A stretch of DNA of 64,000 bases from Podarcis erhardii (taxonomy: Eukaryota). Within the stretch, counting starts at the first letter, position 1. The number at the start of each line of letters is the position of its first letter. Below are positions 1-64,000 of this stretch, in pieces. The translations under genes were made by a program, and so were the position numbers. Where the stretch lies: NCBI GenBank assembly GCA_964252035.1, contig OZ176215.1; one strand, 5' to 3'. Below the pieces are notes generated by a model that was given only the letters and a program-made list of their open reading frames with translations, was not told the DNA's origin and ran no database searches.

Positions 1-9
1 AGACAAAAC

Positions 10-578
10 TGTTATAGATTTTTTGGGGGCTGGGATCCCACTAAACCCTATAAATTAATAAATGTGGAATTTGGAATGTGAAGAGAGAGATAGAAGCTGC
101 CTGTGCAAAATGACCTAGTCAAGCCAGGGTCATTAAGAAACAATACAGGGCAACTGAGAGCCATGGGAAATGCAAGGAAATGCAGGGCACCCCCTTGCCC
201 TGAGGTGTGAACAGAGACGGGGAGTTTGTAAGTAACTGAGTGTGAGGTGACAGGAAAAGAGAGTTCCTTAGCAGGGTGTTCTGGGAAGAAGAAGGAAGAA
301 GAAAGACTGGGCTCCATCTTGGGCAGGCAGGCTGAAGGCTGGCTGCACTGCTGTAGGGGACAAGCCTCTCTTGAAAGGACCATGCTGTAAGATCTGGACT
401 CCCTCCATGCAGAATGAAGGTGTAAATAGGTGAATAAACCATATTTCTTAAAGCTACGACAGTGTCCGCTGTGTCTTAATTCTCCAAAGGAACACAGACC
501 CTGGGTGAATGTCTGAAACCCCCTATGGCCTCTTGCTACCGCTCAGCAGAGAGGGGGAGGCACCCAACTTTTGTAACA
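10..578 (+). mobile_element. Probable solo LTR
   Basis: Begins TGTTA and ends TAACA (5-bp inverted termini, TG...CA); internal AATAAA near 433; flanks aaac/atac (3 of 4 match). Confidence 0.5.
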
Positions 579-1427
579 ATACTGAGCTAGGTGAACAAAA
601 GGTCTGATTCAGTAAAAAGCAACCTCCTGTGCTCCTGTGTACATGCTTGGTTGCTTTAATAATTTTAAAATATGTCATAAATGATGTTCTAGTGACCCGT
701 AGTAGCTCCTGAGAGTGTCTATGTCAGAATAGGTGCTGGTGCCAGGTCTGTCTGCTGCTCTCCCCATAAAATGTTGTTATTTGGGCTGTCATTTGTGTAG
801 GGGCTGGACTGTGGGGCCATGGACTACAAATGGATGCCTGATACCTGGAAGATCATTTTTTTAAAAGCCTGCAACTCTGCCATCTTCACCGGGGTCCTCA
901 ATCTGACTGGCTGTAGGTCTCCCTCCTTCTGGGGATGAGTGTGCTTTGACTAACTTTGTACCAGGATCTGAGCAAACCTGGAGGGGCTTGCTTCTGCGAA
1001 CTTGAGCCCGTATGACATGGGTTTTGCTGCACATACTAGGCTATGCAAGCCTGCTTTAGGACCATCTTCTTTGGAGGTTGCTTCCTTGCTTGATTAAAAA
1101 CAACAACATGCCTTGAACAAGTGATTGCTAAAGCCTTTCTTCCGAAATCTGCAGAGGGCATGGAGAGATTGAGTGGGATTTATAACTCCACAGCGCCACC
1201 AAGCACCCAATCTGTGCATTTCGAGTACCGGCTGCCCAAATTGAGTGAAAAGGTACATTGGGGAACACTCTCCTGCATTCGTTACAAATGCTTTGGCTCT
1301 TGTGGAGGCTTCCTTTCACTAAAGCGACTCAGCTTTTAGGGCATTCCCCGCAGACTTTGGAAATGCTGCTGAATAATTTACTGGAGAGTCTGGAAAGTCA
1401 AAGATCAAACACCTCTTTGAAAACAGA

Positions 1428-1535
1428 TACACCTCTTTGTGTATCTGAAGAAGTGTGCATGCACACGAAAGCTCATACCTAGAACTAACTCAGTTGGTCT
1501 TTAAGGTGCTACTGGAAGGAATTTTTTTATTTTGT
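1428..1535 (+). mobile_element. Penelope-like element pLTR fragment
   Basis: Same sequence family as the inverted pair at 53505-53710; flanked by 12-bp direct repeat tttgaaaacaga (1416-1427, 1536-1547). Confidence 0.7.
1441..1478 (+). ncRNA. Minimal type I hammerhead ribozyme motif (Penelope-associated)
   Basis: gtat-CTGAAGA-a-gtgtgc-at-gcacac-GAAA-gct-C-atac: stem I gtat/atac, core CUGANGA, 6-bp stem II, GAAA, palindromic AGCU stem III, cleavage predicted after C1474. Confidence 0.7.
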
Positions 1536-2969
1536 TTTGAAAACAGAATGTCATTGAAGGAAGCATTAAGTGCACTGCTTCACTTTCCACTCTCACCTCC
1601 CAACTTCCCTTTCCTCTTAATTGGCTGCCCCCCACCACCGAAAGAACAGAATAAGTTCACCGGAAGAAGGGCCTGATTGGGCGTGAGTTAGCCTATGGAT
1701 CACCTTGTCTGTTGAAGCAGGGAGAGAAGTGCATTGTTTGAAAGTACCTGCCGCAGCAACACCTTCGCTGATGCTAAGCAGGCCTGGGTCTGATCAGTGC
1801 CTGGATGGGAGACCTGTCTGGGGGCCCTGTGTGAGGCTGCCTTGAATTCCGCTGCAGAAAGATGGGGTGCAAATAAATAAAAAGTCACCACAAGGCACTA
1901 TTTCCCTAATGTGGAACTCCCTCCTCATGGAGGTGCATCTGACACCTTCGTTATGTAGCTTCCAGTGGATTCCAGTGCTTTTGGCACTTGAGGTGCATAT
2001 TTTGAGAACCCACCTTAGTTTTGTTATTGTGAGTTGTTTTAAACTTTTTTGAAATTGTGTTTTAATGTTCTAACCAGTCCTAGGACCTTAGGGTGAAGGG
2101 TGGTTAATTGATCATAATCCTCTTGATGTACAATATATTTTATCCTGATCTTTTCCCAGTGGCAGGAACATAGGGGGGTGGGCCTTATCACTGAGTAGAC
2201 ATGTATAGGATTGCAGTATCATTCCACTGCTATACACTGTTTAGTAGCTGTAAAAATAGAGGCTCCATCCAGGGCTGTCTTAAGCATATGTGGCACCAGG
2301 CTGCAAAGATCTGCCTGGCGCCCCCCCCCCCCCCGATTGCCCAGTCTTTGGTGCGCAGGAGGGCGGAGCCAGCCGACTGCCTCAGTGTCTCACTGGCTCG
2401 GTCACCCTCGAACTCGTGGCACAGAAGGAATAACCCAAACATCATGAACCTTCTGCTTGTTTCTTTCTCAGAGAAGCTTCCAGAACCCCCTTGAATTAAT
2501 CAGAAATATCTCTACACATCACATCAATACTTTCTGCACTAAGTCTGCAAACTGGCATCTTACTTTAACAAGAGTTTGCAGACTGCAAAGTGGCCGTAGA
2601 GCTTTCAAGAAAGGCAGGAGAGAGATCAACTTGATGTGAATCAGTTGGGGGCTTTTCCAGTCCCCCTCCCGGGTTTCGGTTTTCCGGCAATTTAATTTTT
2701 TATGAAATTTATGTCAGAAGCTACAGTAGCAAATACTTTTTCCTTTGGCTAGTAATTAGTGACGCACAAACCAAAAACACCCAAACTGAAACACAGGGGA
2801 AATCTATACCCAGCCTGTCAATTTGTTATACGGCTTTTCTACTTATTCAGAGATGGTGGAATGAAATGATTTTGTCGCCTGAGAAAAATACTATCATAAA
2901 TGGGGGCTTATGTTTTCCTCTGAGCTTGCTTAAATCTGTGTTTGAACTATAATAATAACTATTGGAATA

Positions 2970-4250
2970 TATTTATTTATATCCTGCATTTTACTGATAA
3001 AATAAGAACAACTAAAACATATTGGGGGGGCAACAATCATTGAAAAACAATTAAGTATTAATAAAATTAAAACTGTATAAGATCTATTTAAAACATACAG
3101 AAATCACAACAAAAAACAGCAAGGCACCAGCCTCCTCATTAAAAGCAGAAGGAAACAAGGAGGACAACAAGGAGGGAGCCAGACTAACATCTCTAGGGAT
3201 TTGCCAAGTCTGGAAGCAGCCAGAGAGAAGACTCTCTCCCGCATCCCTACCAAATGTGCATGTGAGAAGGGACTCCCCCCAAAAATCTCCAAGTCTCAGC
3301 ATGTTTTTATGAAGGAATATGGTGATTCAGATAGCTTGGACCAAAGTCATACAGGGCTTTACAAGTCATAACCAGCATTTTGAATTGTGCCAGAAAACAG
3401 ACCAGTAGGCAGTGGAGCTGCTGTAACCAGTGCCAGTCAATAATCTGTCTACAGCTCTCTGAGCTAATTTGAAGTTTCTGAGCACTTTTTAAAGGCAGCC
3501 CCACATTACAGCAATCCAAATGGGATGGAACTAAGGTGTGTGTCACTGTGGCCAAATCAGGCATCTGGAGAAACAGGCGCAGCTGGCACACTAGCTTCAA
3601 CTGTGCAAATGCACTCCTGGCCAACACAGCGACCTGGGCATCCAGGCTCCGAACTGAGTCCGGCACACCCAAACTGCTACCCCATCTAGCACAGGCTGAA
3701 TCCCTATTCCCTGGTCTGCCTTCCAAACGACCAATAGCACCTCTGTCTTGTTTGGATTAAGTTTAAATTTGTTTACTCCCATCCAGGCCATTATTGATAG
3801 CAGACACTGGTTTAGAACTGAGACAGCTTTCTTGGATTTAGAGCACCAGGGTGTCATCAACACACTGGTGACACCGAACCCTGAAACTCCAGACCACCTC
3901 TCCCAGTGGTTTCATGTGGATGTTAAATAGCTTGGGGGACTGAACACAACCCTGAGGGACCATGCAGGCAAGCTACCAAAATGTCAAACAGGAGTCCCCC
4001 AGCACCTCCAAGAAGGAAAGGAGCCACTGTAAAACGGTGCCTCCAAGTGCCATTCCAGCAAGGTGGCCCAGAAGGACACAATGCTCAATGGAATTGAAGG
4101 CCACTGAGAGATCCAGCAGAACCAACAGGGTCATCCTCTGTCCAATTCCCAGCATAAGTCATTCACCAAGGTGACGAAAGCAGTCTCATCTCATAACAAA
4201 GCCTGAAATCAGATTGAAGTGAATCTAGATAATCTGTCCCTTGAGAAACC
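2970..4250 (-). mobile_element. Degraded L2-clade LINE, 3' part of ORF2
   Basis: Broken frames give LVLLDLSVAFNSIEH..LGGTVLQWLLSFL, FKLNPNKTEVL and AQFKMLVMTCKALYDFGPSYL; AT-rich tail near 2970. Confidence 0.75.
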
Positions 4251-5352
4251 CCTAAAGCTGAGATGCCACCGCACCTGGCCCCAAAATGGGATGTTGGAAA
4301 TTGATTATCTAATATGGTGGGATTCAAGGCAAATCACAGGGATGTAATATCATGGAGCTCAGTCTAGTTGTGAAAATGTGCATGTGTAAGGCTATCACTG
4401 TTTTCGCCCTCAGATTTCTGTTGTTGTTGCTCTGGGGCAAATTGAAATTGGTGTCTCTCCACCCCACTGAGTCCTACTGACCTGCATACTGAAAGATCTA
4501 GAGTTGCCTCATATATGATTTTTGCAATTCCATTCTTGATGTCCCTTGCTACTTCATGTCACCCCCTTTGAATTGCATCAGTGGATCCATGTGGTTAATG
4601 GAGTTCAGAACAGGCAGGCTCTTCTCAGCTTGGAATTTGGAGTTCCACCTAGCCTACAAGCTGTCACAGTACCTCCTCCTCCTCCTCCAAAAATACTGGC
4701 AGTGCTTGTCCCTAGCCTAGGGCATTCACACACAGCTGAGGCATAATCTTGGCATTTTTGCACTCCCAGCATCTCCTCAATTTACTTCGACCTGCCCTGC
4801 AGCTCTGCTTTCCAGTATGCACAGCCCATTTACCAAACTATTGCGACATTCCTGCGTGTTGCCAGTGACCAGCCATTCCTGTTCAGCTGCTCCATTCCCG
4901 AAAGTTCTCCTCTGAGTACACTGCTGCATACAAATTGCTTGGACTTGCAAGTGGGGAGAGGCCAGTTGCATTTTATTATGTATTTTAATTATGTATGGAA
5001 TATATTTATTAATAATGGATTTTATACTTCTAAACTGCATAGAAACCATTTTGGCATGCAAGAGGTACATAATAATTCAGGTGCTGCTTGTGGGCTTCTC
5101 TTTGGTGAATCTGGTTGGCCACTATAAGAGCAGGGTGCTGGACTAGCCCCCCATCCCCTTCCTGCTTTGGCCTCATTTAGCAGGGCCTTTCTTGTTCTCC
5201 TGAAGCTGTTCTGGACCTGCTGTTATAAAAGGTTAGCGGCAAGGCCTTTTCCATGGAGACATCTATGCTGTAAAATACCTCCCTTGGGACATGCAAATGG
5301 CCTTCAGACAAGCCACCAGCTCAGTTCCTGTCTTTCTGGAGGCCTAACCCCA

Positions 5353-5720
5353 TATCGCAGGTAGCGCTGTGGTTTAAACTACAGAGCCTAGGGCTTGCTG
5401 ATCAGCTGTGGTTTAAACTACAGAGCCTAGGGCTTGCTGATCAGCTGTGGTTTAAACTACAGAGCCTAGGGCTTGCTGATCATAAGGTTGGCGGTTCGAA
5501 TCCCCGCAACGGGGTGAGCTCCCGTTGCTCGGTCCCAGCTCCTGCCAACCTAGCAGTTCGAAAGCACGTCAAAGTACAAGTAGATAAATAGGTACTAATC
5601 CAGTGGGAAGGTAAACGGCGTTTCCGTACACTGGCTCCCTCGGCCAATAAAGCAAGATGAGCACCACAACCCCAGAGTCGGTCATGACTGGACCTAATGG
5701 TCAGGGGTCCCTTTACCTTT
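5353..5720 (+). mobile_element. Sauria SINE with triplicated 39-bp 5' unit
   Basis: B box GGTTCGAATCC, cctgccaacctagcagttcgaaagc core, cctttaccttt tail; three exact 39-bp copies at 5366-5482. Confidence 0.9.
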
Positions 5721-5748
5721 TTAACCCCATATCTGCATTATTTGGCTA

Positions 5749-6122
5749 GGGGATGTGGGTGGTGCTGTGGTCTAAACCACTGAGCCTCTTGGGCTTGCCG
5801 ATCAGAAGGTAAGTGATTCGAATTCCCACGACGGCGTTAGCTCCCATTGGTCTGTCCCAGCTCCTGCCAACCTAGCAGTTTGAAAGTACACCAGTGCAAG
5901 TAGATAAATAGGTACCGCTGCAATGGGAAGGTAAACAGCTTTTCCGTGCCCTCTGGTTTCTGTCACGGTGTCCCGTTGCAGCAGAAGCGGTTTAGTCCTG
6001 CTGGCCACATGACCCAGAAAGCTGTGGACAAACGCCGGCACCCTTGGCCTGAAAGTGAGATGAGCACCACATCCCAGTCACTTTTGACTGGACTTAACAG
6101 TCCAGGGGTCCTTTACCTTTAC
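5749..6122 (+). mobile_element. Sauria SINE
   Basis: Same core and tail as the adjacent copy, more diverged. Confidence 0.88.
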
Positions 6123-6427
6123 TTATTTGGCTATTTTGTACACTGATCCCACATGAAGCCTCAACGGGCTTTACTCCTGTTCTAAAAGTGCAATTTTGTG
6201 CATGGATACTTGGAAGTCCCACTGAGTTCAATGAAACTTCCTCCTATAAACTTCTAACCACCATTGCTCAGAAGTCCCATTGAATTCAATGGGGTTTATT
6301 CCCAGGTATATTGAGTTAGGGGCTGCAGCTGGTTTAGTCTGTATACTTTAAAAAATAGTTCTAAGGTATAATCGTTGTAACAATTTTTCTCTCAACTTTC
6401 TGAGATCAGTTCCAAGAGTCCTGTCAT

Positions 6428-6538
6428 CTGTTGTTGTTTGGTCGTTTAGTCGTGTCCGGCTCTTCGTGACCCCCTGGACCAGAGCACGCCAGGCACTCCG
6501 GTCTTCCACTGCCTCCCGCAGTTTGGTCCAACTCATGT
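6428..6538 (-). mobile_element. Bov-B (RTE) LINE 3' end fragment
   Basis: Encodes MSWTKLREAVEDRSAWRALVQGVTKSRTRLND followed by a (CAA)n tail. Confidence 0.85.
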
Positions 6539-6599
6539 CAGTCAAGAGTCTAACACTCAAGAGTCTACAGGACTATAAAAACTGGCTGGTGGAGGAGTG

Positions 6600-7750
6600 G
6601 AGTCGGTTGCCATGACTACAACTAGGCTTCCGAGGGCCCAAGCGCCGGCTTCCGGCTTCCTTCTGGCGCTAAATCCCCATCATTACCTGCGCTCATCAGC
6701 CGCGCTGTAGCTTTCTGATTGGTCGATCTCGGAGCTTACCAACACGTTCAGAGGAAGGGGGGGGTGAATTCCTAAGGGACCGTTCAAGCCAAATGGGTTG
6801 CCAGGAAAAAGGCAACGCCGTTTCCCCTCCCCCCCATCATGGTTTATTTTTATACAAATTTTATACAAACAGTTTAGGCATTCCGAAGTAGAAAGCGAAT
6901 TGTTTCCACCGCGTTAATAAAATGGACCACACCACATGGAACGCGCCACGCACTCTGAGAATGGAAGGCGGGAAGCGCGCGCGCGCTGTGACGGTTGAAA
7001 CGCTTTCTCTCTCCCCCCCCCCTCGCGTCATTGATCAAATGGTACACCCCAACCGCCCGGTCCTGCTCCTCCAGAGTTGCCAGTCCGCCAGCCCGTCTCC
7101 ACTTCCCACGGCTGGTGCGCTCTCAACGCAACTTGCTTCTTCTTCTTTCTCCCTCCCCGCGCGCGCTCTGCCGATATGCAAATAGCGGGGCTCCGGCAGC
7201 CAACGGGAAGAAGAGAGCCCGCCACGCCGCACGGCGATTGGCCGGCGTCGCGGGCAGCCGGCAAAGGCTAGCGGGTTAGGGTGCCCCCTTGCGGCTGAGG
7301 CCGAAGCGGCGGTGTCGGTGTGAGGCGCGGGCGGCATGAGCAGGAGGCACCGCGGCAGCGGCTGAGGCCGCGGCGGGGCGGGACCGTTGCCGAGCTGAGG
7401 AGCCAGGAAGGAGCCAGAGATGGCGGTGGTGGCGGCGGTTCCGGTGGCGGCGGCGGGTTCAAGCGGGCCGCCGCTCCTGGCCGCTTCCGTCCTCCTGCCG
7501 GCGCTGATGCTCTTGCTGCTCCCGCCGCAGCCGCCTCACGCCGTGGAAGGCGCCGGCCTGACGGAGAACGTGATCTGGGCGGTCAACGCGGGCGGGGAGG
7601 CCCATGTGGACGTCCACGGCATCCACTTCCGGAAGGACCCCCTCGAAGGACGGGTGGGACGAGGTGAGAACGTCCAGACGGGCCTGGTCAGCCTGTGGAA
7701 CTCACTGCCACAGGAGTTGAGGGGGGAGGGGGGACGCGTAGTTCAATATC
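6600..7750 (+). promoter_or_regulatory. MLEC CpG-island promoter and first exon region
   Basis: High GC/CpG; tandem CTTCCG ETS-like motifs near 6650; reverse CCAAT boxes (gattgg near 6717 and 7236); octamer ATGCAAAT near 7176. Confidence 0.75.
7420..7663 (+). CDS. MLEC: MLEC coding exon 1 (signal peptide to GRVGR)
   Basis: ATG 7420 in GC-rich island; donor GAG|GTGAGA at 7664, phase 1. Confidence 0.95.
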
Positions 7751-10700
7751 TCCCATCACCACCACCAGGAATAATACACCTACACGTGAAGGATTGTCCT
7801 TAGCAATCATAGTCTCTGCACCCACATTTTAATTTTTTTTAAAAGGACCTAAGGCTGACTATAGCAGGGAACTTCATGGATTAAGATAAATATTATCAAT
7901 TGCTGCTTGCCATGTTAACTGATGCAACTAGAGTGGCTCCTTTGGAGATAGAATGCTGAACTAAGGGGGCTTTGGTCTGGTTCATAGTCTCTGCACCCAC
8001 ATTTTAATTTTTTTTAAAGGACCTAAGGCTGACTATAGCAGGGAAAGGGATTCTCCCATAGGTTTTGCACTACTGCCCCAAAATGGGGAGTTGTAGCCCA
8101 AAACATCTGGACCAACCCACCCCTTTCCTGGAAAAAGGTTGCCTTAGGTGGCTTCTGTTAAAAGCAGCAGGGAGAGATGGGGTGGTTTGTTGGGTGTAAT
8201 AGTAAAATGCAGCTTTCATGCGCAGGGGTAGGATGCCTGATGTGGTAGCGGTGAGAACAACTATGGCGTCCTGCATACCAGCTCTTAGAGCATTTGTTGC
8301 AGACACTGGGTGCTAGGTGGTCATCAACCTTTTTTTTTACTCTGCACCCACCTTTAATCTGGACACATGTTTGGGGGCCCATTTCTTAATTTTATACAGT
8401 ATATTTCTATGGTGAAAGTGCTGCTGCTGTGACTCACCTCGGATCAGGCTGTGACCAGGTAGGGTCACAACCCACCAGTTGAAGACAGATGAGGGTAGAG
8501 GCTTATAAAGTTATGCATGGTGCAAATAGTTGATTTTCTTGTTTGGTGCTAGAATTCAGAGTTGTCAATGGAGGCTATTGGCAGATAGGTTCAGGATTAG
8601 AAGGAGCACTTCTTCATATAGCACATAATGTGGACTTTGACAATTTGGTGCCCTCCAGTTCTTTGGGGTTGATGGGCATTGTAGTCCCAATCAGCACATC
8701 CATGTATGATGCTGAGGCCAGTGGAAGTTTTAGCTTAAAACGACTAGGTTGAGGAAGGCTGCTATAATTTGCAGTTGTTAGAAGGCATGGCATAGCCAGC
8801 CACTAGGTGGTTTTGTGTAGGCAACTTCATGGAATAAGATAAATCTTATCAATTGCTGCTTGCCATGTTAACTACGTGGAACTATATGCAGAGGCAGCAC
8901 ATCTGTGAATGTGATGCAACAAGAGTGGCTCCTTTGGAGATAGAATGCTGAACTAAGGGGGCTTTGCAGGGCAATTCTTTATATTATTACTCCAGCAAGT
9001 CTGCTGCTGCTTCCTTTCCTAAGAGTCCTTTCCACTGGAATTATAAAGCCATGCTCTTGTTTAGCTCCAGATTGACTGAGCTGGATTAATGTCATTAGTA
9101 GCAGTAAGATGCCATGTGGAATGTTCATGCCTGCTAACATGAATTGGAAGCACTAACTGAGAAAGAAACTACCCTGCTCTTAACAACAAAACTCTGGCTA
9201 AAGTGGGTTATGTGACCCTATCGTTACTGTATGATGCAATAGTGGTTAATAATAGTTTGAAGCTGGTGTAGCAGCTGAGATGGTAGCCTGGAAAGTCCCC
9301 AGTTCAAATATTGCCCCAGCAGTGAACTCCCTGGGTTGCTTTAGGCAAGCTATTCTCTGATGCACAGCCAGTCTCTTACCCCACCCACTGAGGTGCAAAC
9401 TTGGGACAATGGCCTACCTTGCACGTTGTTCTGATGGTTCTGAGAGAATGTAGGCAAAATGCTTAGAACACTCCAAAACACTAGAGTCAATTGCAAAAAA
9501 ATTCATATTATTTGCCATATAAATTCTAGTTTTCTTTATGCTAGAATAAAGTATTGTCTGCTTTTATTTTTTTACTTGTTGAAAGCATTCTTACCCCCAA
9601 TCCCCCAATTTTCAGCTTTAAAAAGCCCTCAGAGCAGCTTACAAATCAGTTTTTAAAAGAGAGAATCCCTGTCCTCAGGGTTTTGTTTTTGTTTTTTGTT
9701 CTCTGAGCTCCTGCCTTGTCTCCTGGGCAAGTTGTCTTTTTGTCCCACATTCCACTTCTCCTGCACCCATATTTGCATTCACAGAACCCCACCATATTTC
9801 CTATGCTATCATGATGTCAACTCTCCTTTCTTTAGAAGTAGAAATTCAAAGCAGCACAATATTATTCCACCTTGCCACTCTCTTGAGCTATGAAATGAAG
9901 GGAGTGAACACATGCTTAGGGTAACCCATCTCCTGTGACCTTGAAAGGTTGCTCCCACTGTCCCTCCTGTTTGCTGCAATGGCCTGCTTCCCTTCGTTCT
10001 GCTCTTCCTTCACCCAGGACTGAGCCAGCTTCTGTCTCTTTTGCTCCACACAACCCCTCCATTTGTGTCCTCTTTTCACCCAGATCCCTTTCTAAATGCA
10101 CACTGCATTGGCCTCTCTTGCGGCTGGACTTTGTCCCTTCAGGGGCTGCCCCCCTTTCCCTTATAATCCACATAGCTAGCTTATGAACAGGGAACAGCAA
10201 ACATGGGGAACTGGACACTTAATGAGCATGTGGTCTGTTCCCATTTTGGTTGGTGCACGACACAGGGTGGGGTGGGTTTCTGTAGAGATGGGTGGGGTGA
10301 CTGCTGACTCTTGCTAAAATGAGTTCCACAAAGGTTCCAGGTGCTTTTCTTGGGAACCGTTTGTGGTTACTGTAAGCCGGAAGCTGCTTATTATCAGACT
10401 CATAGCTGCTTGTGTTACAAGACGGCCCCAACCATTTTTTTCCTTTATTTACATATTCACTATTAACCTTCTCCTTCCTTCTGTGCTGTGTTGATCCTTT
10501 CAGGAGTTGGAGGACAGCATATGTTAAGTCATTGCTCAGCTTCTTAAAGAGAGCCCCTTGTGTTCGCTGTCATTTACCCAGAAGTTCACTATCCCTCCAG
10601 GCTAATTTCACCAAGGTGGATGTGTGTGTTGCTTTCTCTCTCGCTTGGCTGCAGTTTTTCTTCTTACATCTAATCCAAACTCTTGGCTTACTCTGGCTGC

Positions 10701-13700
10701 TGGCGTCTGTGCCTGCTAATTGTCAGGTAGCCAGCCAAATCTAGGCTGAGAGGCAAACTTCTGCAAGGAGATTTCAAGTGTACAAAGGACTTTGCCACAA
10801 CACTGCAGTGCACAGTTGTACACTTCCGTCTTGTTGGGGTGGGGAGGCATGCTGGGGAAAATGTCTTAACAGACTCCATGATTGTGCAATACAGGTTGTA
10901 AGCTGCAGTCATGTTTCTAGTCTACCATGCATTCTAGTCTTGCTCAATATCTTGCTTAGCAGAGGGTGGAAATTTCAAGGAAGCACATTTGGATGAAATG
11001 TTAGGAGACACTTGCTAATGATTAGAGCTGTTTGACAATGGAATAGGCTGCCTTGGCAGATGGCAGGCTCTCATTTGCTAGAAGTCTGTAAGTAGAGGTG
11101 GGATGATTCTCTGAAGTGTTGTAAGATTCCTGTACTGGGTATTGGGGTTGGACTAGATTACCTTTAGAATTACATTCCAAATTTAAAGTTCTAGGATGTG
11201 GTTTTGAAGTATATCCCTTTCTTGTAATCATGTTGCAGAAGCTTCTTGTCTTCTTGTTTCAAATATTCTTAGCACCATTGTACCAAGTAAAAATTCAGAC
11301 TTCTCACTCAGAGCCATGCCAAGTTAGTACAAATATTGCTTACCTTGAATAGTTAAGTGTCACTGCACTGAAGCGTTGCTAAAGATTTATTTTTTCTGCG
11401 AGTACAACCTGCCTCCTCCCTTTCAAATTGCTCTGTTCAGCAAGAAATGAGGACTAAAAACAATTTCTTTTACAAGCAAGAGCAATTCTGATTGCTGCAC
11501 CTCAAAAGTTATTGTAGGACTGGAATCGGTTCAGAAAAGAGAAAACAAAATGATCAAGGCTGGAACAACCCCTCCTACATGAGGAAGGTTACATTGGTTG
11601 GAGCATTAACTTTAGAAAGAAAATATAGTGAGGGCATTAAAAAGTTTTGCATGGTATGGAGAAAGTGGACAAGGATAACTTTGCTTCCCACTCTCATAAT
11701 ACTAGAACTCAGAGCCATTCACTGAAGCTGAATGTTGAAAGCTTCAGGACAGAGAAAAGAAAGTACTTCTTCACACGGCGCATAGTTAAACTCTGGGATT
11801 TGCTCTCACTAGATGTAGCGATGGCCACCAACCTGGATGGCTTTAAAAGGGTTTTAGACAAAGTCATGGAGGATAAAGGCTATCCGTGGGTACTCGCCAC
11901 AATGCCTATGCTCTGCCTCCAGTGCTGCTGGAAGTCACAAGTAGGTAGAGTGCTCTTGCACTCATATCCTGATTATGAGCTTTCCAGAGGAGGCATGTGT
12001 TTGTCCAGTGTGGGAACAGAGTGATGAACTCGGTAGACCTTTGATCTGATCCACCGGGCGCTCTTTATGTTCATCGGAGTAAAGTACTCCCTTGCTTAAC
12101 TTTTAGTGTGGGTCTGTGACAAATGTCACATACTCTCTCTAGGCTTTTGATAGGGACTCTTCTTTTATTCTTTAGATCAGGGTGTGTATGTACTATAAAA
12201 TTTGCTGCTTGCTTATATTGTAGCTTTGCTGTCCGAAGCAGCATCTGTATATGCTGCAACGTTCATTTCATGCAATAAGCCAAACTATTCCTTTTGTCAG
12301 ATAATTTCTTGTGGGTATAAAGTTATGGACAAACACATATTCATAACAAACACACAATGTAACTATAGCAAAAGGTCCTAAACCTCTTGGTAGTGTTTGC
12401 AGGAGTACACATAAGTGCAGGACATTCATGTGGGTTCAGACACACCTTGTCACACTGGTTCTGAGCACAGCCTTCCTGGTAGCTAAAATAGCCAAACCAA
12501 CAACACGTCTATTTCCAAAGTGCTATGAGGTGGGTGGGAAGGAAGGAACAGACTGTCAGTGAACTCAGGGCCATTGGTGTCACTGTGCTCAGGCAGGTGT
12601 TTGAAGTGGCATAGGGCTAGACCGCATGTAAGCCTCCTTCAAAGCTCCATCAAAGGTGGGGCTGGCGGCAGTTTCCTCCTGTATTTACAGCTGCAGAGAG
12701 GGGTTTGACTCTGTACTCAAATCTGTAGCACAGCAGAAACACAGAACTCAAACATTAACCAGTCTTTATTCTGAAAGAAAAGTTGAGAGAGGCATTGGCC
12801 TGTTTTTCTTGTGGGTGATCCACTCACCCCCACCGTTTTCAGTTTGACCATTTCCCCCTCCCCAAACTATGCTACTCATTGCTAACAAAAGCAAGGAGGT
12901 GGTGATGGTTTTAATTTTCTATCATTCATACAGGCTTTCTTTGGAAGAGCTATGTTTGGCTGCTTCTAGAAGTATTTCTCTATGAGTCCACAGCTGTTCT
13001 AGCTGCTCGGCTTGTATGCACACTGCAGTTTGCAGCAGGCCTTTCTCAAACTGCTGATAGCTGAGGCATCCCCCACCCTGGAAAGCATTACTTTTAGAAG
13101 GAAACAATACACACTTTCATAACCCGCAGAAGAGCCCAAGCTCTGTGTTACTTGGCTCATGCAGAGGTGCAGTGGGCAGCCTCCCCTGAAGGAGTTGTTT
13201 GTGGTGTTTCTGCACTCGGGAGTCTTTGGATTACAGTGGTGCCCCGCAAGACGAACGCCTTGCAAGACGGAAAACCCGCTAGACAAAAGGGTTTTCCGTT
13301 TTGGAGGCGCTTTGCAAAACGAATTTCCCTATGGGCTTGCTTCGCAAGACGAAATGTCTTGCGGGTTCCCCCCCCTTTCCCCCCCTTTTCCTAAGCCGCT
13401 AAGCCGCTTATCAGCTGATCCGCTAAAAGCCGCTAATAGCGCTAATCCGCTAAGCTGTCTATGGGCTTGCTTCGCAAGACGAAAAAACCGCTATACGAAG
13501 AGCCTCACAGAACGGATTAATTTCGTCTTGCGAGGCACCACTGTATTCAGTTGCTCCCATATAGCTGAGTGGTCCATCCCTCAGAAGAGGCTGATGGAAA
13601 GGAGAGCAGATTGGAGCAGCTGATCTGGCAGGTGCCCATCAGTAACCTCTAGGGGTAGTGTGTTGGTAGCCCTTAAATTTGATTATGAAAATTGCAAAGT

Positions 13701-16426
13701 CTTCTGTGGAAGCATAACAAACTTCACGCCTCTGGTTGGTCATGGTAACATAGAGCCAGATATCTGATCATGAAAAAGTAGGTAGTCCAATGTCATTTCT
13801 TCGAGGTACATGGAATTCCCCTAAAGTACAGCTAACTTGGGCCCCATAACACTGTGCATAAAAGCTTTTTCTCCCCACACCCTGCCCCAAATTCAATGAG
13901 AGAGACTAGTTGCTTCTGGCATGTAGAGCAAGACTCCAGTGCCCTGCAAAACTGTGAAGTGACTCTGTGGTCTTGTGTCAGAGGTCTGCTTGGAACACAA
14001 AAGCTTCTCAAAGATCATCTTTTTGAAAGGAACATGTAGAGGGGATTATCATTGCTGACTCAGACCCAACTGAAAGCTCAGCAAGTGGTCTCCAAAGAGG
14101 ACCGGTTCACCTATGTGTTTGTCACTTGTGGATCGCAGCATCAAGTGTGTCTTTCATGTGAGAGTTTGTCAGAACTTCCACCCAAGGAGTTCATTTGTGT
14201 TCATCTCTTTTTCAGATAGTGACATCTATAAGTGAGAAATTAAGGCATATATGTGCATGTGTGACATAGTTCAGGGGTGGGGATTTCTTTCAAATTTCAT
14301 GGTCCAGGGCCAAATTTCTTTGTGAGCAAACTTGGCATGGGGGGGGGGGGGATGCCAGTGGTGGGCAGAACCAGCGGCAAAAGTGGGCAGGCTGTATTCC
14401 ATCCATGCAAAAGTCAGTGGTTTCTACACACTTACACCTCCATATCCAGGTAAGCAAGAGGCATTGTTAGAGCACAAGGATACATTCTACCCAGGTAAAA
14501 ACCCTGAAGGTGCAGAGCAGGACATGGAGAGAGCCCTGAGGGCCACGCAGAGAGACACAGAGGACCACATTTGGCCAGTGGGCCTGAGGTTCCCCACCCC
14601 TGCTGTAGTCTTTCTCACAGAGTGTTCCAGCCACCTGATCTGCCCCCTGATCTAGGACTTTGCCCTTAAAATGCTGAGTTTGGGTGAGGAGCTCTTGGTA
14701 GGGACAGGTGAGTAGCCAGAAGTGTGGGAAGGGGGGAGGGATTACGAGACCGGAAAACTCCAAGTATTTTGAGAGTGTTGCCATTTATTTTTGGAATCCA
14801 GCCTCTGATTATGGCATGAAACTGCCGATCTTGCGATCCAACCCAGAGGATCAGATTCTCTACCAGACGGAACGCTACAATGAGGAAACCTTTGGCTATG
14901 AGGTCCCCATCAAGGAGGAAGGAGACTACGTTCTTGTGCTGAAGTTTGCTGAAGTCTATTTTGCACAGTCCCAGCAGAAGGTAAAACAAAAAAGTACTTT
15001 GTTCTGGAAGGACTCCCTTCCCATCAGTGGTTGGGTCAAGTGCCAGAGGCCTGCTGCTTTTGCCATATGAGTATGTGGGACTCAAGCATGCACACCTTTC
15101 ACGACGTGGGAGTGCTTGCCTTCACTCTTCCAGCATACAACAGAACTCATGTCTCCTCCCCCCCTCCCCGGAAATGAAGTATCCTGGAGTCACACACAGA
15201 GATCCTCTTTCGGGGGGGGGGGGCGGGGCAGGACCTATCAGCACCATTTCTGCTGGTGGAAGTCACTGTTACCAGTTGGTTAACTGACCTTTGTCATGGG
15301 AATATAGGAAGTTACTTTCTTATGACCCAGGCCATTTAGTTCATTAGCATGTACCCTGACTGGCCACAGCTCTCCTGAGCTTCAGACAGGGGCCTCTCCC
15401 AGACCACCCTGGAGGCACCATAGATTGAACCAGGAACTTTCTACATTCAAAGCAGATGCTCTACTACTGAGCCAAGACCCTTCCTATACAGTGTCATATA
15501 CAGAGATCAAAAGACAACCGTGTGTCCTTCCAGCTCTGAAATATGTTTTTGCTGCTGCTCTTTCCAGTCAGTTGTATTGACAGGTCGTGGCTGTAGAGTT
15601 GGAAGGGACCACGAGGATCATCTAGTCCAAGCCCCTGCAGTGCAGGAATCTTTTTGGGACTTGAACCCACGACCCCATGACCCTGGGGCAGCCCTCTCAC
15701 CCAACCTCCCTGGCTGCTAGAGGCCTTACCACTGAGTTCAGGCCCTTTCCCATAAAATAGAGACCTATTTTACAAGCAAAACCAAAAGTTGCTTGTCTTC
15801 TTTATTTGACCAGCCAAGGAAATTGCTTTTCTGCCAATAGATGAGTTCCAGGTCTTGGCACAAACACACTCCTCCAGCTGAGATACAAAATCAGCCAGGC
15901 AGCATCTCTCTTAGTTCAATGACTAAGAGCATCACATGTAGGCTTTTTGAGTTACACAGGATTTTTCACTGGGCAGTATGGAAAGGCAGCTACTTCCATC
16001 CTCCCTAAGAAGTTTGTGTAAACTTGAAAATTTGCATGCTGCTATGCCCATGAAAGATGTCAGTTAGGCTGCTCTCCTGGCCCTGCACAGTAGCAAGGTC
16101 AGGATGATTTTCCTGCATCGGCGTTCCTCCAATCCATAGCTTGTTGTCCTCCCATTTTTGCTCCTGATCTGACTTCTACTCTGCAAGAGGCCTCATTCCT
16201 TTTCCATATTTCTTTCCAAAGGTTTTTGATGTGCGCTTGAATGGCCATGTGGTGGTGAAGGACTTGGACATTTTCGACCGAGTCGGACACAGCACAGCGC
16301 ATGATGAGATTATTCCAATTGGCATCAAGAAAGGGAAGCTGAGCGTCCAGGGAGAGGTCTCAACTTTCACAGGGAAACTCAACATTGAGTTTGTCAAGGT
16401 AAGAAAAGGCCATTGCTCACAAGTGG

Positions 16427-16499
<73 letters not shown>

Positions 16500-17639
16500 G
16501 GATTAGGAAGGTTCACTCATTCCTTATATATTGCTAAGCCCCCTGGCCCAACTATTCCCAGGAGGAGGCTTAGGCAAGAGCAGGCTTGATTCTCAGTGAT
16601 GATGAGTTTTGTCACATTCTTGATCCAGCCTCTCTTTATTCAGGTAAAGGGCTACCATTCATGCCTTTTGAGAAAGGTTAAGTGCTGAACATGGAGAAAT
16701 GTTTGTAGGGAAGTCAGATCTGATGCAGCCTCTGCTGGCAAAGGTCCTGAACATAAGAAGAGCCTGCTCATTCAGGCCAAGGGCCCATGTAGTCCAGCAT
16801 CCTATTCTCAAAATGACCAACCTATGTTAAACCCCCTATGTCTATGCCTAGCAGGATTTGAAACAAGGGCTGCAATAGGACTGCACCCCCAAGCTGTGTG
16901 GGCAATCTTTCCCTTGACATACTTCCCTTCCTATGTCTGAGAGAAAAATATCCCTCTTTTAAAAGATCAGAAATCCTATTGACAATGGCATGATGTCAGT
17001 GAGTAAGCAAATTTCCACAACATTTGGACTATCCAAAATAGTCTTCCAGGGCCAGATTAACAGAGATTTAAGGAATTTCACCCCTTTCCCAGATGGATTA
17101 AAAAGAAAATAAATAAAAAATGTAAAATGTCTTAATAAAATGTGTTGACATTAAGTGTCCTTGCATAACTTGGTTTACAATTATATCTACATGGAATACA
17201 AGCATGACATGGAAGTAAATCTTCATATGTTTGCTTGGAGTATTTGTGCTCATCTACTAACCAGAGTTCTCAAGGTGGCTTTCAATATGTCTTTTAAAAT
17301 ACAACTAAACAAGCAAAAGGTACAGAGATGTGTACAGGTTTTGCTCTCGGATATTCCACTTTCCGCTTTGCTGAATTATTTTGGGCCACGGCAGATATCA
17401 GATGAAATGGCTACTCTATTTTCTTCCATGTTGTGGAAATGGACTGTCCTGCTCAGGAATTGCCAGTTTGTGTGTCTTGGAGTTTCTGAGCACTGAGCCT
17501 TCATGGCACTTTCTTCAGAGCCTTACATATACATAGAAAACTGAATAGTTGCCCTGAGGCTGCGGAAGCCAAGAGAAGCAACCCATGACTGCAGCTGTTA
17601 GGCAGTACAGGGGCCTAGGACTACTGGAAAGTTCTTTGT

Positions 17640-17689
<50 letters not shown>

Positions 17690-20616
17690 GGCTCCTAGAT
17701 AGAGCATCACAAGGGGGAAACAATTCAACCATTCTGGCTCCATTCCACCAGCCAGAGAAACAGCATCCACCCCTGCCAAAAAGAAAACACTGCCTATAAT
17801 ATTTAGATTGCCAAAATGAAGAGAAACATGTTCTTGCCTCTGGCACCATCAGGAACCACAGCACCCCTTTCAGCACCCATCAGCAAGGAGAGATATCAGC
17901 CTGGCTATAAATGCCTGCCTGCATCTCATCACTTTGTTCTGACATTGTCCAGCTGGTCTCCATCCTCTATTTTCCCCCTCCACATCCCTTTCCTTGGATG
18001 TCTTGTCTCCCCCACCCCCTGTAAACCCATATTGACCAAAGCTGCTGTATATTACAGAAGGCACATGGATTACATGCCCAGAGGTTTTTGGCTCTGCATA
18101 GCTGCAAATAGAAACATTTTATGTGTATGTAGTAATCACATGAATTTGTCTGTTAAATCTTTGAATGAGTAAGTTGAAAACTTTATATAAATCAGTGCTT
18201 TTTTATTACAGTAGTACCTTGGTTCTCAAACTTAATCCGTTCTGGAAGTCTGTTCCAAAACCAAAGCATTCCAAAACCAAGGTGCGCTTTCCCATAGAAA
18301 GTAATGCAAAACGGATTAATCCGTTCCAGACATTTAAAAACAATCCCTAAAACAGCAATTTAACATGAATTTTACTATCTAACAAGATCATTGATCAATA
18401 AAATGAAAACAATAATCAATGTACATGATAAAAATTACAATTATTAGTTTTTCTTACCAGCACTGATGATAGTCATTGTTTGGATGGGGGGCTTTTATCC
18501 ATTTCCGCAGTCACAATCAATCAATCAATCAATCAATGAAGAACAAGCCACAGACACAAAAATGAAAAAGCCACACACACAAAATGCAAAAAAAAGCACC
18601 AAATATAAGCTCCAAATATCACCTCAGAACACTGCAATTGGAAATGGAAGGCTTTGATTACAAGGGGGGGGGACACCACAAATTAGCAGGACAACAGTGA
18701 AAACGGGAGGAAAAAGGCTTTGATTACAATGGGGAAGGATGCAAATTAGCAGCGCAACAGTGAATATGGAAGCTCAGGAGCACGCTCAGCTTCTGAAGCA
18801 AAGTTCGCAAACCAGAACACTGAATTCTGGTTTTGCAGCATTCGAGTTCCAAGTTGATCAGGAACTGAGCTGTTCAAAAACCTAGGTACCACTGTACTTG
18901 AAATCAGTGGTTTAAGCTGCCTTTATTGGAAATGTTACTGAATTTGGGAACCCTTGCCTTCCTCAAATTTGAATATTCCCCTAATATTCAAACTTTGCCA
19001 TTTTGCCAAACTTTCTTTTTGCCATTTAGACCCATAGATTTCAAAGGCTTTAAACTTACCTTTGTTTTTGTTCTAAATAAAGGTCTAATTTTTAAAGGAA
19101 CTGATGACTTCAAACTATTTTTCTATCTATTTAGTCATTCAATCATTTCAAGTATTTATATACCACTCAGTATTCAGAATTTCTAAAACCTGTATGGTTT
19201 ATATGAATCAGCATTGTAGACAGTTTTGGAGTAGCTGACAGAGAATGAAGCTCATCTCTGCTTCTTTCTTTCTTTACAGGGGTACTATGATAATCCAAAA
19301 GTCTGTGCACTATACGTCCTCCGGGGAACAGTGGACGGTAAGTTTATTTCTTATAACCCCTCTGATTTCAACCTCCTCCTGGTCACCAGTTGCCTTTTCT
19401 GTTACTGCAGTCAAAAAGTTTGCTCAAGTAAGACCCTATTCCTCCCTTAGACCCCATTCCATGACACCCTCATAGGAACAAAGGAAAGCTTCAGCTTGCC
19501 TCTGCTAGAGATTCTCAGTATTCTGAGTATCTGTGTCTGGAAGCAACAGTGGGAGAGAGCTTTTGCTATTGGGCTTTCCAAGAGGTATCTGGGTGGCTAT
19601 TGTGGAGAAATTAGTCTGGCATCTGGTAGGCCTTTTGATGTGGTCTAGCATGGCTCTTCTGCATCCTTGTGGATCTTGCAGGCCATTCTCTGATTTGGAC
19701 CAGTTTCCATCCGTGCATCTTTGTACAGACACCCACATTAGACAAATGTTGCACCAACAAACACAGATCTGTCTGCTTAGAATAAATGATGTGTGGCAAC
19801 ATTCCCACTAAATGTGAATTTATTTGGCAGCATTCATGAATATTTGGTATGTTTGGTACAAATATGAACCTTGCATTCTACTGTGGAATATATTTTACAC
19901 CACTCATTCTTCTTTAATCTTTCTGTAATTATTATGATTATTATTTTATTGTCTTGTGGTTTTTTTCTTCCTGTTTCAAATACTTTTTTTTTAAGCAAGC
20001 AATATACTGAAGACCAAATGTTTTTAAATGGAAAACATTAAAAGAAAGCTAATTAATTTGCAGGATTTGCATGCAAAGTCAGTCTCGGGTAGTAATTAAT
20101 CCCCAATAAGTTCGCTATATGAAGAGTCTCAAATGTCTCTCTTGCTAATTATGTGTTCTTTTAATGTTTAAAAAGTATTAAACTTCAAAAAAGAGAAAAG
20201 AATAAATGATATGCTTCAGTGTTAACCAGTTTGGATGGCAAAACTTCAGTTTTTGCCGAATTTGGAATAATTTTGGGAAACAGTGGTTTTCCCGAAGTCG
20301 GGGAAGGTTTTTCTAGGGCACTCTGGTTGGTTTTGTTCTGTGTACATCACAGACCCCGGGATTTCTCCTTCTCTTCCATCCCACAGATGTCCCAAAACTA
20401 CAGCCCCACCCCGGCCTGGAGAAGAAAGAAGAGGAGGAAGACGAAGAGGAGTATGAAGAAGGCTCCAGCACTAAAAAGCAGACCAATAAGAACCGGGTGC
20501 AGTCAGGCCCCCGCACACCAAACCCCTATGCCTCGGACAACAGCAGCCTCATGTTCCCTATATTAGTGGCCTTTGGTGTCTTCATTCCTACCCTCTTCTG
20601 CCTGTGCAGGTTGTGA
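7420..20616 (+). CDS. MLEC: Malectin, ER Glc2-N-glycan-binding lectin; 5 coding exons, 295 aa
   Basis: join(7420..7663,14802..14980,16222..16398,19280..19337,20387..20616) = 888 nt, open frame, GT-AG introns. Signal peptide, [50 protein letters not shown], acidic tract, C-terminal [24 protein letters not shown]. Confidence 0.98.
7807..8045 (+). repeat. 65/64-bp direct duplication enclosing a 105-bp copy of 8823-8966
   Basis: 7807-7871 matches 7982-8045 (1-nt indel); 7870-7974 matches 8823-8966 minus 39 bp, with 3 mismatches. Confidence 0.9.
9270..9480 (+). mobile_element. Old MIR/CORE-type SINE remnant
   Basis: Degenerate tRNA-like head (ccagttcaaat) and core-like ggcaagc...cctacctt...aaatgcttagaacac. 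Confidence 0.45.
11490..12065 (+). mobile_element. CR1 LINE 3' fragment
   Basis: [35 protein letters not shown]...[18 protein letters not shown] is the CR1 ORF2 C-terminus, followed by 3'UTR. Confidence 0.85.
13234..13543. mobile_element. Tc1/mariner (Tigger/pogo-like) MITE, family A
   Basis: TA target duplications; termini cagtggtgccccgcaagacgaa / ttcgtcttgcgaggcaccactg; second copy at 46833-47069. Confidence 0.9.
14802..14980 (+). CDS. MLEC: MLEC exon 2
   Basis: Acceptor ccag|CC; (A)[59 protein letters not shown]; donor gtaaaa at 14981. Confidence 0.97.
16222..16398 (+). CDS. MLEC: MLEC exon 3
   Basis: [59 protein letters not shown]; aaag| and |gtaaga junctions. Confidence 0.97.
16429..16495. 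repeat. Compound microsatellite (TC)19(AC)14
   Basis: Read directly; starts 30 nt after the MLEC exon 3 donor. Confidence 0.95.
17642..17687. repeat. (AC)23 microsatellite
   Basis: Read directly, MLEC intron 3. Confidence 0.95.
18209..18894. mobile_element. Tigger-like non-autonomous DNA transposon
   Basis: TA flanks; cagtagtaccttgg... / ...cctaggtaccactg imperfect TIRs; aatccgttc subterminal motifs. Confidence 0.8.
19280..19337 (+). CDS. MLEC: MLEC exon 4
   Basis: Polypyrimidine tract + cag|; [19 protein letters not shown]; donor gtaagt at 19338. Confidence 0.97.
20387..20616 (+). CDS. MLEC: MLEC exon 5 (coding part)
   Basis: (D)[25 protein letters not shown]...[29 protein letters not shown] at 20614-20616. 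Confidence 0.97.
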
Positions 20617-23600
20617 AGGACGAGACTGCAAGGCCAGTGGCAGGCCAGAGGGGGAGGAGTTGGACCAAGCGCGGAGGCTGTTTCGGTTTCTCATAATTTA
20701 AGGAAAATTTTAAAAGGTTTGTTAAGGAGCAGCAGGTACAATAAAGGGCAAGTTTGCATCATCCTCTTTGAGGAAGGCAGCCTTCACCTACCCACCCTCA
20801 CAGCAACTGCCGCCTCCTTGAGCCACCTAGCTGCACCATGAGCCGCCACCTTTCTGGTCCAGAGAATCTTGAAAGCAAAGCCTGGGTAGTTCTGGCTCTA
20901 AGATGCAGATGAACTATCTTCCCAGCGAACAGCAGGATGGAGGGGCAAGGGCGAGCAGCGGGGAGAACGAACAGGGAGGGGCACATCTTCAAATGTTGGA
21001 ATGAAGAAGCAGACTTTGCCATCACACAGCCTTGGCTGGAATAATCCACGTTTGTGCTAGGACTGCTTGCGGGGGTGGGGGAAATAGGCTGGCTTTTTGA
21101 CTCCTGCTGAAATGTTTGTAACTCAACCCATGGTACTTCTTTTCTTTTCTGAAGGAGAGAGAGGCTCGCCCTTGCTGTTTGGGTAGAAAGGCTTTTGGTG
21201 ACTGGAGCAGGATGAACAGGTTGGTCTTGTTCAGCTGCCCTGCCTGGGAGAAATGTTTTTTCCATGGTCACTGCAGCATGTGACCGGCCACTCTGGAAAG
21301 GCTTAAGCCTCCAGAGGGCAGTTTCTTTTCTCGACACAAAACCCTTTGTTTGTCCCTGAATGGTTCCCACTTCCCATTTGCTTGTCTTTGGGGGATTGTT
21401 GCTTTAAATGTCCCTCTATTCTAATGCACATGCGTGCACACACGCGTACACACACACCTGTTTCGACACTCAGGACCCCTTTCCATTCTGCATGTCCCTG
21501 ATGAGAACTTGGTACGTAAAGATTGGAGTTCTGGCAAAGATTTAGGATCTTTTTGATTTCCTTGGTGGCCTTTTAATCTCCCTTGTTCCAGGAGACCTGC
21601 CACCTTTTGAGCTGAAGAAGGCATTTTTTCATTTGTTTTTAGGAGCACCAGCGCAGGGAGACCTCTGTCACAACTTGTCTCCATGCCCCTGGACCTCCTT
21701 GAAATGTTTCAGTTGTGTTATGTTTGTGTATTTGTGTTTTTAAAGGGACTTGAAAAACCAAGTGCCAGTGTTTTGTTTTTGAATTATCAGGTGTATCTCA
21801 CTTTCACTGGTTTGCTGGCCACCAGTTTCTGGTTGTTTCTCCACCCCCCCCCCCCAATTCTGGGAGATTAACATTAACAGTCTGAAATAGCCCTTAAAGA
21901 AAGCAGTACCATCCCGAGAACTGCAGATTGTATAGTGGCAAATCCTGTGCAGCCAGAATATTTGCGATGCACTGTGAAAGGATGAGCCAAGTAGGCATCT
22001 TCTCCTTTCCTCGTTTTGGGGAGGGGGTTTCAGAATATGACCAAGAGAGATGCCCACTTTAACCTTTTGTGGTATATGAGAGAGCTGTCATATTGACCTG
22101 GATTGTGATCAGTTTTCAGTGACACCTACATCGCCTGTCTGATTCCTGCTTCCCGGTGAAAACAGGGAGAATTATTTTAAATCTGTACATTGGGTTCTTG
22201 TGGCTTTCTGGTTTTCCATTGCTGTGACAAGAGAGTGAGAATTGGCAGTCCAGTTCAGGAACAAAACAGCATAGAGAAAGGCCTTTCATGGGGAAACTAA
22301 ATAGAGGGCGCATCTCCAGTTGTTGGCTTAAAGAAGCAGATTTCGCTTTTTGCCTTGTCTTTCTGCACAGTGAGGATTCTTGCATAACTGTGAACTGGGC
22401 ATTAGTTGGCACTTGGCAACTGGTAAGGCTGAGGCCCCCCTTGCACCCATTTTTTGCAGGCAATCTTTCTCCTCGTGTCACCAGCCAGGGTGGTCTTGCC
22501 TAGACCGACCATTGTGGCTGATCCAGACTGTCGCCTCTTCATTGTGCTCCTTCCCTGTACTCCTATTTCCCTCTGCTCCAAACACACACACAATAAACTT
22601 CCTGCCATTTCCTTACACAGTCACTTGAGGATGTCTTAGTATGTGGCTGGCAGCTTTTTTGTGTCCTCTGTCCTGCAGTCCTTGGCAAGACTGGCCTAGT
22701 TTTGGGAGCCTTGAGCCCTGAGCAGCCTCCTTCACCCCTTCTTCAGAGTGCAGAAGTTTGCAGTTTGTTACTATAAGTTGTCTTGTGTTAACAGTTGGGG
22801 CATATGCGCCCCTTGAGGTCCTCTGCTGATTTCCTCCCAGGTACAGTCTCGATGGGGAAATTGTATCTGAAAGGGGCCTTTGTTTCACATTGCCAATAAA
22901 TGCATTAAACTCAACCAGATACTTCTTTTCCTCCACCCAACCCTTAGCTGCTTGGCTTAAAGGAGAGCCTGTCCAGATTCAGCCTCCTGCTGCGTCTTTG
23001 GCCCCAGTGAATGTTGCTTCTCCTCTTTCACCACCACCTGTCTGCCCAGTTTTTGTTCTCCGTGGTTGTTGAGCCTCATCTAAACACATAACTGCAGATA
23101 CTGGCAGGGATGTGGAATAATCCCTGGGCTTGGAAGCCGGATGTCCCATTGCACTGCCATCCTGCTGTTTACTCCTTCCACCTGCCCCTTCTCCCAGCAC
23201 TAGAGCTTGCAATACAGAGCAGGGAAGCAGCACTGTGTCTTTTCAATCCCAGCTCTTTTCCAAAGGGTTTGATTTGAACTCAGCCACAGTTAGGTCTGGC
23301 TGGCGTAATCTCTTCGCAGCAGGAAGGTAGGATGTGAGCTCAGGTACATGGCCTTGAGTGTGGGTGGCTGCTTATTCGTGCGTTATGATCCTGCATATTT
23401 AACTTCCTTTTTGACAGCTGCTTATTTCTGGGTCCATTTGGGACTGACAGATAAACAGAACTGCTAGCATATCATGAAGGCAGCCTGATTCCTTTAGAAT
23501 TGCAGGATTCCATCCTAGGCAGGGCATCTTATGTCCTCTGAGGGTCAAAGCAGGGTGAAGTGCAGGTTTAACCTCTCCCAGAACAAGGCTAGAGTTTAAG

Positions 23601-26600
23601 AAAAACTGCAGCTAGTACAGGGTTCAAGCAAAATGGTGCCACAGGAGAAGAGGACCATGCAGCAAGTCCTCTGCCTGCCAGGTAACTTATTGCTAGCGTT
23701 GGGTGCTACACTAGTCTTTCCCAACTTATTGCCCTCCCTCCAGATGTTTTGGAGCTCCACTCCCATCAGACCCAGCATCCTACGACCGTAATGGCTGAGG
23801 CTGATGTAAGTGGGAGTCCAGAGCATCTGGAGGGCAACAGTTTAGGGCCAAGTTCCTACTACCCAGTAGGAACTTACAAGCCCACTTTCATCCCCTTTTC
23901 TCTCTAGTCCTGTACCTTCTTGCTTCGAGGACACTGATGGGTACTAACTGCCTCCCCGAATGTGTCTGTGTTCCCATCTGTTTCATTAAGAGGAAAGAGG
24001 CCATTTGCTGTAAGGCAGGACCTGAAATGTGTGGTTGAGTAGGATTTGGTGGTGAGGTCAGAAATCGGTCCTTGCTGCAAGAGCACTTGCACGCAGTGAG
24101 GAAATGATGTGATTTTGTTTCTCTCCCCTATATTCTTGAAGGTTCTCAAAGGCCATAGAGCACTGGCTGACTCAAAAGCTCTCCCACTAGAAAAAGATTC
24201 AGTGAGAGGGCTGAGATTGTCTTGAGAGTCCCATGCTTAGGATATGAAAAATGATCTGGTCACTTTGCCTACAAAGACACCTTCGGCTCCAGTTGCTGTG
24301 CAATGAAAAGTTTGGGTTTGCCAAATGCTGCCCTTGCTTTGAGAGATCTGAGAAAGAGCTCCTCTGATAAGCTTGCTCTTTTTGAATTAAGTTGTGACAA
24401 TACAACTTGGGCGCTTTCTTCCTTTCCTAATGTTTGGCATCTAAGAGGTAGCAGTGAGCTGCACTATTTTATTTTATTTTTATTTTGGAGGACGTTGCAG
24501 GTGGAAACCGAAGAAATGCCAAAGTTCAATCTTATGTCTCTCCATCTTTTTTGTGCCTTCTTTATTTTTCAGGTAGTGAAATGACAACAGGTTCTGCTTG
24601 TAATGAAGCTTCTGTTCTAAGGAACTTCTGTTTCCTCTTTTTCAAACAGACAAATGTGTGTGAGATGGGTGGGAAAGCTGTCTCCTGTGAACCAGACATT
24701 CCTCATTTACAAATGCAAAAACTGCGGCGAAGTTCAGCCTCTGTGCATCTTACTCCATGCATTGTCAGGAAATGCTAGTGAGCTAGGGAGAGCTTCCATT
24801 CTTACACTTCAAGTTTAGTTGTGCTTCAGAGAAGGCAAACTGGCAGGTGCCACAAAGCACATCTAAACCTGAACTGTAGAATGAAAGCTTAATTCCTCAG
24901 CAATTCCAAATGTCTTCTGAGTAGAACCCTCTGGTCCAGCCTTCGCCAACCTGCTGCACTTCAGACACGTTGAAATACATCTTGCATCAGTCCCCAATGG
25001 GAACTTGTGCTCCAAAACATCTGATGGGCACCAGTTAGCAAAGGTTCCCATAATATAATCCCTAACTATTGGGCAACCTGGTTGGGACTGATGGAAGTTA
25101 CAGTTCAGAACACCTAGAAGGTTCACTTTGGGAAAGGCTGATCTAAACAGTCATTGATCGAGACTATCCTGATCTACAACCGGGACTTGGCATCAGTACA
25201 GAGCATGCATATTTATATTCAGTGCCTGTCAGTGGTTGGGCTTTCAGATTGTTCTACCCCTATGTTGGATTCTTTTGTTGCAGGTACTGGGTTAGAGCAG
25301 AATGGTAGAAGAGGAGCATGGGGCCTTCTGCCTCCCAGGTGATTTGATGTTAATGTCCAGTTCTACAAGGCACTGGGATTTGCTAGCACTCCATGCTGTG
25401 ACAGCAGGCAAGACTTCCTCCCCAGCACCTTGCATTGTCTTAGCACTAATACATGCCCTCCTGGCAGGTAGAGCGGGTTGGTGCAAGCGCCCTTTCCTGT
25501 GCTGGGACACAGCTATGAGAGTTTGCTGTTTTGTGAGGCAGTTTGAGACTCCTCCTGATAGGCACCATCTCTTACAGCATGTTGGGAGCATGTTGTTCTC
25601 ATATCATCTTGAGATCACGGTGCAGTCATATGATTGGATTGAAACAGAATCCTCTTTAAGTGCACCATGAATCAAAGCATCCAGAAAATGAGATGAAGCT
25701 GTTGGATCAGGCAGCCTGGCTTTATATATGCTGAAGAGAAAACGAGGGTCAGGACTTGGGAAAGAAACCAGTCGCAAAAGTGTTAGGGCAGATCCGCACC
25801 TGTACATTTGAAGCACATGACTTCCTCCAAAGGGTCCTGAGAACTAGTTTCCTTCCCTCACAGAGCTACAAGTCCCAGCACCTTTAAAGTCATGTGCTTT
25901 AAATATGCATTGGAGGTCCTTTAATTGTATGATATGCATCTGTTCTTGGTCTCCCAAGACATCCACAAGGGTAAAACCAACTGTGAGCCTGTGAGCCTAA
26001 GCTTCTTCCAAGGATAGCGTTGGATGCAGATTAAAACATTGCTTCTTGGCTGTTCAACATAAGCTTGCAGGGTCAAAATACTGTCTGAACTTGCAAATGT
26101 TCTCTCCCCCCACCCAGTGGAGAACAAGAGGAAGTTTTAGTCAATAGACTATTGTCTTGGGGTTGGCACTTCCTGATCTTAGCTTAAGGAAGAAGGAGAG
26201 TGTGTTTAAAGGCCACTGGAACTCATGACCATTGCAGCAGCAGCACCAAAACACTTTCATCATGATCGCAACTGCTGGCATTAGCATAGAGCAGTCTTCA
26301 CCAACCTGGTGCCCTTCAGATGTTTGGAGCTATATCCCCCATCAGCACAGCTGTGCTAGCTTGAAGCCGGTGGAAGTTTTAGTCTGAAAATCTGGAGGGC
26401 ACCAGGTTGCGTAAAAAATCTGGAGGGCACCAGGTTGTTGTAGAAATTATCTCTGCCAGAGCTGGGGAGATACTTATAGTTAAACATTAGAGAAATGGTT
26501 TTGAAGAGGTGAGATTCTTTTATGGGGTGTTGCGTATGCCTTGTCCATTCAGAAAGGGCCAGTGTTGATCAAATGCTTTACCCCCGCCTCCCTTTATTAC

Positions 26601-27784
26601 TGTCCCTTCTCCCCCGCCCCCTGCCTTGGGGGGAAGAACTGAACAAACTGAAGTGCTTTCCACCTTCCCATGGATGCTTTTATGTTCTGGTACCTTGACT
26701 ATCTCACAAAAGATCTCTCTCTTGAGGAGGAAATCGTGGGTGTGTCACTGTTGTCTGCAATTAAGGAAAGGTTTTACAGAAACGTTCTGCCTGCAGCCTG
26801 TTCCTTTAGAGGCTGACTGCTTTGTACGGGTCTAGAAACACAGAAAATCTCAGACCCAGAATGCTTAAGGCATCCTTAACCGCAGCCTCTTTCCAGAACT
26901 TGTGGGGCAAGTTGCCCCAGTCCTTGAGGTTCATCACCCGCTCCCCCACAAAACTTCCTGACTGCCCAGGGAAACCTGGTGTCTGAAGGACTGAGTGATG
27001 GAATGGGAGAAAAGCAGGAAAGAAGGCTAATAGTCTGTAGGGACAGCTGGGGAGGCTTTAAAAGACTAAGCATGCCTTCTTTCACTGGAAAAAACTTGTG
27101 TCTGACAAAACGAATAACTTGTGTCATGAGTGCAGTGAAGATCCAGGAGAAGGTTAGTGGCCTCTGACAGGGACTATTTTGTCCTCCTTTATTGAACACA
27201 TCCTGGGATTCTCCTGTGCCTTTCACATTTACATGGGATGATCTTTGGGGTGCCTTTAGGGAGTGCCTTCTGTTACTCCAGAGGAAAGGCCATTTTCCTC
27301 CCCCCACCCTTTACTTCCTAAGCAGGTAGTGTCAAACTTAGACCCCTGTCTTGTCCATGAGTTGTTCAGCAAGATTATAATTTTTATCACTGTTAAAGCA
27401 GGTGGGAACTTTGAACTCCTGCAGTTTTCAGATGATTGAGGCCCATCTTGCTTTACCGTGCTAGGATCCTATTAATCTCTCCCGCACCACACATGAAGCT
27501 TGGATCTGTGCCCCTGCTTACTTATGGGGCATTGATGTGCTTTCAGGCAGCTGATCTCCTGGGCTCTTAGGACAAGCCAGATGTAAGCTTGAAGGTTACA
27601 AACCTAAGCTTTATGGAATCAGTTTCTGTACTGGTAGTTCTGTAACTTCAAAGTTAATTCCTGATTTTGAAGGAGGGTTGTGTCTTTAACCATCTCTTGC
27701 TTTCTATGTCTAACCATCTGCAGCTTTTCTTATTGGTGTATGTTTTGTTTTTTAATAACTTTGGGCAAAGGGTAAAAAGCACAG

Positions 27785-27786
<2 letters not shown>

Positions 27787-27826
<40 letters not shown>
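27787..27826. repeat. (GT)20 microsatellite
   Basis: Read directly; in the putative distal MLEC 3'UTR. Confidence 0.95.
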
Positions 27827-27828
<2 letters not shown>

Positions 27829-27968
27829 TTGTACTGGCTTTGCAAAAGGACTACCCCCCAAAAAAATTCCTGGGGAAGTGGAACAGGTATGAGTGAATTA
27901 TTCTTGCTTTATTTCTCTTCTCTCCATTTTCACCCCTGATACATTTAGCTGGTTGGTTTTTTTTAACA

Positions 27969-27974
27969 AATAAA
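27969..27974 (+). terminator. Candidate distal MLEC polyadenylation signal
   Basis: AATAAA followed by a T/GT-rich stretch (ttttcttgggtttacttttctttctc). Other AATAAA occur near 22593, 22895 and 28075, so the real end is uncertain. Confidence 0.5.
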
Positions 27975-28372
27975 ATTTTCTTGGGTTTACTTTTCTTTCT
28001 CCCAGGATGTCTGGTTTGAGGGGAAATGTTCAGAAATCTACTGGCTGGCAGTTTTAACCAGCAGTGTGTTTAAAAATAAATAAAAACAAAATTATATTGT
28101 CACTCAAAGGAACTGGCGTTTTTCTTACAAACAAATAAATAAATAAGGGACATATTTATGTCAGAGAAAATGTTCATAGCTCTCAGCTGTATGGAGCCAG
28201 AGGCTTAAACCACACTGCAGCAGCTATTGCAGGCTGGCAAAGAGACTTAATTTTTAAAACCGCATCACCACAACAATTATTACAGCATCCGAGCAACTCT
28301 GCTCCTGCCTCTGCTGAAAACTGCCCTGTTGCTCATCCATATGGTGGTGGCATCTCGTTTCTCTCTATTCTA

Positions 28373-30587
28373 TTATTAAATTTAATAACTTTATTAAATT
28401 TTTAACAAGAAAAAAGTTGCAAAACGATAAACAAAAACACAAGAAAAATACAAAAACCAAAATTTAACATAGAATAAAAAATAAAAAATAAAAATCCCTC
28501 TTTTTAATTTCTTACCGTTCCTTTACTTATTTTCCTGACTTCCTCACACCTCCCTTTTTTGTATTCCATTTAAAAATTGGTTCAGCAAATTCATACCCTC
28601 TTAATTTACCCTTAATTATTTATCCTCACATATTATAGCTTCAAATTTTCGTCTAATATCAATCCATTCTTGCAAATTCTTATTTTACCTTATTACTAGA
28701 ACCACTTCATTTCATTTCAACATCATTAACATTCAAAAATTTTACAATTCAATTTACCGTTAATTTCTTTAACCTTATCTTACCTTCAAAGCAATAAAAT
28801 TTCAAAATTTAAACCATATTTAAACTTAACTCCTTCAAACCTTTCTGCTAAAGCCAATTAATTCCTTTCCAGCACATTCTAGTATTTCATTAGTATTACA
28901 CTAATTCCACAAATAAAAAGATATATAAAAAGAAATTCTCATTCTAGTTTTATCCAACGTCCCTTCTTCCTGGTTTCGGGTAATGTCAGTCCTTTCACCA
29001 TTATATCCTGACTTCCGGAGGCGGCGCCATCGGCAATGGAGGATTCCCTCTAACTTAGAGGAAGAAAGCCCCACAGAAATCGGGTCCTACCGCCACAGTG
29101 AAGCGGGGACCCTCTCAAAACCGCAGGCGGGTGAAGCCTGCGACCGTGGGACTCGGTGGGCACCTTTTGCGCCCCCCCCCGATCGGCAAAGGAACCCTGC
29201 AAAGGGCTCCGGAGCGGGGCGCGGTGCTGAGGGTCAATCGCTACTTCTGCGGAACGAAGCTGCACAGCTGATGCCGGAGAGCGCTGTCCTCTTTCCTGTG
29301 ACAATTTGACTTTTAAACAACAACCCGTGAGTAGGACAATTGAAAGATTGGGAGATCAAAGGAATCGCTCCTTTGATCAAAGGAACAAACTTGAATTTGG
29401 CACTGAAGCGGGAAGGTGTAAACAGGAAGTCCGCCTTCCGCTTTTTGTAAATAGACTGAAGCAAAGATCTTGCAAGCTAAATAGCCTGGAAAATTGATTC
29501 TAAGATTGAAATTTCCTGCATCTATAACCATCAAAACCCCCTTGACAGCAGGAGAAAAGGGGGAAAGAAATTTTGACCTCTTAATCCTGCAGAGAGAGCG
29601 AAAGAATATAAGCTTCCATCGTCCTAAACCTGGGGACGGGACGTCAGGTCGGAAATGGTTGGAGATGTCCATTAATTGAAAACGGAACACTTTTGACAGA
29701 TAGAAACAAAAGAGAAACAAAATAATTCTAATGCTGCTTTCTGCTTGTTTGTATTGTACTGTAAGGAAACAAAGTATCTGAAAATCGAAAGTAAATTTCC
29801 CTTTGTTGGATACATTTTAAAGATGGACGTTAAATAGAAACTGTGTCCCTAGAGGGAGCTTGCCAGCGTGTTTGCTGTAATTCACAGGGAAGATATAATA
29901 GCTGTGAAAATTAGACCGTGGGACCAGCTATTTGACCTTGAACAGAAATGAACAGGGAGGAAGTTTTACTTTCTGCCCTTGGCAAAATAAATGCTATGCT
30001 GCAGCAGTTGGATGAGAAAGTGACTTTGATGAATGAAAAGTTGGATTTTAAATCTGCTGCAGCTAGTAAATATGAACTAACAGGAAACGAAGTTAAAGAA
30101 ATCTTACAACAACCAATCCAGGAAACTAGTTTAATAAGGCAAGTCCAAGGGCAGATGAAGATGGAAGAGGTTGCGATTGCACCTCAAAAGATACAGAGAC
30201 TCAAAATCCCACACGACCAAAAGCTGCAACATTGGAAGATTGAACTTGGAGAATATTTGCAAGACTCTGGAGTTAAGGAAGTTCTTAGCTCTGGTGGGAC
30301 TGTGAAACAAGTTGATGATTATTTCTGGAACAACTACCTTTTGGATTATAAATTAAACATAGGGGAGTGGATTAGCGGAGAATGGGACAACCTGATGAAA
30401 GAAAATGGAGAATACTACTGTATGGAATTCCCCGGAGACTCACTCCCCAAGGAGAAAGGGAAGAAACTACGTAAGAACCCAACAAGGGATAAGGATGTGT
30501 GCAAGTACAAACAGGAACAAGAAAACCTGCAGAGGGGGCATAGAAGGGACTTGAGAGCCTCAGATATTAGAACACCAGATTGATGGA
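28373..30587. mobile_element. 2.2-kb non-LTR retro-insertion with internal inversion (L1-dependent, single-ORF, HAL1-like architecture)
   Basis: Perfect 19-bp TSD ctcgtttctctctattcta (28354-28372 and 30588-30606). The minus-strand part 29009-28373 ends in AATAAA plus an AT-rich tail. The plus-strand part starts gacttccggaggcggcgccat at about 29010 and contains a 211-codon ORF. Confidence 0.85.
29948..30583 (+). CDS. Element-encoded ORF, 211 aa, N-terminal coiled-coil-like, function unknown
   Basis: True ATG with G at -3; no stop for 211 codons; heptad-like LGKINAMLQQLDEKVTLMNEKLD; aromatic-rich middle (HWKIELGEYL, YFWNNYLLDY, GEW). No L1 ORF1 RRM or ORF2 motif recognised. Confidence 0.55.
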   Translation: MNREEVLLSALGKINAMLQQLDEKVTLMNEKLDFKSAAASKYELTGNEVKEILQQPIQETSLIRQVQGQMKMEEVAIAPQKIQRLKIPHDQKLQHWKIELGEYLQDSGVKEVLSSGGTVKQVDDYFWNNYLLDYKLNIGEWISGEWDNLMKENGEYYCMEFPGDSLPKEKGKKLRKNPTRDKDVCKYKQEQENLQRGHRRDLRASDIRTPD

Positions 30588-31584
30588 CTCGTTTCTCTCT
30601 ATTCTAGTGGCTTGTGCATTTAAACTTTCCTGATCCTGAGTGGCTCATGTGTGAGTTGGGAGTCCTATTCCTCCACATCAAATCCCATTCTGTGAATGGG
30701 TGCAAGCATACATTTAGTAAATAGAGGGTCCATTTTTTAAAAAGGGGAAATGTATTTTGTAGAGAGTATGTGATAATAAAGCCGCAGCTGGCTGAATTCT
30801 GTTGTGTCACCTTAGATTGGGAAATGGATTAGACAGTACCCAAAGCATAGGAAAAGCAGAGAAGTCCATTCTTACCTGTCCCTTAAATCTTGAATTGGCC
30901 CAGTGGCTGGGCCTTGTCCAATTCTCTCTCCTGTCTTGTGCTAAGGCCCTGGGCATGATCAATGTGTGATTCATCATCCCCTCTTCGGAAATATTTATTT
31001 TGTTATGCACTAGAGTAGAATAGTCACATAACAGAGCCCGATTTAAAGTGGGCTTCACCAGCACCATAATTTTATTTCTAGCTTCATTTTTTAAGAGAAA
31101 AAGCAAAAGATGGAAGGTGAAACATTCTTTTTATAAAAAAAAAAACCCAAAACACCCCTGGCTGCCATGTCATAGGGAGGGTGAGATGTGAGTGCCCAGT
31201 CTGCAGTGACTGAAAGCCAGTGTTGGTATCATAGTGTGCATAGTTTTTTACTTCAACCATTATACCACATGGAGAAGAGAAATCTGCTGCTGCCCTGCTG
31301 CTATGTGCTGCCGTAGATGACTGTCGGTGGGTTCTTGGTGGTGGCCCAGAAACAGCCTGCCTGGCCGGAGTTTGTAGCCCTCCAAGCCACTCTGGTCTTG
31401 TCTGAGCTGTGCCGCGTTGCCTTACCAGGCAGAGTAGCCGGGAGTAAAAGGACACAAAAATGTGCATGAAGCTTGCACGTGCTGATTTGCATGTGTGGAC
31501 GCAAACGTGGAAACAATGAGTCACAATGAAATAGATTTTATCCTAGTGGGGAATACACCTAATCCGTCTTGCCATAGCAAAAGA

Positions 31585-31623
31585 AATAATAATAATAATA
31601 ATAATAATAACAATAATAATAAT
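31585..31623. repeat. (AAT)n microsatellite with one AAC interruption
   Basis: Read directly. Confidence 0.9.
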
Positions 31624-31739
31624 TGTTGTCTTATTTATACTCCACCCATTTGACTGGGTTTCTCTTGCCACTCTGGGCGAGTTCCAGCACAGAGAAAAAT
31701 ATAATAAAAAGTCAAACTAATTAATTTAATTAATAGCAA

Positions 31740-32600
31740 CTGAATGGGTAGTTCCAGGGCCCCTTTCTGGTCCGCTTTTTTCAGAACAGAGGACTGTCCT
31801 CTACGCGCGGCTATCTTTCCCTATGAAGCATTCAGCTGCGGAGGAGCATATTCCTGCAACGTTTCGGTTTCGCTGCCTAAAATCCGCCTTACGGAGATTT
31901 GCCTGCCCGGTCCAGATGCGCCCCAAACCGCTTCGCGCCGCGACTCCCTTCCCAAAACCGCAACATCCCCTCCGCTGTCCGAGGAACTTCCTACCGGAAT
32001 GCGCATGCGCGCGGCGTCCTTCGCCCCACCCACCATCCCTGCCTCCCCCCAACGTGCCTCCTTTGGCTCCGCCCGCCTCGACCTCCGTCAACGGCGTCTT
32101 CCTGGCCCCGCCCCCTCGCTCCCATAGCTACGAAAGGAGGCGGCGGCGGAGGTGGTAGCCATCTTGGCGGCGGCGGCGGCGGCGGCGGGCCCGACGGGGC
32201 GATGAGCGGCTCGAAGCCCAGGGTGGCGTCGGGGGCCGGCGGGGCGCTGAGCCGCTTGCGAGGCCGGAGAGGCTCCGGAGACGCGTCGCCCGCGGTCGTG
32301 GCTCCTCTGAGGGCCGCCGTGTTGCCCCGCACCGAGGCGGAGCTGCTGGCTCTGGACGCGGTCCGGCCCGAGCACGTCCTGGGGCTCAGCCGCGTCACTG
32401 AGAGTGAGTAGCAGGGGGGCGAGGAGGAGCAGGGAGGAGGAGGCCCCCGGGCGAACCCCGACATTGTGTGTGCCGAGCCCGCTCTGCACCCCGGTATCGA
32501 CTCCCCAGAGCCCCCACCCCAGTTCGTGGATTCACTTAGGTGGGCACCCATGTATCTGCCCTGCCCCTCCTCTCCGTAGGCCAGGGGAATTGGGAGGGGT
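31740..32600 (+). promoter_or_regulatory. UNC119B CpG-island promoter and 5'UTR
   Basis: CpG-rich; NRF1-consensus TGCGCATGCGCG at 32000-32011; YY1-like GCCATCTT at 32158-32165; (GGC)7 at 32166-32186. Confidence 0.75.
32202..32403 (+). CDS. UNC119B: UNC119B coding exon 1
   Basis: [11 protein letters not shown]...LSRVTE; donor A|GTGAGT at 32404. Confidence 0.92.
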
Positions 32601-35600
32601 GGTCCTCACGCTCCCCCCAAAACCTTCTCTTGCCTCTGAAGGTTGCCCCTTCTATGGACCCTTCTGGGCACCCCAACATCGATTATGCCTTTGCTCTGAA
32701 TACAGTGATACCTCAGGTTACATATGCTTCAGGTTACATACGCTTCAGGTTATAGACTCCGCTAACCCAGAAATCGTGCTTCAGGTTAAGAACTTTGCTT
32801 CAGGATAAGAACAGAAATCGTGCTCCGGCGGCGCGGCAGCAGCAGGAGGCCCCATTAGCTAAAGTGGTGCTTCAGGTTAAGAACAGTTTCAGGTTAAGAA
32901 CGGACCTCCGGAACAAATTAAGTACTTAACCCGAGGTACCACAGTAGTCATGTTCTTTTTCCAATCAGGGCGCAGGAAATTGGGAGCGGCGGAGCACATT
33001 CTCCCTTTACACGCCCGCTAGCATTTTGCTCGGAAGAAACCTCCCTTTAATGGCCCCACCGGCTAGACCCATAAACGTGGGCCCCCAAGTATCTATTAGG
33101 TTTCCATTTCCTTCCCGTCCCTGAGCGCAGGAAATTTGTGGGAGACAGAGCATGCACCCTGCTTTCTTGTTTCACCCGTTGAAAAGTCAAAAAAATCTAT
33201 CCCCCTATTTGCAACTAAGGGAAACTCAGAATATATATATTTAACTACACAGGGCTTTGTCTAGCTCCAGCTGTAAGGCTGACTCAAAGAAAGATTCATT
33301 CATTCATTTAAAGAATTGATACGGATAAATTCTCACTCCTGGCTACCCCTGAAATTGGTAAACCCTGAGTACACCAGCATCAGCTTTCTGTGTTGCTGCT
33401 GCCCCCCACTTCATGTGTACAACCTCTCTGCTTACTTATCAACTAGCTAGTCCCTTTTTCTGTCAGAATAACTCCACCAAGGATGCAAAAATCTGGGAGC
33501 CCCAAGGCACCCTAGCACCACCCTGCCACATATTAGTGTATCAGGTACAGTACTCTGAAGAGCAGTTCCATTCCCCACCCCACCCCCTTTGAATAGTCTC
33601 TTTACTCCCTCTTAATACAGTACTTTAAATTAACAAGATGGTAATAGCTTCCCTATGCTTTTCTACTTGCAGAACTGTGAGCACACCTGAAAGTCTTCAC
33701 TGCAGTCATAATTCTGAATAACTTCTTTTCTTTCTGCCGTCAGTCCTTTCTGGCTTAGAATGACTTTCTCTCTGCAGCCTGCCTACAATTGTGGAAATAC
33801 AGGGTTGCCCAGGCTTGTATTTAACAACTCATGTAATAACCATAGGGTGTTCCAGTATAACACTAATCAATGTGTTCTGTCAGTGCAAGAATTTCCACTT
33901 GTGCATCAGAACTTCCCTACTTCTCTCCTCTGCACCCCCCTCCTAGCACAACCCCTAAATCTGTTCCTTCAGAGTAGATATGGTGAAAGCATAGGGAGAT
34001 GGAGAGGGAATTCTGTGGTTTAAACAGAAATCCTTGCGCTGATGTAATGCATTCAATGGGTTCCACTCCATACCAGGAATTTCCTGCAGGCCAATGACCA
34101 GCCTGTTCCTCCTCTGAGTCCATTGATTGATTGATTGATTGCATTTATACCCCACCTCAAGGAGCTCAAGGTGACATTTTATCCTCACAACAATCCTAGA
34201 GGTAGGTTAGGCTGAGAGTGAGTTACTGGCCAAAGGTGAGCTTCACAGCTGAGTGGGGATTTGAACCCTGGTCTCCCAGGTCCTATTCCAACACCCTAAC
34301 CACAACACCACACTCTGGCTCTCTGTGTCTTATACTTTTCTCCACAACCAGTATGATAAGACAGAGGGCTGGTGGAGAAGGGACATTGGAAGCTCCTCGG
34401 TCAGACAATAGGTCCATCTAACTCAGTATTGTGCACCCTGGCATGTTGCTCTATCCTTCCTTCCTTCAATTAGCCTGGGCAAGGAAAGGCAGCACTAGCT
34501 TGTCAAGTGGCTAGAAGCCTGTGTTTTTGTGCATGCTTTATAGGAAGCTAGTACTTGGGGGTGGGCAGGGAGCAGGCTAGTAACATTGGTGGGCTTATTT
34601 GCAGTGTTGTCGCAATATCTACTCGCCTTTCTTTTATATACAGGCGGCAATCATTTCATGCAGGTGTTCCATTCCTGGCCCCCAAATCCATCGATAGAGC
34701 ACATTTAAGTGTGCCCAGATCCTGTTCTGCCTTCTTGCAGATCCAAAAGGACCTGTGTGTCAGTGATCACACGTCAATTGGACTCACCTAAAATGGTGAC
34801 CGCCTGTATATAAAAATGAGGTCCTTGGGTTTATGTAAGCATGAAGCTTTATTTCTATCAGGACAGACCCATCAGATTGGCAGTAGACCTCCAAGGCTTT
34901 GGGCTGCAATGGCTCTTCCCAGCCCCGAAGCCCAAGATCTCTTTACCTCTCTTGTTTTTCCCAAATGGTAATCCCCGACATGGGACTTCTCAGGTTTCCT
35001 TTTCCTTTGTCTCCTAGACTATCTCTGCCGACCAGAGGACAACTTTTACAATATTGATTTCACCAAGTTCAAGATCAGGGACCTGGAGACAGGGACGGTG
35101 CTATTTGAAATTGCCAAACCTTCAGCTTTAGGTAAGTGGGCCCTGAAGAAGAAAAAATAGAGAAAGTGAGAGCGTGTACATAAAGCCTAAGGTCCGGTCT
35201 CCGTCTAGAAATTGCTGGGATTTCAGAATCTAAATAGTTTCTTCTAAAGAATTGAATGATTTCTGCAATTCCACCTCTTTTTCTCCTTCCCTCCCCCCCT
35301 TCTGACATTAAAGTTCCCAACAAATATTTTAAAGGAGAAGTTGGCAAATTTTCCATAGGGATTAGGAAGGCAACTTAATAACTTTTATATAAGCTACTCT
35401 GCGTGGCAATATTGCTCACCACTAATATAGACAGGCTGGTGGGAGTTGTAGTCCAAAGCATCTGGCAGGCACCAGGTTGGGGAAAGGCTTCATTACATTT
35501 TCTCTTGCATGCAGTATATGGCACAATAGGGTCCTGATACTGCTGTATCTAAATACCACCAGCTTTGCCCACCCTGCAGTTCAGCCCAGCTGAACTAAAT

Positions 35601-38457
35601 CTGTCTGTAACATGAATCAAGTCCCCAGCTTAGCATGTCGCTAGCAGATAGAGAGCTGCTTATCGCTGTCATTGTTATTATTATTAATTTCATTTATAGA
35701 CCATCTTATGTCCATGGCCTCAGAGTGGTTTAAAATACATGAAGAATACTAAAATGCAAACAATTTCTGTTACAATCAATAGCGCACAAAACATTAACAC
35801 CAATAGTGACCGTAGAGCAGCAAAAAGAAACAAAGACACCGCAGTGTGATTGATTCAGCATGCAAAATGTCAGCAACCTGGGTAAATTAAACCTGTTCAA
35901 CTGATGTTGGGGGCTCTGCATCAAAAGTGCTTGGTGCAGTTCTAGGAGTAGCAAGGTGCTGCCACAAAGAAGGCTCAGATATGAGCTTGGGTGGCAGGCC
36001 ATGGTGGCCTGATGGGAGAATCTGCCCCCTTCCTGACGGGCGTGGCTGAGGGAGTGCCAGCAAAAGGTGTGCATGATATCTCACGGGTGACTTGCTTCTT
36101 AAATGTCGCTTCTTGCAGAGCAAGAGGATGATGATGGTGACGCCGGGGAGGTGGACACCAGCGCAGGGCGCTTTGTCCGCTATCAGTTCACGCCTGCCTT
36201 CCTGCGCCTCCGGACAGTTGGCGCAACGTGAGTAGGAGCTTGTGGGGTGATGGGGAAAGGGGGCTACCATGCTAACCCTGTGGTTGCAATCAAATGATTC
36301 TGAGATTGTATGAAGCAGGTTCATCAGCTCACAATATATATTGGAGAAGTGGCTGTGCCTGGGGCTCAGTGTAATCTGTGATTCATAATAAATATTTTAA
36401 AAAAGGAATGGGTTGTCTCCGGCTAAGTCCTACTCAGGTAGGACCCATTAAATGACCTACATTAAGTCTGGTTCATTAATTTCATTGGGTCTACATGGAG
36501 GAGAACTAACGGTGAGTACAACCCAATATATCTGCAACACGAGAAGTGGCATTGTGCAAATTGTAAAAATTCACAACATGCTTGATTTTACTTGTCACAA
36601 CCCAGCCATCTTCATTATTTTGCATAATTTATTTGGCTAGCTGTAGATAGGAGCAAGGAGCTAGACTTGTTTGCTGCAAATAGTTGTCAGTTGCTGAGAT
36701 GTCACTAAGTGCTGCCTCATTTTTCAAACATACCTTCACAATCATAGGCACTAGGAACTTTTGATTCCATTATTCTGTTTAGGAAATGAAAGCTGGTATC
36801 TTTAGGAACAAGTGCTTGTGGGCAGCCCATGTTTTGCTCCTGCAGGTTAGTTACAGCTCTGTCTGTGCCCATCACAGGCAGCATTGCCTCCTGGCTGGGT
36901 CCTAGAAGTTTTGGCTTCTAGTCAGGAGACCATCCTGACCACCTAACTGGTTGTTCTTCTCTTTCCCTCCTGTCTCTGCAGCGTGGAGTTCACAGTAGGA
37001 GACAAGCCTGTGTCGAATTTCCGTATGATCGAGAGGCATTACTTCAGAGACCGCCTTCTCAAGAATTTTGACTTTGATTTTGGCTTCTGCATCCCCAGCA
37101 GCAGGAACACTTGTGAGCATATCTACGAGTTCCCACAACTTTCAGAGGACCTCAGTAAGTATCTCTTGTGTGACCCAGAGCTGGCTCAAGACCAGCCTGG
37201 TCTCCTCCAAGTCATTTTGGACTATAAATCCCATCTGTCCCAGCCACTGCAGGCTGCAGAGTGGGGTTGATGGGAGTTGTAGCCAGCACCCCTAAAAGCC
37301 AGTCTTCAACTGAGTGGGACTACCAGGTTGTAACTACCAGGTCACAGCCTTAGCCAAAATTGGAGGGCATGACGTTGAAGAGGATACAGTAGACTTTGCT
37401 TCAGTATCAGCTACCAAACGTCATGCATTACTTTAAACCTTTCAAACTGAGTTGTACTCAGAAGCCGGTTGGTAGCCAATGGAGTTCTTGTAGCACCAGC
37501 AATAGCTGTTCAGTGGTCACTCGTGATTAGTTACCCAACCGCTGTATTCTGCACAAACTTTGCACAGTCTTCAACCTGACCTAACCTCTTCCTGCTAGCT
37601 GCTTAAGCTGTTTTTCACAAGGAAGAAGATAGGGCCAAACAGAACTTCACACACTTAAGTGTGAACTTGATATATTTCAAATACCATGCCTTTTAGAATT
37701 GTGGCCACCGCAGCCTAAAAAGAGAGAGAAAAGTGGGGAGTATTGCTGCTAATTTCAGTTTGAGTAAGCACAGCTCACTCTCTTCAAAAGATTCCTCATT
37801 CAGGGGAAGAATGTGGTTACGCAGAAGCACTGAATTGGTTGACTTCTCTGTTCGTTACAAGCTCTGGGTGTTAAAAATATGTTTTAGAAGGTCATAGCAA
37901 CCTAGAATTGTTGAGTTGGAAGGGATTCTGAGGAACATCTAGTCCAACCCCCTGCAATACAGGAATATGCAGCTGCCCCGTACAAGGATCAAACCTGCAA
38001 CCTTCCAACTGAGCTATTTAAAACTCTTTTTTTGGAAATTTTAATTGGATTCTTATTGATGTGTTTGCCACCTTGGGCTCCTTAGAGGTAGGTGCAGGAT
38101 ATAAAGTCAATAAATAAATATTTGCTTTCCATTCACTGGCTGCACTTACGTAGTTCAGTTGCTCTTGCTCGTAAAATAAGCGATTTCATGTAGCACGTCT
38201 CAATTTTTTAGTAAGTGGTCAACAGGGGAGTTGTTACATATAGAGATCGCCTTACGTGCTGTGTCCTATGGCTGAGGCTAACTGACCTATCTCTGTCTCT
38301 CTTCCTCTTTCTCTCCCTCCCTCTCTCTCTTTCGTCCCACGCAGTCCGTCTGATGGTCGAGAACCCCTACGAGACCCGCTCAGACAGCTTCTACTTTGTG
38401 GACAACAAGCTGATTATGCACAATAAGGCTGACTATGCCTACAACGGAGGGCAGTAG
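32202..38457 (+). CDS. UNC119B: Protein unc-119 homolog B (myristoyl-cargo carrier); 5 coding exons, 236 aa
   Basis: join(32202..32403,35018..35131,36119..36227,36982..37154,38345..38457) = 711 nt. Motifs [93 protein letters not shown]. Position between MLEC and ACADS supports the B paralogue. Confidence 0.97.
32703..32944. mobile_element. Tc1/mariner MITE, family B
   Basis: TA flanks; TIR cagtgatacctcaggtta / taacccgaggtaccacag; internal ttcaggtta repeats; relatives at 44444, 45324 and 45463. Confidence 0.88.
34128..34322 (-). mobile_element. tRNA-derived SINE with L2-like tail
   Basis: Reverse complement has A/B-box-like head (gtgtggtgttgtggttagg, ggttcaaatcc) and ...accttgagctccttgagg...ataaat (caat)n tail; relative at 53965-54545. 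Confidence 0.7.
35018..35131 (+). CDS. UNC119B: UNC119B exon 2
   Basis: ctag|AC; (N)[37 protein letters not shown]; donor gtaagt. Confidence 0.97.
36119..36227 (+). CDS. UNC119B: UNC119B exon 3
   Basis: gcag|AG; (E)[35 protein letters not shown](T); donor gtgagt. Confidence 0.96.
36982..37154 (+). CDS. UNC119B: UNC119B exon 4
   Basis: [57 protein letters not shown]; donor gtaagt. Confidence 0.97.
37281..37357 (+). repeat. 77-bp segment duplicated at 45209-45285
   Basis: Identical except one base (gttgtaact vs gttgtgact). Confidence 0.9.
38345..38457 (+). CDS. UNC119B: UNC119B exon 5 (coding part)
   Basis: (I)[39 protein letters not shown] at 38455-38457. Confidence 0.97.
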
Positions 38458-41400
38458 CCGCCGCCGCTGCATCCCCCTCCCCCCCTCCATTGGACTTTGC
38501 ACTACCGCCAGCCATCCTGGTCACATTGGAGGAGAGCAGGGAAGCTGCCCTGGACTCCGAGGCCTTTTGCGGAAAGCTCTGTGAGGCTCAAGATGTGATG
38601 TTGAAGGGGCTGAGGTGGCAACTGGTGACAGTAAAGGAGCTCCCCTGGCAAACCCGAACCCTTTCCAGCCTTGTTCCTTTCTGGTCCTCTGCTCGGTCCC
38701 CAGTGGCACCTGGGTCAGGTTACAGGTTGGACTGTCTGTTAAATGTTAAACTGATGTAGCAGTTCTTGTAGTTTGGCGCACTTAGCCTGTATTTATTGTA
38801 TGTTCTTCCCCTTTCTGGTGGGCAAAGGGTCCTCCGACACAAAGCTGTTTCCTCTTTCAGGTAGCCCATGAAACGTAGATAGCAGGTTTTCCCCCTTTGG
38901 AGGAGTGTGGCAGGGCTGGTGAATCACTTTGGCAAAATCGGTGACAGCCTGTATGATTGACTGTGAGGGCCTACCATTCACAACCAACCGAAAAACAAAA
39001 CGCAAAGGAGGAGAGGTGGTGGTGTTTTTTAAGGGATGCTCCAGATTGTGGCTTCGTTCTGTGGTCTTGAATGTTCCTTAAACGCTGTTGGGTACCGGTT
39101 GGCAAAAAAAAAAGGCCTGTGTCCCACTGTGAGTCTTTGTGAGGTCTTTGAGGCCTTTTCTGCCAACCAGCTTAGGGGGAGGGAGACTGAGATGAGCGTT
39201 TCAGCCTGAACACTCCACACACTTCTCTATCCTGCCTTCAGCCTAGGTTCCGTTCTGCATCTCAATTTTGCTCTTTTCCTTGAAAAGAGTGCAAAAGGAG
39301 GTGGGCAACTGTTACCGGGAGCCAGGAATTGCCTGGTGGAGCCTGTCCAAGCAGCAGGAGAAATCTTCTGTTTGTGTCTCAAAACGTATTAGTGTAAGAA
39401 ATGGTGGTGTTAACCAGCTTGTATTGCCTGCCTTGGTTTGTGCCGCCATTGAAGTGGGCTCCATAGACTCCCCAGTGCAATGAGATGTAACGGAATCAGT
39501 GTGGCTGTGAAAATAAGGGACTTTTCCCTCTTGAAATCTGTAGCTCTGAGCTTTTACTGGCTCCATTTAAATGTGTAGGAAACCAGCCAGCTTTTGCTGC
39601 TGAGATGCCACTGTGCCTGTTGGTTAGGCACATCTGAGGAGGGAGTACTGGATGAGGGCCTGAGGAGGAGGGTGTGTATCAGCCAGTGAAGCAGGAATCT
39701 TGCCCTAAGGCGGCTGTCGGCAACTACAAAGCAGTATTTTTGTTGCTGTTGGACTCCACTCCCAGGCCTTTCTCTCGCTTCAAAGTTAAGCTGGTGTTCA
39801 AAGGCCTTGCGGTCAGGGGCCGGTTCTGTGTCAGATGCTAATTCAGCCCTGCACGGGAGAAAGCCTTCCAGGCTCTTGAGACTAGCCCTTTTTGGAGGGG
39901 GGTGGAGGCACACGCACATTACCCTGAAGCAAACCCTTTTAGAGAGGGGAGGAGGATAGTTACAGATTAGAGCGTTTGTAGGAGGCGAAGCGCAAGAGGA
40001 AAATGGCTTGGACTCTTTAGCTGTAAGGTAGGATGTTCTTAACCCCTCCCAAAATATTGGGGATGTAATAAAGGTGAAAAGGGCAGAGCTTTTTGTCCCT
40101 GTGTAGCCAAGTTTGTGGGTTAAAAGAAAAGAAAACCCTCTGTATTTTTGTTCTTGTTTTCTTCCTAACCTGTGATGTTCCAGCTCCTGCACTGTGCGGC
40201 CCAGTTGTCTCTACCGATTGATGATGGTAATCAGTTCTGCTGCAGTCCGCTTGATGCTTTCCACAGAAAGGTGCCTTTTCTCCCCATGTCGAAGGCCACA
40301 TTCCCAGAGGAACAGTTGAGGGAAACACTTCCTCATTCCACAGGAGGAGGTGGTGGTGATATGGGGTTCCAGAGTCAATGTGATTAAAAACACCAGGTGC
40401 CTTTTAAACATCATTCTTACTGTTGCTGAGGCTCCTTCCGAGGACGTCCCGCCTTTGCTTTCTTACGAATTTATCCCAGGAGCAGTTGGGAAGGAAGGAT
40501 GGGCAGCAATCTGAGCCAAGAGCAGGTACCGTACTTTGCAATAAACTCCCAGCTGCTGGCCCCCTTCTCTGGGCTCCAGATTCTTCTCTTCTCCTCCTTC
40601 TCACTTCTTCTTTCTCAAAAACTGAAACACTCTGCCCCCCCCTTCCTTCCGAGTGTTAATGCTCTGTGTGTCCTTTGCAAGCTCCCATCTCTTCAAGAAG
40701 AATCACGAAAGCAGAAATGGGGCGAGGGGCTTGCTTGTTAAATTCTGTCTGTTGCTGCTTCTGCCTTGCGGGACCAAAGACGTGAAATGGGGAAGGAAGC
40801 TTGGGGCAGCGAGGGGCAGGTATCCTGATGCCCCAGAGGACGTGGCCAAATGTGTGGATTTGAGCTCTCTGGAACACTTTGCGCTGAGAGAGAGGGGGGC
40901 TCTTTGAATTACCCCACCAGATAGAAGATGAACCTGCCCTCGTCCAGCCGGCACTTTTATCTGTCACTCATTTGGCTGCTACCCCTTGGGACCACATGCT
41001 GCATTCCTGTGTGGAAGCCTGTCTCTCCCTCCCCCACCCCCTGAGCCATCTTCCTGTCGCACTGACACTGCATCCGTGGGTTGCATATGGAAGAGGAGGG
41101 GAAGGGTCTGCTTCTGCCATGTTGACCATAGTGTTAGTGCAGGGTGTTTGGGGGTTAGATACAAGAACAGCATTTATCCAAAGACAGGGGCACCTAAATT
41201 TATAACTGGAATAGATGGGCCATCTCCCCCAAGCGGTTACTTGCCATGGGAAGGCGTCAACGATTCGTTCTTCCTCCCCAGCCATAACCTGGGGGACGGG
41301 GGCTTTCTCGTGGCCTCTGCTAAGTTTGGCAGGCCATCTCCCTGGCTTGATTTCAAGCCCTTGTCTTCCTCTTTGCATGTCCTCGTCCCTCTGGAGAATT

Positions 41401-42842
41401 GTTAATGAAACTGAGCCCTTCCCTGTTGAATAAACCACACAGGACACTTGAAAGCAAGAAGTGTCAATGAGGAAGGGAACTGAAAATACATTGACTTCTG
41501 TATTGTATGCAGATTGATACTGATGACAGGTTTGCCATGAAAAGTATCTGCCTTAAAAGCATTAATCTGTAAGGTTTACTGTTGCCCTCCGATGGTGTTG
41601 ACAGCGGCTGCTTCCATCTCATACTCTGTGGCTGTGCAGGCACTGAAGTCCTTGCATTGCATTGTCCGCTTGCCCCACCCTAACTAATGGAGAGACCTGG
41701 TCATAACAGGGCTGCTCTGTTACATTTCCCATTTGGTGAAGCACCAGCAAACATGTTTGGACCTCCTATGTATTTTTTTTTTTTTAAATTAATGGGGGTT
41801 TTTATAAGGCCATCAGACCCAGGCAAGGGGATAGTTTATTTCTCAGTCCCACTGATTTTTCAGAGATTTTCCTGGGATGACTGGAAAAAGAAAACTGTTT
41901 TCTGGTATCCTGCGATCAGTTTACCAGCAGGGAGAAGAACATTTGCAGGACTGTGACAAAATGCATCTTTCTCCAGTTTGTCTCTGAATTGGCCATTGGA
42001 AAGATTTCCCCTGCAAGATTTGTTTTTAAAATAGGGCTTTCTATTCCATTGTGGTCCTTGCCTGATAATAATATACCCATTTTTGGTCTGTCTGTGTGCA
42101 TCTGTGACCATTTGGAGAGTGGCAGGTTGTTCCTTTGAAACTTGTGAATTCCAGAAAAGAGATCACGGACGTTATATTTTTCTGTCAAGGTATTTTTCCA
42201 TAGAGGATGACAGGAGTGTCCCAAGAAGTCTGTGTGACCATTACGATCACCACATTGAACCGTCGCCATGCTGTTGTCATCTTGTGTGTCTCCTAAACCT
42301 ACAGTATACTAGCTGACTCGTTTGTATAAAATGTTACTTTGTTGAAAGCAATAGTAATTAAAAACAAAAAAGCAAAAAAACCATCAACACACAGCTGGTG
42401 TTTTATTTGTTGCATGACCTTAGTGCTGGGAGCTGGGTGGGTGGTGAGCAGGCAGCTCTTGCATATTGTGAACCTGGAAATCTGAGAACCCTGAAAATAC
42501 AAGTGGGTAATAAAAAGGTCCAGATCACCTTAGAATAGCTGCTAGCTGTTGAAAAGAGGCTAGGCAGGAGATAGGGGCTCATCAGTGTCCTTTAATTCCT
42601 GCTTGAGGTTATGGTGGGGGCTGTTTCTGGACTAGAATAGGAGCAGCATTTCAGAGGCCCTCTTGGTTCCAGCATCCAAACAAGCTCCAGCTCCAACAAC
42701 ATGAGTTTGCATAATTTCATGGGAATACCTTTTAAGAGGACATAAAAACTGCATTGGTTGAAGCTCCATCTGGCCCAGAGGGCTCTTCCTGACACAAGAC
42801 CAGCCAGTTGGCTCTGGGAAGTGACCAAGTAGAGCATGTAGC

Positions 42843-43020
42843 AATAGAATCATAGAGTTAGAAGAGTCCAACCATATGTCAGGAGTGGTCTGATGGTGTT
42901 TCCTGCTTGGCAGGGGGTTGGACTCGATGGCCCTTGTGGTCTCTTCCAACTCTTCTATTCTATGAAGACCTTGTGGTCTCTTCCAACTCTTCTATTCTAA
43001 CTCAACTATTCTATGATTCT
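42843..43020 (+). mobile_element. CR1 3' end remnant with duplicated terminal 31-mer
   Basis: gggggttggactcgatggcccttgtggtctcttccaactc...attctatgattcta tail; 42932-42962 matches 42969-42999. Confidence 0.75.
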
Positions 43021-43312
43021 AGTTAAACCTCCTGCATTTGAGCCCTCGGTGGGCTCCAGCCTTCTGGTTAGTTGCCAGGTGCATTGCACCACAGGAGAAG
43101 CCATTACTTGTTTATCCCCTGCATCTGTCAATAAGATTTATCACAGATTATGTGATCTTCATGATGTGCTCTGGAATGTCAAGATTCATATTCCCCCGTC
43201 TGTGGAATGCTCTCCCCAGAGAGACTCCTCTGGCATGTTCGATACATACCTTTTCACACCAGGTGAACCTTGCATACATGTGCTTGGGTTTGTTAGTATT
43301 TTGCTTCCTTGC

Positions 43313-43371
43313 AATAAATTTTAAAACCTTAAATTTTTAATGAACACCTGTTAGCACTTTCCAAGAATAAA
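43313..43371 (+). terminator. Candidate distal UNC119B polyadenylation signals
   Basis: AATAAA at 43313-43318 and 43366-43371; earlier AATAAA also exist (e.g. 40067). Confidence 0.45.
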
Positions 43372-43928
43372 ATCCTCAATGTGCGGTTGCACAAAATGTA
43401 AAGTTTGAAATAACCTCAAATAAAACACATCTCATTATTTCATAAAAGTTATACACCGCTTGATAGTAAAAACAACTCAAAAGTGGTTTACGAAAAAAGA
43501 ATTTATCAGTAAAAAAAACGAACAATAATTTAAAGACTTGAAAAAGTAAAAACAACAATAGACTAAAAAAACATTAAAACTTGCATCTACTTTAAACATG
43601 ATTAAAACCAGCATGACAGGCCCAGACCTTTCAGTTTCTTTCTCATCCCGTTCAAATTGGAGGGGGGTTAGCTTCTATTGCATTTTAAAATGCAATAGGT
43701 AGGGATTTTTTTCCATTGCGAAAAAATTAAATTAAATGAGCCGACCCAGTACAAAGTGCTGAAAAGTGTTTTTTTAAAAAAATAAATAAATAAATAAAAA
43801 TCTTCCAATGGTTAAAAAAAAAAAGTAGGGGGAAGGGCTGGGAGCTTATTGATGCTAATGAGGAGGCGGTGCTTAATGAGGCAGGCAGGAAGGGCAGCAA
43901 GGGAGGGCGGCCTATTCCTGGGCCCGGC

Positions 43929-58839
<14,911 letters not shown>

Positions 58840-59120
58840 GGGGGAGAAGATCTGTGTTTCAGTGCCTCCTACTTTCTTGCAGAGATGCACGTGCGATTAG
58901 AGATGATAGACCCTGGGTCTGGTTCCAAGCGAACACAGAGCCCCATTTGCCAGAGTTTGGGCAGAGTAGGAAACTCAGGCCACCTGTTGCTGCAGGCCAC
59001 AACATTCACTGTGAGAGTTGAACAGTAAGCCAGAGCGGAGAGTCTCAAGACAGCAAGATAAAAGTGTTCTCTGCCTTTAAGGTGCCTTAGATAAAGAGAT
59101 ATATATACATACACAAAATG

Positions 59121-59126
59121 AATAAA
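59121..59126 (+). terminator. ACADS polyadenylation signal
   Basis: First AATAAA after the stop (about 280 nt downstream), followed by T-rich sequence. Confidence 0.7.
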
Positions 59127-59911
59127 TTGCACTATACCAAGGGTTTGATTTCTCTCTCCTCACCCCACTTTGCACTACAGCCTCAGGTTGCGTTTAATGG
59201 ACATTCATTTGTGTGATGTTTCTTTAAACTACCTCTGTCTGCAGCAGAGATCAGGAGTGCAGAACTGTTGTGTGGATAAAGGATAAATGAAAACTCTTCT
59301 CCAGCATCAGATACTGCCCTGAATATGTTAGTAGGGTGCAGGGGGTGGGCACCCACTAAGAATACCCACTGAGACCTGTGGGTATAGGGTAGTATACAAA
59401 TTTAATAAATAATAATAAATAATAATCTGGAAGCATAGTAATTATTGCCATGGACCATTAGCAATAAATGGAAGATTATGTTCATGTTTGTTAATAGTGG
59501 CAACAGATAGAAGTCACAGCTGCTCTGGGTACTTAGGCAATGTCCTGCTGGTTGGTGAAAGGCAGCCTCCTTATCCTCTCCGTGATGTGAAGTGTCTGGG
59601 AAAGAAACTGAGGTGCCTGTGCATCTTTTTCTCACGTACAATAAGGAATCTTGCCAGCATTCCTTCTGCTGGGGTCTCCACCATGTGGGGTCTCGCTTGC
59701 AGGGGGAGAAAGAGACGAACCTTGGACTCTGCAAAGCTTTCCACATCTCAGCCTGGATGTTGGTTAAAGCACGGTGCTGATAATACCAAGGTTGCAGGTT
59801 CAATCCCTGTTTGGGACAGCTGCATATTCCTTCATTGTGAGGGGCTGGATCCTCAGACTCTACAACTCTTATGATTCGATCAAAGCAGTTCAGGCCTTTG
59901 ACAGTGTAAAG

Positions 59912-60221
59912 CAGGGGTCGGCAAAGTTTTTGTGGCTTGGGCCAGTTCACAGTCCTGCAGACGCTACAGTGGTCCAGAATGCGCACACACACACGTGCAA
60001 ACACTATTTCCGGCGCAGAGGAAGCATGCACAGCTTCCCAATGGCTGCAGGAGCTTCCTACAGCCAATGGGAAGCCAGCCAGCATTGTGGAAGGCGGTCC
60101 CGGCTCTGCTCTGCACCAGTTTAGTGTGGTGCACGGGAGCTGGGCAGCGGAGGTCTATGGGCCGGTTAAACAACCCCCATGGGCTGCTTGTGGCCCATGG
60201 GCCTTAGGTTGCCGACCCCTG
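59912..60221. mobile_element. hAT MITE
   Basis: Perfect 13-bp TIR caggggtcggcaa; perfect 8-bp TSD gtgtaaag (59904-59911, 60222-60229). Confidence 0.92.
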
Positions 60222-61549
60222 GTGTAAAGAGCAATTAAGAGTAACTGCTATAGCAAATGCTCTCACAGCTAATGGCTCCTCTTCAGCTGGGCAAGGAGAT
60301 TCAAGATGCAGGCCACTTATTCCACTCTAAAAATACAACCAAACCCCACCTCCTTGCCCAATTTCTAAAATCAATGTTTAGAATTACACACAGCCATCTG
60401 TGGTTGATTTCCACCTTTCCTACCATGGATAAAAATTATTGCCATACAACATTATACATACAGGATGAGGTGTGGTGGCTATTCAGTATAATAATAGAAC
60501 AAACTTCAAGCAGCGGCGGCACTCTATCTCTTACTATAGGATTTTAGCACTAGACAACTGATGAGAGAAGTCAGCTTTCTAACCTGTTTTATGAATATGT
60601 CAAAAATAACTTACTGGTTACAGTGGAAACTGTTCTGGACTTGGTGGCCTTTTCGTCTGAAGCAGCAGAACAAGCTCTTAGTGGGAACATAATACTCTCA
60701 GCACCACTTGCAGTAAGAAGCCAGGGTAGAAGTGGCCATCCCTGTTCTGTATGCAAATCCTACTTCCTCCACACCAGAAACACTCCTTTGGGGACACTCA
60801 CGCCCCACAATAACCTAGAAAGGCCATAAGCATGTTTAATTTGATGCCTGAGAAAAATCCCAAAGCTGCTTTCTTGTTTACTTGGGGAATTAGTCTGCAT
60901 GGCCTCATCTAAAGTATGAATGAAAGATATGGCTTCTGGCAGAGTGCATTGTGCTCACAAGGCAACTTGGGCTCCCAGTTTTAATTAAAAAAACAAACAA
61001 ACCAAACTTAACCCAACAAGTTTTTCTTAATTTAAAGAGGGCAATAGCAACCAGCGTAACTTATTCAGCATTTTATCAAGCTTGCCAGATCTGCAGTTCG
61101 GTTTGTGGTAAGTGAAGGTCAGTGAATTCCCTTGCCTCTTTCCTGGGAACTATGCAGCAAGCAACCTATCCATTTACTATTTTTTATACCACCCTTCATC
61201 TAAACACAAGTAAAAGCACAAATAAATAGAACAAAAACAACACACACACACTCCGCACACCAAACACATTTAAAAGGCTGTAGAATGTTAATCATCCAAA
61301 GACCTGGTTGAAGAACATTTTCACAAGGCACCTAAAGATATATAATGAAGGTGCAAGGCAAATCTCTTTAGGGAGAGCATTTCACAAACGGGGAGCCACT
61401 GCAGAAAAAGCCCACTCTCGTGTTGCCAACCTCCAGACCTCATTGGAGGCACACAAAGAAGGACTTCAGAGGAAGAATGCAGGGCTGGGATCGGTTCATA
61501 TGAAAAGAGGCAGTCTGAGGTATGGCGGTCCTGAGCAATTTACAGCTAC

Positions 61550-62215
61550 TGCTTTGCTAATATCTTCTTTGGCGATCACTCGTAACAGAGTAAGATTGTC
61601 TTCCATAAACACGGTTTTAACACTGAGTCCGTAAGTGACTGTGGAGGCCAATTCTGGATCCACACATCCTTCCACAGTGGGGACATTGGTTTCCAAGTGA
61701 GAGTTGACCACGGTGTGGATTTGACAAGCGTGCCTTCCTCTTAGCACGTTTCTCCCTTGCGTCCTGAGTTCGAGTGTCTTCAAAGCCCATGACACCTTTG
61801 GTAAAGGCTGTTCTCCAACTGGAGCGCTCGCAGGGCAGTGTTTCCCAGTTGTCAGTGTTTATACTACATTTTTTTAGATTTGCCTTGAGACAGTCTTTAA
61901 ACCTCTTTTGTTGACCACCAGCATTACGCTTTCCATTTTTAAGTTGGAATAGAGTAGTTGCTTTGGAAGACGATCATCAGGCATCCGCACAACATAACCA
62001 GTCCAACAAAGTTGATGTTGAAGAATCATTGCTTTGACACTGGTGATCTTTGCTTCTTCCAGTACACTGATATTAGTTCGCCTGTCTTCCCAAGTGATGT
62101 GTAAATTTTTTTCAGAGACACCATTGATGAAATCTTTCGAGGAGTTGGAGATGGCGTTTATAAGTGGTCCATGTTTCACAAGCATATAGTAAGGTTGGTA
62201 GTACAATAGCTTTGT
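61550..62215 (-). mobile_element. RTE-clade LINE ORF fragment
   Basis: LHITWEDRRTNISVLEEAKITSVKAMILQHQLCWTGYVVRMPDDRLPKQLLY matches the RTE post-RT region. Confidence 0.8.
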
Positions 62216-62481
62216 AAACAAATATTTTGCAAATATAACCCTTGTGGGGCACGTCAAGTGATTTCTGACAGTTTTTGCTCCTCAAAAACTGTTGGGAGAC
62301 ATTTCTCCCCCAAATAGTTTACCGCCAACTCTCAGTGCTCTTCAGTTGCACAGTTTTACTTTCAAACACCAGCCTCTGCAAGCTCCAAGCCCATAGGGAG
62401 AATGGAAAGATAATCATGACAGAATCGGGATTCAAGATTACCTTAACTGAAGCCCTTGGGAAAACTGGACCCAAACGAACA

Positions 62482-62668
62482 AGATGAATTTAAATGTGGA
62501 CAAGGCTCTACACCTAGGCAGGAATAACCGGCTGCACAAATATTAGATGGGGGACACATGGCTTGCCATTATTACATGTGAAAAGGATCTAGGGGTTCTT
62601 AGTAGACCACAAGCTTAACATGAGTCAACAGTGTGATGCAGCAGCAAATAAAGCTAATTCTATTCTGC
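62482..62668 (+). mobile_element. CR1 RT fragment
   Basis: Broken frames ...LHLGRNNRLHKY.MGDTWL...CEKDLGV..DHKLNMSQQCDAAANKAN. Confidence 0.8.
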
Positions 62669-62676
62669 ACTATTCT

Positions 62677-63118
62677 ATGGTTTTGACCTATAAAGCTTTA
62701 TACAGCTCAGGACCTCAATACCTCAAGGACCACCTCTCCCCATATGAACTGATCCAGACTGCAACTATCATCTGAAGCCCTTCTTCATGTTTCCTCCCCC
62801 CCTACTGGAGGTTTGAAGGGTTGAAAGACAGGAATAGGCCTTTTTTTTTCTTTTCAGTAGCTTATTTTGGGGGATGCTCTCCCCGAGGAGGCTTGCCTGG
62901 TGCCTTCATTACATATCATTAAGCACCAGGCAAAACCTTTCTCTTCACCCAGGTGTTCGGCTGATTAACATTCTACGATCTTTTAAATGTGTCTGTGGGA
63001 GGGGTGTTATTATTTTGTTTTGTTTTGCTTTTGTTTTATTAGGTATCTTGCGTTTCTGTTGCGAACCGCCCTGTAATCTTCAGATGAAGGGCGGCATACA
63101 AATTTAATTAATAAATAA
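62677..63118 (+). mobile_element. L2 LINE 3' end remnant
   Basis: VLTYKALYSSGPQYLKDHLSPYE...; typical 3'UTR ending in an aataaataat tail. Confidence 0.7.
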
Positions 63119-64000
63119 TGATGAGGATGGACAAGCCTCCTCATCAGTTCAAGAATTTAACTTCAAGATGCTGTGCCCCCCAACATGCTGCAGACAAAGA
63201 AGGCAAGGGGAAAAAATCCAAAGCCATTTTTTGTCCACTGAAGACTGAACACTTCACTGCCCCTTCTAATTCAATACAATGCTGCTGCAGCCACTGTAGA
63301 ATTCATGGCACTTGCTAGGGGTAGAATCCAATTTGGTGCCACTACTCTCAACTTAACCGTGTAAAGATTTCTTGTTGAGCAATTGAATGTTCCCCCCTCC
63401 ATGTGAACACCCACTAAATGTTGTCTGTTCCTCCGACCCCCTGGAAGAGTTCTGCGGAAAGCACAAGGGAGGCGACGCAGCAGTTGAATAGGTTTTCAGC
63501 AAAAGACATTTCAACAGCACTGTGTGCCCTTAATTCCCCAAGTGAAGCAAGCAAAGGGCTTGCCAGTGAAGCAAGCAAAGGGCTTCAGGAACTGCACAGG
63601 ACTGCTGAGTAAAGCCCTAGACTTGTCAACACAATACAATGAGGTTGGGCAGGCACTACCCTGGCCAACGCCTCCTGGCCCAATCCCAAATTACACAACA
63701 GTGGGATTAACAGCTGCCGCTTCCACAAGAAAACCTGCTTTGTAAAGAGAGCCAGGATACTGGACAAATTGATTACGGTGAAGTTGGCATCGTGATAGCT
63801 CGTGTGGCAAAATGGCTCCAAAGACTGCTGTGAATCAGGGAGCCTCCTGCTTCAGTTCCACCAGCAATGAGCAGACAGCAGAACACTGTCCCCCTAAGCA
63901 GGAGGGCACATAACAGGGTGATATTATGGCTGTTCAGGATAGAAAGAGAATACAAAGGAATATACTTAAGCCTTATTTGAAGTATCACTAGTAGTGGAAT

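Follow-up and report, generated by a model that had tools for sequence, protein, structure and literature searches.

To our knowledge, non-autonomous elements that keep a protein of their own while using the reverse transcriptase of L1 are known only in the form of mammalian HAL1, which has a normal ORF1p. In the portion of the literature represented by PMC5753468, which cites Smit (1999) and Bao and Jurka (2010), HAL1 elements appear as half-L1 non-autonomous derivatives of L1 in mammals, and our literature searches returned no description of a HAL1-like family in squamates. In lizards, the nearest point of reference is the clade-1 L1, as represented by L1_AC of Anolis (Boissinot and Sookdeo 2016, PMC5381506), an element of about 6 kb. 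Its published 5' consensus reads GACTTCCGGTG-N8-ATGGCG, its 5'UTRs have 45.2% GC with two CpG islands situated 300–400 bp apart, and lizard L1 3'UTRs are T-rich and repetitive (PMC5381506). A further point of comparison is provided by those L1 insertions that acquire an inverted 5' segment through twin priming, in which the inverted segment lies by one TSD copy and the 3' segment, with its polyadenylation signal, lies by the other.

The locus studied here lies in a 64-kb stretch of DNA from Podarcis erhardii (contig OZ176215.1), which as a whole constitutes the window of this analysis. We consider it probable that a non-autonomous, L1-derived retroposon of lacertids, belonging to the half-L1 (HAL1) type, inserted here recently and at full length. 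HAL1-like is best understood here as denoting a single-ORF, putatively ORF2-less derivative of L1 whose protein lacks an RRM, and not in the 'ORF1-only' sense of the term.

Organization of the insertion

The insertion is delimited by a perfect 19-bp TSD (CTCGTTTCTCTCTATTCTA), the two copies of which agree at 19 of 19 positions and differ in their adjacent bases (Table 1). These enclose an insert of 2215 bp (28373-30587). This is the sole isolated pair of 19-mers in the window, since every other repeated 19-mer belongs to a CA microsatellite or to a repeat of greater length. The insert is made up of a 1578-bp 5' part on the plus strand (29010-30587) and a 637-bp 3' part that runs on the minus strand from 29009 to 28373, each of which was read on its own. 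Its composition switches strand at 29009/29010, with the C-poor sense strand on the left and the L1 head on the right, and this switch coincides exactly with the start of the motif GACTTCCGG. Twin priming is expected to yield just such a layout, in which one TSD pair surrounds a 5' segment that is inverted and a 3' segment that is direct and has the polyadenylation signal. The joint between the two parts is devoid of microhomology, and the nick site, 5'-TATTCTA/G, differs from the classic TTTT/A. In contrast to other L1 5'-inverted insertions, the inverted cDNA extends all the way to the 5'-terminal base of the RNA, and the insertion is hence a full-length copy.

Table 1. Positions of the features of the insertion in the 64-kb window
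Feature	Position	Strand	Remarks and basis
Left TSD copy	28354..28372	.	Matches 30588-30606; flanks differ
Terminal A/T stretch after AATAAA, 17 nt, GTTATTAAATTTAATAA	28373..28389	-	Abuts the TSD; minus-strand reading
AATAAA polyadenylation signal	28390..28395	-	Only one in the 3' part; position 615 of 637 nt
3' part, 637 nt, non-coding	28373..29009	-	26% GC, sense-strand C only 5.3%, T-rich repeats near the end; composition and stops
Open run after the joint, 22 sense codons and stop (DIMVKGLTLPETRKKGRWIKLE)	28939..29009	-	Judged meaningless; another frame is open for 35 codons
GACTTCCGG, putative first bases of the parent RNA	29010..29018	+	ETS-type site; the 5' extremity that lizard clade-1 L1 conserves; published consensus; once in window
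L1-type 5'UTR, 938 nt	29010..29947	+	46.8% GC, 39 CpG, six short upstream ORFs; composition and clade-1 comparison
Intact ORF, ATG start, 211 codons, native TGA	29948..30583	+	Translation, relatives, shuffles
Final four bases of the inverted 5' part, from stop codon to right TSD	30584..30587	+	Where twin priming would have started the second cDNA internally; geometry only
Right TSD copy	30588..30606	.	Matches 28354-28372

The 5' part opens at base 29010 with GACTTCCGG, the fuller start reading GACTTCCGGAGGCGGCGCCATCGGC. This motif occurs once in the 64 kb, against an expectation of 0.13 occurrences. It is followed at 29025-29030 by CGCCAT, the reverse complement of the ATGGCG block of the clade-1 consensus. 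The first 300 bp have a GC content of 59-67% and an observed/expected CpG ratio of 0.7-1.0. The CpG-rich patches of the 5'UTR, at about 29010-29310 and about 29560-29710, are separated by ~300 bp. GACTTCCGG stands at the first base of a 5'UTR whose GC content, CpG count and CpG layout agree with those of the clade-1 elements. This combination of a conserved L1 clade-1 extremity and a 5'UTR with CpG patches marks the element as a derivative of L1 rather than a retrocopy of a host mRNA, and contradicts its being viewed as unrelated to L1.

All three frames of the 3' part are interrupted by many stops, and its T-rich, repetitive nature agrees with that of lizard L1 3'UTRs. Its last 17 nt are a mixture of A and T (8 A, 8 T and 1 G) with no homopolymeric poly(A) tail. 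Editing of the cDNA by APOBEC was considered as a source of the C-poor composition of this part, and was rejected by reasoning only, as it would deplete the sense strand of G and not of C. The other ORFs of the insert are all of 135 aa or less, and none of them resembles EN or RT. Pfam scans of ten other long ORFs of the window detected no L1 ORF1 or ORF2. The preliminary description had portrayed the locus as a TSD-flanked, twin-primed L1 product of 2215 bp, with a GC-rich head containing an ETS-type site and CGCCAT, a left part ending in AATAAA and an AT-rich tail, and a single ORF with no reverse transcriptase. We recovered the same insert limits and geometry, the same head and the same polyadenylation signal, the tail being AT-rich and distinct from poly(A), and the lack of a reverse transcriptase was borne out for this copy.

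The encoded protein and its lacertid relatives

At 211 codons, the ORF surpasses the longest ORF of every one of 2000 shuffled versions of the insert (mean 71, maximum 177), in keeping with the earlier identification of an intact frame. It is A-rich and C-poor, and thus L1-like in its base composition. The protein begins with a helix in which hydrophobic residues recur at a spacing of 3-4 (residues 7-32). A middle of variable sequence separates this helix from an acidic block rich in aromatic residues (121-165), and the C-terminus is a basic tail, which terminates in the family motif RDLRASDIRTPD. The hydrophobic residues at 3-4 spacing occupy positions 7, 11, 14, 18, 21, 25, 28 and 32. AlphaFold2 predicted a helix spanning residues 3-52 with a pLDDT of about 70-77. 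Outside this N-terminal helix the pLDDT was 40, both with 3 and with 7 sequences in the input, and only helices were predicted, with no beta-rich RRM. A complex prediction with three copies of residues 1-60 reached 0.30, the mark being 0.32, a score that counts neither for nor against self-association.

Scans of the ORF and all its relatives against Pfam and NCBIfam gave only sub-threshold chance matches, and no family member matched Transposase_22 or related Pfam models (with an E-value limit of 10, lowered to 1 in the case of P0006 and P0007). A sequence search of the PDB with the family profile retrieved no L1 ORF1p and nothing relevant, and searches of the ESM Atlas with the whole protein and with residues 1-110 gave no usable match. 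The RRM and C-terminal domain (CTD) that characterize L1 ORF1p were hence recovered neither by Pfam, nor by the PDB profile search, nor by AlphaFold2. These results agree with the previous assessment of the protein as one that lacks the ORF1 RRM signature and belongs to no recognized family.

Our searches recovered relatives designated P0001-P0006 (n=6, 174-211 aa including the query ORF), which share 28-54% identity with the ORF at E-values down to 1e-97, and which were drawn from ORF callers that register intact frames only. Their sources are exclusively "hypothetical proteins" of Podarcis lilfordi or Logan contigs. Three of them belong to the annotation of P. lilfordi, each on a separate sequence, and two of these sequences are of chromosome size. 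Loci of the family in the P. lilfordi assembly include CAI7935145.1, CAI5777045.1 and CAI5765718.1. An incomplete prediction from the same species, P0007, lies on a fourth contig and contains a fragment of the family (E 0.23). When 1.84 billion representatives, standing for a library of 15 billion proteins, were scanned exhaustively with HMMER, no relative appeared outside this lacertid family, and the ORF is therefore not a conserved vertebrate gene. The unfamiliar protein of the preliminary description is accordingly one of a small group of related proteins that surfaced solely in sequence data from lacertids. BLASTN and TBLASTN searches of the window with the element and all relatives detected no second copy. 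A scan of JGI metagenomes for loci of the family produced 75 pattern matches, none of which was real.

All complete members share the start region, and all the complete relatives (5/5), down to 30% identity, stop at the same residue (...RDLRASDIR-x-P-x). This common terminus indicates that the TGA at 30581 is native, in opposition to the earlier proposal that it is a mutation specific to this copy, and the 236-aa read-through product is thereby ruled out in favor of a protein of about 200 aa. Given a native TGA, the open frame that had been traced across the joint of the two parts is without meaning. Its 22 codons and its stop at 28941-28939 do exist, but they do not exceed chance since another frame of the same stretch is open for 35 codons. 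When these runs were compared with the PDB as possible C-terminal tips of ORF2, the 22-aa run gave no match and the 35-aa run gave only chance matches to designed trefoil proteins.

Conservation along the protein is uneven, with 53% in the N-terminus, 34% in the middle and 75% in the last 21 residues (71/5000 in a permutation test). In a simulation of neutral substitution, about 0.03-0.2% of copies remained open at 44-59% amino acid identity. From these observations we infer that the protein has been maintained by selection across deep sublineages.

Origin of the element and competing explanations

From this one copy, we infer a parent RNA that was collinear and free of ORF2. This RNA would have begun at an internal L1 clade-1 promoter, with GACTTCCGG at +1, and would have carried a 938-nt L1-type 5'UTR and one ORF for a roughly 200-aa protein, followed by an A/T-rich, C-poor 3'UTR of roughly 0.6 kb with AATAAA. 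It would have specified no reverse transcriptase, with ORF2p being provided in trans by an autonomous L1. Target-primed reverse transcription would then account for the 19-bp TSD. The other nicked strand would have primed a second cDNA, which started 4 nt beyond the stop codon and reached the true 5' end of the RNA. As a result of such twin priming, the 1578 nt from the 5' side would lie in the opposite orientation to the 637 nt from the 3' side. The most likely role of the protein is to coat or escort the RNA that encodes it, in the stead of ORF1p, and it may self-associate via its short, putative N-terminal coiled coil and bind RNA via its basic C-terminal tail.

A parent of a different kind, namely a longer and possibly autonomous L1-like element that lost its ORF2 when the two twin-priming cDNAs were joined over a gap of several kb, would render the 2.2-kb size accidental. 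We regard this as unlikely, even though the element is L1-like at both ends, the joint has no microhomology and the window offers one copy only. The ORF is not an L1 ORF1, there being no RRM or CTD signal in any family member, whereas all the vertebrate L1 ORF1 examined combine a coiled coil, an RRM and a CTD. Since the family is devoid of the latter two domains, any parent that contained this ORF was already a derivative. Furthermore, the loss or duplication of sequence at twin-priming joints is reported to be confined, as a rule, to between a few and some hundred bases (Ostertag and Kazazian 2001). One may also suppose a processed retrocopy, made either from the mRNA of a host gene specific to this lineage or from a chimeric host transcript driven by an L1 promoter. 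Such a retrocopy, mobilized once without founding a self-propagating family, would explain the mRNA-like order of 5'UTR, ORF and 3'UTR with AATAAA, the TSD, and the annotation of the relatives as ordinary hypothetical genes in P. lilfordi. This appears very improbable to us, given that the first base of the RNA coincides with the extremity of clade-1 L1 and leads into an L1-type 5'UTR, and that the A-rich, C-poor composition is likewise L1-like. Moreover, the library of 15 billion proteins contains no orthologues in other vertebrates that could stand for a conserved source gene, and the relatives are deeply diverged paralogues with the same ends, dispersed over several chromosomes or scaffolds.

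The inverted arrangement could also postdate integration, either through a local inversion within a collinear insertion or through two events at one site, and the sequence by itself does not date the inversion. This is the least probable of the explanations, and we give it very little credence. A later inversion would need one breakpoint exactly at the boundary of the element and the TSD (30587/30588) and another that brings base 29010, where the RNA begins, up to the start of the 3' part, while every base of the TSD stays in place. Breakpoints of such exactness are predicted by twin priming, but are improbable for a random inversion, and separate events would not have one TSD pair in common. 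Our preference therefore remains with a twin-primed insertion of an L1-derived retroposon of the half-L1 kind.

Relationship to known elements and significance

In comparison with HAL1, as far as it is portrayed in the sources cited above, the lacertid element would have in common an L1-derived, promoter-bearing 5' end, a single ORF that is kept open, the absence of ORF2, dependence on L1 ORF2p in trans and persistence as a family. However, HAL1 in those accounts encodes a recognizable ORF1p, whereas the roughly 200-aa lacertid protein has no detectable RRM, CTD or match to Transposase_22. With lizard clade-1 L1 (PMC5381506) it shares the GACTTCCGG 5' extremity, a long 5'UTR of ~45% GC with two CpG-rich patches, an A-rich sense strand, a T-rich repetitive 3'UTR ending in AATAAA, and a TSD. 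Unlike the clade-1 elements, the copy described here is only 2.2 kb long, lacks ORF2, RRM, CTD and a poly(A) tail, and displays the ATGGCG block only as its reverse complement, CGCCAT. Like L1 ORF1p (Transposase_22), the protein is encoded by the ORF that comes first after an L1 5'UTR, has an α-helix of heptad pattern close to its N-terminus, and contains a basic, potentially RNA-binding region. It differs in showing no detected similarity to ORF1p models or solved structures, in having no predicted RRM, and in the restriction of its coiled coil to only about four heptads. It is possible that the N-terminal helix descended from the coiled coil of ORF1.

A bolder and more doubtful proposition is that the ~200-aa protein is not a decayed ORF1p but a distinct retroelement protein, defined by its short coiled coil, acidic aromatic block, basic tail and invariant RDLRASDIR C-terminus, on which selection has acted over tens of millions of years in several deep ORF2-less lineages of L1 parasites in lacertids. 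Were this the case, it would constitute a new RNA-escort or ORF2p-hijacking factor, or an antagonist of L1, and the family would be the first protein-coding L1 parasite described outside mammals. The lacertid family combines a retained L1 promoter with a much smaller, RRM-less protein that is open across 28-54% identity. This raises the question of the minimal protein that an L1-dependent RNA needs for being copied in trans, and of whether the autonomous, low-copy-number L1s that coexist in lizards benefit or suffer from such proteins.

As a full-length twin-priming inversion in a reptile, this copy suggests that this side-reaction of L1 integration is common to mammals and reptiles. As a single locus it is an ordinary dead-end copy: its promoter and ORF have been parted from their own 3' end, and the structure of the family can no longer be reproduced from it. 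Expression could nonetheless occur via a flanking AATAAA at 30775. The locus lies ~1.3 kb upstream of the probable first exon of UNC119B.

Structure of the insertion and its L1-type 5' end

The insert is bracketed by two copies of the 19-mer CTCGTTTCTCTCTATTCTA, beyond which the adjoining bases differ on either side. This is the sole isolated long direct repeat of the target-site duplication (TSD) kind in the window, as the other repeated 19-mers lie within longer dispersed repeats or a CA microsatellite. The strand of composition switches at 29009/29010. The part to the left is rich in A and T when read in its sense direction, contains short T-rich repeats, and carries one AATAAA followed by 17 nt of mixed A and T that lie directly against the TSD. 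To the right of the joint, a GC- and CpG-rich head is followed by an A-rich body holding the open reading frame (ORF). Followed along the minus strand, one TSD copy precedes the inverted 5' segment; the 3' segment, in direct orientation and carrying the polyadenylation signal, comes next and abuts the other TSD copy. Such a layout is reportedly produced by twin priming, in which L1 reverse transcription is primed off both nicked strands, and this geometry, proposed in the preliminary description, was found in the expected order. Under it, 30587, beside the right TSD, and 29009, at which the 3' part starts, would be neighbors in the RNA, and the RNA 5' end sits at the internal joint. Three features fit the proposed mechanism poorly. 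The insert has no poly(A) tail despite its perfect TSDs, the nick for the first strand (plus strand, 5'-TATTCTA/G) is at a T-rich site rather than at TTTT/A, and C is extremely scarce on the sense strand of the 3' part. Deamination of the cDNA was rejected as a source of the C-poor composition, as it would remove G rather than C.

Lizard clade-1 L1 families share a conserved 5' extremity, GACTTCCGGTG-N8-ATGGCG, and have long 5'UTRs of about 45% GC, with two CpG islands that are 300-400 bp apart (Boissinot and Sookdeo, PMC5381506). In the insert, GACTTCCGGAG starts at the first base of the 5' part, and CGCCAT, the reverse complement of the second consensus block, lies six bases beyond it. The 64-kb window has a single GACTTCCGG, against 0.13 expected, and its position is the joint found independently by composition. 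The 5'UTR spans 938 nt with 46.8% GC, 39 CpG and two CpG-rich patches. The clade-1 extremity at the first base, together with these 5'UTR features, identifies the element as an L1 derivative, and largely rules out an ordinary retrocopy of a host mRNA. As the inverted cDNA extended to the true RNA start, the copy is full-length. The insert arose by retroposition of a full-length RNA whose head is that of an L1 of clade 1, and it is flanked by TSDs.

Coordinates of the insert and of other features in the window
Feature	Position	Strand	Detail
Left TSD	28354-28372		19 bp
Insert	28373-30587		2215 bp
3' part	28373-29009	-	37% A, 36% T, 5.3% C (sense)
AATAAA of 3' part	28395-28390	-	
5' part	29010-30587	+	
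CpG-rich patches of 5'UTR	~29010-29310; ~29560-29710	+	
ORF	29948-30583	+	211 codons; TGA at 30581
Right TSD	30588-30606		19 bp
AATAAA in flank	30775		
UNC119B-matching ORF	31899-32408	+	
GC island	32000-32499		74.6% GC
tRNA-like sequence	15410-15481	-	29.6 bits
Copy of tRNA-like segment	48048-48195		75% identical
Interspersed repeat	5444-6121; 44651-45007; 53776-53922; 55563-55933	both	70-83% identical
Second repeat family	32699-32946; 44454-44652; 45320-45690		81-90% identical
Inverted pair, second family	45321-45437 / 45575-45690		

A small lacertid protein family

The ORF is longer than any found in 2000 shuffles of the insert. A word search recovered one relative of its product, and HMMER, run exhaustively over 1.84 billion cluster representatives, recovered two; two profile rounds brought the total to six (174-206 aa; 28-54% identity to the window protein) and one partial fragment. 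P0002, P0003 and P0004 (CAI7935145.1, CAI5777045.1 and CAI5765718.1) are each a 'Hypothetical predicted protein [Podarcis lilfordi]', located on one 47-kb scaffold and two chromosome-size sequences, and Logan contigs about 1 kb long yielded P0001, P0005 and P0006. These searches found no relative from any other vertebrate, and the ORF is therefore no conserved host gene; it is a genuine gene, one of a small family in lacertids. The stop is shared by all five complete relatives, behind a near-invariant RDLRASDIR-(T/L)-P-(D/G), and the TGA is therefore native, contrary to the earlier proposal of a 236-aa read-through. The open frame beyond the joint invoked for it is unremarkable, with 22 codons against 35 in another frame. 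A metagenome scan detected no loci of the family, and the 64-kb window holds neither a second copy of the element nor an L1 ORF. The partial P. lilfordi prediction P0007 (CAI7935470.1 / CAI7935471.1; 251 aa, on a 7.6-kb contig) has a 60-residue family fragment (E 0.23) amid unrelated sequence, and looks like a gene prediction spliced across a decayed element copy.

Mean pairwise identity is 53% over residues 1-35, about 34-37% in the middle and 75% in the last 21 residues, an unevenness reached in 71/5000 permutations. In a substitution-only simulation from the window ORF, about 0.03-0.2% of sequences were still open at 44-59% amino-acid identity, and five relatives keep the same start region and stop at 30-54% identity; this evidence of constraint comes from protein sequences, in collections that list open frames only (ascertainment).

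No Pfam model, those for L1 ORF1 included, matched any family member, in agreement with the initial view of an unrecognized protein with no L1 ORF1 RRM signature. NCBIfam gave no match for the two members scanned, the family profile retrieved no solved ORF1p structure, and an ESM Atlas search returned no match. AlphaFold2 (3 or 7 sequences) was confident for an N-terminal helix only (residues 3-52, pLDDT ~70-77; remainder <50) and predicted no beta-rich domain in the window protein. Hydrophobic residues at 7, 11, 14, 18, 21, 25, 28 and 32 of this helix keep a regular 3-4 spacing across about four heptads. An acidic, aromatic stretch spans residues 121-165 (10 D/E, 10 W/Y/F), and a basic one spans residues 166-211 (15 K/R, pI 10.1). 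According to published work, vertebrate L1 ORF1 proteins all have a coiled coil, an RRM and a CTD, a combination not seen in the window protein, though its N-terminal helix may have descended from the ORF1 coiled coil.

Proposed propagation and fate of the copy

This copy has one conserved ORF and no reverse transcriptase. Its parent would be an ORF2-less, collinear RNA some 2.2 kb long, with transcription starting at its own internal L1 promoter and copying carried out by the ORF2p of an autonomous L1 in the same genome. The small protein might serve its own RNA in the place of ORF1p, with the putative coiled coil mediating oligomerization and the basic tail RNA binding; such action would explain its retention. 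Mammalian HAL1 (PMC5753468) derives from L1, retains a promoter and a single ORF, and relies on borrowed ORF2p. Judging from one copy, the lizard element would be of the same kind, but unlike HAL1 it resides in a squamate and its protein does not show the features of ORF1. The literature searched held no description of a HAL1-like family in squamates.

The identical TSDs (19/19), intact CpG content and open ORF suggest that the copy is young. The inversion would part promoter and ORF from the family 3' end, so that a transcript would now enter the flank, towards the AATAAA there. The copy is thus likely a dead end for transposition, though it could still produce protein.

Neighboring sequences

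The locus itself is ordinary. A GC island lies 1.4 kb right of the insertion, and residues 144-169 of the overlapping ORF match residues 27-52 of UNC119B (PDB 9odx_A, E 6e-4); 31899-32499 probably represents the promoter of host UNC119B together with its first coding exon. The promoter and ORF half of the retroposon is oriented toward this putative UNC119B region. Elsewhere, a tRNA-like sequence barely reaches the Rfam gathering score, and the segment containing it has a second copy in the window; both probably represent the heads of a SINE of tRNA origin. At least four copies are present of an interspersed repeat that measures roughly 200-380 bp, and a second repeat family, which includes an inverted pair, adjoins the GC island.
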